NCBI GenBank assembly: GCA_051439605.1
Contig: JBFRWN010000098.1
Coordinates: forward strand, 51,189 to 115,188
Direction of reading: 5' to 3'
Origin: Synechococcus sp.
Lineage (GTDB): Bacteria > Cyanobacteriota > Cyanobacteriia > Thermostichales > PCC-7336
DNA: 64,000 nucleotides
The notes under the pieces were generated by a model. That model saw nothing but the letters and a program-made list of their open reading frames with translations, was not told the DNA's origin and did no database searches. This document shows, one piece after another, positions 1 through 64,000 of this stretch. The number at the start of each line of letters is the position of its first letter. Positions within the stretch are counted from its first letter, which is position 1. Made by a program: the position numbers and the translations under genes.

Positions 1-261
1 CTCTCGAATTTGCCAACTTTTTGACCGAGACTTAAGAGCTGCTCCTCGAAGCACCAGCACAACACGTGCCATTTCCCCCGCAATACCTCCACGGCTAAAG
101 GGCAATCAGAAAAAACTCCTGAGGCGATCGTCAACTTCAGTTAGCGGCTATGCTTGCCTTAATCACATACACTATATGTAGAGCCCTATTGATTTCAAGA
201 TCGAATAAAGGCCCACATGTAGAGTTAAGCCTTATCTCAATGAAGGCTATTTAGTCTGTCA

Positions 262-1179
262 ATGTGGGAACAAAGCATGAGATACGAGTTGCCAAAAAGC
301 TATTCTGGGCGCGCTACCGTTAGCAATCGCCACATTACTCCGATGCCTCTGCCAGAAGAGGCCCAAAACAGATCCCCTTATCCCAATCAACCGGGTTATA
401 CCAGCCAATTGGAAACAATGACCCCTGAACGACTGGCATCCGCCCCTGAACCTCCTCTGCAACGCCTGCCGAAGAATGTGGTTCCAGCAGCCTACTACAC
501 TAAGCTGCTGGCTGAATACGAAAGCTGCACCCGGCAAAACAAGCAGTTGCGACAAACCCTCGAGCAACTTTTGGGGGACATTTCCAACATGCAAGCAAAA
601 TACGAGCAAGTCGTTGCAGAAGCTGTTGCTTCTCGTCCATCGCCCGCGCTCATTCGTCCACCCAGCCCTTCTTTTTACGCCAATAAAAAGGATGGTCAGT
701 TGCATCAGCGTCAACCACGACCTGCGTTGGAGGCAATTTCACCCGCCCCGCAAGACAACAACCGCAACCTGACCAATTTCAATAAGGCCGATCTGAATAA
801 GTTATTGCCAAGACTCAGTTTTCTCAACCGATTGCGTCAGAGCGGGCGGCAATCTGCCCCTTCTCCACAACAATACGCACCACAGCAAGATGCATATCAG
901 TTAGACGAGGTTAACAGCTTGAGCGATTTCCAAGGAGTGCAACCTTCCCCTGCCAACTTTTCTAGTCAGCAAGCAGGCGCTCAGGATATCGAATGCGATA
1001 GCCCCTACATGCGGGCTCGCGAAGAACAGGCCCAGAACGGTTCCCCACTATGGATATGGCTAGTGGCATGGCTACTGTTGCTGCCCGTGTCCGCAGGATT
1101 GGGCTACACCTTCGTACAGTGGATGGTGAATGCCGATGCTCCCACCCCCACGCCTAGCGTTATTCAGGAGGCAGAATAA
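262..1179 (+). CDS. Hypothetical protein: Pro/Gln-rich, central coiled coil, single C-terminal TM helix
   Basis: 305-aa ORF; heptad-like segment YTKLLAEYESCTRQNKQLRQTLEQLL; hydrophobic WIWLVAWLLLLPVSAGLGYTFV near the C-terminus. Confidence 0.6.
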   Translation: MWEQSMRYELPKSYSGRATVSNRHITPMPLPEEAQNRSPYPNQPGYTSQLETMTPERLASAPEPPLQRLPKNVVPAAYYTKLLAEYESCTRQNKQLRQTLEQLLGDISNMQAKYEQVVAEAVASRPSPALIRPPSPSFYANKKDGQLHQRQPRPALEAISPAPQDNNRNLTNFNKADLNKLLPRLSFLNRLRQSGRQSAPSPQQYAPQQDAYQLDEVNSLSDFQGVQPSPANFSSQQAGAQDIECDSPYMRAREEQAQNGSPLWIWLVAWLLLLPVSAGLGYTFVQWMVNADAPTPTPSVIQEAE

Positions 1180-1487
1180 CGGTTTGGGATCCCTATGGCT
1201 TAGAATGCCGAAGGATATGAAACACCTTATGAAAAAAGGAAACAGAGCTTTATCGCTGGAAGCTATCTGCTTGGACCAGAGAGCCCTCTTAATTTGAGCT
1301 TTTACGAGAGTATGACCATCTGGGACAGTTGAGCCATCTGCTAGTCGGCAACTAACGCTCGAACTGTCTAGGTTTGAGGCGTCAGCGCTAAATCTTGGGT
1401 TACCCCTTACACTAATGTGTATCGACGGCACTTGTGCCGAAATGTTACGCTGCCTCTGCTTAGCCCTACTCGTAGTCTGAAGTTCTC

Positions 1488-2858
1488 ATGGTTGCCTCCC
1501 CCATTCCTCAAACGACCGGTCAGTCTCCCAATCAATCGTTGTATCCAGTCACCGCAGACATAAACGATGCAGGTCACTTGGAACTAGGAGGTTGTGATGT
1601 TGTGGAGTTAGCGCAAACCTACGGAACGCCCCTCTACATCGTTGACGAATCGACCATTCGGCAAACCTGTCGCAGTTACCTTGAGAGTTTCGAGCAGTTT
1701 TATAGCGACGATCCAGATCGCGTGTTAGTTCTGTTCGCGTCTAAGGCGTGGAACTGCAAAGCTATTTGTGCCCTTGTCGCTCAAGAGGGCCTGGGCATTG
1801 ATGTTGTCTCTGGCGGAGAGCTTTATACAGCGCTCCAAGCTGGTTTGACAGGCGATCGCATCTATCTACATGGCAACTATAAATCTGCCACTGAATTAGA
1901 AATGGCAGTAGATGCAGACTGTACCGTAGTCGTGGACAATCTGTACGAGCTGCAGACCCTAGCCCAAATTGCTGGTTGCAAAAATAGGAATGTGCGGGTC
2001 ATGCTGCGGGTGACACCTGGTATTGAGTGCCATACTCACGAGTACATTAAAACCGGCCATATCGATAGCAAGTTCGGGTTCGACCCCAATCACCTAGAAG
2101 GGGTCTTCAAACAACTCAGCCAACTCCCACTCATCAACTTCGTCGGTCTGCACGCTCACATTGGATCTCAAATCTTCGAACTTCAGCCCCACAACGATCT
2201 GGGCAATGTTCTCTGCCAGTTTTGGGTGAAAGCCCAGAGCTACGGCCTCAACCCCACCGAACTTAACGTCGGTGGCGGCCTAGGGATTCGCTACGTCGAG
2301 AGCGACGATCCCCCTTCGATACCCGAATGGGTCAAGTCCGTTTGTGAGGGGGTCAAGTCGAGCTTTACTCAGGCGGGGTTAGCTCTTCCTCGCCTACTGT
2401 GCGAGCCGGGCCGGTCCCTCGTGGGGCCATCCACCGTCACGGCTTATACCGCTGGGGGCAGCAAAGAAATTCCCAATATTCGCACTTACCTGACAGTGGA
2501 TGGTGGCATGTCGGACAACCCACGTCCGATCACCTACCAAGCCCCTTATACCCCCGTCCTGGCCAACCGGCCCGAAGCCCCCGCAACACAAACCGTAACC
2601 GTCGCCGGTAAGCACTGTGAATCGGGTGACGTGCTGCTCAAAGACGTCGAAATGCCGGCGATCGCTCCGGGGGAAATTGTCGTCATTTTAGCCACTGGAG
2701 CCTACAACTACAGCATGGCCTCCAACTATAATCGCCTGCCTCGCCCCGCAGCTGTTCTGGTTCGCGAAGGTGCAGCAGACATCATCATCGAGAGGGAAAC
2801 TTACGAAGACCTTTTACGTCAAGATGCTTTACCTTCCCGTTTGACCCCCGCCGACTAA
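1488..2858 (+). CDS. lysA: Diaminopimelate decarboxylase
   Basis: YGTPLY, FASKA (PLP Lys), HIGSQ, EPGRSL, CESGD, GAYNYSMASNYN. Confidence 0.97.
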   Translation: MVASPIPQTTGQSPNQSLYPVTADINDAGHLELGGCDVVELAQTYGTPLYIVDESTIRQTCRSYLESFEQFYSDDPDRVLVLFASKAWNCKAICALVAQEGLGIDVVSGGELYTALQAGLTGDRIYLHGNYKSATELEMAVDADCTVVVDNLYELQTLAQIAGCKNRNVRVMLRVTPGIECHTHEYIKTGHIDSKFGFDPNHLEGVFKQLSQLPLINFVGLHAHIGSQIFELQPHNDLGNVLCQFWVKAQSYGLNPTELNVGGGLGIRYVESDDPPSIPEWVKSVCEGVKSSFTQAGLALPRLLCEPGRSLVGPSTVTAYTAGGSKEIPNIRTYLTVDGGMSDNPRPITYQAPYTPVLANRPEAPATQTVTVAGKHCESGDVLLKDVEMPAIAPGEIVVILATGAYNYSMASNYNRLPRPAAVLVREGAADIIIERETYEDLLRQDALPSRLTPAD

Positions 2859-2875
2859 GAGTAAGGACCTCGCCC

Positions 2876-3784
2876 ATGTTCGGGGCTTTGACAACATGGC
2901 TGCAATCGCTCATTGGTGAGATCTCCGCATCAGTTTTGCTGGACTGGGGATTGGTGATACTCCTAATAGGCTTTGCACTCTACGCTACGCGAAGTACGCG
3001 TGCCGTTTGGCTTGTACGCGGCTACGTTGTCCTGCTCATGCTGGCTTCCCTAACCCGTCCCCTCGAGTTGCTGCATCAAGTCCTGAATGGAGTGCTGATT
3101 GGGGCGGCAGTTGCTTTGGCAGTATTATTTCAACCCGAACTTCGCAAAATGCTCGAGCAATTGGGGCGGGGAGATTGGTTTGAGTTTTTACCAGTGTTGA
3201 TTAAGCCTTCAACCGCGAATAGCAACCGCCGCACCGAGAATGCCCTCGACGAATTAATTCTAGCGGTAAAAGATTTGTCTAAAAACCGCACGGGTGCCCT
3301 GGTCGTGATCGAGCTTGAACAGGCGATCGATCCCCGCATCTTTACCGATGTAGGAGTTGAAATTCAAGGGCAAGTCTCAAAAGAACTCCTCCAAACAATT
3401 TTTCAGACATCCACCCTTTTACATGATGGCGCTGTCCTAATCTCTAGCGATCGCATCAAGGCTGCTGGAGTAATTTTGCCCGTATCAGAACGGGTAGCAT
3501 CCCGTCAGTTGGGGACTCGACACCGAGCAGCCATGGGGATTACCGAACAGGCCACCTGCTTGTGTATTGTAGTTTCTGAAGAAACAGGTTCAATTTCCCT
3601 GGCCGAAGCAGGCCGTCTTCAACGTCCCCTCACAAGCTCTATGCTGAGAGATGCCCTGGTCCAGCGGTTGCGCCCAAAACGGGAACCCAGCCGCGGTGCC
3701 TCTTCTTGGTCAGGTTGGGCCAACAACTTAGCAGGTTCATCGCGTCGTTTTATTACTGCACTGCAGGAAAGGCTGTCTAAATAA
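2876..3784 (+). CDS. cdaA: Diadenylate cyclase (membrane-bound)
   Basis: Three N-terminal TM segments, LHDGA and GTRHRAA DAC motifs; lysA-cdaA-uppS synteny typical of cyanobacteria. Confidence 0.95.
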
Positions 3785-4533
3785 TGACTGCAACCTCCGG
3801 CTTACTCACCCAGCTACCCATCGATTTGGATACAGCCGCGTTGCCCCGACACGTTGCTGCAATCATGGATGGCAACGGTCGCTGGGCCCAACAGCAGAAG
3901 CTGCCAAGAGTCATGGGACATCGAAAGGGGGTTGATGCCCTCAAGGACCTATTGCGCTGTTGCAAAGATTGGGGAATTCCAGCACTAACGGTCTACGCCT
4001 TTTCAACCGAGAATTGGGGACGGCCGCTGGATGAAGTGGATTTCTTGATGGTGCTATTCGAACGCATGCTTAGGGCCGAGTTAGCAGAACTCATCCGTGA
4101 AGATGTGCGCATTCGGTTTGTCGGCAATCTGGATCGCCTCAGGACTTCTCTAAAAGAAGAAATTTCTGGTGCCATGGCTGCAACAGCAGCCAATCAAGGG
4201 GTACAGTTTACTGTCGCCATGAACTATGGCAGTCGGGAAGAGATCGTACGGGCTTGTCGCCGATTAGCGAACCAAGTCAAGGATGGCACGATCGCCCCCG
4301 AGGAGATCACCGAAGAACTCTTTGCCCGCCACCTCTATACCCACGAACTGCAAGATCCTGACTTGTTGATACGCACCAGTGGGGAGCAGAGGCTCAGTAA
4401 CTATTTGCTATGGCAGATGGCCTACACCGAGCAGTATTTCACCTCTACCCTTTGGCCTGACTTCGATCGCGCGGCCTTCCACCAAGCTCTACTCAGCTAT
4501 CAACAGCGCCACCGCCGGTTCGGAAAACTGTAG
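3784..4533 (+). CDS. uppS: Isoprenyl transferase (undecaprenyl diphosphate synthase)
   Basis: [43 protein letters not shown] stop/start overlap with cdaA. Confidence 0.96.
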
Positions 4534-4956
4534 AGACCACCAACAGGTCTACACTGAAGACCCATCCAGCCATCGCAGGAGCAAGCAAGACCTGCAGAAG
4601 TAGGGAGGTACATGGGAGACCTTCTCGATAGCCAAGTCGGTTATGGGTCGATCGTTAGCACGTGCAGGATTTAAGAATGCTTTGGGTCCAGTAATTTTGG
4701 CAGCCATATGGCTCGGCCTCACTCTACATGCCTTTTTCGCCAGTTTTTTGCCCTTACAGAATGCCGGTAGATACCGAGCTTTTGTCCGCATTGACTGCAA
4801 TACAGCTTGTTGAGAACAATAATAAGTTGTTTCCCCATAAATGCCAGCAGTCGCCAAACAGCATGAGAAACTTTGATATGGGGTGAATGTCAAGTGATAA
4901 TCTCGATATCAATTCTACGTACTACATATATCTCTGCGACAAGGGAGAAAACTGTT

Positions 4957-5385
4957 ATGAGAAACCATTGGCTTGCGGGTCTATCTCGCCTTTGCAAAGC
5001 AACCCTAACCTTTATCGTTGGCCTCAGTCTCGTCTGCAACCTAGCGGCCCCTGCTTTTGCCCAGGAAGAAGCAGCGGCCCCTGCAGCCAAAGCTGAAGTT
5101 ACTGAAGTTGACGGTGTTCCCGTTATCGATTTGGAACCAAAGCTCGATCTAAACTACGCAATGTTGCGCCGTTTTCGCGAGCTACCTGGTTTTTACCCTA
5201 CTTTGGGTCAAAAAATTCTTAAGGCCGTGCCTTTCGACTCTGTTGAGGATCTCCTTGAGATGGATGGCTTAACTGAAAAGCAGGTTCGACTCCTCAAAGC
5301 CAACTTCAAAAACTTTGTTGTTGGGGAATATGACGAAGGAGCCAATGACTTTGAAACCCGACTAAACAAGGGCTTCTACGACTAG
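4957..5385 (+). CDS. psbU: Photosystem II 12 kDa extrinsic protein
   Basis: Signal peptide ending APAFA; KLDLN...FRELPGFYPTLG...PFDSVEDLL...RLNKGFY; start moved to ATG 4957 after AGGGAG. Confidence 0.9.
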   Translation: MRNHWLAGLSRLCKATLTFIVGLSLVCNLAAPAFAQEEAAAPAAKAEVTEVDGVPVIDLEPKLDLNYAMLRRFRELPGFYPTLGQKILKAVPFDSVEDLLEMDGLTEKQVRLLKANFKNFVVGEYDEGANDFETRLNKGFYD

Positions 5386-5415
5386 TGCCGGTCGTTATCA
5401 ATCATCCTGAATTCC

Positions 5416-5448
5416 AACCGGGGTAGCGATGGTGCCACCCCGGTTTTT
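5416..5448 (+). terminator. Intrinsic terminator after psbU
   Basis: AACCGGGGT...ACCCCGGTT stem followed by a T-run. Confidence 0.7.
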
Positions 5449-5515
5449 GTTAATGTCGAGAACGGCTAGCCAATCAAGGGATGGGTAACGCCAGAGAACA
5501 TTTAGGGCGAATGGT

Positions 5516-6013
5516 ATGGTGCGAGAGCAGATATCGGTACTTGCACTGGATGTGGGAGATCGCCGCATTGGCGTTGCCGGCTGTGACGGCATGGGCCTGA
5601 TAGCCACCGGACTCACCACCATCCATCGCCAAAGCTTCAAAGTCGACATTGAAGCTTTGCGCCAGCTAGTAGTGGAACGACAAGCCCAACGATTTGTGGT
5701 GGGATTGCCCTTCAATATGGATGGCAGCTTGGGGTCCCAGGCGCGCAAGGTCAAAAAGTTTATGAGATCTGTGGTCAAACACATTCCATTACCAGTGGAC
5801 TACGTGGATGAACGCCTCACCACCGTCCAAGCACGTTGGAATCTCAAAGCTGCGGGCATTAAGCTGGGACAATCCAATAAGGGGCTGATAGACCGCGAAG
5901 CTGCCGCAGCCATTCTTCAGCAGTGGCTCGAACAACGTAGGCTGCAACAAGAACGAGAACAAGCTGTAAATCCAATCCCGGAAGATTCTGGAACGGGTAC
6001 CGCGTCACAGTAG
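5516..6013 (+). CDS. ruvX: YqgF/RuvX pre-16S rRNA nuclease
   Basis: LALDVGDRRIGVA, VVGLP, VDERLTT, IDREAA. Confidence 0.92.
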   Translation: MVREQISVLALDVGDRRIGVAGCDGMGLIATGLTTIHRQSFKVDIEALRQLVVERQAQRFVVGLPFNMDGSLGSQARKVKKFMRSVVKHIPLPVDYVDERLTTVQARWNLKAAGIKLGQSNKGLIDREAAAAILQQWLEQRRLQQEREQAVNPIPEDSGTGTASQ

Positions 6014-6042
6014 ACTGTTTTTGAGTATATTTGCCGGCGTTT

Positions 6043-6582
6043 ATGAGTGACACGCTGCTTCTACGCGATGAACTGAACCACACTCTCGAATGCGAGATCC
6101 TCAAGCTAGTCGACCTTGAAAGCGAAGACTACGCTTTGCTCATGCCTGTTCACCAACCGGTACAGATTTTGGCATGGGAGGAGGGTGAGTCAGAGGAAGA
6201 CGACGACGAGGGAGGGTTGATCGATCTTGAAGAAGGCGAACTAGAAGCTGTATTTGCCACAGCACAAGCAGTCCTGGGAGAACTGAATCTCAAGCTCCGT
6301 CTCAGCGCCTACACGCTGACAGTAGAGGGAGATCTGCCCGAACCCATTGAGGAAACGGCGATCGAAATCGCCAATGGGGAAGACGAAGAAGATATCGAGG
6401 AATATCAATTACTGGCAACGTTTTTCCATGAAGAGTGTCAGTTTGGTGTCTTTGCCCCTCTGGATCCCCTATTATTTTTTGCCTCGCAGCCTAACGGTTC
6501 TAACCCATCTCTCGTTTCCCCAGAAGATGACGAAGTGTTATTTTCGCGCCTTCAAGATCGATTGTTAGATTTAGCGGAATAA
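6043..6582 (+). CDS. Acidic DUF3727-like cyanobacterial protein
   Basis: Very acidic; AQAVLGELNLKLRLSAYTLTVEG and PLDPLLF; usual position between ruvX and mltG. Confidence 0.75.
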   Translation: MSDTLLLRDELNHTLECEILKLVDLESEDYALLMPVHQPVQILAWEEGESEEDDDEGGLIDLEEGELEAVFATAQAVLGELNLKLRLSAYTLTVEGDLPEPIEETAIEIANGEDEEDIEEYQLLATFFHEECQFGVFAPLDPLLFFASQPNGSNPSLVSPEDDEVLFSRLQDRLLDLAE

Positions 6583-6650
6583 CTCATGCCCTCTTACCCC
6601 CCTAAAGCTTGGACGTTGCGACGAGCTGAAACTGATGCCAGGATAAATGG

Positions 6651-6691
6651 GGAAAAATGTAACCAGCAAAGCTGGAAAAATGTAACCAGCA
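6651..6691. repeat. 18-bp direct repeat GGAAAAATGTAACCAGCA x2
   Basis: Exact copies at 6651-6668 and 6674-6691, just before the mltG RBS GGAGG. Confidence 0.85.
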
Positions 6692-6705
6692 CGGGAGGTT
6701 AAGTC

Positions 6706-7770
6706 GTGGGTTGGGTGCGCAACTGCATCAGGCTAGTGCTTGCAACAGGGATTGTCGCCAGCACAGCAGCGGTTGGAGGCTGGTACGGCTGGCGTCGACT
6801 GTCAGCGCCGGTCGTTGACCCTGCTTCAGATGCGTCTACTATTCGCATCACTATTGAACCTGGCAGCAACCTGCGGGACATTAGCCAGCAACTGCAGGCA
6901 GAGGGGGTTTTGCGTTCAGCTGCATCACTGGAACTGTGGATGCGTCTGAAGGATTTGGAGCCGAAGGCAGGTTCGTTCAATTTCGATCCCCGCTTAAGGA
7001 CTCCTGAAATTGCAGCAGTGCTTCATGACGGGAGAGGAGTAGGCATCCAGTTCACGATTCCTGAGGGCTGGAGATTGACCCAAATGGCCGCCTACTTTGC
7101 TGACCTCGACTGGTTCTCTACCGAAGAGTTTCTTACCGCCGCCGAGCCAAAGAATTGGACTCAATATGAGTGGCTCCCCGCCAATCTTCCCCATCTAGAG
7201 GGGTGGTTGTTTCCCGACACCTATCAAATTTCGCCCGATCGCCGCACTCCTGAGGCCGCGATCGCCCGCATGCTAAAGAAATTTGAAACCACAGCACTGC
7301 CGTTATACCAAGACTATGTAGCTAGTCACCCCAATCCCAAACTGACCCTGTTAGAGTGGGTTACTCTATCCAGCATTGTGGAGAAAGAGGCCGTATTGCC
7401 TGCAGAGCGTCCTGAGATTGCGGGGGTTTTCAGCAATCGACTCGTACGCGGCATTCCTCTGGGTTCCGATCCCACTGTGGAATATGCCTTTAACATCACC
7501 CAAACCCCCGATCGGCGTTTAACCTACGAAGAAGTGGGGCGTCCATCCCCTTATAATACTTACGTCACAGCCGGCTTACCACCAACAGCGATCGCCAGTC
7601 CCGGCCTTGCTAGCCTCACAGCCACCCTATCGCCCGCAACTACAGACAACCTATACTTTGTCGCCCGCTACGATGGTAGCCACGTCTTTAGCAAAACCTA
7701 CGAACAGCATCTGGCAGCCCAAAGGGAAATCGTTCGAGAACACCAACTCAAACCCAATGGCTCGGAATAA
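6706..7770 (+). CDS. mltG: Endolytic transglycosylase MltG
   Basis: N-terminal TM, TIPEG, LEGWLFPDTY, SIVEKE, SPYNTY, GLPPTAIASPG. Confidence 0.95.
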   Translation: MGWVRNCIRLVLATGIVASTAAVGGWYGWRRLSAPVVDPASDASTIRITIEPGSNLRDISQQLQAEGVLRSAASLELWMRLKDLEPKAGSFNFDPRLRTPEIAAVLHDGRGVGIQFTIPEGWRLTQMAAYFADLDWFSTEEFLTAAEPKNWTQYEWLPANLPHLEGWLFPDTYQISPDRRTPEAAIARMLKKFETTALPLYQDYVASHPNPKLTLLEWVTLSSIVEKEAVLPAERPEIAGVFSNRLVRGIPLGSDPTVEYAFNITQTPDRRLTYEEVGRPSPYNTYVTAGLPPTAIASPGLASLTATLSPATTDNLYFVARYDGSHVFSKTYEQHLAAQREIVREHQLKPNGSE

Positions 7771-7983
7771 CAGAGCGACAGTATAAGGCAGACTATTCCT
7801 GTTGTTATATTCACAGAGTGGGGCAATTGCCTGCCAGGTAGACTAAACTTCGAGCCGAGCCATAACGGCATCCAGGCGATTCTATAGGGGTTCTTTGATC
7901 TCCACAATGACAGCTAGAGGCCAAATAGACTCATCCACTCGAGATAATACACCCTATCCACCGTTACAATCAGCTAAGGACTC

Positions 7984-8526
7984 ATGTTGAGCAGCACCAT
8001 GGCAGGTTCCCGAATCACCCATTGGATTCAGCTGTTGCAGCCGGATATTGTTGTGGGCGGTCCAGCAACCGATCTCTCCCCAGAAATTTTTCAGGCGAGG
8101 GGAATTCGGGGACTGATTCTGGATATCGACAACACCATAGTCCCCACCACTAGGCCAGAGGCAACAACCGAGGTCAAATCATGGCTAGAAGAAATGCAAA
8201 ATGCATTTCCCATTTGGCTGGTGAGCAATAATTGGAATGCCAGCCGCATACGCCGGATTGCGATAGACTCCAATTTGCCCCATATCAGCCGAGCGGGGAA
8301 ACCCTCGCGGCGGGCCCTGAGAAAAGCAGCCGAAGAGATGCAACTCCCTCCACCCGAGATTGCTGTGGTCGGAGATCGCATCTTTACCGACGTGATTGGC
8401 GGCAATCGCCTGGGCATGCTGACGACCTTTGTCGATCCCGTAGAACCTACTCTGCGACGGCCGCAGTTCTCCCTCGAAAGGCTCTTTTCATTGGCTTGGG
8501 GGATAAATCTAAAGAAAACATTATGA
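7984..8526 (+). CDS. YqeG-family HAD IIIA phosphatase
   Basis: LDIDNT, VSNN, KP, VGDRIFTDVIGGNRLG. Confidence 0.9.
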   Translation: MLSSTMAGSRITHWIQLLQPDIVVGGPATDLSPEIFQARGIRGLILDIDNTIVPTTRPEATTEVKSWLEEMQNAFPIWLVSNNWNASRIRRIAIDSNLPHISRAGKPSRRALRKAAEEMQLPPPEIAVVGDRIFTDVIGGNRLGMLTTFVDPVEPTLRRPQFSLERLFSLAWGINLKKTL

Positions 8527-8632
8527 TTACAAGAACTCACTATAATCTCTGCAACTATTTCCTTAGCTTATATGGAGCCAAATTCTTAAAGAGGCTCTAA
8601 ACGTTCAATATTCTTCTGTATAAATCGCTTAC

Positions 8633-8662
8633 GTGACCCCTCCTGAGTTCAGGAGGGGTTAT
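8633..8662. repeat. 30-bp near-perfect palindrome (copy 1)
   Basis: GTGACCCCTCCTGAG|TTCAGGAGGGGTTAT; homologous to 10413-10442. Confidence 0.8.
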
Positions 8663-9084
8663 TTATGTCGACCGTCCAGTCGCTTAGAACATTTCAGAGA
8701 TACCAGAGCCCTGACTAGGAATACCGTCAGTTCGTTAGTATTGGCCTCTAATAAACGTGAGCGGAATGTGAACGAAAATGATGTAGGCATTCGAGGCTCT
8801 TGTCCCCCTTTCCCGAGTCGGGAGAAGGGAATCGATCTCAGGCGGACTAGATCTTTCTGTCCGAACTGAAATGGCCATAGCTATGTTTGGCGTCACAGTT
8901 TTTTTTGCAATCAAGATCACCGAGTCAAGATCAATTCTTCTGAATCACCGCGTAAGGGGTTTAAACGAGCGCATACTGTCCGCACCTGTTATTAGCGTGC
9001 CTATCACGAGTCCCTCACCGAGCTTCATTTGCTCCTGCAGGTCCACAAGAAGCCAAGTTAGCAACTTATAACCATCAACCAGCG

Positions 9085-10259
9085 TAAGCAGTCCAGGGTA
9101 GAAAAAAGACACTAAATTTAGATATGTAAAGGTTTGCTTGAGGAGTAATTGTATTTATGGGAGCACGAATGAGAGTGTTTCTGACCCCAGCTGAAGAGCG
9201 AACCCTGTGGGAGCTGAGAAAAGCCACCACCGTCATCCAGAGAGTCAAAGACCGCGCTGAAGCCGTACGCTTGAGTCATCAAGGCTGGTATGTGGAGAAA
9301 ATTGCCGCCCATCTCCACTGGCACATTAGTACAGTCAGGACAACCCTCAAACGTTGGCAGGATAGAGGATTAGGAGGTCTCTGGGATGCTCCAGGACGAG
9401 GAAAAGAGCGTACCTGGCAAGAGGAAGACATCGTTTATCTAGAGAATTGCCTACGGGAAGAGGAGAGAACCTACAACAGCGCGCAGCTGGCGGAGAAACT
9501 CAAGTGCGAGCGTGGTGTGAGTCTGAGTCCCGATCACCTACGCCAGATCCTCAAAAAAAGGGTGTGATTTGGAAGCGCACCCGACAAAGTCACCGGCAGC
9601 GACAAGACTCTGAACAATGCGCCATCAAGCAAGCCGACTTGGAGATGTTAGAGATGGCGGCAGCAGTGGGGGAGATTGATTTGCTCTACGGCGATGAGTC
9701 CAGTTGCTGCTTGTGGAGTGCCGCCAGTTACAGCTACTATTTCCGCGGCGAGCAGAAGCGGCAAGAGCAGACCCAGAAGCGGGGTCGACGACTCAGCATT
9801 ATGGGCTTGTGGCAGCCCTTCATGAGCTTTGTTTTCAGCTTGGTGTTGGGTGGATTCAAAAGCCCAGACTTCATCGCCATGATGGACGAGCAGGCGCGCG
9901 TTGCGGCTGATGCCTTCCAGCGCACGGGTCGGATTCGCGTGATTGTCCTGGACAATGGCTCGATCCACACCAGCAAGGCAGCGACAGCTAAGCTCTCGGA
10001 ATGGCAAGCTCAGGGCCTTTACCTCTTCTTCTTGCCACCCTATTGCTCGGAGATGAACCCAATTGAACTGGAATGGGAGCATCTCAAGCGCGATGAGCTG
10101 GTTGGCCAGATGTTTGAGTCGGAACAGGAGTTGGCTTGCCACGTGGTCTTTGGACTTGAAGCTCGGGGCGAGCGGAATTGTCATACGGCTGAATATGTCA
10201 ACCTTCGTCCATCGCAAAAATGCGTTACATAGTTCGTTATTTCTTGCCTGGCCTACTTA
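9085..10259 (+). mobile_element. IS630-family insertion sequence, apparently complete
   Basis: TA at both ends; left TAAGCAGTCCAGGGTAGAAA vs reverse-complemented right TAAGTAGGCCAGGCAAGAAA (16/20 match); encloses HTH and DDE ORFs. Confidence 0.92.
9157..10232 (+). CDS. IS630 transposase, two ORFs joined by a probable -1 frameshift
   Basis: ORF1 9157-9567 HTH; ORF2 carries YGDES, VLDNGSIH, EMNPIE; slippery A7G at 9553-9560. Confidence 0.9.
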
Positions 10260-10412
10260 CAAGTAATTACAGAGCCCAAAGGATTATGAAGAAAATATTA
10301 CGTATTCAATCGATCCCGCACAAAATCTGGCAATGTAATAGGTGTTGAAACGGAACCGCCACGATATATAAGGTTCTGACCATAAATCCCCTGAGGATAT
10401 ATTCCTTCGCAA

Positions 10413-10442
10413 GTAACTCCTTCCGAATTCGGAAGGAGTTAC
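10413..10442. repeat. Perfect 30-bp palindrome (copy 2)
   Basis: GTAACTCCTTCCGAA|TTCGGAAGGAGTTAC, no spacer. Confidence 0.9.
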
Positions 10443-10730
10443 CTTTATGAAGGTCAAAGACCTCCTTCTGCCAGGGTTCAATTAGATACGACAACCATCC
10501 TCTCAACCTCTACAGACAGGGACAGAAAACTTGACATTACTAGAGCAACAACAGAGATCCCCAACTGTGGCAACACGAACGCGATGTTTAGGCTCGGCGA
10601 TCGCCACAAAGATTCAATAGTCCGCCAAAGAATAGCAGTACTATTTTTCTAGGGGTCGATCTCGACCATTGCTTTGCGATCTTTTTCGCAATCCGAGCTA
10701 TCTCACAAGCGCTCTAGTCCCAGGCTCCCT

Positions 10731-12650
10731 ATGCAAGCTCCATCTCTACACCCACAAACTGTGGAAGAGGTGCGGCAAAAGGCCGACATTGTTGAGGTCA
10801 TTGCCGAAAAAGTTGTCTTGCGCAAGCGGGGCAAAAATTTTGTCGGCCTCTGTCCATTCCATCAGGATCGTAAACCGAGTTTCTACGTCAGCCAACCCAA
10901 GCAAATCTACAAATGCTTTTCTTGTGGCGAGGGGGGCGATGTCCTGCGTTTTGTAATGAAGCAAGACAACCTGTCGTTCAGCGAAGCTGTACTTCAGCTG
11001 GGCCAACGCTACGGGGTTAGCATCCAAACGGCCTCTCCCGAGAAAAAGCGGCAGTACGAACAATTCGTCTCTCGTCAGGAGAAACTGTTCGAGATCCTCT
11101 ACCTTGCCAGCGATTTTTATCAGCACGTGCTACGCTCCCCGCAAGGGGAGGCCGCCCGCCGGTATCTTGAAGAGCGGCAAATCTCTATCGAAACGCAGCA
11201 GCAGTTTCAAATTGGTTTTTCCCCAGCGGGCTGGCAGCCCCTGTACGAATATCTGGTGAACCAAAAGGGATTGCCCGTCAAGTTGCTGGAAGCCGCCGGA
11301 TTGGTCTCCCCCCGCTCAAATGGCAATGGCTGGTACGATCGCTTCCGCCATCGCATCATGCTCCCCATTTTTGATGCCCGCGGGCGCACCATTGGCTTTG
11401 GGGGCAGAGCCATGGGAGACGAGCAGCCCAAGTACCTCAACTCTCCGGAAACAGAACTTTTCGATAAAAGCCAAATCCTTTACGGTCTTAATTTCGCCAG
11501 AGAGGCAATTTCCAAGCAAGATCGGGCTCTGGTCGTCGAAGGATATTTTGATGTCATCGCTCTCCACCAAGCGGGGGTGAACGTGGCGGTTGCGGCGTTA
11601 GGGACGGCCCTGGGTACACAACAGGTCAAGCATCTACTGCGCTATAGCGAATCTAAACAGGTCATCTTAAACTTTGATGCCGATGCCGCTGGCGTGACAG
11701 CAGCGCAGCGAACAATCGCTTCCCTCAAAGACTTAGCGCGTCGTGGAGACGTTCAACTGCGCATTCTAACCATTCCGGAGGGGAAGGATGCCGATGAATT
11801 TTTGCGTACCCACAGTAAGGAAGCCTACGAATCCCTGCTCGAGGAGTCACCGCTATGGGTGGACTGGACCATCGAGCAAACATTGGTCGCGAAACACCTG
11901 TCAAACCCCGTTCACTTTCAACAAGCCAGTCAAGAGGTGGTGCGCATTCTGTCAGATTTAACCGATACGATGATGCGCTCCCATTACATCCACCATGCGG
12001 CTGAACTTCTCAGCCGTGGGGATGGCCGGCTGGCGCTGCGACTCGAGGAAGAATTGCGCCGTAACGTCCGCACCTATCGTTGGCGAGGTAAAGACACCAA
12101 AGTTGCAGAGCGATCGGGGAAGTTACAAACTTCAGAATCTCAGTTGCTGCAGATTTACCTGCATTTCAGCGAACATCGCCACTATATCCGCGACAAGATG
12201 GCTGATCGCGAACTGCAATTTAACCTGGCCCACCACCGCACCCTTTGGCGTAAGATTCTCGACTTGCTCACTCACGAGCCAGGGATTGAGGAGCGTGCGG
12301 ACGATCTCCTCAACTCCCTGCGTGCCAGCTGTGCCCACGACGAACAAATGAATCAACAACTGAGTCACCTCTTGTGGTTGGATGAAAATACTCGGGTGGC
12401 ACTCATGCGTCCAAAGATGGTGGTGCGGGCGGCGATCGCCAATATGGAGCTAGAAATCTGCCAAAAACGATATCGATATTGGACGCAACTCTGGGACAAA
12501 GCCTATCAGGATGGAGACACCGATTTAGCGCGCGTATACCAAAGCCATATTCACTCAGAGCATCAAAAAATTCAGCAACTCCAAAAAGCCGTTCAACTCA
12601 CGTTTGAAGAACTCGTGCAGGCTCCATTATTTGAAAACCAGCTGCCTTAA
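10731..12650 (+). CDS. dnaG: DNA primase
   Basis: CPFH...CFSC Zn ribbon, DRFRHRIM, KYLNSPET, VEGYFD, FDADAAG, GKDADE; start set at ATG 10731. Confidence 0.97.
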   Translation: MQAPSLHPQTVEEVRQKADIVEVIAEKVVLRKRGKNFVGLCPFHQDRKPSFYVSQPKQIYKCFSCGEGGDVLRFVMKQDNLSFSEAVLQLGQRYGVSIQTASPEKKRQYEQFVSRQEKLFEILYLASDFYQHVLRSPQGEAARRYLEERQISIETQQQFQIGFSPAGWQPLYEYLVNQKGLPVKLLEAAGLVSPRSNGNGWYDRFRHRIMLPIFDARGRTIGFGGRAMGDEQPKYLNSPETELFDKSQILYGLNFAREAISKQDRALVVEGYFDVIALHQAGVNVAVAALGTALGTQQVKHLLRYSESKQVILNFDADAAGVTAAQRTIASLKDLARRGDVQLRILTIPEGKDADEFLRTHSKEAYESLLEESPLWVDWTIEQTLVAKHLSNPVHFQQASQEVVRILSDLTDTMMRSHYIHHAAELLSRGDGRLALRLEEELRRNVRTYRWRGKDTKVAERSGKLQTSESQLLQIYLHFSEHRHYIRDKMADRELQFNLAHHRTLWRKILDLLTHEPGIEERADDLLNSLRASCAHDEQMNQQLSHLLWLDENTRVALMRPKMVVRAAIANMELEICQKRYRYWTQLWDKAYQDGDTDLARVYQSHIHSEHQKIQQLQKAVQLTFEELVQAPLFENQLP

Positions 12651-12864
12651 CCGGTGATTCCGCAGATACATCAGAAAAGGTATGTGAAACCTAACGCTTC
12701 AGACTTTTTCGAAATCGCGGAGATGCCGCCAAAAATACAGGCCAGAGAGCAACAATGACCCAACGACCAGCTCCTTGGTAAGTCCTGCGGGTGTTTCGGG
12801 CTGTCATGTAGCAACCACAGCCGTAAAACACGCACAATCCGATCACGATCACCGTTCCCATAAG

Positions 12865-13389
12865 TTAATAAGCGTCCTGAAGCTCGTAAAAGTCAGGTGT
12901 GACGTAGTCTTTACGCATGGGCCAGCCCACCCAATCTTCAGGCATCAAAATCCGCTTCAGATTCGGATGGCCCTCGTAGATGATGCCATACATATCATAG
13001 GTCTCTCGCTCTTGCCAATCCGCGGTCTTCCAAATCCAGTAGACGGATGGAATGCGAGGATCTTCCCGAGGGAGAAAAACCTTAATTCGTAATTCATCGG
13101 GTCGATCCGCGTCATCTTTCAACTTAATCAAATGATAAGTACTGACCAAGTCTTTCCCAGGCCCCATGTCGTAACCACACTGACATTGCAGGTAGTTGAA
13201 ACCCAAACCATAGATCAACTTTGCGATAATGGGCAGCACTTCACGAGCTAAAGCAATCATTTCCACGCCGCGACGATCGAAACCCAAAAACTCGTGATCG
13301 AAATCGTTGTTCTGGAGAAATTGAGAAACTGGACCGCGCTGAACTACAGACTCTCCGCCCTGATGTGCTAAGTCGGTTGCTTCACTCAT
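12865..13389 (-). CDS. ndhJ: NDH-1 subunit J
   Basis: [35 protein letters not shown]. Confidence 0.97.
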
Positions 13390-14141
13390 GATTGACCTGC
13401 CTCCTCAACCAACTTTTCGGGTTCACCAGCTTTCATCGCATCAGGAATCTCAATGCCATACACAGCCGCCAATTCAGCGGGAGGAGCTTGACGGGTTTCA
13501 GCCTCAAGATATTTACCCGTCAAAATTTCAGGCACGGGCTTGAGCTCGTGGGCAATACTGTAATACCGGTGCGTCGGCATCTTATTGCCCAACTCACGAA
13601 TGTCCTCCGCTGCCATCTTTTTGCGCAGCTTAACGATCGCATCCATGATGGCCTCGGGACGAGGAGGACAGCCTGGAATGTATACATCAACGGGAATGAG
13701 CTTGTCCACCCCCCGAACTGTCGAATAGGAGTCTGTACTGAACATCCCACCGGTAATCGTGCAGGCTCCCATGGCAATCACATATCTAGGCTCGGGCATC
13801 TGCTGGTAAAGCTTAACCAAAGCAGGAGCCATTTTCATAGTGACAGTTCCAGCAGTAATGATCAGGTCCGCCTGACGAGGAGAGGACCGGGGCAAAAGAC
13901 CAAAGCGGTCAAAGTCAAATCGAGACCCAATCATGGCTGCGAACTCAATAAAGCAGCAGCTAGTGCCGTACAGCAATGGCCAAACGCTGGACATTTTTGC
14001 CCAGCTGTAGAGGTCATTTATTGTTGTCAGAATGACGTTGTTGGACAAATCAGAGGTAACCTGAGGTTTCTCCACCGGGAACTGCAGTTCCTTAGCAGGG
14101 TTAGCTCCGAGAACATCCGCATCAGATGGCGTCATGACCAT
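13386..14141 (-). CDS. ndhK: NDH-1 subunit K
   Basis: [29 protein letters not shown]. Confidence 0.97.
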
Positions 14142-14494
14142 TCCAGCGCTCCTTTTCTCCAGGCATAGACAAGTCCAAAAATCAAGATAGTGATGAAAAC
14201 AATGGCTTCGACAAAGGCTAGTATGCCGAGCTTGTGAAAGGCAACCGCCCAGGGATATAGAAAGACCGTTTCCACGTCAAACACAACAAAAACTAGCGCA
14301 AACATGTAGTAACGAATATTGAACTGAATCCAGGCTCCCCCCTGAGGCTCCATGCCAGATTCGTAAGTGGTTAAACGCAAACCACTCCGTTGCTTAGGGC
14401 TCAGGAAGTAACCCGCCACCAACACGGCTGCTGATAGCAGACCGCACAGCAGCAAAAAGACTAGAAAATAGTCGTAACCGGTCAGAACAAACAC
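14132..14494 (-). CDS. ndhC: NDH-1 subunit 3
   Basis: [28 protein letters not shown]. Confidence 0.97.
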
Positions 14495-14727
14495 TCGGTC
14501 TTCGTCACATTGCTTAACGACTTGTATATCAGTATAAGCACAGTCCGCAGAGGGGGACAGTTAACACTGATGAAAGGTCAAACATATCGATCCTGCCAAA
14601 GATGCCATTCATGGCTAGAAGTCACGTCAGCCATGGCAGTCTTGGCTCAAGCATAGTTTCCACAAACTCTGAATAGAATGAGCGTGAACAGAATGCAACC
14701 CGACGGCGATCGCCAACGAGAAGGGGA

Positions 14728-15117
14728 TTAGTCAGCCTCCACCATGGCTTTATACTCTTCAGCGGACATCGTTTCATCCATGTCCTCGAGATTCGTCATT
14801 TCAACTTTGAATAGCCAAGCATCGCCGTAAGGATCGTCAGCAATGTTTTCTGGGCTATCAACCATCGCCTCGTTAATAGCAACCACAGTGCCGCTCACGG
14901 GGGCATACAGATCTTCAACTGCCTTAACAGACTCAACAGAGCCAATCGTGTCTCCTTTCTCGACAGAGTCCCCTTCATCGGGCAACCCCACAAAGACGAT
15001 GTCTCCCAACTGATCGACAGCAAAGGCAGTGATGCCAATGGTTACCACGTTGTCTTCTACGAGGAGGTACTCGTGGGAATCTACGTAGCGGAGGGATTCC
15101 GGATAGTCCAGGGCCAT
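14728..15117 (-). CDS. gcvH: Glycine cleavage system H protein
   Basis: GITAFAVDQLGDIVFV, VESVKA (lipoyl Lys), DPYGDAW; start set at MALDYP. Confidence 0.95.
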   Translation of the reverse strand: MALDYPESLRYVDSHEYLLVEDNVVTIGITAFAVDQLGDIVFVGLPDEGDSVEKGDTIGSVESVKAVEDLYAPVSGTVVAINEAMVDSPENIADDPYGDAWLFKVEMTNLEDMDETMSAEEYKAMVEAD

Positions 15118-15283
15118 GACGCGATACTTCCTTACGCTCAAATTCTCCGGCCAGTTGGGCTGTGCGCTCGCAACCGCCATTCAGGATTAAACCTTGTAAT
15201 TTGTCTCAGAGTCAAAGGCAGATTCCAATTGTCCGAACGCCATTTCAGAGTCGTTTGAATCAAGAGCCGCAGGGAAACTGCCC

Positions 15284-16765
15284 CTAATGCAATTCCAGGG
15301 ACTCCGGGTCAGAGCGCACCTGCACATCCATTTGACGTAAAATTCGTAACGAATCTTCAGGGCCATCAATTTGGCCTGCATCCGTCAACCAAAAGGAAGC
15401 AATACCGAGATCTGCAAGAAATTGCACGTATTCTCCCAAGGGGGGGCGATCAAATACAGCCGCTTTCACTACAGAAAAGCCACGTTCCACCCACGGGGCA
15501 GCTGCAAATCGCTCGTAGTAAAACAACTGTCCAACAGTTTCCTGGATGCTTTCAGCCATATCTTGCTGGTAAAGCAGCTTGACTTCAGCCAACAACACTC
15601 GGTTGTCTTTGACCGCTAAGAAGTCAAAGAATTGCCGATCTTCGCGAACTTCCATCCCCGCCAGCCGGAACCAGCGACGAAACTGTAGCAAGATCTCGTT
15701 ATGCTTTGGCGTGCGCTCCAGTTGGCGACGGCGGCGACGTTCGGCCATCAACGGATCGTAGCGATCGCCCGACGGTAATCCGCTACTGGTATAGTCCGGA
15801 GGCTCGTCTGGATCGAGCAAAATATGCCCCCCAGTTGGCTGGGGCAACAATTGAGGAATCGACCAGCTACTGAGGTGCCGGGAAGCATGGCTCAACAGTT
15901 CGGTTTCCGGAAACATTTCCTGCTGGCAAGCTGCGCTTAAAATACTTCGATTGAAAGGGGATTCAGAATCGACATCGAAAATTTTCCGCATTTGCCAACC
16001 CTGCAGCCCTAAATCTTCTGCAAACTGTTCGGGGGAAAGAGTTTGACGCTGCTTTTGAAGAGTGGAGTTACCAAAGTACAGCGACACCATCACCGGATAG
16101 ATGGGTAGTGGCTGGTTGTTGGGCACCAACATACTCCACATCGTTTCTGTCCAGTCAATGCGGAACACCTCTGCATCTGGCCCGCTCCCTACCACCTGCA
16201 GCATTTTGGGAAATCCCGCCTGCCAACCACAGGGATGATCGTCAAATCGGCACCGTTGTCGCCCTTGATCGACGTTCATAGGAAATTGACCGTCGTAGAA
16301 CCTTAACGGGCACAAATCGCGATCGCCATTCAAAAATTCTGCATCCCGCCACATGCTGGGGGAGCTAGCGTGACAGCCAATCCCCTCTTGACCGTTGCAG
16401 GCTTTCAGCCAGCGGCGCTCCCAATATTGATCGGAGGAGGACTGAGGCAAAATTGGCTGGGGCATCCCCCCTGCATCACCATTAAACAGCGGCCAAATTA
16501 ATGCAGTTCCATCGGGTAGAGAGGGCAAGTGGGGATGGGATTTACAATAAAACGGATCGCAGATTGTGGAGGCAATTTCTGCCAGTGTCATGCCTTTCGC
16601 GTCACCTACCCAGGGCATCAGATCTCCTGCCTGAATAGCGAGGGCCACCTCTAAACCTTGAGGACGAAACCCCACGGCATAGCGACTATAGCCATGCAAC
16701 AGTTGCATCGCTTGCACAAACAGGTCGTAGCGGAGAACAGATATGGCTGCCATAGCCGAGTTCAA
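15284..16765 (-). CDS. Uncharacterised protein with C-terminal PD-(D/E)XK nuclease-like domain
   Basis: HNEIL...FDFLAVKDNRVLLAEVK...ETVGQLFYY; Cys-containing N-terminal region not recognised. Confidence 0.6.
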   Translation of the reverse strand: MNSAMAAISVLRYDLFVQAMQLLHGYSRYAVGFRPQGLEVALAIQAGDLMPWVGDAKGMTLAEIASTICDPFYCKSHPHLPSLPDGTALIWPLFNGDAGGMPQPILPQSSSDQYWERRWLKACNGQEGIGCHASSPSMWRDAEFLNGDRDLCPLRFYDGQFPMNVDQGRQRCRFDDHPCGWQAGFPKMLQVVGSGPDAEVFRIDWTETMWSMLVPNNQPLPIYPVMVSLYFGNSTLQKQRQTLSPEQFAEDLGLQGWQMRKIFDVDSESPFNRSILSAACQQEMFPETELLSHASRHLSSWSIPQLLPQPTGGHILLDPDEPPDYTSSGLPSGDRYDPLMAERRRRRQLERTPKHNEILLQFRRWFRLAGMEVREDRQFFDFLAVKDNRVLLAEVKLLYQQDMAESIQETVGQLFYYERFAAAPWVERGFSVVKAAVFDRPPLGEYVQFLADLGIASFWLTDAGQIDGPEDSLRILRQMDVQVRSDPESLELH

Positions 16766-17212
16766 GGAGCAATTATTTCAATAGCAATCCTGCGAATCCA
16801 TAGTTACCTACAAAACAACCTCCAAATAAGCAAAACGTACGCTAAAGAGGTACTACAGGAGAGATGGAAATTGATGCCAGTCTTCTTCGCTTGAGCCACA
16901 TGCATCGCGCAGGCAACTATAGACCAGGAGCCAATTCCTGCTCAAAGCAGGTAGGCTACTTCAATCATTCAAATCTAGCCCACAGTTTTCGGCAACTGAA
17001 TTCACATTCGACAACTATGGTCGTTACAACCCTTTCTGGGGTTACAGGGCGCAACTAGCTTGTGCCTGAAGGGCTGCTCCATTGTTGATGCAAGCTTCTG
17101 CATCCAAGAAATAAACGCTCTAGAGTGTTCAGAAAATATCAAATTTCTCGGGGAATTTGTCTCATCGTGTGCTGGATGTATGGTTAGTGCATTACGCTTA
17201 GGGGCGCAATAA

Positions 17213-18514
<1,302 letters not shown>

Positions 18515-18780
18515 TCAAAGCAATCCGTTCTCGTTTATCAACCATCAACCCGCTCCGCATTGCACCTGAGTGGGTTCGTGGTTATGCTCACACCCTCTAA
18601 CCATTGCTATCTCATCTACGTAGCAGCCTCAATTGGCAACGTTCTTGCTCTGCTAACTGTTAGGGAATAGCAATATGTCATCAGATTGAAGCGGTCGGAT
18701 TGTCCTGTGGGTAAGCTTAGTAATGGAGGTTCGCAAAGGCTGTCACCCCCATTGCGAGCAGCAGTAACGGAGAAAAATTC

Positions 18781-19230
18781 ATGAGATCTGCTCGCGACGA
18801 CAGCGAAGCAAAAATGGTCAATGTCCTCGAAGAATTGGTCCTGAACGAAGCCAATCGACAAATCAGTAACTTGGCCGAACGGGAACAGCAAAAACTTGTC
18901 GTTGTCGAAGTTGCAGCCTACGTCCTCAACCGAATGGAACCCATGTACGCAACCACTCGGGACGGCTGGGGTCACCAGCGGGAAAGGGCTCTACGCAACT
19001 CTAGTCAAGAAGTCAGGCAACAGGTTACTCGGGCGATCGCCAAAATGCAAAAAACTCCATCTCTCCTTAGAAGACCCCTGCCAGAGACGGTGGAGGCCCG
19101 TTGTGCCCTCAACCAGTTGCGTACCACACTCAATCAACCGAACCTGACCTGGATGGAGGTTCCTCAGTTGGTTCAAGCACTCATGGCACAAACCCAAACA
19201 ATGATTCATTCCCACTCGAAAGTTGGGTGA
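18781..19230 (+). CDS. ComFB-domain protein
   Basis: NVLEELV...VAAYVLNRMEPMYATT..GW signature. Confidence 0.8.
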   Translation: MRSARDDSEAKMVNVLEELVLNEANRQISNLAEREQQKLVVVEVAAYVLNRMEPMYATTRDGWGHQRERALRNSSQEVRQQVTRAIAKMQKTPSLLRRPLPETVEARCALNQLRTTLNQPNLTWMEVPQLVQALMAQTQTMIHSHSKVG

Positions 19231-19494
19231 CAGGGGGGCCTGACAGAACAAGTTAAGGCGTCATTCTTCAGTATCAAATACAACTCTACTGGTTCTACTT
19301 TTGACAGAAGCTAGTCAAGAGCTGCCCCCTGATCGAGCGGATTTATGGTTTCTGCATCCCGAGACCCAAACATTAGGATTCAGTCGCAAATAGGCGTCGT
19401 TCGCGAGATCGACCGCTATTGCCGTCGCACGCGGGTAAAAGGCTCCCATAACGCCATCTACCGCAGTGTGCTGAGCAAACGGATGGCATGGCAA

Positions 19495-20019
19495 CTATTC
19501 ACCGTCGTAGCACACCAAGCTATAGACTGGAATACTGTCGGGCAGCCGAGCTCGCCCATTGAGGAAACTCAGCTCAACCACAAATCCAAATCCACATAGC
19601 TGGGCTCCTGCAGCCTCCACCAGTTCGGCGGTGGCTACAGCTGTCCCCCCAGTTGCAATCAGATCGTCAATGACGACTACTCGACTGTCCGGCGAAAATG
19701 CATCCGCATGAATTTCCAAACAATCCGTACCGTACTCCAAAGCATATTCTCGGCTCAGTGTACGAGCTGGTAGCTTGCCAGGCTTGCGAACAGGCACGAA
19801 GCCAGCCCCTAAGCGATAGGCCAATGGAGTCCCAAACATAAACCCTCGGGATTCGGTGCCAACCACATAGTCTATATGACTGTCGCGAAAACAGGCGTGC
19901 AGGCGATCGATGCAAGCCTGCAGGCCCTGCGGATCGTTTAATAGCGTTGTAATATCGCGAAAAACAATTCCGGGCTTAGGAAAATCAGGGATACTGCGAA
20001 TTAAGGACTTGAGATCCAT
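19495..20019 (-). CDS. apt: Adenine phosphoribosyltransferase
   Basis: [37 protein letters not shown]. Confidence 0.97.
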
Positions 20020-20260
20020 TTAGGTACTCCTCTGCACTCAAAAGCACTCTACAGGGAAACTTTAGGGAGGTGGCCAATTGAGTAGACGCTCTAGGAGATC
20101 GGCACACAACCCGCCTTTTGGCGAGATTCTAGAATCGCGAGCAAAAATCTATAGTTGAGCGATCTCTTGCTATTTTGCGTTCACTCCCCTGCAGTGATTT
20201 CTTTTACTGGTGAGAAACCCCTATCTTGAAATTGGGTTCCACTAGTGAATAACTCTACTC

Positions 20261-20932
20261 ATGACCCTTCTCTTCCACATTGGTTTAACGACCGCACTGT
20301 CGGCACTTCTGGCCATTTCCGTCCGACAGCGACACCCCCCCTTATTGATTGCAGAAGTTGGGCTGATATCAGTAGCTTTATGGTCCATCTTAGATGGCAT
20401 GTGGCAACCCACCCACGCATTTTCGGTCCTAGAACCCAGCTTCCTTTTGGTCATTTTGGCGGGAATCGTCAGCACTTACACCATTGGTCAATGGCCTCCC
20501 ACAACAATTGCCCTCATCACATTTTTGGCAGTCGGTGGTGTAACAACACTAGTTGCGCAGCCACTCCTACAACCTGTCCAAGTTGGAGACTTCATCCCTG
20601 TTGTACGGGAAGCAATCAATTCGGGAGCTCCAATGGTTCTGGCAGCATTAGGCGGAGTCGCGCTCTACGCCACCTGCATCAGTCCTCAGTGGCAGTGGCC
20701 TAGAGCCGTCGCCTTAGGCGTTGCTTTGGCTGCTGCTCTAGTAAGCGACAGTGTCATATACACCGCGCTGTCTCAAGGAAAGCAATTATGGAGCACAAGC
20801 GCTTGGATTCACCCCCTACTGCTGAAGCTAGCCGACAAAATTCTTTTGAGTGCTGTAATTGTGACGCCTTTGGTGTCTTGGGGATTGGCAGGTATCGAAG
20901 AAACAGCTCGGCAAGCCAATCCGAAGGGCTAA
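20261..20932 (+). CDS. Hypothetical polytopic membrane protein
   Basis: 223 aa with about seven hydrophobic segments. Confidence 0.55.
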   Translation: MTLLFHIGLTTALSALLAISVRQRHPPLLIAEVGLISVALWSILDGMWQPTHAFSVLEPSFLLVILAGIVSTYTIGQWPPTTIALITFLAVGGVTTLVAQPLLQPVQVGDFIPVVREAINSGAPMVLAALGGVALYATCISPQWQWPRAVALGVALAAALVSDSVIYTALSQGKQLWSTSAWIHPLLLKLADKILLSAVIVTPLVSWGLAGIEETARQANPKG

Positions 20933-20941
20933 CCCGTAGTC

Positions 20942-21484
20942 CTAAGCCCCAACATCTTTACCGTTTAAACGCCATTGCATCAGGCGATCGCGGGTACCCT
21001 CATCCAAAAAACCGTCGATACCGCGACCGGGCTTACGGGTGGAACGTGCCGCTCTTTTGGCTTGTTTTGCTGCGTGCTTCACTTCTTCGAACAGCCCCAA
21101 CACAGACACCCAGTCTGCATCGAAGCCCATAGCCACTAACTGAATGCTGCGATCGGAAGTCGCCACCCGCACTCGACAATCCTCCCACTGCAAGTGCGCG
21201 CAGGTGCGTTCAATCACCGTATCGGCGGTTTCCCCATATTCAGAGAAATGTACATCCAGCCCCTTGGGGGCGAGCATTGGCACGCTTGGCTGCCGATGCT
21301 TGTGGGCATCAAATACAACCATTCCGCTGTATCCCTTAAAGACAACGAAATTAGACAGTCGCTCTAGCAAGCGCGATCGCGCAATATGCAACTCTGACTT
21401 GGTCGCATATTTCTTCAGACTAGGCCATGCGTGGATCGCGTTATATCCATCCACAATTAAGACGGTGGCAGCCATAAAGCCCAA
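20942..21484 (-). CDS. NYN/YacP (Rae1)-like ribonuclease
   Basis: LIVDGYN, VVFDA, ETADTVIE, VATSD. Confidence 0.88.
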   Translation of the reverse strand: MGFMAATVLIVDGYNAIHAWPSLKKYATKSELHIARSRLLERLSNFVVFKGYSGMVVFDAHKHRQPSVPMLAPKGLDVHFSEYGETADTVIERTCAHLQWEDCRVRVATSDRSIQLVAMGFDADWVSVLGLFEEVKHAAKQAKRAARSTRKPGRGIDGFLDEGTRDRLMQWRLNGKDVGA

Positions 21485-21635
21485 TCCGAAGGAACCGTAC
21501 TATTATTGCTGAACAAAAACTTAATTGACAATTTATTGCTATTTTTCTCTAGCCAGCAATCAATTCCCGAAAATGACGCTGGTCCATCAGCGGCCTAGAG
21601 AGCGCTGGACTACTCTACCGAGAATGCCGGGGGAC

Positions 21636-22451
21636 TCAAACCCCTACCGCCAAATTCCAGTACCAGCTCGCTAAACGTTCTCCAAAAAATAGTGCCACCA
21701 CAGCACCAAGTACCAAGTAGGGACCAAAAGGAATGGGCTTCCCCCATCGCTTGCCGCGAATGAACTTCATGGCTATGCCACAAACACTGCCTAGGAGGCA
21801 CCCAACAAAGACCGTCACGAAAACAGCCTGCCAACCCAGCCACATTCCAATTGCAGCCAACAACTTACCATCTCCTCCTCCCATGGCCTCTTTGCCCAAG
21901 ACCAATAGGCCGATCCAGCCAATTGCCTCCAGCAACAAAATCCCTAGGGTCATACCAATCGCACCATCCAACAATACCGGGGCGATCGCCCTTACCGAAT
22001 TCCCTTGTAGCAACGGTAGAGTCACACGTAAAGCCAGCCCCACAAGTAAAGCTGACCGGGTTAGCAAATCCGGCAGCAGGTAGGTTTCCACATCGATCAA
22101 AGCAAGCGGGAGCAGCCAGCTCAGCAAAAGCGCTGCGCTAACCGCAGACCAAGACCATCCCAACACCGCAAAACACAGAATAAATAACCCCATCGTGAAT
22201 GCTTCCACGGCAGGATAGCGCGCCGATATCTTGGTACCGCAGTGGCGACATCGCCCCCGTAACCACAACCAGCCTAATATCGGGACATTTTCAGTGGGCC
22301 CTAAGCCGGTTCCGCAGCTTGGGCAGTGAGAGGGAGGATGCAACAGCGAAAGCTGGCGCGGCACGCGATAAACAACCACATTGAGAAAGCTGCCGATGGA
22401 AGCACCCAGTACTGCTACCAGTAGCCAACCTGGCCAAAACTCCAATCCCAT
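21636..22451 (-). CDS. pilD: Prepilin peptidase/N-methyltransferase
   Basis: GSFLNVVVYR, CPSC...CRHC, IDVETYLLPD, AMGGGDGKL, PFGPYL. Confidence 0.95.
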   Translation of the reverse strand: MGLEFWPGWLLVAVLGASIGSFLNVVVYRVPRQLSLLHPPSHCPSCGTGLGPTENVPILGWLWLRGRCRHCGTKISARYPAVEAFTMGLFILCFAVLGWSWSAVSAALLLSWLLPLALIDVETYLLPDLLTRSALLVGLALRVTLPLLQGNSVRAIAPVLLDGAIGMTLGILLLEAIGWIGLLVLGKEAMGGGDGKLLAAIGMWLGWQAVFVTVFVGCLLGSVCGIAMKFIRGKRWGKPIPFGPYLVLGAVVALFFGERLASWYWNLAVGV

Positions 22452-23361
22452 TCACATTGCCTGCTGCTCGCGTTCGAGCCTAGGATGCCACCGGCATTTG
22501 TAATTGGTTCAGGGGAATAAATTTTTCATGGGGGAGTAACACGGGATGAGAAGAACACAACACCTCTCCTCGCAGTGTTTCTAGATTGACAGCAACCCCG
22601 GTGGGCAAGCGATCGCGCAATTCAAACCAGTGCTTTTTCTCGTCGTACACCTGGCGCGCAACCATCACTAATTCTGCATTCACGATCTTGAGCCTCAACC
22701 CACACACGCCTCAACAATAGCGCCGATCTCAAACTGTGCCAGTTGCAAACTATGTCGTTTCTTACTGACAAGTTAATCTCTTGAGAGACTGCTCTAGTGC
22801 GATCGTCCATTCGCTGAGAATATCTCGGCTATCCAGACCCCTAAATGGACCTATAGAATGATTTCCTCTTTATTCTGCGACACAAGCCACTGCCGATTTG
22901 CTCGCATCAATAGCGACCGTCAATCCGATTAGGACATTTCAGCTACCCAGAACGCGGACTAAGCATAGACCTGTCCGTACTAACTGAACTAACAAAAGCT
23001 ATCCGCCGGTGAACAGCAACGGCCCCCCATCCTTGCAACCACTCTCTCTTCAGCGATCCCCAGCGAGCAAAACAACTAAGAGTGTCATTCTTGGGTACAC
23101 TCATGAAGGTTTGTAAATACGTTATTTCGCATTGCTCTTTCTTGTTGCCAATAGTTGCGCCACCGAATTGCAGCAGCCATCTGCTACCTAAGCACTTTGT
23201 AGCGTAACAGGGGAAACCACCCCATTTTGCAGCGATTCTGAGCCCTCATAATCCGATGGAGTCTACGGAGCTAACCGACCGGACCCTATCTCGCCTAAGG
23301 AAAAACCATTTCTCACTGGCGTGATAAACGGTCGCAGTAGCGAGCCTAGCCCCCCTACAAG

Positions 23362-24483
23362 ATGGGTTGGAGCGAAATATGTGAGTTCCTTACACTGGTT
23401 ATTAACTTGGTTCAATTATCTTCTCCCCCAAAGGGTTCCCGCTCTAAACGCCGGTCTGAACTTCCCTTCACGTTGCAAGATATTCGAGCGGCAATTCCAG
23501 AATATTGCTTTCAGCCAAACCCTTGGAGATCGCTCTCTTACTTTTTCCTCGACATCGGTATTATTTCGGGTCTCTACGCCCTGGCCATTCACCTCAATTC
23601 TTGGCTATTTTTCCCAATTTTTTGGTTGGCTGCCGGCACCATGTTCTGGGCCTTATTCGTAGTTGGCCATGATTGCGGTCACGGGTCCTTTTCCCGTCAC
23701 AAATGGTTGAACAACCTGATCGGACACCTGAGCCACACTCCCATTCTGGTTCCTTTCCACGGTTGGCGAATTAGTCATCGCACCCACCACGCCAACACCG
23801 GCAACATTGATACCGATGAAAGCTGGTACCCCATCACCGAATCGAAATACAACCAGATGCCCTGGTACGAGAAGCTGGTTCGCTTCTATGCTCCCGTCTT
23901 TGCCTTCCCCATCTATCTATTCCGCCGTTCCCCTTCCCGTCCGGGTGGATCCCACTTTTCCCCCAACAGCCCTCTGTTCAAACCACACGAAAAGTGGGAT
24001 GTGCTGACTAGCTCCGCTTGGATGATCGGGATGGCGGCATTCCTGGGTTGGGCAACCTACCAGTTTGGTTGGGTGGCAATCCTGAAGTACTATGCGGTAC
24101 CCTACTTAATCTTTGTGGTTTGGTTAGACTTGGTCACATTTCTGCACCACACCGAAGACGATATCCCTTGGTTTCGCGGGAAAGACTGGTATTTCCTCAA
24201 GGGTGCTTTGTCCACCATCGATCGCGACTACGGATTGATCAACGAAATCCACCACAACATTGGCACTCACGTTGCACACCACATTTTCTTGGCGATTCCT
24301 CATTATCATTTGAAGGATGCAACTGAGGCCATCAAGCCGGTTTTGGGGGATTACTATCGCAAGTCAGATGAATCCATCTGGACAGGCTTCTTCAAGTCCT
24401 ACTGGGCTTGCCACTTTGTTCCAGATGAGGGGAGCAATGTGTATTATCAACCTCAACCCTCTTCCAAACCTAAGTCTCGCTAA
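23362..24483 (+). CDS. desB: Omega-3 (delta-15) acyl-lipid desaturase
   Basis: His boxes HDCGH, HRTHH, HVAHH; GWRISH; true start may be TTG 23407. Confidence 0.9.
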   Translation: MGWSEICEFLTLVINLVQLSSPPKGSRSKRRSELPFTLQDIRAAIPEYCFQPNPWRSLSYFFLDIGIISGLYALAIHLNSWLFFPIFWLAAGTMFWALFVVGHDCGHGSFSRHKWLNNLIGHLSHTPILVPFHGWRISHRTHHANTGNIDTDESWYPITESKYNQMPWYEKLVRFYAPVFAFPIYLFRRSPSRPGGSHFSPNSPLFKPHEKWDVLTSSAWMIGMAAFLGWATYQFGWVAILKYYAVPYLIFVVWLDLVTFLHHTEDDIPWFRGKDWYFLKGALSTIDRDYGLINEIHHNIGTHVAHHIFLAIPHYHLKDATEAIKPVLGDYYRKSDESIWTGFFKSYWACHFVPDEGSNVYYQPQPSSKPKSR

Positions 24484-24516
24484 GTTGGATGGGTCTCATC
24501 CAATCCTTACCAAGAC

Positions 24517-24556
24517 AAAAAAACCTGCTGGAGTTCGCGCTCTCAGCAGGCTTTTT
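24517..24556. terminator. Probable bidirectional terminator between desB and xth
   Basis: A7-CCTGCTG...CAGCAGG-C-T5. Confidence 0.7.
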
Positions 24557-24713
24557 GATCGAATGTCTGCAAAGCAACATTCAATCAATTGCGTTCTATG
24601 GAAAGAACCTGCTACATCTCACCCCGATCGGCAAGAGCGATGCATAGTAATGCTCCCATAGCGCTGAGATATCGAGGAACTCCGACTGAACGTTCACTTT
24701 GGATACCAGGGAT

Positions 24714-25517
24714 TTAGGACAGGTTGAATTCGAGCAGCACTGGCGCGTGATCGCTGGGGCGCTCCCATCCACGCGGTTCGAGATCGATCTGGCAGGCTAC
24801 CACCTGTTCATATAGCTGGGAGGTAGCGTACAAGTGATCGATCCTCCAACCTCGGTTGCGGGCAAAACCAGCAGCTCGATAGTCCCACCAACTAAAGTGG
24901 CCCCCATCCTGAGTAAATTTGCGAAAGGTGTCTTGAAAACCTAACTCGAGCACTTGGCGTAGGGCAGCACGCTCCTGCGGTGAAGACATGATGTGCGTCT
25001 CTTTCCCGTCAGGGTTATAGATATCAATATCTTCGAGAGCAATGTTGAAGTCCCCACACATCAGGACTCCTGCAGGAAATTGCGCGATGCGGTGCTCCAA
25101 ATACCTCTCTAGAACTTGCAGCCACTCCAGCTTATAGCAGTACTTTTCACTACCAATCTCAGAGCCATTGGGTACGTAGAGATTCACAATACAGATTCCG
25201 TTGAGGGACGCAGAGATCGCCCGCTTTTGTTCGTCAAACGGTTCTGCAGAATCCCCCACCACCGGCACAAATCCGCAGGTGACATCTTTTAAAGGGGTAC
25301 GACTGATAAACGCAACGCCGTTGTATGACTTTTGGCCGAAGAAATAGGTGTGGTAGCCCATTTCCTCAAAGGGCTGTTGCGGAAACTGTTTATCCTGCAC
25401 TTTTGTCTCTTGCAAACAAAGCACATCGACAGTTTGACCCACCTCAGATTGCAGCCAAGTTTGAATGTGCTCGAGACGTGTACGGATGGAATTAACATTC
25501 CAGGTTGCGATTTGCAT
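24714..25517 (-). CDS. xth: Exodeoxyribonuclease III
   Basis: ATWNVNS, LQETK, YVPNG, GDFN, GWRIDH, SDHAP. Confidence 0.96.
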   Translation of the reverse strand: MQIATWNVNSIRTRLEHIQTWLQSEVGQTVDVLCLQETKVQDKQFPQQPFEEMGYHTYFFGQKSYNGVAFISRTPLKDVTCGFVPVVGDSAEPFDEQKRAISASLNGICIVNLYVPNGSEIGSEKYCYKLEWLQVLERYLEHRIAQFPAGVLMCGDFNIALEDIDIYNPDGKETHIMSSPQERAALRQVLELGFQDTFRKFTQDGGHFSWWDYRAAGFARNRGWRIDHLYATSQLYEQVVACQIDLEPRGWERPSDHAPVLLEFNLS

Positions 25518-25551
25518 CGGACATAGTAGAGACAGTCTCTAGTCACTTTAG

Positions 25552-26151
25552 GTGTCTTTACCAATGGGAACCAAACAATCTCTTGCTCTACTGGGAATGG
25601 CAGCTTCCTCCATCGCGCTCGGAATCGTTTGGATGGCTAGCTCATTCGCAGTCCAATTTCCGGATGGCCGGATTGCATTTAACTCGCCTCCCTTGTTGAC
25701 CGGTCATTCCCTCACCCCAAGCTTTACAGGTGCCCGCAACGCCACCTATCGATTTACCATCGCAATGCCAGCTAATGCGGGGGAAACCCTCGATTATGTA
25801 GAAATTGTGCCGTTCTCGGTACCGGAAACAATTGATTTCCGCCTACCAGATGTTTCCGCTTACGAAGGAGGAGGTGTACGCCGGGGTAATCCCATCCCCG
25901 TGACAGGAGTATCCCTCGATCGAGATTCAGCTACCAAGGCGGGGGCGGTTGGTGTCCTGTTCGATCCCCCTCTCGAGCCGGGGGAAACAGCCACCATCGT
26001 ACTCAAATCCATCAGGAATCCCAGATTCAGTGGTTCGTTTGCTTACGAAGTGACAGCCTATCCTCACCCCGATGTGGGCGTCAGCCATCGTATGGGACTC
26101 GCTAGATTTAGCATCGACGCCCGCTCGGGTTGCAATCGCGTCAGTTGCTAG
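25552..26151 (+). CDS. DUF2808-like secreted protein
   Basis: Signal peptide; ATYRFTI..P..AGE, FDPPLEPGET, RNP..SG. Confidence 0.7.
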   Translation: MSLPMGTKQSLALLGMAASSIALGIVWMASSFAVQFPDGRIAFNSPPLLTGHSLTPSFTGARNATYRFTIAMPANAGETLDYVEIVPFSVPETIDFRLPDVSAYEGGGVRRGNPIPVTGVSLDRDSATKAGAVGVLFDPPLEPGETATIVLKSIRNPRFSGSFAYEVTAYPHPDVGVSHRMGLARFSIDARSGCNRVSC

Positions 26152-26236
26152 AGTCAAATTTCCTCGTACGTTTTACAAGGCTTACAGTTAGAGCGATCCC
26201 GCATAGACTGGTTGGACAGGATATGGCTGAACGGAT

Positions 26237-27388
26237 ATGGGGGCAATGGAACCTGAGATTTTTGAAGTGCCGAATTTGGAAGGGCTTTATACCGATCCCG
26301 GCACCCTCTCAATCCCTGGAGATGCCCTTCCAACCACCCTCTCGGTAACCGACTATTCTGGAGATCGCTACGAGAAATTCATTCCTGCCCGGTTAGCCGA
26401 TCTCAGCGAGTTCTTGAACTCAGACTCCGTCACCTGGATCGACGTTCAGGGGCTGGGGAGCCAAGACCTCTTGCAGGGCTTGGCTTCAGTATTGCAGCTG
26501 CATCCCATGGAGCTGGCTGAAATCGCCAACGTGCCCCAGCGATCGCGCTTTGAGGAATACCCCTCCCACGTCTTGCTTGTTCTGCATGTGGCCGGTCGGT
26601 TAGAGGGCAAATTTCACAGCCAACAGGTCAGCTTGATTGTCGGCAGCCATTACACCATTACTTTTCAAGAATCCCCCGAACTAGATTGCTTTCAAGGGGT
26701 ACGGGATCGGCTGCTGTACGGGCGGGGGACCATTCGCACGCAAGGGAGCGATTATCTAGCAGTCTCTTTGTTGGACGCAGCCATCGATAGCTACTTCCCC
26801 ATTCTGGAGTTTTACAGCGATCGGATAGAAAAGCTGGAGGTGGAAACGACCAGCACCCCCGATCGAGAAACACTGTCCCAGATTTACTTCGTGAAGCGGG
26901 AACTGTTGGGGATGAGGCGGCTATTGTGGCCTCAGCGGGAGGCACTGAACAGCTTGATTCGCAATCGCTCGTCCCCCGTTTCCGACGAGGTGCGGGTATA
27001 CCTGCGGGATAGCTACGACCACATTGTTCAGGCCCTAGAAACCGTAGAGATTTACCGCGAGTTGGCTTCGGGGCTAGTGAATTTATATTTGTCCGCCATT
27101 GGTCACCGCATGAACGAGGTCATGAAGCTACTCACCATCATTTCCACCGTGTTTATTCCCCTGACGTTTATTGCAGGGGTCTACGGCATGAACTTCGATC
27201 CGGATATGTCCCCTTGGAATATGCCGGAGTTGCGGTGGATATACGGCTATCCAGCAGCATTGGGCTTAATGCTGGCGGTTGGAGCAATTGCTTTGGTCGC
27301 TTTTTGGCGCATGGGCTGGCTTGGGGCAGAGGCGATCGGAGTTGACTCTAAACCTGGCAGCGATTCTGGTTCCTCTGGCAAAACCTAG
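26237..27388 (+). CDS. corA: Mg2+/Co2+ transporter CorA
   Basis: WIDVQGL, MNEVMKLLT, YGMNF, MPEL, two C-terminal TMs. Confidence 0.95.
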   Translation: MGAMEPEIFEVPNLEGLYTDPGTLSIPGDALPTTLSVTDYSGDRYEKFIPARLADLSEFLNSDSVTWIDVQGLGSQDLLQGLASVLQLHPMELAEIANVPQRSRFEEYPSHVLLVLHVAGRLEGKFHSQQVSLIVGSHYTITFQESPELDCFQGVRDRLLYGRGTIRTQGSDYLAVSLLDAAIDSYFPILEFYSDRIEKLEVETTSTPDRETLSQIYFVKRELLGMRRLLWPQREALNSLIRNRSSPVSDEVRVYLRDSYDHIVQALETVEIYRELASGLVNLYLSAIGHRMNEVMKLLTIISTVFIPLTFIAGVYGMNFDPDMSPWNMPELRWIYGYPAALGLMLAVGAIALVAFWRMGWLGAEAIGVDSKPGSDSGSSGKT

Positions 27389-27414
27389 TATTACTGATAG
27401 CCATCAAAAAATCG

Positions 27415-27444
27415 AAGCCAAGGGAACTTTTCCCCTTGGCTTTT
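27415..27444. terminator. Hairpin terminator between convergent corA and glgP
   Basis: AAGCCAAGGG...CCCTTGGCTTTT. Confidence 0.65.
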
Positions 27445-27497
27445 CAATTCAGGCGCAAACACCAGCAGTCCAACCATTCAGAGGTCGTAACAGCAGG

Positions 27498-30023
27498 TTA
27501 AACAGGAGAACTAAATGTCAGGTCTGACTCCTTGAGAGCAATAGAAACAGCATTCGCCTTCCAAATGTTGTCAGAGTAGTCGCGAATGGAGCGATCGCTG
27601 GAAAATTTCCCCATGCGAGCGGCATTTAAAATGGACATCCTCGTCCAACTATCGCGATCTCCATAGGCGTTACCAACTAATGTCTGGCAATCGGCATAGG
27701 CTTGGAAATCCGCCAGCACCAAATAGGGATCGGAATACAGAAGCGACTTCACCAGAGGCTGGAAGAGCTCGGTGCTGCCATGGGAGAAGAAGCCCGATGC
27801 CACTAGGTCAATCGCCTCCTGAAGATGGGGGTTGGCTTTGTAGTAGTCCCGAGGGGTATACCCAGAGGCCTTGAGCTCGCGTACCTCAGGGGTGGTCAAG
27901 CCAAACAGGAAGAAATTCTCTGCCCCTACTTCTGAGCGAATCTCAATATTGGCTCCATCCAGCGTGCCAATGGTAAGGGCTCCATTCAGAGCAAATTTCA
28001 TGTTGCCGGTGCCAGAAGCTTCCTTCCCGGCAGTCGAAATTTGTTCGGATAAATCTGCCGCCGGATAAATCCGCTGGCTGTTGGTCACGTTGAAGTCTGG
28101 CAGGAAAATAACCTTCAAGCGATCGCTGACATCGGGATCGCTATTGACTACGTCCGCCACTGACGTAATCAGCTTAACAATCAGCTTGGCAATGAAATAT
28201 CCCGGCGCTGCCTTACCGGCAAAGATGAACGTTCTGGAGGGGATATCGAGATTGGGGTTGTTTTTCAGCTGCAGGTAGAGGGAGATGACGTGCAGAATGT
28301 TGAGATGTTGGCGCTTATATTCGTGAATGCGCTTCACCTGCACATCAAAAATTGATGTGGGATCGACTGCGATACCGGCTTGGCGATAAATGCGATCGGC
28401 CAAACTACTCTTGTTGGCCTGCTTCACCTTGAGCCAAGCATCCCTAAAGCCCGCATCGTCAACATACGCTTCCAACTGCTTCAACTGGTCAAGATTCACC
28501 GTCCACCCATCACCAATCTTTTCGGTGACCAACTGACTGAGGGCAGGATTGCTTAACACCATCCAGCGTCGTGGGGTGACGCCATTCGTAACATTGGTAA
28601 ACTTCTCCGGCCACAGTTCGTAGAAGTCTTTCAAAACATCCTGCTTCAGAAGGCGACTATGCAATTCAGCCACCCCATTAATCGTGTGGCTACCGACACA
28701 GGCTAGATTTGCCATGCGCACGTAGCGTTCTCCGGATTCGTCGATGAGGGAAAGTCGCTCCAGACGCTTATCGTCATTCATAAACTTGATGCGCACCCGA
28801 TCCAGGAATCGCTGGTTAATTTCATAAATGATTTCTAGATGTCTCGGCAGCAGCTTTCTAAATAGACCCACCGACCATTTTTCTAATGCTTCTGGCAACA
28901 GCGTATGGTTGGTGTAGGCAAAGGTCTTGTGAGTAATCTCCCAAGCTTTTTCCCAAGTCAACCCTTTTTCGTCCACCAACAGACGCATCAGTTCTGCGAT
29001 AGAAACCGCTGGGTGGGTATCATTTAATTGCACCGCATATTTTTCGTGGAATTTCTCAAGGGGTATATTCTGCTGTTCCATGATGCGAAACATGTCTTGC
29101 AACGAACAAGACACAAAGAAAAATTGCTGTTTTAGGCGCAACTTCTTCCCTTGAATCTGCTCGTCATTGGGATATAGCACCTTTGTAATGTTCTCGGATT
29201 CGACCTTACGGTCAACAGCTCCGTAGTAATCCCCCCGGTTAAAGGCACCAAAATCAAAGGAATCCGGAGCCTCAGCCTTCCAAAGCCGCAGTGTATTGGC
29301 GGTGTTGACCTTGTATCCCAAGATGGGGGTGTCATAGGGAATCCCTTTGACCACACGATCGGGCACCCACCGGACTCGATAGCGATTGTGTTCGTCGGTG
29401 TAGGACTCGGTGTAACCACCAAACTTGACCTCAACAGACCATTCTGGACGGGGTAGCTCCCAGGGGTTGCCATACTGCAACCAATTGTGGGTCACCTCCG
29501 CCTGCCAGCCATCACGAATTTCCTGTTCGAAGATTCCAAATTCATAGCGAATTCCATACCCTAAAGTAGGTAACTCGAGGGTAGCCAGAGATTCAAGATA
29601 GCAAGCAGCCAAGCGACCTAAGCCTCCATTCCCCAAGCCAGGCTCCTGTTCCACTTCGATCAGACTATCCAGACTGAGCCCTAATTCCTGCACAGCCTGT
29701 CGGGCGTTGTCGTAAATGCCCAAATTAATGAGATTCTTGGCCAAATGGGGCCCCATGAGAAACTCGGCCGAAAAATAACAGACTGTGCGCGATCCCGATT
29801 CGGTATAGGTTTCTGCCGTGCTGTTCCAGCGCTGCAACATTCGATCTCGAACGGTATGGGCAAGCGCCATGTAATAGTCATTCTGGGAGGCTAGGGCGGG
29901 GAACTTACCCTGTACGTAGAACAAATTATTGACGAAAGCACGTTTGAGAGCCTCCACACTCATGCCAGTGCGACTCTCTTCAATCCGAACGTCAGGACAG
30001 ACGAAACCTTCAGGTATGTTCAT
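27498..30023 (-). CDS. glgP: Glycogen phosphorylase
   Basis: GLGNGGLGRLAAC, NDTHP, KRIHEYKRQ, EASGTGNMKF; start set at MNIPEG. Confidence 0.97.
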   Translation of the reverse strand: MNIPEGFVCPDVRIEESRTGMSVEALKRAFVNNLFYVQGKFPALASQNDYYMALAHTVRDRMLQRWNSTAETYTESGSRTVCYFSAEFLMGPHLAKNLINLGIYDNARQAVQELGLSLDSLIEVEQEPGLGNGGLGRLAACYLESLATLELPTLGYGIRYEFGIFEQEIRDGWQAEVTHNWLQYGNPWELPRPEWSVEVKFGGYTESYTDEHNRYRVRWVPDRVVKGIPYDTPILGYKVNTANTLRLWKAEAPDSFDFGAFNRGDYYGAVDRKVESENITKVLYPNDEQIQGKKLRLKQQFFFVSCSLQDMFRIMEQQNIPLEKFHEKYAVQLNDTHPAVSIAELMRLLVDEKGLTWEKAWEITHKTFAYTNHTLLPEALEKWSVGLFRKLLPRHLEIIYEINQRFLDRVRIKFMNDDKRLERLSLIDESGERYVRMANLACVGSHTINGVAELHSRLLKQDVLKDFYELWPEKFTNVTNGVTPRRWMVLSNPALSQLVTEKIGDGWTVNLDQLKQLEAYVDDAGFRDAWLKVKQANKSSLADRIYRQAGIAVDPTSIFDVQVKRIHEYKRQHLNILHVISLYLQLKNNPNLDIPSRTFIFAGKAAPGYFIAKLIVKLITSVADVVNSDPDVSDRLKVIFLPDFNVTNSQRIYPAADLSEQISTAGKEASGTGNMKFALNGALTIGTLDGANIEIRSEVGAENFFLFGLTTPEVRELKASGYTPRDYYKANPHLQEAIDLVASGFFSHGSTELFQPLVKSLLYSDPYLVLADFQAYADCQTLVGNAYGDRDSWTRMSILNAARMGKFSSDRSIRDYSDNIWKANAVSIALKESDLTFSSPV

Positions 30024-30716
30024 AGTTGCTAGGGGGTTCCTTTTTGAGGGTAGTCGTGCAGGGTATCTAGACAGGCGGTGGACGCGGCAGTTAGCAGCTG
30101 TTAAACGCTCAGTTGGAACGGTGGCCGACACCAGCAGGCGCTCGATATTCAACTTCTCGATAAATAAAACTAACCGATTCGTGACAAGAAATTAATGTTG
30201 AATCATACAGATAGCGATACGGATCGCAGAGGCCAGCTCTTACGTGTTAGCACAGATCCTTGAAGGAAAATGAATGGATTTTTGTGGCCCAGTGAGCGGT
30301 TGGGCATGCTATCAAGCTTGCAACCGCAAAAAGCCAGACAGAACAGGCATTACAGGGATGTAGAATCACTCCAAGTGCTATGACAGGCCGTCGGATTTAC
30401 ATAATTTCTTTAGGTGAATTTCGACGCAAACATTCAAATAACGATTTGAAACAATATCCTCTTACGTCAAGTTTGCTCGCTCCCAGCCCAACGATCTTTT
30501 TTATGTATGTATTAACGTCTTTGCAGAGGTATGTTCAGGACAAACAATTCCATGATGTTGCCATATCTGCTGCCTCGCGATTCACAATATATCTGATTCG
30601 GTCTCTCGAGCGAAGCCTGGTACCACAAACAGCAAGTATGAGTGGCCTGGCATATGGATGGGAATTCAGCTACGACCATGTCATTGCCTGGCACAGAATT
30701 CCAGAGGGACAGATGA

Positions 30717-31580
30717 CTAATCTGCTGCACGATCGGATCCCTGACCAAACGGCAGAGAAAATGGAAGAACATAGATCGTCAGCAATCCAGCTAAAAAGCC
30801 CAAGACGTTGCGGGCAATTGGCAACCAGTCAGTCGTACGGCGAAGCACGGGAGCAAGGCCAAAACCACCAAACAGTAACAACCACATTGGCGAGAACAAC
30901 AGTGCCCATTGCCAATTGAAGAGTTCGTCCTCATGGCGCTGCTTGCCTGCAAAGCCACAGATAATCCCCCCCGCGATAGACGTAAATAAAGTCCAAATCC
31001 AGTGTTCGTCCGGCAATCCAGGAACAACTCTGCATCCTCCCTCCCGGAAACAAGTATCGAGAGCATCAACTGTACTTTGGATTGACTGTGCCTTGCCGTT
31101 ATCCCTCACAAAGAACTGATTGCCATAGCGAGATTGCAGTTCAATCCAAAAGGTACGGGGGAGAACCTCCCGCACGCGATCGCCGACGTTAAACGCCAGT
31201 AAATTACCTCCTCGTGGATCGGCCACCATCAGTACGCTGCGATCGTTTAATCCCCAGTAGCTTTTCACCGTGCGACCGGGGGATTTATCAAACTGTGTGA
31301 GCACCCGCAGCTTCCAGCCAGTATCGTTCTCTAGCGCTTTTAGCTGCGCGTTTAGGCGAGACTCTTGATTCGCTGACAGCTGATCGGCGAAATCGAGCAC
31401 TTCCACCTCAGGCTGGGGCAAATCCATCTCTACCACAGGCAATTCTTGCTGGGCCATCGCAGACTGACTGGTCATACCAAAGACGCAACAGGCTGTCGCC
31501 ATAACACACAGCATCACTGCAGCTCCCAGCCATACAGACTTCAGATTGCTTGGCAACGAGCGAACAGATGCTGAGAACAT
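30717..31580 (-). CDS. TPM-domain thylakoid protein
   Basis: LENDTGWKLRVLTQ, FWIELQSRYGNQFFVR, C..VPGLP. Confidence 0.8.
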   Translation of the reverse strand: MFSASVRSLPSNLKSVWLGAAVMLCVMATACCVFGMTSQSAMAQQELPVVEMDLPQPEVEVLDFADQLSANQESRLNAQLKALENDTGWKLRVLTQFDKSPGRTVKSYWGLNDRSVLMVADPRGGNLLAFNVGDRVREVLPRTFWIELQSRYGNQFFVRDNGKAQSIQSTVDALDTCFREGGCRVVPGLPDEHWIWTLFTSIAGGIICGFAGKQRHEDELFNWQWALLFSPMWLLLFGGFGLAPVLRRTTDWLPIARNVLGFLAGLLTIYVLPFSLPFGQGSDRAAD

Positions 31581-31751
31581 GGCGGATATGTAACGAACTA
31601 TTTCTTTCGTTAATATAGCGACTTTCGTTAATTCGCAGAAAAACAGTCACCTAAGTGAGCGATCGCTGCGACTATTAGGGTAGGTCTTTTAACAAAACAC
31701 AATTGGGGGATAGCGACGGTATTTGAAGGGCCAGGTTGCAGCGGACTCGTT

Positions 31752-32432
31752 CTAGCTCAGCAAACTCTGCACCCAGGTGGGTGGAGGGGGCAATTTCTTA
31801 CCCAATTTTTCCATCACTAGTGCGGCCACCAGATGGACCGTAAACACATACACCAAAGAATTCACCGCCACAATCGCCACAATGGCCACCTGAATAGTGA
31901 AGGCCGATGCTGCCACGTGAATCCCAAACCAACCCAGCGTCACATCTAGCAACCAATTGGCAAACCCCGTCAGTTGCAATGTAAAAAATGCCCACAGATT
32001 CTCCCCCACCAGCAGCGAGGAGAGAGCTAACTGAAAGATTAATCCCAATGTGCTCAAAGCGGCTCCACAGAGCACTGAGCAATACCAAGACAATTGCTGT
32101 TGCCACATCCAACCACAGAGAAAACCTAGTAACCCGTAAGGCATCAAATAGATAATGCTGCGAGTGGGACCAATCAATACCGTTAGCAACAATGTCGAAA
32201 CCGCTAACGCCATCCGGCCCGTGCGCCAATCCCATCGCATAATGGCGATCGCCACTGGCAGTGGGAAGAAGAGTCGCAGCAAAGGCAGCGTTGGATTGAG
32301 ATAAATTGTGACCACCCAAGCCAAAGCAGCAGTACTGGCCAGAAAAGCGATCTCCACCAGGCGCAGAGCTTGTTGTTTGGGGGAGGGATCGACCGGTGGA
32401 AGTTTGGGAGAGAACACAGCAGATGCTTTCAC
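31752..32432 (-). CDS. DUF2232 membrane protein
   Basis: LVEIAFLAST, FFPLPVA, GPTRS, terminal PPPTWV. Confidence 0.75.
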   Translation of the reverse strand: MKASAVFSPKLPPVDPSPKQQALRLVEIAFLASTAALAWVVTIYLNPTLPLLRLFFPLPVAIAIMRWDWRTGRMALAVSTLLLTVLIGPTRSIIYLMPYGLLGFLCGWMWQQQLSWYCSVLCGAALSTLGLIFQLALSSLLVGENLWAFFTLQLTGFANWLLDVTLGWFGIHVAASAFTIQVAIVAIVAVNSLVYVFTVHLVAALVMEKLGKKLPPPPTWVQSLLS

Positions 32433-32818
32433 GTGCTTTCTAGCTTAGTAGCTGCCATCGACAAGCGGTCGATTAGCATGCGCTCAGTTTTCACGAGTTC
32501 CTCATACCTAACTCGGGCTAACCAACCTGGAGTTTGGTTCAGTTAGGCATGTCCCACCTGACTTCAATGCAGAAAAACCAACTACATGCTGAAATTCACA
32601 TTACGAAAAGGGATGTGTTGTCACCAGCTGTCGCACCTACTCGTACTCAACCTAATACATCTGATAAGGACAACCTAAATCTTTATAAATGTGAATAATG
32701 GGACTAGATTATCTGCAGTGCTTGCATTCTAGAAATGGCAACGGTCATTAAGCTGGTTGGAATCGATACATTAACTTTCAACTCTTCAAGTACTTCATCA
32801 TCTAGTAGGAGTCCAGCA

Positions 32819-33316
32819 ATGGATGCTGCATCATTCCTTACCCAGTATGGCTTCGATCTTGGCGGGAGATCGCCAGAAGAATGGCTGATGGACTGGAAAC
32901 GGAAGTTTCCAGCGTCATGGGTTGCATCAGCATTGGTGGAAGCTCTTTACCGCGGTCGCTACAAAGCTGTATCCGTACAGCAGTTGTTGTTGATGTGGCA
33001 AACACGAGGCAACCCCTGTATGGGCTTTAGTTTAGATTTCGGGCGAAAAGTTTGGCCGGAGGGGCTCGATCCCTTACAGTCCGGCCTAGAACAGGGCAAT
33101 TCAACAAGCTCATCCATTCGCAACTATGCTTTCAATTCGTTTGATTCTTTGGAGCAATACCCAACGCTATTCAATCACCGCCCATCCATCACGATGTATC
33201 CATTGCGCCGCCAACTGCGATGGGAATCTTTGCCCAATAAACTAGAGCAAATGCTATGTGCGAGCCAGCAATCGGCAAGTTCTCAATCTTCGCTCACCCA
33301 TGCACCAATTCACTAA
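32819..33316 (+). CDS. Conserved cyanobacterial hypothetical protein
   Basis: YGFDL...EALYRGRYKAVSVQQLL.MW..RG.P; start uncertain (ORF opens at 32735). Confidence 0.65.
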   Translation: MDAASFLTQYGFDLGGRSPEEWLMDWKRKFPASWVASALVEALYRGRYKAVSVQQLLLMWQTRGNPCMGFSLDFGRKVWPEGLDPLQSGLEQGNSTSSSIRNYAFNSFDSLEQYPTLFNHRPSITMYPLRRQLRWESLPNKLEQMLCASQQSASSQSSLTHAPIH

Positions 33317-33623
33317 CATGACCCCTCTCAGCCTAATTTCTACCCCCAAAAAAGGGAGATACTGGTCAAGTTCGTTTGTCGGTGGCAACTGCTTGGACTC
33401 CTTGGAAACGTAACTTGCAGAAGGCATCACCCTTCCGCTTATCTCTTGGGCCAATCCCAACGTTGTAGCCTAGTACCTGACTGGACTGAGGGCTCCTCTC
33501 ATCAGCGTGGATACTCTCTTTCGGCATTTCTCTTTCGGCATTGAAGTGTAGGAGCACGAAAATCACTGCGGAGCATACAATAGCAGCTAAACTACTACCA
33601 CCCAGCCATGGAAGCTTATCTGG

Positions 33624-33902
33624 ATGAGTGAGCAAAAACATCCGCAATACTCAAAAGATCGGGCCTTACTGACCTCCATCATTAAAGATGGTACCCCCTC
33701 CGATCTCAACCTCGTTGAAGTGGCACGGCTACGCATCCGCTATACAGGTTTTCCGGGTGCTCGAGACATTCAACAAGATCTCGATCGCATGCTACAAACT
33801 TGGAACCTTTCCGAAGAGTTGCTCTTCACCAAGACGAGGCATATTCACCAGTTAGCACAAGTCTATCAAGAGAGCTTTAGTAATCGGGATGATTGGGCAT
33901 AA
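33624..33902 (+). CDS. DUF3288 family protein
   Basis: Q.HPQ...DR, ARLRIRYTGFPGARDIQ.DL. Confidence 0.8.
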   Translation: MSEQKHPQYSKDRALLTSIIKDGTPSDLNLVEVARLRIRYTGFPGARDIQQDLDRMLQTWNLSEELLFTKTRHIHQLAQVYQESFSNRDDWA

Positions 33903-33969
33903 GTGGGACTCAGACCACCTGATAGGATCGCAATAGACACTGAACGAAATTTGCCAAGAGAGTGAACTA

Positions 33970-34233
33970 ATGGGTAAAAACGAGATTCTAGAAGCATTTT
34001 TGAAAAATCCCGTACCGTTCTTAGGAGGCTTTGCGGCAGGGGCTTTGCGGCTCAACCTGAATGAGGACCCCCTCAAAAGCTGGCTAGCAGCTCAGGGGGT
34101 TGAGGTCACTGACAATGATTCTGATGACTCTGCCCCCCCCCAAACGGTCCTCAGACTATTTCAATTGACTAAATTGCCTTCACAAACTTGTATGTTTTCT
34201 ATGCGGCGAGAACATCTAGGCCAGATTGGCTAG
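33970..34233 (+). CDS. Small conserved cyanobacterial protein with a frameshifted C-terminus at a C9 tract
   Basis: P..FLGGF..G.LRLNL.EDP.KSWL; the expected NGPQTISID* ending is in another frame (stop 34170-34172). Confidence 0.7.
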   Translation: MGKNEILEAFLKNPVPFLGGFAAGALRLNLNEDPLKSWLAAQGVEVTDNDSDDSAPPQTVLRLFQLTKLPSQTCMFSMRREHLGQIG

Positions 34234-34475
34234 CTTCTCGCCAGCACAAGCATTAATAACTAACGTTCGATGACTCTATAAGTAGGAAATGAAGTAGCGT
34301 GTAATGTATCTTGCACTATTAAAGTTGGCGAGGAATGACATTTGCCATTTGCACACCTTAGCTGCTACATAAGTAGCAGCCCTAATTGAATTAGCCATTA
34401 CGGAGATAAAAACTGTAAAGTTGGCAGGGTTAGAGCTGATGTACCCATGGAAATGTCTAGCAACTACGGTAAGGA

Positions 34476-36323
34476 TTATTTGTACTGCATCTGATGGAAT
34501 TCCCACAGCTGTCCCTGCTTATCCAGCAGCTCTTGGTAAGTTCCCTCTTCCACGACTCTTCCTGAATCTAAAACAACCACTTTATCTGCCTTGAAAATGG
34601 TGGAAAGTCGGTGAGCAACCATAATCACTGTTCTGCCTTTAACCAGCTCATCTAGAGATTCTTGAATGAGCTGCTCTGTGACTGAGTCGAGGGCACTAGT
34701 AGCTTCATCTAAGATTAATATTTCAGGATCGCGCACCAACGCACGTGCGATTGAAATCCGCTGCCGCTGACCTCCAGAAAGGCGTACGCCTCGATCTCCT
34801 AGCTGCGTTTCAAATCCTTCGGGCATCTCCAAAATGAAATCTAGGGCGTTGGCCTGTTTTGCAGCTTCAAGAACTGCTTTATTGTCAACGCTATCTAAAC
34901 CGTAGGCAATATTCTCTTTGACGGTCGCGTTAAAGATAAACGTATCTTGACTAACAATCGCCATTTTCCGTCGAAGAGTGGAAATCTCGATATCGGCCAA
35001 GTCGACCCCATCGAATAGAATTTGTCCACTATTTGGCTTAATTAGCCGTAACATCAAGTCAACAATAGTGCTTTTTCCAGCTCCAGAAGAACCTACTAGC
35101 GCAACAGTTTTCCCTTTTGTAAAAGATAGATCTATCTTGTTTAGGATCGGACTGCCGGGTACATAGGAGAACTCTATACCCACGAAATCTACCGATTTTT
35201 TCAGACCTGGGAATGGAATCGTACCGTTCTGAAAAATTGGCTTATTCTTAGGTGCGAGCAGTTGGTTAACTTTATCTACAGAACCTCTAAAACTGGTAAT
35301 CCGGGTAAGAGTATTCAATACCTGGTAAACAAATGGCAGTGCGCGAAACAACGCAAACAAAAACGTGATTAGGATGGCGGCTTGAAGCTCGCTGTCTACA
35401 GATAATACCTGATAGGCAACAGCAAGGACTATCACGAGAGCAGTACTGCCTAGACCCTGAGATAGAGGTTTAATCATAGAGATAAATTTGGCGATCTTCT
35501 CCTCTGCTTCCGCAGCTCCCAGAATGTTTTTATCGATCCGTTTTTGTTCGTAATCAAAGGTTTCATAGGAGTGGACAGTTTTGATTCCGTTTATGAATTC
35601 AACAAATCCAGAGGTAACTCTCTGGTTTGCTGTGGGGATATTAAAACTGGCTTTGCGGACTCGGGATCTGATTTGGGAAACTCCTGAAAACAATAGGCTT
35701 AACAACATGAATGCAAATAGAGAAAGCTGCCATGAGATGAAGAACATTGCAACGATATAGGCTATTGCCTGAAATGCAGCTATCATTAACAAGGTTGTAG
35801 CTTTTAGAAGTTGCTCTATTTTCTGAAGTTCAGTGGTAATTGTGTTGAGCAAGTTGCCAGATCGCTCGTTGACGTAAAAGCTGAACTCAAGAGATTTGAG
35901 CCGCTGGAAAATACTTTTTCGAAGTCTATATAGAGTCTGAATTCTAGTGTAACTGGAGAATAGCTGGCCCAGGTATAAGAACAGAGCCTGCAGCCAGCTA
36001 ATGATCAAGAGAACGCTGGTAATTCGATAAACCTTGGTGGTGGTTGATGCTTGTGCTGGACTCAGCCAGGCATCAAGCCAAGACAGACCCGTTTCAAACG
36101 AAGGGGACTGGGGATCGGTCAGTCCCTGAAGGAATAGAGCAATGAGTCCAACTGTCGATCCTCCGAAGAGGGCTGAAATCAGTGTGAACGCTATGGCTAG
36201 AATCGCAATCCAATAGAAGTGCTTTAACTCCCGAAGCAAAAAGCGATCGCGTTTCCAAAATGGCAACTTCTTGATCTGCGTAACGAGGGGGTCATACACG
36301 ACTGCCAATGTATTTTTCAACAC
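34476..36323 (-). CDS. ABC exporter, fused TMD-NBD (HepA/MsbA-like)
   Basis: Six-TM domain; GSSGAGKS, LSGGQRQR, LDEATSALD, AHRLST. Confidence 0.9.
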   Translation of the reverse strand: MLKNTLAVVYDPLVTQIKKLPFWKRDRFLLRELKHFYWIAILAIAFTLISALFGGSTVGLIALFLQGLTDPQSPSFETGLSWLDAWLSPAQASTTTKVYRITSVLLIISWLQALFLYLGQLFSSYTRIQTLYRLRKSIFQRLKSLEFSFYVNERSGNLLNTITTELQKIEQLLKATTLLMIAAFQAIAYIVAMFFISWQLSLFAFMLLSLLFSGVSQIRSRVRKASFNIPTANQRVTSGFVEFINGIKTVHSYETFDYEQKRIDKNILGAAEAEEKIAKFISMIKPLSQGLGSTALVIVLAVAYQVLSVDSELQAAILITFLFALFRALPFVYQVLNTLTRITSFRGSVDKVNQLLAPKNKPIFQNGTIPFPGLKKSVDFVGIEFSYVPGSPILNKIDLSFTKGKTVALVGSSGAGKSTIVDLMLRLIKPNSGQILFDGVDLADIEISTLRRKMAIVSQDTFIFNATVKENIAYGLDSVDNKAVLEAAKQANALDFILEMPEGFETQLGDRGVRLSGGQRQRISIARALVRDPEILILDEATSALDSVTEQLIQESLDELVKGRTVIMVAHRLSTIFKADKVVVLDSGRVVEEGTYQELLDKQGQLWEFHQMQYK

Positions 36324-36964
36324 AAACGATACCTCTAAGATCGATCGACGATGCTTACCCTCAGCATCTGGCTTCGGAACGGCTAGTCACAAGGGTTTCC
36401 CCAAGAGCCAAGATCTGCTAGTAACTTGCCCCACCCCTTTGCGAAGCGAGCTACCTAGAGAAAATGACTGATTGAAACATTGTAGAGCCTTGTGCAGTAT
36501 TTTTTGTAACATGTGTTCCCGTATGCCATCAATTAAACATGCAGAATAGCTGCTTACCGGTAACTTGAACCTGGTTAGAAAACGATGCAAGATTCGGATA
36601 TGTCAGCATCAAAGGGTAATTTGTCCGTTCACATCAAAATTACGGAGAAACATTTCATACCGCCTCTTAACGGTGAATCACGGCTGACTGATGAGTAGGT
36701 GGATATTACTTGTAAATTCATACCACTAATCAGGAGGTCACTGAAGCATCCATTTTGCGCGTTTGCACGTGGATCTTAAGGAAGGATTGTGCTGTGTATT
36801 CGATGAAAAGATATTGTCATTCACGAAAACTCTCGCTGAGCATCGTGCATAGCCCATTACAATGACTAACGCTATATTTTTCAGGGCAAATTACCAGAGT
36901 CAATGTTCCTAGAGGCGTCGAGCTATAGACTCTAACAGGCAGTGTAAGGAGTCGAAATTTGAAA

Positions 36965-37792
36965 CTAGGCTTGCTGTTTAGCCTGTACTTGGATGGACTG
37001 GCTGCGTTGAACCAAGTTTTGTTCCGAGATCATCCTCTGAATGCGCTTGATGCGTTCTTCCGTGTGAGGGTGGGTGCTGAGGAATTGGGGGGGAGCACCA
37101 TTACCGAGCAATTTAGACATGAACTTTGTCATTGCGCGGGGATCGTACCCTGCACGGGTCATGAGTTGTAGGCCTTTTGCATCAGCTTCGTACTCAGCCT
37201 CGCGACTGCGGGGGCGGCGCAGACCGAGTTCTACTCCGGTTGCCACCAGCAGGTTATCGTCTACTCCCAGGAGCCGGGCACCAGCTTGAGCAAAGGTAGT
37301 CTGCTGCATCTGCTCCACTACGTGGCTCTCGGTGATGTGGGCAATTTCATGGGCTAGCACCGATGCAACTTGGGCATCGGTTTCCGCAGCTGCGATCGCC
37401 CCAGTGGTGATGTAAACAAACCCACCTGCGGTTGCAAAAGCGTTGAGTGAGTTATCGGCAACCACTTGAAATGTGAAGGGCAAATCGGGGCGATCGCTGA
37501 CGCGCACGAGCTGTTGCCCGATGCGGTTGATGCGTTGCGATAGTTGGGGATTGTTGGCGAGCTTAATCTCACCACTACGCAACAGTTGTTGATTAATATC
37601 CCGTCCTAACTCAACCTCTTGATTGTCAGAGAGATTGTATAACTGAATAGCGCGAAAACCATTTTGCAATAGCCCGCCTAGGTCAAAAGCCCTTGCTGTC
37701 GGGGCAGTGAGAGCAACAGAACAGGTCAATGCGGAGGTGGCTGCCATCAGGGCGATCAGCAGACGTGGGGGTAGTGAGGAGAGGCGGAGCAT
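36965..37792 (-). CDS. M48 family metalloprotease, secreted
   Basis: NAFATAGG, AHEIAH, E.EAD, STHP. Confidence 0.9.
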   Translation of the reverse strand: MLRLSSLPPRLLIALMAATSALTCSVALTAPTARAFDLGGLLQNGFRAIQLYNLSDNQEVELGRDINQQLLRSGEIKLANNPQLSQRINRIGQQLVRVSDRPDLPFTFQVVADNSLNAFATAGGFVYITTGAIAAAETDAQVASVLAHEIAHITESHVVEQMQQTTFAQAGARLLGVDDNLLVATGVELGLRRPRSREAEYEADAKGLQLMTRAGYDPRAMTKFMSKLLGNGAPPQFLSTHPHTEERIKRIQRMISEQNLVQRSQSIQVQAKQQA

Positions 37793-38007
37793 AGGTAGAT
37801 GGGTCTATCTCGATGCTCTTTAACGATAGTGAATCCTTCAAACAAATGCTGGTGGAGGAGGAGTAGATTGAGATACGGTCTGACGCATAAGAATTGCTTG
37901 CTAAGCCTTAGTTCTCGGAGCCTTCCCTGCTTGTGCACCCGTTATTTGGGCTCATTTTTGAAGGCATCTAATATGTAAACGAGAGTATTACGGTTGAGGG
38001 TACGAAC

Positions 38008-38670
38008 ATGAGTGCTAAACGGGTACTCGCAGCTTGCTTGCTAAGTGGGATTTGTCTAGCCAGTTGGCCTACGAGGGGGGAAGCTCTAACAGAGTTTCGT
38101 ATTTTGCAGCACCCAGTGCTGACTATTCGCCAACCAGAGGGTGACACCGATACCAGGGTACTGTCCATCAACCGACGGTTTGCAGCCATTGTGAATTCAA
38201 CTTCTGACGAGAAATTCGAGGTCAACACATCAGGAGATGCACGATCCGCTCGCATCTTAGTCAATGGCTCGATGTTGCTGGAGGTGACAGCGGAGGATGC
38301 CGCCGCGAATGCTACCGGTCAGGCAATCGCTTTAGCTGAGGTCTGGGCGCAGCGCCTGCGTGCTGTGCTGGAGAAACCAGAGGTCATGCAGCAGTTGTTA
38401 GGGACAGCTAATTTACCCGAACAGATACTTGTGGCTGGACGACGATACGCGATCGGGTCTGAGTCTGTGGCCGATCGAGGGCAGTTCGTCACCGACGGTA
38501 GCCGTGCTGGCGATCGCGTTATCTTCTGGTTGAAGCAATCCGAGACGGAGTCCGAGATGGAGTCCAAGATGGAGTCAGAGATGGACAAGGTTGCTCTACC
38601 CACCCCACTTCCGGAGCAGGTATACGTACTCAATCGCTTCCGAGATTTTGTTCCTTACCGTGCCCTGTGA
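38008..38670 (+). CDS. Hypothetical secreted protein
   Basis: Signal peptide; LLEVTAEDA, LAEVWAQRLR; overlaps the start of the next gene. Confidence 0.6.
   Translation: MSAKRVLAACLLSGICLASWPTRGEALTEFRILQHPVLTIRQPEGDTDTRVLSINRRFAAIVNSTSDEKFEVNTSGDARSARILVNGSMLLEVTAEDAAANATGQAIALAEVWAQRLRAVLEKPEVMQQLLGTANLPEQILVAGRRYAIGSESVADRGQFVTDGSRAGDRVIFWLKQSETESEMESKMESEMDKVALPTPLPEQVYVLNRFRDFVPYRAL
38539..38586 (+). repeat. 12-bp tandem repeat x4 (consensus TCCGAGATGGAG)
   Basis: Encodes SETE-SEME-SKME-SEMD. Confidence 0.85.
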
Positions 38671-39518
38671 TGACTGGACAAAACCCTGCTCGACACATCC
38701 TCTACGGCCTGAGGGCCGACCACTTCCGTCATCCCATTGATGAACAGGCCACTCGGTCGCTTCAGATGATTCCGGGCCTCAATCTGTTGATCCAAAACCT
38801 GATTGCCCCATCTGTGGAACAGATGCTGTATGTGGATAATCTGGCCTCAAGTATTCAAGTGGGGGAGCAGCAGCTGCCCGATTTGCACCGTTTGCTCCTG
38901 GATGCTTGCACCATTCTAGATTTAGAGGTGCCGCAGCTCTACATCAAGCAAAACCCTAATCCCAACGCCTATACCTTTGCCATGCGAGGCAAGCAGCCGT
39001 TTATTGTGGTGCACTCTTCGTTATTGGATTTGTTGGAGCCCGATGAGATACAGGCGGTGTTAGCTCACGAATTAGGGCATTTGAAATGCAACCACGGCGT
39101 CTATCTGACCATCGCCAATTTATTAGTATTATCTGCGGGGCTGCTGCCCCTAGGGGGAGTCTTACTGCAGCAAACATTGCAGCAGCAACTAATGACGTGG
39201 GTGCAATGCGCTGAATTCAGTTGCGATCGAGCTGCATTGCTAGTCTCTCAGCGGGCGGAGACAGTAGCGTCAGTGTTGATGAAATTGTGCGGCGGGTCTC
39301 CTAAAATAGCGTCTCAATTGAGCGTGACAGCCTTTTTAGAGCAAGCTCGAACCTACAGCGAACTCGACCGCGACGATTGGCAAGCGATGTTCAAGCGATT
39401 GCAATCGGTGGGTCGTTCACACCCCGTACCTGTGTTGCGAGCCCGGGAGATCGAACGGTGGTTCCACAGCAACACCTACCAAACCTTGCTCGCCCAACGC
39501 TCGACCCAGCTGGACTAA
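38667..39518 (+). CDS. M48 family metallopeptidase
   Basis: FRHP.D, PNAYT, AHELGH, EFSCDRAA, SHP. Confidence 0.9.
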   Translation: MMTGQNPARHILYGLRADHFRHPIDEQATRSLQMIPGLNLLIQNLIAPSVEQMLYVDNLASSIQVGEQQLPDLHRLLLDACTILDLEVPQLYIKQNPNPNAYTFAMRGKQPFIVVHSSLLDLLEPDEIQAVLAHELGHLKCNHGVYLTIANLLVLSAGLLPLGGVLLQQTLQQQLMTWVQCAEFSCDRAALLVSQRAETVASVLMKLCGGSPKIASQLSVTAFLEQARTYSELDRDDWQAMFKRLQSVGRSHPVPVLRAREIERWFHSNTYQTLLAQRSTQLD

Positions 39519-39805
39519 TTCTCAAATGAAGCTTTATTAGAAAAGAATTGCAATTGGGGAAAGGTATGCCTGAGAATAGTGCATATCTAGATGTGGCCAA
39601 CTCAGTGATGGAAGGTTTAGCGACCGTCAAGTCGCTTAGGACATATTAGCTATCCCAATCCATAACTGGGCATAGAGGCTTATATCCTAACTAAAATGTC
39701 AAAGGCTATATCTACGACCAGTCAGAACTCTGGACAGCTGAAGCTGCTTGAGATAATTGACAGTTGCTACAGCAATTTTAAATCCCACGAGGCGTTTCTT
39801 CTCGC

Positions 39806-40891
39806 ATGGCAGTAGTTCTCAAGATTGATGACGTCTGGAAACATTACTTTCCCGGACAAGACGTGTTGCAAGCGCTGTCATTGCAATTAGAAGAAGGTGA
39901 ATTGCTCGGTTTGCTGGGAATTTCAGGCAGCGGCAAAACAACGCTATTGCGCTTGATTGCTGGTTTTGAGAAGCCGAATCGGGGACAAATTCGAATTCGA
40001 GATCGCATCGTTGCCGGCCCCCACGATTGGGTACCGCCGGAAGAGCGACAGGTGGGGGTTGTATTCCAAAACTATGCCCTGTTTCCCCACCTGACCTTAG
40101 AGCAGAACGTGGCCTTTGGGCTCAGATCGGCCAAATTTGGTGCAGATGCAGCCCGAGAAAGAGTGAGGCAAACCATCGAGTTGGTAGGATTGCTGGATTT
40201 CTGCGATCGCTATCCAGCCGAGTTATCGGGGGGACAGCAGCAGCGTGTGGCCTTGGCTCGTGCCCTGGCTCCGGCCCCGCAATTGATTTTATTGGACGAG
40301 CCATTTAGTAATTTGGATGCCAGCATTCGCTATCGCTTGCGTCTGCAGGTGAGAGATATTCTTCACAAAGCCAACATTGCCGGAGTGTTTGTCACCCACG
40401 ACCAAGAGGAAGCTCTCTCTATTTCCGATCGCGTTGCGGTCTTACATCAGGGGCGGATGGAGCAGTGCGATCGGCCTGAGGTGCTGTATCGTTCCCCAAA
40501 AACGCGCTTTGTGGCGGAATTTGTCACGCAGGCAAATTTTGTGACGGCTGAACGCACCGAGCAGGGATGGAAGAGTGAAGTTGGCCTTCTAAATGTAGAT
40601 CCGCTCGCCACTTCAATGGCACATGTAGGGGACAATCCGGATCGAGTTGATGTGATGATTCGGCAAGAGGATTGTTGCTTGGTTCCTGATGATGCCAGCG
40701 ATGTTTACGTGCGAGGACGGCAGTTCTTGGGGCACGAAGCCATTTACTGTCTGCAGCTTCCCTCAGGGCACGAACTGCACGTGCGTCAATTAGATGAGTC
40801 CCAACCCATTCCGTCAGGAACGCACATTCGTTTGGAAATCAGGGGCGATCGCCGGTTGGCAGGTTTCCCGGCAATGGCCAGCAGCGAGTAA
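39806..40891 (+). CDS. ABC ATP-binding subunit, Fe3+ (FutC/FbpC)-like
   Basis: GISGSGKTT, VFQNYALFPHL, LSGGQQQR, LLDEPFSNLD, TOBE-like tail. Confidence 0.85.
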   Translation: MAVVLKIDDVWKHYFPGQDVLQALSLQLEEGELLGLLGISGSGKTTLLRLIAGFEKPNRGQIRIRDRIVAGPHDWVPPEERQVGVVFQNYALFPHLTLEQNVAFGLRSAKFGADAARERVRQTIELVGLLDFCDRYPAELSGGQQQRVALARALAPAPQLILLDEPFSNLDASIRYRLRLQVRDILHKANIAGVFVTHDQEEALSISDRVAVLHQGRMEQCDRPEVLYRSPKTRFVAEFVTQANFVTAERTEQGWKSEVGLLNVDPLATSMAHVGDNPDRVDVMIRQEDCCLVPDDASDVYVRGRQFLGHEAIYCLQLPSGHELHVRQLDESQPIPSGTHIRLEIRGDRRLAGFPAMASSE

Positions 40892-41022
40892 GTTTTGGTT
40901 TGTCGCGATCGTCACGGTGTTCTGGCAACAATGATAATGGGAGGATAGCTGGCTCTTGCTTGCTGTCCTAGAAAACTCTTGCCAAACTTGGGTTAGAGGT
41001 GTTGCTACAGCATGCCAGACGA

Positions 41023-41382
41023 ATGATTGGTTTATTGATTACGTGGGCTATTAATAGCGTTAGTTTATTTGTGATTTCTAAGCTCCCCATGCTTGGAGTT
41101 GAGGTGGATACCTTTGGCAAGTCCATGATTTCCGCCGCTGTGTTTGGCATCCTCAACGCGACGTTGGGGGGAATACTGAAATTCTTATCGAGTCCCCTCA
41201 ATTGGATTTCATTAGGGCTGGTTTACTTCATTATCAATGCCTTTATTTTTGGACTGGCTGCCAAGCTAGTGACGGGATTCCGCCTGCGACACGGTATTTG
41301 GAGTGCTCTGATGGGGGCGTTTGCCTTCGGATTGCTGAACGCGTTTTTGGTTAACCGCCTGTTACCAGCAGTCTTGGTTTAG
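41023..41382 (+). CDS. YvlD/DUF360-type four-TM membrane protein (paralog 1)
   Basis: AAVFGILNA...P.N..SLG...IINA. Confidence 0.8.
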   Translation: MIGLLITWAINSVSLFVISKLPMLGVEVDTFGKSMISAAVFGILNATLGGILKFLSSPLNWISLGLVYFIINAFIFGLAAKLVTGFRLRHGIWSALMGAFAFGLLNAFLVNRLLPAVLV

Positions 41383-41394
41383 AAATGGATTCAA

Positions 41395-42405
41395 TTAGAG
41401 ATTGATTAGATTAGCGATATACCCAGACATTGCCACTCCCACCCAAACCAACACAACTCGCCGCAGCCAATGGGTACTCTCCACGACAGTTTTTACCTGA
41501 AGAGGCTTTTGGGGTTGACCCAAAAGAGGTTTGTGGGTGATGACTCCCCGATACGCATTTTGTCCACCTAGTTGAACGTTGAGGAGCCAGGCAAACGCGG
41601 CCTCGCTCCACCCCGAGTTGGGGCTGGGGTCTTGGCGGGCATCTTGACTGCACTGCCGTAAATATTGCAGAGGGCGATCGCTCCACATTGCTAATGTAAT
41701 TACGGTGAGGCGACAGGGGAGCCAGGTGGCAAAATCTTCAAAACGTGCAGGGATGCGACCCAAGTGAGTATAGGGCTGGCGACGATATCCCACCATAGAA
41801 TCTAGGGTACTGAGGGCTTTGTAGGCAAAGGCCAATGGTGCTCCACCAATCAACCCGTAGAATAGCGGTGCCGTAGCACCGTCTGGGGTGTTTTCTGCCA
41901 CCGTTTCCACAACCGCACGACAGATTTCCCCTTCATCGAGATGGTGGGTATCTCGACCGACATATCGCCGCAACAGCTGTCTCGCTTGAGGCAGCTCTCC
42001 TGATTTGAGGGGGGAGATCAGAGACAAGGCCGCAAACCTGAGGCTTCTGGCCCCTAAGCAACTAGCCAACAGGACTGCATGAGTGGCCCAGCCAAATAAG
42101 GGATGAAGACTGTGGGAGATCGCAATTAGAACTGCGGCGTAAAGATAGCTGCCACTGAGCAGTCCAAGTGTCATCAATCCCCCGCACACCTGCTGCTGCC
42201 AAGGGGAGAGGCAATAGTGGAGGATGAGGTTTCTTCCTTTTACGATCGCCCAGCCCATGGCCTGAACGGGGTGGAACCAGCTCCAGGGATCGGCGATGCA
42301 AAAATCTAGCAGCAAGGCTACCAGAAGGACCACCAAGGGGGGTGGGCTGGGTATCCACCAGCCCAATATGGGAGCAGTTGGTATCCAGAGGTCAAAGGGA
42401 GGCAA
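41395..42405 (-). CDS. cbiB: Adenosylcobinamide-phosphate synthase
   Basis: DP...HPV, VGRDT, ETVAEN..DG, TLDSMVGY, SPNSGWSEA. Confidence 0.92.
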   Translation of the reverse strand: MPPFDLWIPTAPILGWWIPSPPPLVVLLVALLLDFCIADPWSWFHPVQAMGWAIVKGRNLILHYCLSPWQQQVCGGLMTLGLLSGSYLYAAVLIAISHSLHPLFGWATHAVLLASCLGARSLRFAALSLISPLKSGELPQARQLLRRYVGRDTHHLDEGEICRAVVETVAENTPDGATAPLFYGLIGGAPLAFAYKALSTLDSMVGYRRQPYTHLGRIPARFEDFATWLPCRLTVITLAMWSDRPLQYLRQCSQDARQDPSPNSGWSEAAFAWLLNVQLGGQNAYRGVITHKPLLGQPQKPLQVKTVVESTHWLRRVVLVWVGVAMSGYIANLINL

Positions 42406-42410
42406 ACGGG

Positions 42411-43589
42411 TTATGCGGCTCCTTTCTTTGCGGTCTTCGCGGTTTTTGCTTTAGAGCCATTGGCAGCAGCGCTGCCGTTTTTTGTCCCTGAATCCGGTTC
42501 TTTGGAACCTTCTGGGGCCTTTTCTAATGATGCAGGCGGGGCAACCGAATTAGCGGATACTGTCGCTCCCATCGACAGTTGCTCCCGAAGACTCGCGTCG
42601 AGTTCGGCACGAATCTCTGGGTTGCTATCTAGGTAGGCGATCGCGTTATCTCGCCCTTGGGCAACATTTTCCCCTCGGTAGCTATACCAAGAGCCTTTCC
42701 GCTGGACTAGATTCGTTTCTTCAGCAAGGTCCAAAACGCAGCCAGTATTCGACACCCCTTTGCCAAAAATGATGTCGAATTCTGCTCGCCGGAAGGGAGG
42801 GGCCACTTTGTTCTTGGCAACTTTGACTCGGGCGCGAATCCCGTATTCCTCGTTTCCTTTCTTGAGGGTTTGGATACGACGAATATCGAGTCGCACTGAA
42901 GCGTAGAACTTGAGGGCGTTACCACCCGTCGTAGTTTCTTGGGGACCGTATCCCATACCGCCAATCTTGGAGCGCAGTTGGTTCAAAAAGACCACAATGC
43001 AGCCGGTTTTGCTAATGTTTCCGGTGATTTTGCGCAGTGCCTGACTCATCAGGCGAGCCTGCAAACCGACGTGGGCGTCTCCCATTTCTCCTTCAATTTC
43101 GGCCCGTGGAACCAATGCGGCAACAGAGTCCACCACTACGATGTCTACTGCAGCGGAGCGTACCAGTTGATCGACAATCTCCAGTCCTGCCTCCCCCGTG
43201 TCTGGCTGAGCCACCAGGAGATTTTCAATATCGACTCCCAATGCAGAGGCGTAAATGGGATCGAGGGCGTGTTCGGCATCCACAAACGCGGCTACCCCGC
43301 CGACTTTTTGAACCTCGGCCACTGCGTGGAGGGCAATAGAGGTTTTACCGGAGGATTCTGGGCCATAGATTTCCACCACCCGCCCTTTTGGGAAGCCCCC
43401 ACCCAAGGCAAGATCGAGGGTCAGAGGTCCTGCTGAAACCGTCTCCACCCGCATGCGAGAAGCGTCCCCCAACCGCATGATGGCCCCCTTACCAAAATTA
43501 CGCTCGATTTGGCTAAGCACTTGGTCCAGCGCTTTTTTTTTGGCGGTATCTTCACTGCTGGCGCTGGATTTTGTACTGTTTTGGGGCAT
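42411..43589 (-). CDS. recA: Recombinase RecA
   Basis: [39 protein letters not shown]. Confidence 0.98.
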
Positions 43590-43938
43590 GGTGGCAATGA
43601 CTCCGAAGCAGGGGATAGGTTAGGTAAATGTGAGTTTGTGATGAAGAGGCTTGCACGCAACCGTTAAGGCGTTTCCCGGTAAGGCGACAGCATTCTAGCA
43701 CCCCCTTTGAGACAGAGAATTCAGTCAATCTACGTGAATTTCCTGGGGGTAGTTGTTCCTGAACTGACGGTGTGGGACAGTTTAGGCTGACGCTACAGTA
43801 ATCAGAGCAGTCGCCAGTGTAGTTTTACCACTGGGATGGATATTCCTCTAGATTTCATAACTGTATGGATGGGAATTGCTGTCAGCGTATAAACGCACTG
43901 TCTTGACTGATGGCGTCTCCATCTACTGATGCTCGATT

Positions 43939-44427
43939 ATGCGCGATCGCCCCTTGGTTTTACCCTCCCCTGAGGCCACGCAAACGCTGGCTCAGCTATT
44001 AGGTGAATGTGCAGAGCCCGGTCTTGTCCTGCTTTTAGAAGGGGACTTAGGCGGGGGGAAAACGACGTTTACCCAAGGGCTGGGTCGAGGATTGGGAATT
44101 GAAGATGCGATTGTTAGCCCTACCTTCACCTTGATACAGGAATATTGGGAGGGGCGCGTACCTTTGTTCCACTGCGACCTCTATCGCCTTACCCCTAGTG
44201 GCGTGTACGACCTTGGTTTGGATGAGCTTTGGGAGAAGGGAGTGATAGCGATCGAGTGGCCGCAACGACTGCCAGAGCTGCCTCCAGAATGGTTGAAGCT
44301 GAAGCTAGATGTGGTGGGGGAAGATTCCCGCCAGGTGACGGTGACGGCTTCGGGGGATAAACATGCCCGCTGGTGGGGACAGGCGTTTGATGCATTTGAA
44401 TCGGGTACGTGGGGGCACGAGCGGTGA
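43939..44427 (+). CDS. tsaE: tRNA t6A biosynthesis ATPase TsaE
   Basis: GDLGGGKTT, SPTFTL, HCDLYRL, IEWP. Confidence 0.95.
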   Translation: MRDRPLVLPSPEATQTLAQLLGECAEPGLVLLLEGDLGGGKTTFTQGLGRGLGIEDAIVSPTFTLIQEYWEGRVPLFHCDLYRLTPSGVYDLGLDELWEKGVIAIEWPQRLPELPPEWLKLKLDVVGEDSRQVTVTASGDKHARWWGQAFDAFESGTWGHER

Positions 44428-45224
44428 GGCCAAGAATTCTGGCATTAGATTTTGATGGAGTTGTGCTGAATGGGTTGCGGGAGTACTTTCAGACTGCCTG
44501 GCGAGCCTATCAACAAATCTGGCCTGTCGATGTAGAAAAAGAAGTGGGACCAGAGCAATTAGCAACAATTGCCGATCAATTTTACCGGCTGCGGCCAGTA
44601 ATTGAGATGGGTTGGGAGATGCCGGTGTTGGTGCGGGCGTTGTTGATGGGGGTGGCGGACGATCGAATTGAGGCGAGTTGGTCGCAGGTGCTGGATGAAA
44701 TTACCGAACGGGAGGGATGCCAGCCCTCCGCTCTTGCCAGTGTGGTTGATGGTGTTCGGGATGTATGGATTCAGTCGGATTTAGCGGGTTGGCTGGCCAT
44801 TCAGCAGTTTTATCCCGGTACGGTGGAGCAACTCAAGCGGTGGACAGTCGATCGCGATCTAGAAGTGTTTATTGTTTCTACAAAAGAGGGACGGTTTATT
44901 CATCAATTGCTGGGTCAAGCGGGGGTAGAGTTTCCTCGCGATCGCATTCTGGGGAAAGAGGTGCGACGACCGAAGTACGAGACTCTGCGGTTGTTGTTAC
45001 AGGCAGGTGGAGATCTACCCAGCTCGAAGATTTGGTTTGTGGAGGATCGCCTGAAGGCACTGGAATTGGTAGTGGCTCAGCCGGACCTGAAAGGAACCGA
45101 GTTATTTCTAGCTGACTGGGGATACAACCTAGAGCGAGATCGGCAGCAGGTCAACCAACGCACTCGGATTCGGTTACTGAGTTTAAATGTTTTTAATGCC
45201 GGTATTGAGTGCTGGTGTCGGTAG
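44424..45224 (+). CDS. HAD-family hydrolase
   Basis: ALDFDGV, STK, WFVEDRL, LADWGYN; GTGA overlap with the tsaE stop. Confidence 0.85.
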   Translation: MRPRILALDFDGVVLNGLREYFQTAWRAYQQIWPVDVEKEVGPEQLATIADQFYRLRPVIEMGWEMPVLVRALLMGVADDRIEASWSQVLDEITEREGCQPSALASVVDGVRDVWIQSDLAGWLAIQQFYPGTVEQLKRWTVDRDLEVFIVSTKEGRFIHQLLGQAGVEFPRDRILGKEVRRPKYETLRLLLQAGGDLPSSKIWFVEDRLKALELVVAQPDLKGTELFLADWGYNLERDRQQVNQRTRIRLLSLNVFNAGIECWCR

Positions 45225-45291
45225 TTCATTTTGCTTGCATTATTCAGCAGACGGCTTCACCTGCAAAATGCGCATTTGGAGAGGCTGCTTC

Positions 45292-46044
45292 CTAATTGTT
45301 ACCAAAAGCCCAATCTGAATAGCCTTTGACGATTTTTTTCTCGGGAAATGCAAAAGTCCTAGCTTTGCTGTTACGTTTGCCAAGCCAAATCAGCGATTCC
45401 ACCATCTTTACCGCTGCAGCCACAGAATCGATCACCGGCACCCCCAATCGGTCCTGCAATTCGGTATCTAACCCACTCATGCCCGCACATCCCAAACACA
45501 AGGCTTCCGCTCCATCCTCAGAGATCGCCAGCCGCCCCGTTTTCTCTAGCGCCAGCAGAGTGGCCTCCTTCGCGGTCTCGGTTTCCTTCACGGATAGTCC
45601 TGTAGTTCGTATCGACACGCAGCGATGGCCAAACCCCGTCTTGTAAACCGTCTCCTCAATCTTGGTACGTACGCGATGCCCCGTTGTGACCACCCCCCAG
45701 CGAGCCGCTAACATATTTGCCACATACATACTGGCCTCAGCAATTCCCACCACTGGTTTGAGCGTCAGCTCCCTAGCCGCCTCTAGCCCGGGATCTCCCC
45801 AACAAGCGATCGCAAAGCCATCAAACTCGTCTCTGGATAGCAGAATTTCCTCAACGATTCCGGGGATAGCCAATGCTTCGTCGTAATAGCTTTGAATCGA
45901 CTCTGGTCCGCAGCGGGGGTGGGTTGTGACGATCTCGGTATTGGGGAAGCGCACCTGCTGGGCCGTGGCATCCAACCCAGCAGTCATTTCAGCAAATGTG
46001 TTGCCATTGATCACCTTAATGCGAATAGGACGACGTGCTTGCAC
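45292..46044 (-). CDS. Hydantoin/allantoin racemase (Asp/Glu racemase family)
   Basis: INGNT...MT, IACWGDPG, LGCAGM, PVIDSV. Confidence 0.88.
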   Translation of the reverse strand: MQARRPIRIKVINGNTFAEMTAGLDATAQQVRFPNTEIVTTHPRCGPESIQSYYDEALAIPGIVEEILLSRDEFDGFAIACWGDPGLEAARELTLKPVVGIAEASMYVANMLAARWGVVTTGHRVRTKIEETVYKTGFGHRCVSIRTTGLSVKETETAKEATLLALEKTGRLAISEDGAEALCLGCAGMSGLDTELQDRLGVPVIDSVAAAVKMVESLIWLGKRNSKARTFAFPEKKIVKGYSDWAFGNN

Positions 46045-46102
46045 GGTAACGGCAACCTTCGATAACTGGTTCTAAAAAAGTGTGAGCTTTAGATCGTGAG
46101 CT

Positions 46103-46447
46103 TTAGAGGATGAAGTGGGACAGTAAGGATGTGGTAACGCTGAGGGCAAAGGCCCCTAAGATAGCGCTGATAACACCTTTACGCAGGCGGATGCCATCCA
46201 CCAAGTTGGCCACAAACGCAAACAGCAGCACGTTTAACACCATCGCAAACACCCCCAGCGTTAGGAAGTTGATGGGGAATGTCAGAAATTTGAGCACTGG
46301 CAACACAAATGTGTTGAGCAGTCCAAATACAGCAGCGGCGATCGCTGCCGTTTCAAAGTTATCGATTTCAATTGCCAGTGCAGGAATGCGGGAAATCAGG
46401 TAAAGGCTCACGCTGGTAATCAGCCAAGCCAGCAACAGGTGACCCAT
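46103..46447 (-). CDS. YvlD/DUF360-type four-TM membrane protein (paralog 2)
   Basis: AAVFGLLN.FV.PVL..LTFPIN.LTLG; start set at MGHLL. Confidence 0.8.
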   Translation of the reverse strand: MGHLLLAWLITSVSLYLISRIPALAIEIDNFETAAIAAAVFGLLNTFVLPVLKFLTFPINFLTLGVFAMVLNVLLFAFVANLVDGIRLRKGVISAILGAFALSVTTSLLSHFIL

Positions 46448-46718
46448 AACTTTACTCGCAAGATGCTTAACAGTCAGTAGCCACGAGTGTGGCAAGAATT
46501 GATGGGTGGTGCAAGAGGTATGGGTTGGATTGTCGCCCGTCAATAGTCATCCATCACTCGTTAGAGCCAGTCAAAATAGACTATCGAGCTGACTTGGATT
46601 GTTCGAATCCATCGATATCAGCTCCCACAAACTTCTTGCGATCCCCTCATAGGAATGACAACTTTTCGATCTAGCTTAGGGTTGAGACAGTCTTTGCTGG
46701 GTTGGAGAGGTAACGCTC

Positions 46719-47039
46719 GTGAGTAGCTACAAAGGTTGGTCCAGTTATGCCAGCTGGGCAGTTTATCACTGGTTGGAGGAGGAGGAGGAAAACTATGACT
46801 ACTGGTCTGGACGACGCTCAGTTATCCAAGAGAAATTTCCAGACAGCTGGGTGCAAAAGCTGGCTGAAGAGTTGGAAGCCTTTCACGATGAAGACTCCCC
46901 CGAGCTAGCCGGTGTATACGGGGATTTATTGGGATGGGCACTGGGTTCTGTCAATTGGATAGAAGTCGCCAGGCATATCAAAGCAGACGAGCAGGTCACC
47001 CCACCCATTCATTTGAGGGGACTGAGTACAGCACTCTAA
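46719..47039 (+). CDS. Small acidic protein with a YxGWxxYxxW N-terminus
   Basis: YKGWSSYASWAVYHWL ... DLL..ALGSVNWIEVA; GAGAGG RBS. Confidence 0.6.
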   Translation: MSSYKGWSSYASWAVYHWLEEEEENYDYWSGRRSVIQEKFPDSWVQKLAEELEAFHDEDSPELAGVYGDLLGWALGSVNWIEVARHIKADEQVTPPIHLRGLSTAL

Positions 47040-47125
47040 CCGCGATCGCGCCTCGTACAACCCTACTTCAGTGGCCGAATAGCCACGGCATTTAGCGGTG
47101 AAATGGCCAGTATCGAAACGCCTCT

Positions 47126-48490
47126 CTACTGAGATTTCTGTTCTGACTTCTGACGCCCTCGCTCTGCCGCTCGCTCCGTTTTACCCCGCCACATGAAACG
47201 GATGGGGGTACCGTCAAAGTCTAGGGTGTTGCGGAAATGCTTTTCTAAATAGCGACGATAATTGTCTTTGAATAGGGAGGGGTTGTTCACAAACAGCGCA
47301 AATGTAGGTGGCTGAATGCTGGCCTGCGTGCCGTAGTAAATTTTTCCAGACTTGCCCTGCCGGTTAGTGGGGGGGGAATGCCACATGACGGCTTCCTCAA
47401 GCACCTCGTTCACCACGGAAGTGGATACGCGACGTTTGTGGCTGTCTGCTGCGCGATCGACTAACTCGAAAATCTTAGATACCCGCTGACCGGTAAGGGC
47501 ACTGGTAAACACAATTGAAGCCCATTCCACAAAATAAAGGCGCTCCTGCAAGTAGCGGGTGTAGTCATAAATGGTCTGGTTATCTTTCTCCACCGCATCC
47601 CACTTATTCACCACCACCACGCAGGCGCGTCCATCGTCCGCTACCCGACCAGCAAGCTTTTGATCCTGCTCGCCAATTCCTTCCGTAGCGTCAATCACCA
47701 TGAGTACGACATCTGCCCGTTCGATCGCCCGAAAAGCCCGGTTGATGCTGAAAAATTCCACCCCGTAGTCGATCTTACTTTTCTTACGAATGCCTGCGGT
47801 ATCAACAAATCGATAATGTTTGCCTTCATGTTCCACCTGGGTGTCGATCGCATCTCGGGTGGTACCCGGCACGTTACTGACAATGGTGCGCTCTTGACCC
47901 ACAAGACGGTTCAGGAGACTGGATTTACCTACATTGGGTTTCCCCACAATGGCAACGTTTAGTACATCGACGGGGTCCTCCTCCAGCATTTCCGGCAAAG
48001 CAGGCATCACCTCCTCCAGAATCTCAGCCACACCGTTCCCGTGAATGGCCGAACACGGATGCGGCTCTCCTAACCCCAACTCCCAAAAGACTGCTGCCTG
48101 TGCTGCCCCCATATCTAACGATTCGCATTTATTCACCGCCACAAAGACGGGAACATCCTGCTGGCGCAGCCAGTTGGCAATCTCCAAATCACTGCCAGTT
48201 GGTCCCATTTGACCGTCTACGACCAAGATGGCGGCATGGGCTTCCCCTAAAGCTGCCATCGCCTGTTGGCGAATGTGGGGTAGAAATTCGCTATCATCGT
48301 CAAATACAATTCCGCCAGTGTCGATAATGCGAAAGGGGCGACCGTCCCATTCTGATTCGCGATACAGGCGGTCTCGGGTCACCCCCGCTTCGTCATGCAC
48401 GATTGCCGTACGTTCCCCCGCCAAGCGGTTCACGAAGGTTGATTTACCCACATTGGGGCGGCCAACAATAGCAACAAGGGGTAGCGGCAC
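47126..48490 (-). CDS. der: Ribosome biogenesis GTPase Der
   Basis: Two G-domains GRPNVGKS and [21 protein letters not shown]. Confidence 0.97.
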
Positions 48491-48976
48491 ACATTTATCA
48501 AGAGCTCTGCTTATCTATATTAGCCAGTTCAGTGACCCAGCATTTTGTACCGACTTCGGGTGCCATCTGGAAAAGACGAATCGTAGATGTCGAGTACGAC
48601 TTGCCGAGCAGCCCTCTCAGAACAAACGAATAGAACGAAGCGATCGCGATTTCAAATTAATGGGCTACTTTTGCGCAACCCAAGTCAAGCAAAAGGGAAT
48701 AGAAAAATTGCGTGGCTAAATTTGCAGCCCTCACAGAGCTAAATGTCTTAAGTACGGGTTCATCCCCCAGATTGGGGGTGCCCGTTCAGCCCACGATGGC
48801 AAAAGGACTGTCAGCTATTTGAGTCATGCGTGAATAACTTACGTGTTTTTACCGCCCACAAGAACATAAAACCAGTAAGAACACGATAAAATATTAGACC
48901 AATGGTTCAAAAGGTTACAGACTATAAGCTCTAAATATTGTTTAATAAGCCATGGTTGTTAAACCCTTGCGACATC

Positions 48977-50011
48977 ATGGCCAATCCAACTGCTCCTTTG
49001 AGTGAGAATCGAGCTGCCAGAGCCCAGTATCTGGTATCGGTTATTATACCTGCCTACAACGTCGCAGAGTATCTAACAGAGGCAATAGAGTCTGCCCTCA
49101 ATCAGTCACACGATAATGTCGAGGTGATTATTGTTGATGACTGTTCGCAAGATGCCACCTTAGAACTGGCGCAAGCTTTTGCAAAGGTGGATTCTCGGGT
49201 AAAAGTCATTGCCAACCCCGTGAACCAAGGGGCTGCAGTAGCGCGCAACTTAGCCTTAGATGCCGCCTCTGGTGACTGGATTGCGATTTTCGATTCCGAT
49301 GATTGGCTGTCTCCAGAACGATTTGATTTTTTACTGCAGAAGGCCGAAGAAAGTTCCGCTGATATGATGGCGGATGATTTCGGCTACGTGAATGACGGCG
49401 ATCGTCAACCTTGGACGACGTTTGTCAAGCGCAACGGTGATGTGTACAGCAAAGGGCTGACTCAAATTGATAAGGTGTTCTACGTTGACTCGAAGAATTG
49501 GACCGTGAGTCCTGGCATCTTAAAGCCTCTGGTGCGTCGAGCTTTTATTGAAGAACATGGCATCCGCTACAAAGATGAACTTCTCTTGGGCGAAGACTTC
49601 TTCTTCTACCTCGATTGCCTAATTCACGGGGCACGTTTTTTCGTCTATCCAGAGGTTCACTACTATTATCGCGTTCGCCCTGGTTCAGTAACCAATTCTA
49701 GTAGTGTCAAGCACGCAAAATTTCGAATCAAAGGACTGAAAGATGTTTTGGGATACAAGCAACTGGCGGATGAACCTGAACTTCATCATGCGTTGCTGAA
49801 AAAACTCGACGGCTTCAACAAGTACCTCCTGACAGCATCGGTGAGAGAACTACTAGGTAAAAAACACTACCTAACAGCAACCGCAAAGGCAGTAAGGAAT
49901 CCCCACTTCTTTGTTTGGTTGTTCGAGCACATCAAAAAAAAGCTGATAGTTAGGGCTCATAGAATCGCTAGCAAAATAACTGAACAAAGTTCATATATTT
50001 CCTGTTCGTAA
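48977..50011 (+). CDS. Family 2 glycosyltransferase
   Basis: VSVIIPAYN, VDDCSQD, ARN, FDSDD, GED, YYYR. Confidence 0.92.
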   Translation: MANPTAPLSENRAARAQYLVSVIIPAYNVAEYLTEAIESALNQSHDNVEVIIVDDCSQDATLELAQAFAKVDSRVKVIANPVNQGAAVARNLALDAASGDWIAIFDSDDWLSPERFDFLLQKAEESSADMMADDFGYVNDGDRQPWTTFVKRNGDVYSKGLTQIDKVFYVDSKNWTVSPGILKPLVRRAFIEEHGIRYKDELLLGEDFFFYLDCLIHGARFFVYPEVHYYYRVRPGSVTNSSSVKHAKFRIKGLKDVLGYKQLADEPELHHALLKKLDGFNKYLLTASVRELLGKKHYLTATAKAVRNPHFFVWLFEHIKKKLIVRAHRIASKITEQSSYISCS

Positions 50012-50373
50012 TTCTCATCTCTATAGCAATTTGCTACCTTAATAGCTTGGCTAGTATTTAGCTAATTTCACTGACATTCAATTGGGGGGGGGTCAATAAG
50101 TTAGATAGAATTATAGATTGGCTAATAGCTTGCGTCACTGGTCAATAAAAACTTGAATCAGCAGTTTTGAATGCCCACATATAAAATATTTCTTCCCAAT
50201 CCAACCTTATCCAAATTGAACCAAAGGGTTTGACATTAGCTGTTTACCAATTGAACTCCCTATATTAGTTAATACTAACTCGACAACGATCTTTAGTATT
50301 TTTATACGTAGTTTCAAGCACAGTAAAAAAAAGAATGCTATTATGTTGACGTAGGAAATTTTAATTAATAACT

Positions 50374-51171
50374 ATGGAGATGCTAAAAGGTAATTACGAG
50401 CGAGATGGTTTTGTTGGACCGATACGCGCCTTAGATAGCAACTCAACGAGTTTGTTATTGGACGAACTGAAGGAAAAGGTATTTGAACAGAAAGGCGTAG
50501 CGTTCATTCGCAACAGACACTTAGATATTGATTCAGTCAAGCTCCTCTGTCAATCTGAGGTTATTCATGATGCTGTTAGTGAAATCCTCGGAACGAATTT
50601 AGTTTTATGGAGAACCAATTTTTTTGCGGTGAAATCGGGGCAAGGTCATGGGTGGCACCAAGATCGATATATAGGACTTCTTGACGATACTTCCAAGCAA
50701 GTTTCGGTCCATTTAGCATTAACCAAATCTTCTCCAGATAATTGCCTAAAAATCATTCAAGGGTCTCATCAATGGTCAGAGTCTGAATTAGAAAGGAATG
50801 GACTTTTCAAAAAATCGGAAAAAAGTGCATACGGAACTTTTCAATACCAAAGAGATCCTGACAAAAAAGTCAATATAGTACCTATTTTGCTTCAGCCAGG
50901 TGAATTTATTGTTTTTCATCCTAACCTCATTCATGCTCCGAACGATTTCCCCCTCAAAAAATCTATCAAACGTAAGGCTTTCAGTGCGATTGGACGAGCG
51001 AAAAAATTTCTAATGAAAAAATCAAGGCAAAAAGCGAACAATTCTACAGCTCGACTAGCTTTCGGAATGAGGATTACAACATCAGATAACAAAGTCTATC
51101 CAAAAGCATTTCAACAAACATTACCGAGAGTCGATAAATGCGTTCCACTCAGACCGCTTGCCAAAATCTAG
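50374..51171 (+). CDS. PhyH-family Fe(II)/2OG dioxygenase
   Basis: WHQD (HxD), GSH, LIHA (distal His), RLAFGMR. Confidence 0.82.
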   Translation: MEMLKGNYERDGFVGPIRALDSNSTSLLLDELKEKVFEQKGVAFIRNRHLDIDSVKLLCQSEVIHDAVSEILGTNLVLWRTNFFAVKSGQGHGWHQDRYIGLLDDTSKQVSVHLALTKSSPDNCLKIIQGSHQWSESELERNGLFKKSEKSAYGTFQYQRDPDKKVNIVPILLQPGEFIVFHPNLIHAPNDFPLKKSIKRKAFSAIGRAKKFLMKKSRQKANNSTARLAFGMRITTSDNKVYPKAFQQTLPRVDKCVPLRPLAKI

Positions 51172-51428
51172 TTGAATAGCTTTCAAGGCATGTCAATACG
51201 ACTCAATCTCTCGTTGAGTCATTATTTTGTATCTTTGAATTCACAACTAGTTTATTAAGCAAGTGTGCTTAACATTAAATTAATTGGGATAAATCGTGAT
51301 TCATCCCAATTTTTATTTGATTTGATGCCAGCCACTTTATTCCCAGCATGGAAAAGCTTGATTTAGCGGAGCCTTTTCAAATATTCTGAAGAGCCTGTGC
51401 TAGTAGAGTGAGATGACGTCAAGATTTA

Positions 51429-52265
51429 CTATGAAAAGTATTGAACCAGTCGGTTTAGAATATGATTTAGGTAAATATTTTTTCTAAACAATGAAAGAGG
51501 GGGATTGGTTAGGATATTTTCCCCGTAAGTATCTTCGCCTTGCACAATTATGCAATTCAATCGACGATTGAGTTCACTATAAAATACTTTATTTTGTGGT
51601 CTTGTATAGCGAGCGAGCAAAATCAATTGTTTGGCACCCGAACTATCTGGTTTGATGCCATTCCATAGACCTCCTTTGATAAGGTAGTATTGACATTTTT
51701 GCATCTGAAGGTGAACAACTTGATGGGGTGCATTCTCAGGATGTAAGCGATCTGCTAACATCTGCATCGAATGGTTATCATACAGATCGATGTTTCCTAA
51801 TTTCTCTTGTTCAATCAAATATTTTTTAGATTCAGCATATTTATGAGTTTTGGGAATAACCTGTATGCAACCTTTGTCGGTATCCATATCCTTCATAGCT
51901 ACAGATAGTTGAACACCAGCCACATCTTTATTGACTTGATCGATATTCCACTGCTGCCCAGACTTTCCAAACGACTTAATTCGACCGTACCATAACAGCA
52001 GATCGTCCCCCAAAAGCTTAGAGATTGAATCTATGGCGGAAGGATCGGTGGCAACATCGTAAATCAACCTGCACTTCGTGTGACTTTCTAGGTTAAGCAC
52101 AAGTTTTTGAGTCTTGACATTCAACACTTTTTTAGGGTTTTGTATAGATTGAAGCAAAGCCATCAGAGGAGACATATCTTCTAGCGAATATGGCCCAGAG
52201 TAACCATTTTCCTCAAAGAACCTTTGCTGTTCCTTTCCCAATCTCAATTGCGGTTGAGCAGTCAT
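51429..52265 (-). CDS. PhyH-fold protein lacking both iron-binding His (putative pseudoenzyme)
   Basis: Aligns with the neighbour 52568-53449 but has WNID and LWNG in place of WHID and LWHG. Confidence 0.75.
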   Translation of the reverse strand: MTAQPQLRLGKEQQRFFEENGYSGPYSLEDMSPLMALLQSIQNPKKVLNVKTQKLVLNLESHTKCRLIYDVATDPSAIDSISKLLGDDLLLWYGRIKSFGKSGQQWNIDQVNKDVAGVQLSVAMKDMDTDKGCIQVIPKTHKYAESKKYLIEQEKLGNIDLYDNHSMQMLADRLHPENAPHQVVHLQMQKCQYYLIKGGLWNGIKPDSSGAKQLILLARYTRPQNKVFYSELNRRLNCIIVQGEDTYGENILTNPPLSLFRKNIYLNHILNRLVQYFS

Positions 52266-52567
52266 CAGTTTAATCTCCTCAGGTTAGTTTGGCGATATTG
52301 CTGCTCGCCCATACACGCTAGGTAACACTGCATCCCTCAAGTTTGCCATCTGATTGACACAACTCTGTAGATTCGGTTGTTACCACACAACCCCTCTTGA
52401 AGGATTATCTTTCACGAATACCCATTTGAAGTCTGAGACACAAATGGATTCATACATATCCTCGATTCATACAAGAGCTTCAAGATAACAGCTCGAGCAA
52501 CTGATTGAGCTACTTGAGCTATTACCTGCAAAGATGTAGCTTGCTTGGGGGGTCTCAATTAACCAAA

Positions 52568-53449
52568 CTATTTACTCATTTTTCTTAGCAAATAGTTTAT
52601 CCAATAGTTCAATCCAATAAAGTTCCTTAATAAGCCACTGGGAGGTTGATAGATATCGTTAGGGTTATCTGAGTTTTCACCACTCACTAAAACACAAGGC
52701 AAAGTCTTAGCATCATACCAACTTACATTGGTACCGTCTTTATCTGTCCGCATGTAGCGAGCCACCATAGCTGAACGCACTGTATTACTTTTGTTAAGGG
52801 ACACGCCATGCCAAAGACCGCCTTTAGTGAAAAAATATTGGTTAGGCTTTGTTTCAACGGGTACAACTGGGTGCGGAGCATTATTTGGAAAAAGTTTATC
52901 TGCAAGGTCGGCAACACTTTGAGAATCGCTAAGATCGACCATTCCTTTGCGAGCAAAATCATTTAGATCGTCGTTAGTTATTCCATACTTGTGCGATCCA
53001 GGAATTACCTTCAAACACCCATTTATCTGGTTCATATCAGTCAGAGCAATAGTGGCGTGAACGCCATCAACCTCGTAGTTATCCTGATCGATATGCCACT
53101 CCTGTCCAGGATTTCCGGGAGGTCTGTTGATAACGTGCTCCGTCCAGACGAACAGATCGGGTCCCAACATTAAATTGAGCTTATTGATAATGTCTGGAGT
53201 ACTGGCTTGTTCGAATAGCATGCGGGAATATACGTGCAAGTCTCGCTTTGTATTGTGAAGCTTAGTCGATTTATTGAAAAAAGGAGAACGCCAAGCAGAC
53301 ATGATTTTGCCTGTCATGGATGTGTCGCTAAGCGTAAAAGGACCAACATATCCGTACTTGTCAAAAAAGTCTAAGAAATCATTCTGATTTTCAGGGCGAT
53401 CGTCGGTTGAGGAAATAGTAGATACCATCTTGTTTTGACTGTAGAACAA
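52568..53449 (-). CDS. PhyH-family Fe(II)/2OG dioxygenase
   Basis: GYVGPF, WHID, NGCLKVIPGSH, LWHG, R.AMVARY, CVLVSGE. Confidence 0.85.
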   Translation of the reverse strand: MFYSQNKMVSTISSTDDRPENQNDFLDFFDKYGYVGPFTLSDTSMTGKIMSAWRSPFFNKSTKLHNTKRDLHVYSRMLFEQASTPDIINKLNLMLGPDLFVWTEHVINRPPGNPGQEWHIDQDNYEVDGVHATIALTDMNQINGCLKVIPGSHKYGITNDDLNDFARKGMVDLSDSQSVADLADKLFPNNAPHPVVPVETKPNQYFFTKGGLWHGVSLNKSNTVRSAMVARYMRTDKDGTNVSWYDAKTLPCVLVSGENSDNPNDIYQPPSGLLRNFIGLNYWINYLLRKMSK

Positions 53450-53551
53450 CTCTAGGAATGGAAAGGTTGAAATTAGTTCATTGGATCTAGTCCAAATTTG
53501 AAATAACTTCCTGCAAAAATAGTGGAGAGAGGTTATGACAGTGCCTGTATT

Positions 53552-54361
53552 TTACTGCAAAGAAACCGATTTAAAAGGTAGTTCTGATTGCTGATATTTC
53601 AGGGATCCACTCAATAATATAGCCTTACATTGTTCGTAAGAAGACTGTCCTCTTTTTAGTAGATCTAAAGGGAGCTCAATGTCATGGTAAAGTTTTGTCT
53701 TTTTAAGAACACCCGACTTAATATTGGCTGACGAATCTCCAACAGTAAGCTTCCCAGTATTATTGAAACTTGAGTACTCTTTACTAAGGGGAACTTTGAG
53801 ATCGAGCCAGTCTGTCAAGTTCTTCAATAGAAGATCGGTCTTGTCAACAAGATCTTCTGAATCAACGAAAAAATATCCACTGCCAATCTTCTTTGCAAAC
53901 TCTTCCAAGCGTAACAGCCTAGAACAATAATAATCTGTGGCGCTTTCGGGGTCTTTAAACTCATTCCAATCTATACGATTGGCTAGTGCGATAATACTCT
54001 TAATCGTGCTTTCGGCATCTCTCAAAAGAAATAAAATCTTTGGTTTCGCAATCTTAATTACGTTGTCTGAAACATCAAAGCGGTTATGAAGCAACTTATC
54101 TAACAAATATTTTCCATCAAGTTTACATTCCAAATCTCTATACAATTGACACCGCATGTCAAAGAGATCTTTACGACTTAAATAAGTTCTATGTAATTCG
54201 CTGTAACCGCATATATTTGGATTGCTTCCGAGTACATGAGAGAACACCGAAGACCTAGCTCTCATATGACTAATAATAAATAAATACTTAGTTTGACAAG
54301 TAATAAGGTGTGGATGAGAAGAAATTAAAGCTAACTTTTTTGCTTTTCTCGCAATCGACAT
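53552..54361 (-). CDS. PAPS-dependent sulfotransferase-like protein
   Basis: HMRARSSVFSHVLGSNP.I.GYSE (5'-PSB-like), LLRD..STIKS (3'-PB-like), EDLV. Confidence 0.72.
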   Translation of the reverse strand: MSIARKAKKLALISSHPHLITCQTKYLFIISHMRARSSVFSHVLGSNPNICGYSELHRTYLSRKDLFDMRCQLYRDLECKLDGKYLLDKLLHNRFDVSDNVIKIAKPKILFLLRDAESTIKSIIALANRIDWNEFKDPESATDYYCSRLLRLEEFAKKIGSGYFFVDSEDLVDKTDLLLKNLTDWLDLKVPLSKEYSSFNNTGKLTVGDSSANIKSGVLKKTKLYHDIELPLDLLKRGQSSYEQCKAILLSGSLKYQQSELPFKSVSLQ

Positions 54362-54803
54362 TAGTGCATTTCCATAGAGGACACAATGTTAACGACCTAA
54401 CCAGCACCTGGCCAAAGGAAAACCCTCAAGAGAAGTATAGAATCACGCCATACTTAGAGGCTTGCAGTTCCTAGCTAGATATTAGGAGGAACAGAGTTGA
54501 ATTAGTCGATACTTCCACTCTATTGACGAAAACCCACTGACCCTCAGGACAGTAAAAGAGCTTTGTACCTAAGTGTATAGCACAACCCCCACAAGCAGTT
54601 GCTACATGGTATACCAAGTTTTACACCAAGTTCTGCGAACACTTATTGGATTTTGAACAATCATGAAAGACAACCAATGTCTCTAGCTGGCTAGCATTGG
54701 ATACTTATCCTAGAGGCAGCATGATAGCCTTTCTGAATACGATGCGTTCATTGCTTCTGACTTTGATAAAACCAGCGCCTCCAGAGTGAAGTAGGCATCT
54801 CAT

Positions 54804-55127
54804 CTATTCGTCTGCAGAGGGTTGAGATGACTCCTGGCGGGACTGTTGCCAGATGAGATAGGCAGCTAAAGACATCGTGCAGTTTCCAAGCAGGGTCATG
54901 CTTGCTTGCACAGTTACAATCCATTCCAGTACTGGGGGATTATCGAAAAAGTGCCAGGTCAACGCCGACATCGCCCCCACTAAAGCCGGTAGCATCCCCC
55001 AGGATAGATAGCGCCATGCAGGGAACGAGATGACCTCGGAGTAGCGCCACACCAGGAAAATTGCCGCAATCCATTCCACAACACTGGCGATGTGAATGAA
55101 CCAAGTAGGGAGTGATAAAGCGTTCAC
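54804..55127 (-). CDS. Ycf49-like (DUF2499) membrane protein
   Basis: ALSLPTWFIHIASVVEW, TWHFFDN, QASMTLLGN. Confidence 0.85.
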   Translation of the reverse strand: MNALSLPTWFIHIASVVEWIAAIFLVWRYSEVISFPAWRYLSWGMLPALVGAMSALTWHFFDNPPVLEWIVTVQASMTLLGNCTMSLAAYLIWQQSRQESSQPSADE

Positions 55128-55163
55128 AGAGTCTGGCTCGATAATCGTTTTCAGTGTATCTCT

Positions 55164-56417
55164 CTAAGCAGCCTGTAAAGACAGAGCGGCGAACGGTTGG
55201 AACAGCTCGAAATCCGTGCTGTGAATTGCCTGCTTTCCTAGACCAACAGAAACATGCATGCTGCAAGCCTGGGGGTCGAAAACCACGCTGTGTAACGTGC
55301 CCTGGTTATTGACCACTCCTGGAGTATGCCAGGCATCGCGTTCGCCCAACGGATACTCCGGTGTAATTTCGCGGTCGGTCATCGCTGCAATGATATCTGG
55401 CACCGACAGCGCTGATTGACTTGCTTGACTCCACTGGAACAGACGACTGTAGCGAGATTGAGAACCAGGGGCAGTGACCCGGTGGTAAAGATCTGTATGG
55501 GTTTCAGCCAAGTCAGGGTCGAGAAAATGATTGCTCATCGCCATCGGCCCCTCGCCAAGATGGGTAATACGATGGCGAGCACTGGTAAATTCGAGCCGTG
55601 CGGCGGAGCAAGCATCCGCCAACATCAAGTTATTCCCTTGGGCCGGAACATTCTTCTCAAACTGGGCGATCGCGTCAGCAACTGTAGACGCGCGATCGAG
55701 CATTAGGCGATATAGGAAGGAGCATCCCAAACCATTCCAGTTTTGCTCGGAACTTTGAGAAGTCATCGACCCCAAGCTGAGGCCGTGGTGATTCATACCG
55801 GTGAGGACACCCACCTGTCCGGCAACTGTGACGCTGGCGGTGGCAGGCGCGTTATCTGGCTGCCGTACCACGATCGCCTGAAAGTGCCGAACTAAATCCC
55901 CCACTTCACCGTTGTAGTCTAAGTTGCGCCCCATCAAGGCGCGATTTCCTCCCCCCCTGGCACTCACCGTTGAGCAGGAGTAAGCCAATCCCAGCTCCAG
56001 CAAGTTGAGGATGTCATCAAAAAAATTAATCAGCAGCACGGAGGAGAGTGGAATTCCGGCCCCATCTGCAATCCCCTGCAGCTCCGCCTGGTACCGCATC
56101 GGTACCGCCTTGAACAGGTGAAACAGGCGACTAGGAGCAATGTAGTTGTAAAACAGGCTGGCTGGCCCTTGGGCAAATTGCTCGAAAAAGCCCGCCGTCA
56201 GAGCCTGAATTTCCCGTTGGAGGATGCGTCCCTGTTGATATCCTATGGTGTAATCAGACCCACGCAGATAAAGCACCGGTAGCTCCCAACGCTTTGACTG
56301 CAGGCGATCGACTCTGGCTAAATCTTCACCCGTTTCTGACATCGAGAAAGAGGGTAGTTTGGGAGGAGACGCCGATGGCGATCGCACAATATTCCATAGG
56401 ATGGGCCACACAGCCAT
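55164..56417 (-). CDS. C45-family Ntn hydrolase/acyltransferase
   Basis: ELQGIADG, CST nucleophile, GRNLDY, GMNHHGL, SNHF, SRY.RL. Confidence 0.82.
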   Translation of the reverse strand: MAVWPILWNIVRSPSASPPKLPSFSMSETGEDLARVDRLQSKRWELPVLYLRGSDYTIGYQQGRILQREIQALTAGFFEQFAQGPASLFYNYIAPSRLFHLFKAVPMRYQAELQGIADGAGIPLSSVLLINFFDDILNLLELGLAYSCSTVSARGGGNRALMGRNLDYNGEVGDLVRHFQAIVVRQPDNAPATASVTVAGQVGVLTGMNHHGLSLGSMTSQSSEQNWNGLGCSFLYRLMLDRASTVADAIAQFEKNVPAQGNNLMLADACSAARLEFTSARHRITHLGEGPMAMSNHFLDPDLAETHTDLYHRVTAPGSQSRYSRLFQWSQASQSALSVPDIIAAMTDREITPEYPLGERDAWHTPGVVNNQGTLHSVVFDPQACSMHVSVGLGKQAIHSTDFELFQPFAALSLQAA

Positions 56418-56513
56418 AGACTGGGTCTCCTAGCACTAGAGGGAGTAACCTAGGCACCACTGTAACGGGAAATCCCTGCCACGCGATCGCGATCTTGCTA
56501 TCCAAAGGTTCGA

Positions 56514-57371
56514 CTAAGGAGACAGACGAGCTTTACCCCACCGATTTTGCACGTACCACGCAGAGATATTCGGGCACCAATCCTGAAAATGGGGCAGCAT
56601 CAGCTCGCACATCTGGCGAATTTCCCCCTGCGCATCTGCCTTGGCGCGTAAATCCAGAAAATGCATCAGGCTGCGGCAGTTGAACGAAACCACAAAATGC
56701 TGGCGAATACCGTATCCCACAACGTTTCTGGCATCTTCGTAGGGCACGTTGCATTCGTTCACCAAACGGTGATAGGCGATCGCCTGGCTGCGATATTGTT
56801 CTAAAACAATCTGCAGCGCTTTGGGGTCCACCGGCACCATCCCCTGACGGGTTTTCGCGCGACCCTCCTTGATGGTCTGGGGGATGTAAAACAACTCTTC
56901 GATCGCCGCGCGATCGCCCTCCGTCCCCTGCTGCAACACTTCACCCAGATCCGACACCTGCGCGCCCGTATAGCGGAAGCTTTGTACGTCAAAGCTGACC
57001 CCAACCCGGTGGGTGCGGGCCTGCTGCATCACAGTGTGGGGAAAATGCCCCACTGCTAACGTAATTTGAGGATGCTCTAGAGGACCGTAATGACCGCGAT
57101 TCCCCTCCAGCAACCGTCGCACAACCACCTCCCCATAGTTCTCGGGCAAGTGCGAGGTGGGGTTGATGTATTCTGAGGAATAATCTTGGTGCATGGCCTG
57201 ATACATCACCCGTTCGGGGTCAGGGGTGCGGTTGAGTACCGTGACCTGAAACTTCGCATCGACCAGATGCGCATCGAGAGTATCGGAATTGAGATCGTTA
57301 CCATTGGGGGATGGATCCACGTGCACGGACTGCATCGATCTCACCTCATCGCTGGGACTGAACATAAGCAA
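56514..57371 (-). CDS. thyX: FAD-dependent thymidylate synthase
   Basis: GHYGPLEH, QARTHRVGVSFDVQSFRY, EDAR, HFLDLRAKADAQ.EIR. Confidence 0.92.
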   Translation of the reverse strand: MLMFSPSDEVRSMQSVHVDPSPNGNDLNSDTLDAHLVDAKFQVTVLNRTPDPERVMYQAMHQDYSSEYINPTSHLPENYGEVVVRRLLEGNRGHYGPLEHPQITLAVGHFPHTVMQQARTHRVGVSFDVQSFRYTGAQVSDLGEVLQQGTEGDRAAIEELFYIPQTIKEGRAKTRQGMVPVDPKALQIVLEQYRSQAIAYHRLVNECNVPYEDARNVVGYGIRQHFVVSFNCRSLMHFLDLRAKADAQGEIRQMCELMLPHFQDWCPNISAWYVQNRWGKARLSP

Positions 57372-57531
57372 ATTGTCTTCTGGTTTCTAACAGAGGGTGG
57401 ATTTCCTTAGAAAGACTGCAGGATACAAAATAGGTTTTGCGAGCATTCCAAAAGTTTTCCGGGTTGGGAACCTAGCATAAACAGCTGTAAAACAGCCTTT
57501 ATGATGACAAGCGTTCTGCACTGACGAGATT

Positions 57532-58689
57532 GTGAGTCGATCGCATTCTTCACAGCATCCAGTTATGCTCGCTGCACAGCAAGATTTGCCCCATACCACC
57601 ATGCGGCAGCAATTGCTGCACTGGTACGACCGCGAAGGGCGATCGCTTCCTTGGCGAGAAACGGACGATCCTTATGCCATTTGGGTCTCGGAAATCATGC
57701 TGCAGCAAACGCAGGTGAAAACAGTGCTGCCCTATTACCACCGCTGGCTGGATGCCTTTCCTACCATTTTCGATTTAGCGACAGCCCCCCGCGATCGCGT
57801 CCTCAAGCAATGGGAGGGTTTAGGCTATTACAGCCGCGCCCGCAACTTTCACCGCGCCGCACAGATGGTGATGGAACGATATGACGGTCGTTTCCCCGAC
57901 ACCCTTGAAGCGGCAGTCTCCCTGCCCGGCATCGGCCGCACCACCGCAGGTGGTATCCTCAGTGCGGCCTTCAATCAACCAGCCGCAATTCTAGACGGCA
58001 ACGTCAAGCGGGTACTGGCTCGACTCATCGTTCTCCCCAAACCACCCGCCAAAGCTCTAAAGCAACTGTGGCAGCTATCGGAGTCACTCCTAGATCCAGA
58101 CAACTCGCGGGACTACAACCAAGCCCTACTTGATTTGGGGGCTACCCTCTGCCGTCCCCGCCAGCCGGATTGCCCCCGCTGCCCCTGGCAAGCCCACTGC
58201 ACTGCTTTTAACACCCTCCAGCAACATCAATTCCCCATGAAATCCCCCAAAACTCAGCGTCCTCACAAGCAAATTGCGATCGCCATTGTTGTGCGGCAAT
58301 CTCCAAACAGTCCGGGAAGGAATGGCGGGGTAGAACTATTAATCGATCGGCGTCCTGAAGAGGGAATGTTGGGGGGGCTGTGGGAATTTCCCGGTGGGAA
58401 AATCGAGGTTGGTGAAACCGCAGCAGAATGTGCAGTACGTGAGGTGAAAGAAGAAGTGGGACTGGACGTGGAGATGCTGGCTTCCCTTGGCGCAGTGGAC
58501 CATGCCTACACGCATTTTTCGGTCACCTTGAACGCTTATATTTGCCGCTACATGGATGGAGTCCCTCAACCTCTAGAAGTCGCTGACGTCCGCTGGGTAT
58601 CGTTCGAGCAACTCAAGGACTATGCATTTCCGGTGGCTAACCAAAAAATCTTTCCACTGCTCGAACAGTGGCTCAAGCAGTCGGCATAA
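57532..58689 (+). CDS. mutY: A/G-specific adenine glycosylase with C-terminal Nudix domain
   Basis: WVSEIMLQQTQV, GLGYYSRARN, LPGIGRTTA, DGNV, C..RQPDC..CP....C FeS motif. Confidence 0.95.
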   Translation: MSRSHSSQHPVMLAAQQDLPHTTMRQQLLHWYDREGRSLPWRETDDPYAIWVSEIMLQQTQVKTVLPYYHRWLDAFPTIFDLATAPRDRVLKQWEGLGYYSRARNFHRAAQMVMERYDGRFPDTLEAAVSLPGIGRTTAGGILSAAFNQPAAILDGNVKRVLARLIVLPKPPAKALKQLWQLSESLLDPDNSRDYNQALLDLGATLCRPRQPDCPRCPWQAHCTAFNTLQQHQFPMKSPKTQRPHKQIAIAIVVRQSPNSPGRNGGVELLIDRRPEEGMLGGLWEFPGGKIEVGETAAECAVREVKEEVGLDVEMLASLGAVDHAYTHFSVTLNAYICRYMDGVPQPLEVADVRWVSFEQLKDYAFPVANQKIFPLLEQWLKQSA

Positions 58690-58725
58690 TTCACGGCTAA
58701 AACTTGTTGTGCAGCAAGTTCTCAG

Positions 58726-59304
58726 GTGATTGCACCAATGGCTAGTTGGCAACAGTTCTCGTCTATGGGTATGGCGTTGTTAACTTGGCTGGGGATAGCA
58801 TTAGCGGCAATCGCCATTGCAATACCTGTCTGGCGCAACCATCGCCTAGCTACGCCTTCCTGGCCCGCTCTCCTGCAAGACATTCGCCAAGCATTTCCTG
58901 ATGTCCAACACATCACCACCAGCGAACTTGCAGAGTGGTTGGCCAGCGATCGCCCACCCATTCTGTTGGATATCCGCATGCCTGAGGAATATGCCATCAG
59001 TGCTATCCCCACTGCACAGCTCGCTACCACCGTCGAAGATGCATTAGCTCTGCTGCACGCAACGCCCAGAGGTCAGGAAATTGTGGTGTATTGCTCGGTT
59101 GGCTATCGATCTTCGGCAGTGGCAGAAGGTTTACAGGCCGCAGGCTTTCAAGAGGTTTACAACCTAGAAGGCTCAATATTTACATGGGCTAACGAAAACC
59201 GCAGGCTGGTGCGCAACGGGGCAGCAACCGAAGAAGTCCACCCCTTCAACCGACGCTGGGGACAATTATTAGATCGCAGCCTCTGGCCTAGAACTGGTTG
59301 GTAG
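58726..59304 (+). CDS. Rhodanese-like protein with N-terminal TM
   Basis: LLDIR..EEY, VVYCSVGYRS, NLEGSIFTWAN. Confidence 0.85.
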   Translation: MIAPMASWQQFSSMGMALLTWLGIALAAIAIAIPVWRNHRLATPSWPALLQDIRQAFPDVQHITTSELAEWLASDRPPILLDIRMPEEYAISAIPTAQLATTVEDALALLHATPRGQEIVVYCSVGYRSSAVAEGLQAAGFQEVYNLEGSIFTWANENRRLVRNGAATEEVHPFNRRWGQLLDRSLWPRTGW

Positions 59305-59486
59305 CAGCCTATCTTCCTCTAGCGTTACCCCTGCTAATTCCAGAGGGAGAAAATCCGTTCAAGATAGGCCAACCTCTCGTCAGGAATAGCAAGCTTAATC
59401 GGCCGCCGTATCAACCCAGTTGGAGCTGAACTCGATACAGTAGTCCTTAATCTGAGAGAAACCAAGTAAGGTTAAGCGTTTCCGTC

Positions 59487-60653
59487 ATGGCATCAGTTCG
59501 GCTGGCAGGCATTCAAAAACAGTTTGGAGAGACTACAGCTCTTCATTCCATTGATTTAGAGATTCGCGATCGCGAGTTTATGGTGTTGGTTGGCCCCTCT
59601 GGCTGTGGAAAAAGTACGCTGTTACGCATCGTTGCGGGCCTTGAGTTCCCCACGTCAGGGGAAATTTCCATTGGCGATCGCCCTGTCACCCATCTGCCCC
59701 CCAAGCAGCGGGATATCGCGATGGTGTTTCAGAATTACGCTTTGTATCCTCACCTCAGCGTTTACCACAACCTCGCCTTCGGACTGCGCCGTCAAGGTCG
59801 CCGCCCCCTCAATCCCTTTTCAATTCACAAACGCAAACGGGACAAAATCATCGATGAACGGGTGCGAGATATTGCTCAGCAGCTGCAACTCAGCAATTAC
59901 CTGCACCGCAAGCCAAAAGAACTCTCTGGGGGACAAAAACAGCGGGTAGCCTTGGGGCGAGCCATGGCTCGCAATCCGCAGGTATTTTTACTGGACGAAC
60001 CTCTTTCTAATCTTGATGCGCAACTGCGGGTGGAAACTCGATCGCAAATCGTCCAGTTGCAGCGCCAATTAGGTACCACCGCCCTCTACGTCACTCACGA
60101 TCAGACCGAGGCCATGACCATGGGCGATCGCATTGTGGTGTTGCGCAACGGTTACCTGCAGCAGGTGGATACCCCCCTCAATCTCTATCGCCGACCCGCC
60201 AATCAATTTGTGGCTCAGTTCATCGGTTCCCCCCCGATGAACTTTTTACCCGTCACCCTCAATAGGGGTGGACAACTGACCGGTACCTATCTGAACGGGC
60301 CAATTCAACTGGGTGGAGTGAATTGGCAGAATCCCCCATCTGCACCCAACCAACCTCTGATATTAGGATTTCGGCCAGAGCGAGTGCTGCCCGCATCGAT
60401 CGATCGAGCTCATATTGTGGGGACAGTAGAGTTAGTCGAGGTTTTAGGAGCTCAAACTCTGGTGGTAACTCGCTCAGCAGATGGAACAACTGTACAGGTC
60501 AGCGTTGCGCCGGAACTGGGCTATCGCCCTGGCGAGCAGGTGGGCTGGCAGCTGGATAGCGATCGCCTGCATCTATTCGATCGCGAAACTGGAGCGGCGA
60601 TCGCTCATCCCAAGTTCCCGAACAGCTCCTCCGCTGCCCTCGGCTCCACCTAA
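59487..60653 (+). CDS. Carbohydrate ABC ATP-binding subunit (MalK/UgpC-like)
   Basis: GPSGCGKST, MVFQNYALYPH, LSGGQKQR, FIGSPPMN. Confidence 0.9.
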   Translation: MASVRLAGIQKQFGETTALHSIDLEIRDREFMVLVGPSGCGKSTLLRIVAGLEFPTSGEISIGDRPVTHLPPKQRDIAMVFQNYALYPHLSVYHNLAFGLRRQGRRPLNPFSIHKRKRDKIIDERVRDIAQQLQLSNYLHRKPKELSGGQKQRVALGRAMARNPQVFLLDEPLSNLDAQLRVETRSQIVQLQRQLGTTALYVTHDQTEAMTMGDRIVVLRNGYLQQVDTPLNLYRRPANQFVAQFIGSPPMNFLPVTLNRGGQLTGTYLNGPIQLGGVNWQNPPSAPNQPLILGFRPERVLPASIDRAHIVGTVELVEVLGAQTLVVTRSADGTTVQVSVAPELGYRPGEQVGWQLDSDRLHLFDRETGAAIAHPKFPNSSSAALGST

Positions 60654-60661
60654 GTTCGAGG

Positions 60662-61660
60662 GTGGAAGCGATGATTCCCAAGTTCTACATTCAACCCGAT
60701 AGCGACATTCCCGCATCTCAACAGCTAGCGGGTCAAATTGGTTTTGCAATCGCATCGAAGCAAGTTCTACCGGGCAGCCGCTTGCCCAGCACTCGACAGC
60801 TGGCAATGCAAACGGGCTTGCACCGCAATACCATCACCCGCGTCTACGCTCAGCTGGAAGCAGATGGGTTGATCGAGGCACGAGCAGGCTCGGGAATGTA
60901 TGTGCGCGAGGGGGGAGTCCATGGCTCTGCTGGAGCGAATCTGGAAGGAGATGGCGATCGTTGGACCGAGGCGCGGGGGACCGTGCGCAAGGCGATTGAT
61001 GGATTGAGTCAGTTGGGGTATTCGCTGGCTCAGATTCGCTCGTTGATGGCGGAGGCGATTGATTGGCGGGAACAGTGCGGGGCGCAGGCGATTGTCACAG
61101 TGCCGCTGGAGCAGGAGGGGGTGGGGCGGCTGCTAGAGTTCGAGCTGATGCAAGAGTTGGGGCTGGCGGTGCAGGCCATTGCGCTGGAGAACCTTCCTCC
61201 GGTGTTGGAGGAGAATCCGTCGGTGACGCTGCTGACAACTCGCTATTACTTGCAGGCGGTTGAGACGGTGGCGGCAAAGTATCGAGCCAGGGTGATTCCG
61301 ATTGATGTGAATGCGTACGAGCGGGAGTTGGAGGCGATCGCGGCACTCAGCCCTCACAGTTGCGTAGGGATGGTGTCGATTAGCCCGGAAGTACTGCAGG
61401 TGGCGAAGGTGGTTCTGACCAGTCTGCATGGGGACAGCTTGCTCGTGCTGTCGGCAACTCCAGATGATGGCATGCAGTTGAAGACGGTGGTGCGGCGGTC
61501 GGAGTTGATTGTGTGCGGGCGATCGAGTGTGGAGGTGGTGCAGGGGGTCGTGCGGGAGATGCGATCGCAGTTGATTCGCTTTCCAAAAATCCTGGTTTCA
61601 GATAGCTACATCAGCCAGGATTCGTTGTCGGTACTTGCTCGGGCTCTGGACTTAGATTGA
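60662..61660 (+). CDS. GntR-family regulator, cyanobacterial PlmA type
   Basis: F.IQPDSDIPASQQL...LPSTRQLAMQTGLHRNT...AGSG.YV. Confidence 0.85.
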   Translation: MEAMIPKFYIQPDSDIPASQQLAGQIGFAIASKQVLPGSRLPSTRQLAMQTGLHRNTITRVYAQLEADGLIEARAGSGMYVREGGVHGSAGANLEGDGDRWTEARGTVRKAIDGLSQLGYSLAQIRSLMAEAIDWREQCGAQAIVTVPLEQEGVGRLLEFELMQELGLAVQAIALENLPPVLEENPSVTLLTTRYYLQAVETVAAKYRARVIPIDVNAYERELEAIAALSPHSCVGMVSISPEVLQVAKVVLTSLHGDSLLVLSATPDDGMQLKTVVRRSELIVCGRSSVEVVQGVVREMRSQLIRFPKILVSDSYISQDSLSVLARALDLD

Positions 61661-61717
61661 ATGGCTAGCCCGAGTCTTCCAGAGGTATCTATCAAGGATT
61701 TCGGAGTGAGAAAGAAG

Positions 61718-61927
61718 GTGCGCGGAAACGAACACCTACTTTTGGACTGCAAGATTAATCCGCAGGGCTTCAATAAGGGCAATAGATCTTTGGGAGTTTG
61801 ATTGCTATGGGAAAGGATGAAGCGACCTAATCCACTGCAAATAGGTTGGTTTAGTGAGATGGGAGTAGCCCCCAATCCAGATCGTTTTTCGAAGTGGGTC
61901 TGGTAGCTTCTAAGGTGGTTGAGCCAC
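61718..61927 (-). pseudogene. intI: Integron integrase N-terminal (SAM-like) remnant with 2 stops and 2 frameshifts; catalytic domain absent
   Basis: Manual translation VAQPP*KLPDPLRKTIWIGGYSHLTKPTYLQWIR/RFILSHSNQTPKDL/IEALRINLAVQK*VFVSAH resembles the IntI N-terminus (KLLDQ.R..IR..HYS..TE..Y..WIRRFI.FH...HP.....IEAFL.HLAV...V..STQ); divergent from the cassette. Confidence 0.78.
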
Positions 61928-62154
61928 TGGTTGAAATATTCCAATCAATTTGGGCTGAAAGTTTATTTGGGTATTTTTGCCAGAACCAGAATTTGATGGG
62001 TTGATGTCCAGAGAAAATTCCTGAAATTTCGGGTTTATCCGACATATCGGAGGTGATATACAGAAATTAGTTTGGGATATAAATCTCTACATCGGGGTGA
62101 TGCCGAATCATTCGTGGTATTTACTCAAAATCAGTGTCTTATGCCGCAAGTTCC

Positions 62155-62174
62155 GTCTAAGTAAATAGTTGGTA
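62155..62174 (+). other. Candidate attI site
   Basis: Inverse-core-like GTCTAAG, 6-nt A/T spacer, then GTT (62168); about 240 bp upstream of the intI start. Confidence 0.5.
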
Positions 62175-62326
62175 TTTCATATGAAGGTGTTATACGGCCT
62201 GGAGATGTATAAAATGATCGACAAGCGTGTTATGCGGCCCTAAGACATATATCGCCGCAGAAAGGGGCACTATACGACTTGGAGCCCTTGAATAGTAGTT
62301 ATACCTAATTACCAAGGAAAGCAGAA

Positions 62327-63871
62327 TTGAACAATCCAAAGCTTTTTATATCCTATAGTTGGTCAAATCACGATCACGAGCAACTTGTGCTTCAGATAGC
62401 TACGGAACTGACTGAATCAGGCGTAGATGTAATTTTACTGAAGTTTTGACTATTTCAAAAAATACGCTACTAGTAGCGTCCCAATGTTAAAGTCAGCCAC
62501 TGCATATAGCGTCAAGTTTTATTTTGTTAAATCTCCAGAATTTTAGATAAATGGGATTTAAAAGAAGGACACGATGCCTATACATTCATGGAGAAGATGG
62601 TCAATGACCCTGAAATAGAAAAAGTGGCGATATTTTCAGATAAAACTTACACAAAAAAAGCAGACGGTAGAAGTGGAGGCGTAGGTACAGAAACACAAAT
62701 AATCTCTCGCGAAGTATATGAAAAGCAGGAGCAAGACAAGTTCGTTGTGGTTGTAACCGAAAGGGATGAGAGCGGAAAGGCTTATCTTCCTACATACTAT
62801 AAGTCGAGGATATATATAGATTTAAGTGAGCCTGACTCTTATGCAGATAATTTTGAGAAGCTATTAAGGTGGATATACAACAAACCACTTTACGTAAAAC
62901 CAGAAGTCGGCAAAAAACCTAGCTTTCTAGAAGAAAGCGAAACCGTATCGCTTGGTACCTCCTCAGCATTCAAAAGAGCTATAGATTCGATTAAGAATAA
63001 TAAATCTACAGCGTCAGGCTGCTTCGAGGAATACTTAAGCCTATTTTCAGAAAACCTAGAGCGTTTTCGAGTGCATGATGTGGAAGGTGAAATTGATGAT
63101 GCAATCACCGATAATATCGAAGCATTTATTCCAGCAAGAAATGAATATATTCAGCTAATTATTGCAGTTTCTCAATACAAACCAGTACCAGAATTTGCAG
63201 AAAGAATTCATCGATTTATCGAAAGCCTCATACCATATATGGAAAGGCCAGAACATATAACGTCCTATAATCGTTGGGAGTTCGATAACTACAAGTTTAT
63301 TGTTCACGAGCTGTTTTTATACACTCTCGCTGTATTTTTGAGATATGAGCATTTCGAAATGGCTTCTCCCCTTCTAATGCAGCAATATTTTGTCTCAGGT
63401 AGATCAGAGTATTGTAGGGATACAATGATCGGCTTTGAAAACATTCGGCAATACATGAAATCACTCGAGCATAGGAATAAACGCTTAGAAAAACGAAGGT
63501 TATCGCTTAGAGCTGATTTGCTAAAGGAACGCTGCCACGGAACAGGTATTGATTTTAGGTTTTTGATGCAGGCGGATTTCATTGCTTTTATGCGCGCGGA
63601 GATTTCTGCAAGCGATGGCTCCAGAAAATGGCGGCCTGAGACCCTTCTTTATCTTGGTGATTACGGGAGTTCTTTTGAAATTTTTGCTAGGGCAAAATCT
63701 AAAAAATACTTTGATCGAGTTAAAATTTTGTTGGGTATAGATTCTCCTACCGACCTTACTGAGATTTTGGAGTCCTATCAGCAAGACCGCAGAAGGCTTC
63801 CACACTGGGATTTTAACTCATTTAGCCCTTCTGCGTTATTGGGCTATGAAAGTTTAGCTACTTTGCCGTAA
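62327..63871 (+). pseudogene. TIR/SEFIR-domain protein (probable anti-phage cassette gene) interrupted by a MITE
   Basis: TTG start after AAGGA; MNNPKLFISYSWS..H...VL..A..L..SGVDVIL | DKWDLKEGHD..FMEKMV...KADGRSGGVGTETQIIS; removing 108 bp restores a 478-aa frame. Confidence 0.85.
62438..62538. mobile_element. 101-bp MITE with a 7-bp target-site duplication
   Basis: AATTTTA at 62431-62437 and 62539-62545; ends CTGAAGTTTTGAC vs reverse-complemented CTGGAGATTTAAC (10/13); internal palindrome ACGCTACTAGTAGCGT. Confidence 0.88.
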
Positions 63872-63879
63872 ACGGCATA

Positions 63880-64000
63880 ATCGGGATAGGGAGAATCCTC
63901 ACGAATCCCCCCTCCCACACCACCTGGCATGCGGGTCCGCACCAGGCGGTTCAGCATCACGGAGCAAACATTAATTTGACACCATCAAACGTATCCCTGG
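63880..64000 (-). mobile_element. 3' end (domains V-VI) of a class C group II intron, continuing beyond the window
   Basis: Minus strand reads GAACCGCCTGGTGCGGACCCGCATGCCAGGTGGTGTGGGAGG (short DV with CGC triad), then a DVI stem ending CCCTATCCCGAT. Confidence 0.9.

What the first reader, a model, noticed from the sequence alone, without database searches (positions are those of the whole stretch)
61718..64000. Cryptic cyanobacterial integron: dead intI, attI, a defence cassette and an attC-targeting intron
Seen: a frameshifted IntI-like N-terminus on the minus strand, GTT core sites on the plus strand, an AT-rich gene, and GCATA (first five bases of an R'' GCATAAC box) 4 nt after its stop, complementary to the upstream GTTATGC/GTTATAC cores. 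Known: divergent intI, attI and cassettes ending in attC define integrons, and cassette arrays often carry anti-phage genes. Inference: this is the head of a chromosomal cassette array whose integrase has been deleted down to about 70 codons, so it is frozen or must be serviced in trans. None of this appears in the ORF track.
Basis: partly seen in the sequence, partly recalled or inferred. Interest (0 to 1): 0.9.

Follow-up and report, generated by a model that had tools for sequence, protein, structure and literature searches.

The report
Decayed integron head with defence cassette
This stretch is the worn-out front end of a cyanobacterial integron, a gene-capture platform: its integrase is reduced to a stub, its first captured gene (an anti-phage SEFIR gene also found in proteobacteria) is broken by a small insertion, and a mobile intron has split that gene's recombination site.

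Summary
It is a known kind of element in decay, not a new system.

- **intI stub:** Window 61694-61924 (minus strand) is an IntI N-terminal remnant. A cyanobacterial IntI profile scores it E 2.3e-4 against the whole genome in six frames. It lies in one frame with three in-frame TAG stops and is not frameshifted.
- **attI:** 62072-62171 is homologous to the region upstream of an intact intI in another cyanobacterium. Four TTATRC cores cluster on the plus strand at 62139-62304.
- **Cassette start:** The first cassette starts at G|TT, 62298/62299. Nucleotide homology to the same cassette in Gammaproteobacteria (84-86% aa) begins exactly there.
- **Cargo:** The gene at 62327-63871 is a bSEFIR defence gene (PADLOC E 2e-101). 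A 101-bp insertion with a 7-bp target duplication splits it.
- **Intron:** Its attC is cut in the R'' box (TTGT|T, bottom strand, antisense) by a group II intron that behaves like a IIC-attC intron. The contig ends inside this intron.
- **Continuation:** The rest of the attC, two to three more AT-rich cassettes and the core gene dapL lie on contig C77. Two lines support the link: synteny in a congener and attC homology.

Integron integrases are common in cyanobacteria (95 of 301 genomes sampled). Under IntegronFinder's categories this would be a CALIN with an intI pseudogene. Interest is moderate.

The parts
60662..61660 (+). Left flank: plmA-like GntR-family regulator, a core gene. The integron-like insert begins right after its stop codon.
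   Evidence: Pfam GntR E 7.5e-15. Orthologues at 65-79% identity in 3 of 3 congeners. Homology to congener G003 ends at about 61656.
61694..61924 (-). intI remnant, corresponding to IntI positions about 4-81. It has three in-frame TAG stops, and the rest of the gene (about 240 codons) is absent.
   Evidence: IntI N-terminus HMM E 2.3e-4, 23.8 bits, genome-wide. tblastn 32% identity over 66 aa. Translation. No Pfam or NCBIfam hit.
61925..62298 (+). attI-like region between the intI start and the first cassette. 62072-62171 is homologous to the attI side of an intact intI. KTTATRC cores lie at 62138, 62189, 62229 and 62298, with a degenerate copy near 62270. The crossover G is at 62298.
   Evidence: Local alignment to L054 scores 69, against shuffles of 30.3 +/- 5.2 with a maximum of 53. 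Motif cluster. Direct repeats. The same 40-41-nt spaced cores occur upstream of intI in 4 of 26 other integrons. The homology boundary with L105 and L106 is at 62298.
62299..63879 (+). Gene cassette 1, up to the point where the intron splits its attC. It carries the bSEFIR defence gene.
   Evidence: 76% nt identity to cassettes L105 and L106 over 62298-62437 and 62540-63872. In L105 the same G|TT is the R' of an upstream attC. GC 38.5%.
62327..63871 (+). bSEFIR (bacterial SEFIR/TIR-like) anti-phage gene, interrupted. The N-terminal part (62327-62437) runs into a stop at 62447-62449 inside the insert. The C-terminal part resumes at 62546.
   Evidence: PADLOC PDLC03957: N part E 1.7e-16 (profile 35-72), C part E 2.2e-101 (profile 72-384 of 412). 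Pfam SEFIR and TIR_2 match weakly.
62438..62538 (.). 101-bp MITE-like insertion. The target duplication AATTTTA lies at 62431-62437 and 62539-62545.
   Evidence: The empty site is seen in L105 and L106. An identical copy lies at C17:216053-216152 and two copies of about 75% identity on C51. The imperfect terminal inverted repeats (10 of 13) are read from the sequence.
63875..63879 (+). First five bases (GCATA) of the R'' box of attC1. The remaining AC and the rest of attC1 lie on contig C77:121-187.
   Evidence: With the intron removed in silico, the bottom strand folds into a paired R box, a 2-nt internal loop and an L stem with two single-base bulges. MFE is -16.6 kcal/mol, z -2.76. The covariance model hits C77:121-187 at E 0.002.
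63880..64000 (-). Last 121 nt of a group II intron (domains V-VI at 63880-63951), inserted antisense to the cassette. The contig ends inside it.
   Evidence: RF00029 41.9 bits. An identical end lies on C96. The 5' ends lie on C77, C111 and C104, each after ...TTGT.

Best explanation
This is the head of a small, decaying chromosomal integron inserted between the core genes plmA and dapL.

Shown:
- A stub of the integron integrase gene (about 78 codons, three nonsense codons) lies divergent from the cassettes.
- An attI-like region follows, homologous to that of working cyanobacterial integrons.
- The first cassette begins at G|TT, 62298/62299.
- That cassette carries a bSEFIR anti-phage gene. 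The same cassette is found, flanked by attC sites, in Gammaproteobacteria.
- A 101-bp insertion breaks the gene.
- The cassette's attC is split in its R'' box by a group II intron lying antisense. Its target and orientation are those described for IIC-attC introns.
- The remainder of that attC and two to three further AT-rich cassettes lie on contig C77, ahead of a DUF559 gene and dapL.

Inferred:
- The platform once worked as integrons do: IntI recombines a folded attC bottom strand with attI, so new cassettes enter at the head and are transcribed from the attI side.
- It is now inert in cis. There is no integrase. attC1 cannot fold with about 1.9 kb inserted in R''. A downstream attC has AGC in place of the conserved AAC.
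- The defence gene is probably non-functional.
For: - **intI remnant:** E 2.3e-4 against the whole genome in six frames. Other tyrosine recombinases of the genome do not score.
- **attI:** homology scores 69 against shuffles of at most 53. TTATRC cores cluster. Matching 40-nt spaced cores lie upstream of intact intI genes.
- **Cassette boundaries:** nucleotide homology to L105 and L106 starts at 62298, where L105 has the R' of an upstream attC, and runs to the stop codon.
- **Cargo:** bSEFIR E 2.2e-101 and 1.7e-16, with the two parts abutting at profile position 72. The empty insertion site is seen in L105 and L106.
- **Intron:** RF00029 match. All three 5' junctions in this genome follow ...TTGT in attC-like exons. 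The 12 copies from other genomes have attC-like 5' exons with a covarying 12-bp stem, 11 of 12 pairs showing compensatory changes. 25 of 26 listed 3' exons start with T. The published target is TTGT/T at R'' of the bottom strand, in opposite orientation (PMC7923331 passages; PMC3001079 passages). The IEP of a 92%-identical relative best matches the GsI-IIC RT, E 2e-133.
- **C98 to C77 link:** congener G003 has plmA, DUF559 and dapL within about 625 bp. L105's attC aligns to C77 (34 against a shuffle maximum of 28) but not to C111 (20) or C104 (16).
- **Downstream attCs:** the three best filter-off covariance-model hits in C77:1-4000 are all on the predicted strand at ORF ends.
- **Composition:** cassettes are 36-40% GC and the flanks 57-58%.
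Against: - Curated IntI models (TIGR02249, Pfam) do not detect the remnant. The evidence rests on my own profile, at 23.8 bits.
- Two of the three C77 attC hits are not significant on their own (E 0.25 and 0.71), and a fourth candidate (1731-1783) is only my reading.
- Unconstrained folds of those sites are no more stable than shuffles (z -0.69 to +0.65).
- No sigma-70-like promoter was found in the attI region.
- The intron body is not in the assembly, so this copy's IEP and integrity are unknown.
- The contig link is inferred and not read through. Only 1 of 3 congeners shows plmA next to dapL.
- IntegronFinder's own attC model was not available.
Confidence: 0.88

Rival explanations
1. The cassettes form a CALIN seeded at a secondary site by an integrase encoded elsewhere in the genome. 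On this view no integron platform ever sat here, and the 'intI remnant' and 'attI' are chance resemblances.
For: The genome has other intI genes or pseudogenes (C88, C7, C61, C31) and another cassette array (C111). Curated models miss the remnant. Cury et al. 2016 (PMC4889954 passages) list secondary-site integration as one origin of CALINs, and found recognisable intI pseudogenes near only 15 of 279.
Against: Two independent signals sit where a platform predicts them, in the right order and orientation. The IntI N-terminus scores E 2.3e-4 genome-wide. The attI homology has z of about 7 and lies at a similar distance from the intI start (137-236 nt here, 114-209 nt in L054).
Confidence: 0.06
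2. The AT-rich tail of contig C98 is an assembly or binning chimera, foreign DNA joined to a cyanobacterial contig. On this view it is not part of this genome's plmA locus.
For: The genome has 143 contigs with 4.1% estimated contamination. The region lies at a contig end, has a very different GC content, and its cargo gene is closest to gammaproteobacterial genes.
Against: The intI remnant and attI resemble cyanobacterial ones. The intron family is cyanobacterial, found in 46 of 301 genomes. C77 starts with the complementary half of the same intron and attC and then runs into dapL, matching G003's gene order.
Confidence: 0.03
3. The locus is a generic defence or genomic island acquired by some other mobile element. 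On this view the hairpins after the genes are ordinary terminators and the intron is a terminator-targeting IIC intron.
For: Most IIC introns insert after terminators (PMC4424553 passage). Fold stabilities of the candidate sites are unremarkable. plmA's downstream side is an insertion hotspot, and G001 carries an unrelated 4-kb insert there.
Against: The insertion point lies inside a GTTRRRY-type box (GT|TATGC), with a partner CTAAC 60-80 nt upstream, in all three copies here and in the copies from other genomes. The cassette boundaries coincide with G|TT in relatives. A covariance model trained on other genomes' sites finds attC1, and four sites on C111.
Confidence: 0.03

Closest known systems
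CALIN, or a degraded chromosomal integron with an intI pseudogene (IntegronFinder categories; Cury et al. 2016, PMC4889954, passages read)
   Same: A cluster of attC-bounded, promoterless, mostly single-ORF cassettes in one orientation, with no working integrase nearby. Cury et al. proposed such clusters to be decayed integrons and noted integrons in Cyanobacteria.
   Different: Both an N-terminal intI stub and a recognisable attI survive here. Cury et al. found recognisable intI pseudogenes near only 15 of 279 CALINs, and they searched with the C-terminal profile, which would miss this stub. The array is short and one attC is split by an intron.
Group IIC-attC introns such as S.ma.I2 of Serratia marcescens (Leon et al. 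2010, PMC3001079, passages; Sonbol and Siam 2021, PMC7923331, passages)
   Same: Inserted in the attC bottom strand at R'', at TTGT|T, antisense to the cassettes, in the first cassette of the array. The intron lineage is multi-copy in the genome.
   Different: The host is a cyanobacterium and the 5' end reads GUACG, not GUGYG. This copy's IEP is not assembled, so its place in the IIC-attC clade was not tested. My four searches of the held library turned up no paper that describes such introns in cyanobacteria.
bSEFIR single-gene anti-phage system (Millman et al. 2022 preprint, 10.1101/2022.05.11.491447, passages)
   Same: N-terminal SEFIR/TIR-like domain plus a long C-terminal region. There is a strong full-length match to the PADLOC bSEFIR model.
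   Different: The gene here is interrupted after codon 37 by a 101-bp insertion that brings a stop codon. No function was tested.
Sedentary chromosomal integrons as stores of anti-phage cassettes (preprint 10.1101/2024.07.02.601686; only the search listing and the start of the abstract were seen)
   Same: A defence gene carried as an integron cassette.
   Different: That work concerns large, active arrays. This is a short, decayed array in another phylum.

Membership tests
Complete integron (intI + attI + cassettes) | Intact intI encoding a tyrosine recombinase with the IntI-specific domain | tested here: not met
   Only positions about 4-81 survive, with three TAG stops. TIGR02249 finds nothing on C98 even at E 10.
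Complete integron (intI + attI + cassettes) | attI next to and divergent from intI, with cassette insertion at G|TT | tested here: met
   Homology to the region upstream of an intact intI. The cassette homology boundary is at G|TT 62298/62299. IntI binding was not tested.
Complete integron (intI + attI + cassettes) | Cassette promoter Pc on the attI/intI side | tested here: inconclusive
   The simple sigma-70 scan finds no site in 61600-62330. The scan does not cover other cyanobacterial promoter types.
CALIN (at least 2 attC sites, no intI nearby) | Two or more attC sites on one strand within 4 kb | tested here: met
   attC1 at C77:121-187 plus window 63875-63879 (model E 0.002, canonical fold). 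C77:813-898 (E 0.25, R'' reads AGC). C77:2606-2680 (E 0.71). These are the top three hits and share one strand. IntegronFinder's own model was not available.
Integron gene cassette | The same ORF-plus-attC unit is found in other arrays, with boundaries at G|TT | tested here: met
   L105 and L106 show 76% nt and 84-86% aa identity. Homology starts at the GTT, and L105 has attC-like sites on both sides.
Group IIC-attC intron | Group II ribozyme core (domains V-VI) | tested here: met
   RF00029 41.9 bits against a gathering score of 40. The full-length relative also matches D1-D4 models.
Group IIC-attC intron | Insertion into the attC bottom strand at R'' (TTGT/T), antisense to the cassettes | tested here: met
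   The 5' exon ends CCTTGT and the 3' exon starts TATGCC. The intron is on the minus strand and the cassette on the plus strand. The definition comes from PMC7923331.
Group IIC-attC intron | IEP falls in the monophyletic IIC-attC clade | tested here: inconclusive
   This copy's IEP is not assembled. The IEP of a relative whose intron ends are 92% identical best matches IIC RTs (6AR1 E 2e-133, 7UIM E 3e-105), far ahead of IIA and IIB. No phylogeny with reference IIC-attC IEPs was made.
bSEFIR defence system | Full-length match to the family profile with an N-terminal SEFIR domain | tested here: met
   PADLOC PDLC03957 E 2.2e-101 and 1.7e-16. Pfam SEFIR E 1.6e-4 on the 40-aa piece, just below the cut-off.
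bSEFIR defence system | Uninterrupted ORF and protection against phage | tested here: not met
   The ORF is broken at 62438 with a stop at 62447-62449. Protection cannot be tested with these tools.

The most novel reading that the evidence does not exclude
Cyanobacteria host their own widespread lineage of attC-targeting group IIC introns. Its 5' end was found in 46 of 301 sampled genomes, several times within 3-13 kb of an intI. By splitting the R'' box these introns would lock cassettes in place. Together with intI decay, this would turn integron heads into fixed islands. The cassettes may still be rescued in trans by a second IntI, such as the C7 copy whose visible 258 codons are open. A companion point is that cyanobacterial attI sites seem to be built from tandem 40-nt modules of inverted GTTA-type boxes conserved across genera.
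Probability: 0.3. Interest if true: 0.55.

Novelty: new member of a known kind. Interest (0 to 1): 0.4.

Why it matters
The locus is a clean, fully dissected example of how an integron dies. The integrase is cut to a stub, the cargo is hit by a small transposable element, and the recombination site is split by an intron, yet every boundary can still be read.

It shows that one anti-phage cassette (bSEFIR) is shared between cyanobacterial and gammaproteobacterial arrays at 84-86% protein identity. This fits the view that integrons move defence genes across phyla.

It also points to two features of cyanobacterial integrons that the library searches did not find described: an intron lineage that targets attC sites, and a modular attI. 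For genome annotation, it explains a contig break, since the intron is multi-copy, and an AT-rich region lacking called genes.

Tried and rejected
- **Curated models on the remnant:** Pfam and NCBIfam scans of the two longest minus-strand ORFs and of the X-bridged translation gave nothing.
- **DNA comparison with this genome's C88 and C7 integrons:** no nucleotide similarity to the window region. The remnant is therefore not a recent copy of those.
- **Loose regex for attC:** it gave 205 mostly spurious hits and was dropped.
- **My own fold-based attC scanner:** it found sites on C111 and C88 but missed the C77 sites.
- **Fold z-scores:** they do not discriminate attC sites. Even a site with model E 9e-6 has z +1.33. 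I therefore gave them no weight, except for the shape of attC1.
- **Covariance model in the window:** model R1 (trained on 12 attC halves from other genomes) finds no complete attC in window 61400-64000. This is expected if that region is attI plus one cassette.
- **Assigning contigs by R-box complementarity:** it could not decide which of C77, C111 or C104 follows the window. Synteny and attC homology decided.
- **Earlier notes of the scan on this genome:** they concern an unrelated locus.
- **Paper not held:** Leon and Roy 2009 (PMC2714756) is not in the library.
- **Not run:** no read-level check of the contig junction was made.
Full report
**Setting.** The window is G000:C98:51189-115188, and contig C98 ends exactly at window base 64000. 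The genome has 143 contigs and 51% GC. The finding therefore lies at a contig end, and part of the answer had to be sought on other contigs.

**The observation.** The plus strand carries a GntR-family gene at 60662-61660 (Pfam GntR E 7.5e-15).

Downstream, tblastn with this genome's own integron integrase (C88) hits the minus strand at 61721-61915, 32% identity over 66 aa, in one frame. The frame holds three TAG stops. Curated models (TIGR02249, Pfam, NCBIfam) do not see it.

I therefore built a profile from the first 115 residues of 30 cyanobacterial IntI proteins: C88 plus 29 from other genomes. I searched it against all 97,482 six-frame chunks of the genome, with stops read as X. The window locus (61694-61924, profile positions 4-81) scores 23.8 bits, E 2.3e-4. 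Only the true intI genes on C88 and C7 and another N-terminal remnant on C31 rank higher. The next hit is noise at E 0.38, and the genome's other tyrosine recombinases do not appear. The IntI-like N-terminus is real. It is riddled with nonsense codons but not frameshifted, and the remaining 240 or so codons are gone: the remnant ends 34 nt from the plmA stop.

**attI.**
- TTATRC occurs four times on the plus strand between 62139 and 62304. The whole 64-kb window holds 38 on both strands.
- The cores are embedded in direct repeats of 25, 15 and 14 nt.
- Read away from intI, window 62072-62171 aligns with positions 114-209 upstream of an intact intI in another cyanobacterium (L054). The score is 69, against 30.3 +/- 5.2 and a maximum of 53 in 200 shuffles.
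- Among 26 usable intI-upstream regions, 4 show the same pairs of KTTAKRC cores spaced 40-41 nt apart: L053, L054, L056 and L037.
- The covariance model finds no complete attC in 61400-64000.

This region is therefore best read as attI.

**The cassette and its cargo.** The AT-rich gene (62327-63871; the cassette is 38.5% GC against 58.5% for plmA) matches PADLOC's bSEFIR model in two pieces that abut at profile position 72. Residues 1-37 give E 1.7e-16 and the part from 62543 gives E 2.2e-101. bSEFIR is a single-gene anti-phage system (Millman et al. preprint, passages).

A scan of one genome per species found 24 relatives. The closest reach 84-86% protein identity, in Vreelandella lutescens (L105) and a Cellvibrionaceae MAG (L106). 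At the DNA level (76%), homology to both starts at window 62298, the G of GTTATACC. In L105 that G|TT is the R' end of an upstream attC-like hairpin. This fixes the attI/cassette junction at 62298/62299 and shows that the unit is a mobile cassette.

The same alignments skip window 62438-62539 and overlap by 6 nt in the relatives. The gene is therefore split by a 101-bp element (62438-62538) flanked by a duplicated AATTTTA. An identical copy lies on C17 and two copies of about 75% identity on C51. The insert brings a stop at 62447-62449.

**The intron.** RF00029 (group II domains V-VI) matches 63880-63951 on the minus strand. The last 121 nt of C98 are identical to the end of C96. The intron's 5' end lies at the ends of C77 and C111 and near the end of C104, each time as ...TTGT|GTACGCCCGG. 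The body is not in the assembly: only one unrelated maturase match exists, on C13.

All three 5' exons carry a CTAAC box 60-85 nt upstream of the junction. The window's 3' exon starts TATGCC, so the uninterrupted site reads GT|TATGC on the bottom strand and GCATA|AC on the top strand.

The same intron family is found in other cyanobacteria: the 5' end in 46 of 301 sampled genomes and the 3' end in 37 of 301.
- Among 15 distinct 5' junctions (three here, twelve elsewhere), 9 end in TTGT, 3 in GTGT, 2 in GGT and 1 in GTG.
- 25 of 26 listed 3' exons begin with T, and 11 begin with TAG.
- The twelve foreign 5' exons align to a common hairpin. Of its 12 pairs, 11 show compensatory changes, and there are two single-base bulges.

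This matches the published definition of group IIC-attC introns: bottom strand, R'' box, TTGT/T, antisense to the cassettes (PMC7923331 and PMC3001079, passages). A full-length relative (G215, about 1.94 kb, ends 92% identical) has D1-D4 matches. Its IEP best matches the GsI-IIC RT (6AR1, E 2e-133) and 7UIM (E 3e-105), far ahead of IIA (1e-40) and IIB (2.5e-25) proteins. I made no tree against reference IIC-attC IEPs, so clade membership remains open.

**Where the array continues.** Two independent results point to C77.
1. In congener G003, plmA is followed within about 625 bp by a DUF559 gene and dapL. Homology to G000 resumes at C77:3006. G001 has a different insert after plmA, and in G002 the two genes are apart.
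2. The attC that follows the homologous cassette in L105 aligns to the first 80 nt of C77 after the intron, with a score of 34 against shuffles of 16.7 +/- 2.8 and a maximum of 28. It does not align to C111 (20) or C104 (16).

With the intron removed in silico, the bottom strand of attC1 folds into a paired R box, a 2-nt internal loop, an L stem with two single-base bulges and a terminal loop (-16.6 kcal/mol, z -2.76).

A covariance model trained only on the twelve foreign attC halves, run without filters on C77:1-4000, gives its three best hits on the predicted strand at ORF ends: 121-187 (E 0.002), 813-898 (E 0.25) and 2606-2680 (E 0.71). Everything below these is noise at E 1.3 or worse. 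The second site reads AGC where AAC is expected. A possible fourth site (1731-1783) has CTT in place of GTT and is only my reading.

The cassette ORFs are a 164-aa and a 162-aa protein without family matches and a 257-aa SAM methyltransferase. Their GC is 36-40%, against 57% for dapL.

**Mechanism.** The anatomy is shown. What follows is inferred from what is established for integrons and IIC-attC introns.
- A complete integron once sat here and captured cassettes at attI.
- The integrase gene was then truncated and decayed.
- The intron split R'' of attC1, so the bottom strand can no longer fold into a substrate.
- A small element broke the defence gene.

Whether another IntI could still act on the downstream sites is open. 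C88's intI has TAA at codon 31, where relatives have Tyr. C7's copy is open for its visible 258 codons but is cut by the contig start.

**Comparison and novelty.**
- Integron integrases pass the curated cut-off in 95 of 301 sampled cyanobacterial genomes.
- Cury et al. 2016 already list Cyanobacteria among integron hosts and describe CALINs and intI pseudogenes.
- Defence cassettes in chromosomal integrons are in print (listing only).
- IIC-attC introns are well described in other phyla.

All parts are thus known kinds, and this is a new member. My searches found no paper that describes attC-targeting introns or attI architecture in cyanobacteria. The library lacks most subscription journals, and I did not see supplements of the IntegronFinder papers, which may list cyanobacterial elements.

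**Verdict.** Confidence in the decayed-integron reading is about 0.88, and interest is moderate (0.4).

Noticed in passing
G000 contig C88:1-5282 (L018): A second integron. Its full-length intI (451.8 bits) carries a TAA at codon 31 where relatives have Tyr. A GTTAGAC core lies about 107 nt upstream, and there are attC-like sites at 3207-3317 and 1837-1926.
   Followed up: partly
G000 contig C111 (L015), whole 5.8 kb: A cassette array without intI. The covariance model hits 5651-5704 (bearing an intron), 5167-5248 (E 9e-6), 4476-4567 and 2357-2437, and the fold scan adds a site at 415-503. Between these sites lie genes that look like ordinary metabolism, among them a pyrC-like gene and a GATase.
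   Followed up: partly
G000 C7:4-771, C61:32905-33165, C31:about 3300-3600: Further intI pieces. One copy is cut at codon about 59 by a contig start, with its visible 258 codons open. There is also a C-terminal fragment and a frameshifted N-terminal remnant. Congeners G001 and G002 also carry intI fragments.
   Followed up: partly
Loci L060-L104 (other cyanobacterial genomes): The intron family is widespread: 5' end in 46 of 301 genomes, 3' end in 37 of 301. Several copies lie 3-13 kb from an intI, in G215, G219, G265 and G002.
   Followed up: partly
window 63862-63872 and L075:5381-5391: The 3' exons of the window's intron copy and of the G215 copy share the 11-nt palindromic stretch CCGTTTACGGC at almost the same offset, overlapping the stop codons of two unrelated cassette genes. 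This is unexplained.
   Followed up: no
G001:C80:1-5642 (L027): In a congener, the site downstream of plmA holds a different insert of about 4 kb (a subtilisin-like peptidase on the other strand), followed by a duplicated 250-bp plmA 3' end. The site therefore looks like an insertion hotspot.
   Followed up: partly
G000 C77:2700-3450 (L016): The DUF559 endonuclease-like gene (3045-3416) is bracketed by inverted C/G-rich repeats. It is also present between plmA and dapL in G003, so it predates or is independent of the integron.
   Followed up: no
window 61700-61945, minus strand: All three stops in the intI remnant's frame are TAG. This is probably chance.
   Followed up: no

Follow-up and report, generated by a model that had tools for sequence, protein, structure and literature searches.

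A group IIC-attC intron behind a bSEFIR gene, in the attC of its cassette, within a probable small integrase-less array of a cyanobacterium

The stretch of 64,000 nucleotides from a Synechococcus sp. contig that was analysed here (the window) breaks off within what looks like the tail of a group II intron, immediately after half of an integron recombination site. The question raised by this locus is whether the intron entered the attC site of the preceding cassette in the manner of the group IIC-attC introns and, if so, where the other half of that site lies. The evidence is set out below for the reading that we hold with considerable confidence, namely that a full-length and recently spread retroelement of the group IIC-attC kind occupies the attC of a bSEFIR cassette, within a small chromosomal array of the integrase-less (CALIN) type in a cyanobacterium.

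The intron end and the cassette that it abuts

Contig C98 terminates together with the window, and the intron body, expected to measure about 1.93 kb in full from the lengths of its relatives, is absent from the assembly. What is present lies on the minus strand, where the Rfam model RF00029, covering domains V and VI (DV and DVI), matches from 63951 to 63880 with 41.9 bits against a gathering score of 40. The features at this edge are:

63880..64000, minus strand: 3' end of the group IIC-attC intron, reaching the contig end (RF00029)
63919..63950, minus strand: domain V, 32 nt, with CGC at 63948-63946 and a two-base AU bulge (fold)
63882..63917, minus strand: domain VI, with the bulged A at 63887 as candidate branch point (fold and Rfam alignment)
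63985..63999, minus strand: last codons and stop of the RT/maturase, QGYV-stop (same C-terminus in the intact 465-aa protein of relative L132)
63875..63879, plus strand: left part of the attC R'' box, GCATA, with base 63879 as IBS3, T on the bottom strand (sequence)

The features of a group II intron are present in DV, in DVI, whose bulged A stands eight bases before the intron end in the fold, and in an AY 3' end, and none of 200 shuffled sequences folded as stably as the DV/DVI region (z -4.65). A short DV with a CGC triad is a mark of class C. The final 46 bases of the window carry the stop and last codons of the intron protein. The sequence-only reading of this DNA had set the terminal AT of the minus-strand intron against GGCATA on the top strand, and this is what is found, with AT at 63881-63880 abutting GGCATA at 63874-63879, 8 bases past the TAA of the upstream ORF; its placement of the feature from 63872 needs correction, as the intron boundary is 63880. 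Its assignment to class C agrees with the 32-nt DV carrying CGC at its base and with the RT/maturases of the relatives, which fall in class C, and the orientation antisense to the cassette is borne out by RF00029 on the minus strand and the cassette ORF on the plus strand. GCATA fits the relaxed motif RYNYA, which by chance precedes about 3.5% of the positions in the cassette region.

To the left of the intron the following features were recognized:

62327..63871, plus strand: cassette gene of the bSEFIR anti-phage defence family (PADLOC)
62438..62538, no strand assigned: 101-bp MITE-like insert (CTGAAG...CTCCAG), lying between 62431-62437 and 62539-62545, the two copies of a 7-bp target duplication (AATTTTA)
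62298..62304, plus strand: R'-like GTTATAC, putative start of the bSEFIR cassette, 6/7 complementary to the R'' of the cassette
62030..62297, plus strand: array leader, in which several motifs resemble R' and short hairpins of weak stability occur (sequence and fold)
60662..61660, plus strand: GntR-family regulator gene, chromosomal left flank and synteny anchor (Pfam GntR)

Defence genes in cassettes are known, according to the available portions of two preprints. The two pieces of the present gene match bSEFIR in PADLOC with E values of 2.4e-91 and 4.2e-16, and 3649 homologues were retrieved, the best being 80-87% identical and nearly all of the 120 listed having about 478 aa. The gene is interrupted after codon 37 by the 101-bp insert, which brings an in-frame stop, and the frame counted from 62315 stops after 44 codons. 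The same element occurs elsewhere in the genome, in an identical copy on C17 (216050-216152) that lacks a target duplication and in two copies of 74-75% identity on C51 (15434-15532 and 15940-16037), which form part of a tandem repeat preceding a short ORF.

Upstream of the bSEFIR cassette, no intact attC was detected in the leader either by the attC covariance model described below or by folding. The leader stretch 62169-62251 shows 75% likeness to sequence that precedes the array on C16, and clusters of short R''/R'-like inverted repeats occur at window 62030-62297, at C96 27150-27430, upstream of intI on C88 and at C16 39850-40050. These clusters at array heads or on the side of intI are possibly attI-like sites or collapsed cassettes.

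The GntR-family gene, which we take to be PlmA-like, has orthologues in the same-genus genomes G004-G006 (65-79%). The spot beside it carries different insertions in the genome under study, in G004 and in G006, which suggests an integration hot spot; in G006 (L033, 381-629 and 4647-5636), a second copy of the gene's 3' quarter lies 4 kb downstream, and a protease-like gene separates the two. Further to the left, window 48938-56417 holds a cluster of a glycosyltransferase, three PhyH-family dioxygenases, a sulfotransferase and an acyltransferase-family gene.

The far side of the insertion

With the complete 1937-nt copy of the intron from the closed same-genus genome G004 as query, four intron 5' ends were found in the genome, at the ends of contigs C77, C104, C111 and C132, differing by 0-1 base per 120. 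Each begins GUACG, and a search with a GUGYG-type pattern had missed the true end for this reason; the GUGYG-like 5' end that had been predicted gives way to GUACG, the sequence that also opens the attC introns fetched from class 1 integrons. Each 5' end is followed by an attC remainder which starts with ACAA (three) or ACAC (one) and ends in GTTRRRY after 54-92 bases. The prediction that the sequence past the far end resumes with AC(AA) is thereby supported, as all four remainders start with AC and that of C77 with ACAAGG. IBS1 reads TTGT at C77, C104 and C111 and GTGT at C132. A second, identical intron 3' end of 123 bases stands at the end of C96 after the R'' half ACCTA.

Gene order suggests which of the 5' ends belongs to the window. 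In G005, a DUF559 gene and dapL come after the GntR gene at a distance of no more than about 100 bases, all contiguous, while in the present genome DUF559 and dapL lie on C77 (3045-4848), approximately 3 kb from its start, and the GntR gene lies 2.3 kb from the end of C98. C77 opens with an intron 5' end in the orientation that fits C98. These observations point to C77 as the far side of the intron of the window, whose 5' end would occupy C77 bases 1-120; gene order backs this assignment in one of three same-genus genomes, G004 and G006 having other neighbours. The remainder assigned to the window's site is:

C77 121-187: putative attC remainder (AC..., 67 nt to GTTAGAC; gene order, sequence and fold)

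Joined across the intron, C98 and C77 would restore an attC of 72 nt, whose fold (z -3.2 relative to base shuffles) shows an R box, a spacer, an L box and three extrahelical bases. The claim of an insertion in the attC R'' box is upheld by GCATA at the window end together with the far side assigned to C77 by gene order, and the proposed bottom-strand target TTGT/T corresponds to the GCATA/ACAA restored with C77, a link made through the gene order of one relative. A covariance model for attC, R1 (81 positions, 12 pairs), built on cyanobacterial sites of about 80 nt, returned 9 attC sites genome-wide with 150 of 879 candidates scored; it gave no match to the C77 121-187 remainder, which belongs to a shorter site, or to that of C104, nor any within the window. 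No intron-free or insert-free joint was seen in the contigs of four runs of one study, and contigs cannot show absence.

Between the GntR gene and DUF559, the block that is absent from G005 has a low GC content (0.39-0.40 versus 0.57-0.59 in the flanks). Its order is the bSEFIR cassette followed, on C77, by a 164-aa ORF, a degenerate attC-like site at about 808-898, a 162-aa ORF, a methyltransferase and a further, weak attC-like site at about 2606-2680 (16.4 bits at C77 2612-2680). No intI is found on C98 or C77; elsewhere in the genome, C88 carries an apparently intact intI, C7 one that the start of the contig truncates, and C61 a fragment. Given the link between C98 and C77, the array fits a CALIN, with a minimum of two attC sites and no intI nearby. 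Other arrays away from intI in this genome include six attC matches on the 5.8-kb C111, three on C129 and two on C16, and a further array lies on C25. Remnants of two other group II introns are located at C86 2557-2634 and C13 30317-31036.

Relatives, protein class and rival readings

Across the cyanobacterial class, the 120-base 5' end was matched in 61 of 401 genomes and 45 of 169 genera, a count for which at most two candidates were scored per genome and in which kin are not independent and weak matches may include other class C introns. Among 55 loci fetched where the contig leaves room, 5' junctions were called in 51, and IBS1 is NNGT in 46 of these, 32 of which read TTGT. All 28 3' junctions called in relatives end in A, equivalent to an IBS3 of T. 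Loci with the strict 5' motif start with AC and have GTT 67-84 nt further on in 31 of 34 cases (shuffled mean 0.49). Full pairing between IBS1 and the putative EBS1 is seen in 20 of 27 relative rows (one row is spurious), and in G004 an EBS1 of ACCA faces an IBS1 of TGGT. Forms of about 700 nt that lack the ORF occur in four genomes (L124, L130, L137 and L148 in G703, G562, G593 and G478); they keep both ends and domains I-III, comprise two sequence types and sit each in a different attC. A scan for the exact pattern found one locus in a collection of genome contigs, on a fragment of a planctomycete MAG, and none in metagenome contigs.

Some observations concern the cassettes next to the introns of relatives. 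In G004 (L016, L018 and L019), cassettes of about 180 bp without an ORF are repeated, three of four intron 3' ends follow such a cassette, and EBS1 of the G004 intron (ACCA) matches the attC of this cassette (TGGT). A module of LuxR, DJ-1 and DUF6220 genes (G004 L018 5498-9450; G508 L096/L170) is an ordinary locus in most relatives and ends in an attC in G508 and G004, with attC halves that differ between the two; in G004, a GNAT gene without a start comes next. The GCAAA junction of G004 had been considered an intermediate in the new formation of a cassette from gene, intron and attC, a proposal that was dropped because the 80%-identical G508 gene ends in GCATAAC plus attC, which makes GCAAA a mutated R''. 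By eye, no such attC was seen in the other 18 of the 19 homologue loci.

No part of the intron's own protein was found in the genome assembly, the shortest contig of which has 3130 bases, so that a collapsed repeat of 1.9 kb would have dropped out. RT matches on C88 and C56 were rejected as the intron's protein, being only 22-24% identical to the protein of a relative. The protein evidence comes from relatives whose RNA ends share 90-93% identity with those found here. Among them L117, which scores best at either end (90.5% at the 5' and 92.6% at the 3' end), encodes a protein of 445 aa with RVT_1 and GIIM domains and without an endonuclease, and the intact 465-aa protein of L132, with the same domains and equally endonuclease-less, ends in QGYV as does the window. 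The protein of the G004 intron passes TIGR04416 and, as a proxy, has its best PDB match in the GsI-IIC RT with 346 bits versus 123 for LtrA.

The phylogeny that the sequence-only reading had proposed as a check was run on these proxies (35 rows, leaving out matches under 200 aa, the duplicates L067 and L094 and the broken L054), with plasmid introns in integron attC sites standing in for the named references S.ma.I2, N.e.I1 and G.s.I1. It came out in favour of the attC branch (99/99), which unites 11 cyanobacterial proteins, one from Methylocalor and five class 1 integron attC proteins, the cyanobacterial rows having been labelled attC before the junctions were checked, among them L090 (G506), which has no attC remainder, and L075, where the junction is damaged. 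The RT motif of the cyanobacterial lineage is YMDD (10), YVDD (8) or YIDD (1) in all 19 motifs called, and YADD in all other rows. In a tree of the RNA ends, with 9 of 69 candidate rows, the window intron itself groups with attC introns (97/97). The C-attC subgroup named at the outset is thus sustained by proxies and RNA ends that group with attC introns and by junctions in R''.

How far do other readings account for the same data? Chance proximity to an attC of a IIB intron, or of a class C intron of the ordinary terminator-targeting type, would have to be considered in so far as both kinds exist and IIB introns have been reported in cassette arrays (PMC7923331, in the parts available). This is most improbable, as all six intron junctions of the genome fall at the same R'' base, the terminator-type class C introns start with GUGCG and stand outside the attC branch (L044, L052, L057 and L058, which follow terminators), and the CL1/IIB1 case UHB.I2 is co-oriented with the cassettes in the accessible text of PMC7923331. 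A different partner for the window's 3' end is a rather less remote reading, though still improbable: the end may pair with another 5' end (C132, C104, C111 or one that is unassembled), for example through recombination between copies, in which case the insertion would still be in an attC but the downstream array would differ. Four 5' ends face only two assembled 3' ends, and the C132 remainder folds better with the R'' of the window, being complementary to GCATAAC at 7/7 positions (z -5.15). However, since it is the following cassette of a linear array that supplies R', a match to the R'' of the window is not required, which left the pairing of junctions by R''/R' complementarity uninformative. 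The gene order of G005 favours C77, and in run X1 another cassette ends in GGCATA before the intron (a loose end at 63874), an extra junction that may be the partner of C132.

The state of the window copy is the point on which an alternative deserves more weight, although we consider it unlikely. The intron could be of the same kind but have lost its independent mobility, either as a dead copy (frameshifted or interrupted by an IS) or through an internal deletion. G004 has four intron 3' ends 83-84% alike to that of the window; its sole complete copy is frameshifted and five other pieces are truncated, several by IS-like sequence; both ends lie 1.5-2.3 kb apart in only 17 of the 55 relative loci, many of which stop at contig ends, and the ORF-less forms occur in four genomes. 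Against this, the ends are identical or nearly so among the copies of the genome, the 3' end in the window retains the last codons of the protein, unlike the ORF-less forms, an 809-base contig in run X2 that begins at this 3' end exceeds the form of about 700 nt, and the drop-out expected of a collapsed 1.9-kb repeat suffices for the missing body. With respect to copy number, the depth of the intron-end contig in run X1, which may be the source sample, is 318.5 versus 25.8 for the flank and 49-55 for the two-copy insert, and the ratio of intron end to flank is about 6, 5 and 2 in X2-X4; as depth is not a copy number, this only hints that the copies exceed four. A full-length group IIC-attC element in the bSEFIR attC stays our preferred reading.

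Mechanism, effect on the cassette and known systems

In the mechanism proposed, the intron would be transcribed from the strand opposite the cassettes and spliced with the help of its endonuclease-less RT/maturase, whereupon the RNP would reverse-splice into the single-stranded bottom strand of attC at a replication fork. The target would be recognized through the hairpin, TTGT (by EBS1 ACAA) and T (by EBS3), with cDNA synthesis primed by the nascent DNA. Recognition of a hairpin plus short pairing and priming at the replication fork have been described for class C and IIC-attC introns (PMC4424553 and PMC7923331, parts available). For this genome, the scheme builds on the observed position, orientation, both junction types and four near-identical copies, and for the relatives on target consensus, EBS1 pairing and protein class, while splicing, hairpin recognition and fork priming are taken over by analogy from the literature on S.ma.I2-type introns. 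For mobility into attC, the occurrence of near-identical copies at different attC sites is indirect evidence.

Lying antisense and past the stop codon, the intron would not have to be removed from the cassette mRNA by splicing. It may interrupt read-through and provide a weak promoter directed outward: a candidate, TTGCCC-N18-TATCGT, lies at 91-120 from the 5' end and resembles entries in Table 3 of PMC3001079, while a consensus scan for a P1out-like promoter returned none. The sequence-only reading had expected the insertion to block excision of the cassette. The filled site keeps the L box, the bulged bases and R', and in the fold the pairing of the conserved AAC falls from about 0.8 to 0.26, 0.25 and 0. 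Recombination by IntI at the filled attC is thus likely to be reduced according to this model, and the intron may weaken the site but not abolish recombination. With a weakened attC, the bSEFIR cassette and the next cassette would tend to move together or not at all.

A more far-reaching proposal, which we regard as doubtful, is that of an undescribed and currently active cyanobacterial IIC-attC branch with a changed RT motif (YMDD/YVDD) and many attC sites per genome, in which recombination between copies swaps attC halves, since every copy lands on the same R'' base, and so reshuffles integrase-less arrays without IntI. The sole hint of such swapping is the DUF6220 cassette of G004, which across the intron has an attC half of the ORF-less-repeat type, the same cassette in G508 having a different attC. 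If true, the swapping of attC halves would be a way in which cassettes are naturally remodelled or made.

A modest value lies in the host range, as the lineage is common in this cyanobacterial class and multi-copy. Cyanobacteria thereby provide a large natural sample in which to examine the still open proposal that these introns help to build or remodel integron cassettes, and the lineage is a source of class C reverse transcriptases whose motif differs from YADD and could be tested. A search of mostly open-access literature returned no paper on IIC-attC introns of cyanobacteria or on a YMDD motif among class C introns, and the text consulted described no test of how such an intron affects cassette excision; cyanobacterial members may be listed in supplements or in the intron database.

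The array resembles the CALIN elements, as far as the available text of Cury et al. 2016 (PMC4889954) describes them, in its attC-like sites (at least two), its low-GC cassette genes and an intI located elsewhere, and differs in that most of the attC sites are degenerate and the intron splits the array over two contigs. The terminator-targeting IIC introns (B.h.I1, O.i. and GsI-IIC; PMC4424553, parts available) share the short DV, the 4-nt IBS1 after a hairpin and the lack of an endonuclease, but follow intrinsic terminators and fall outside the attC branch, although the GsI-IIC RT is the best solved relative of the G004 proxy protein. The closest likeness is with the group IIC-attC introns S.ma.I2, E.c.I7, Kl.pn.I1, N.e.I1, G.s.I1 and Sh.ba.I2 which, in the accessible parts of Leon et al. 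2010 (PMC3001079) and Sonbol and Siam 2021 (PMC7923331), insert into the bottom strand of R'' at TTGT/T opposite to the cassettes, occur in integrase-less arrays and encode an endonuclease-less RT/maturase, observed here in the relatives. Such introns are described there as few and mostly proteobacterial; the present genome holds at least four copies, its host is a cyanobacterium, Table 3 of PMC3001079 lists none, and the word cyanobacterium is absent from the parts of both papers at hand. That the host is cyanobacterial is borne out by its photosystem II reaction-centre genes, which score above the family cut-off here and in just one of 14 control genomes. Only a weak outward promoter candidate is present here, P1out in domain I being common but not universal among IIC-attC introns, and the lineage carries YMDD, YVDD or YIDD in contrast to the YADD of the other rows. 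The intron of the window is a further IIC-attC intron. The integron-borne class 1 copies share GUACG with the intron 5' ends of this genome and one branch of the protein tree with its relatives.
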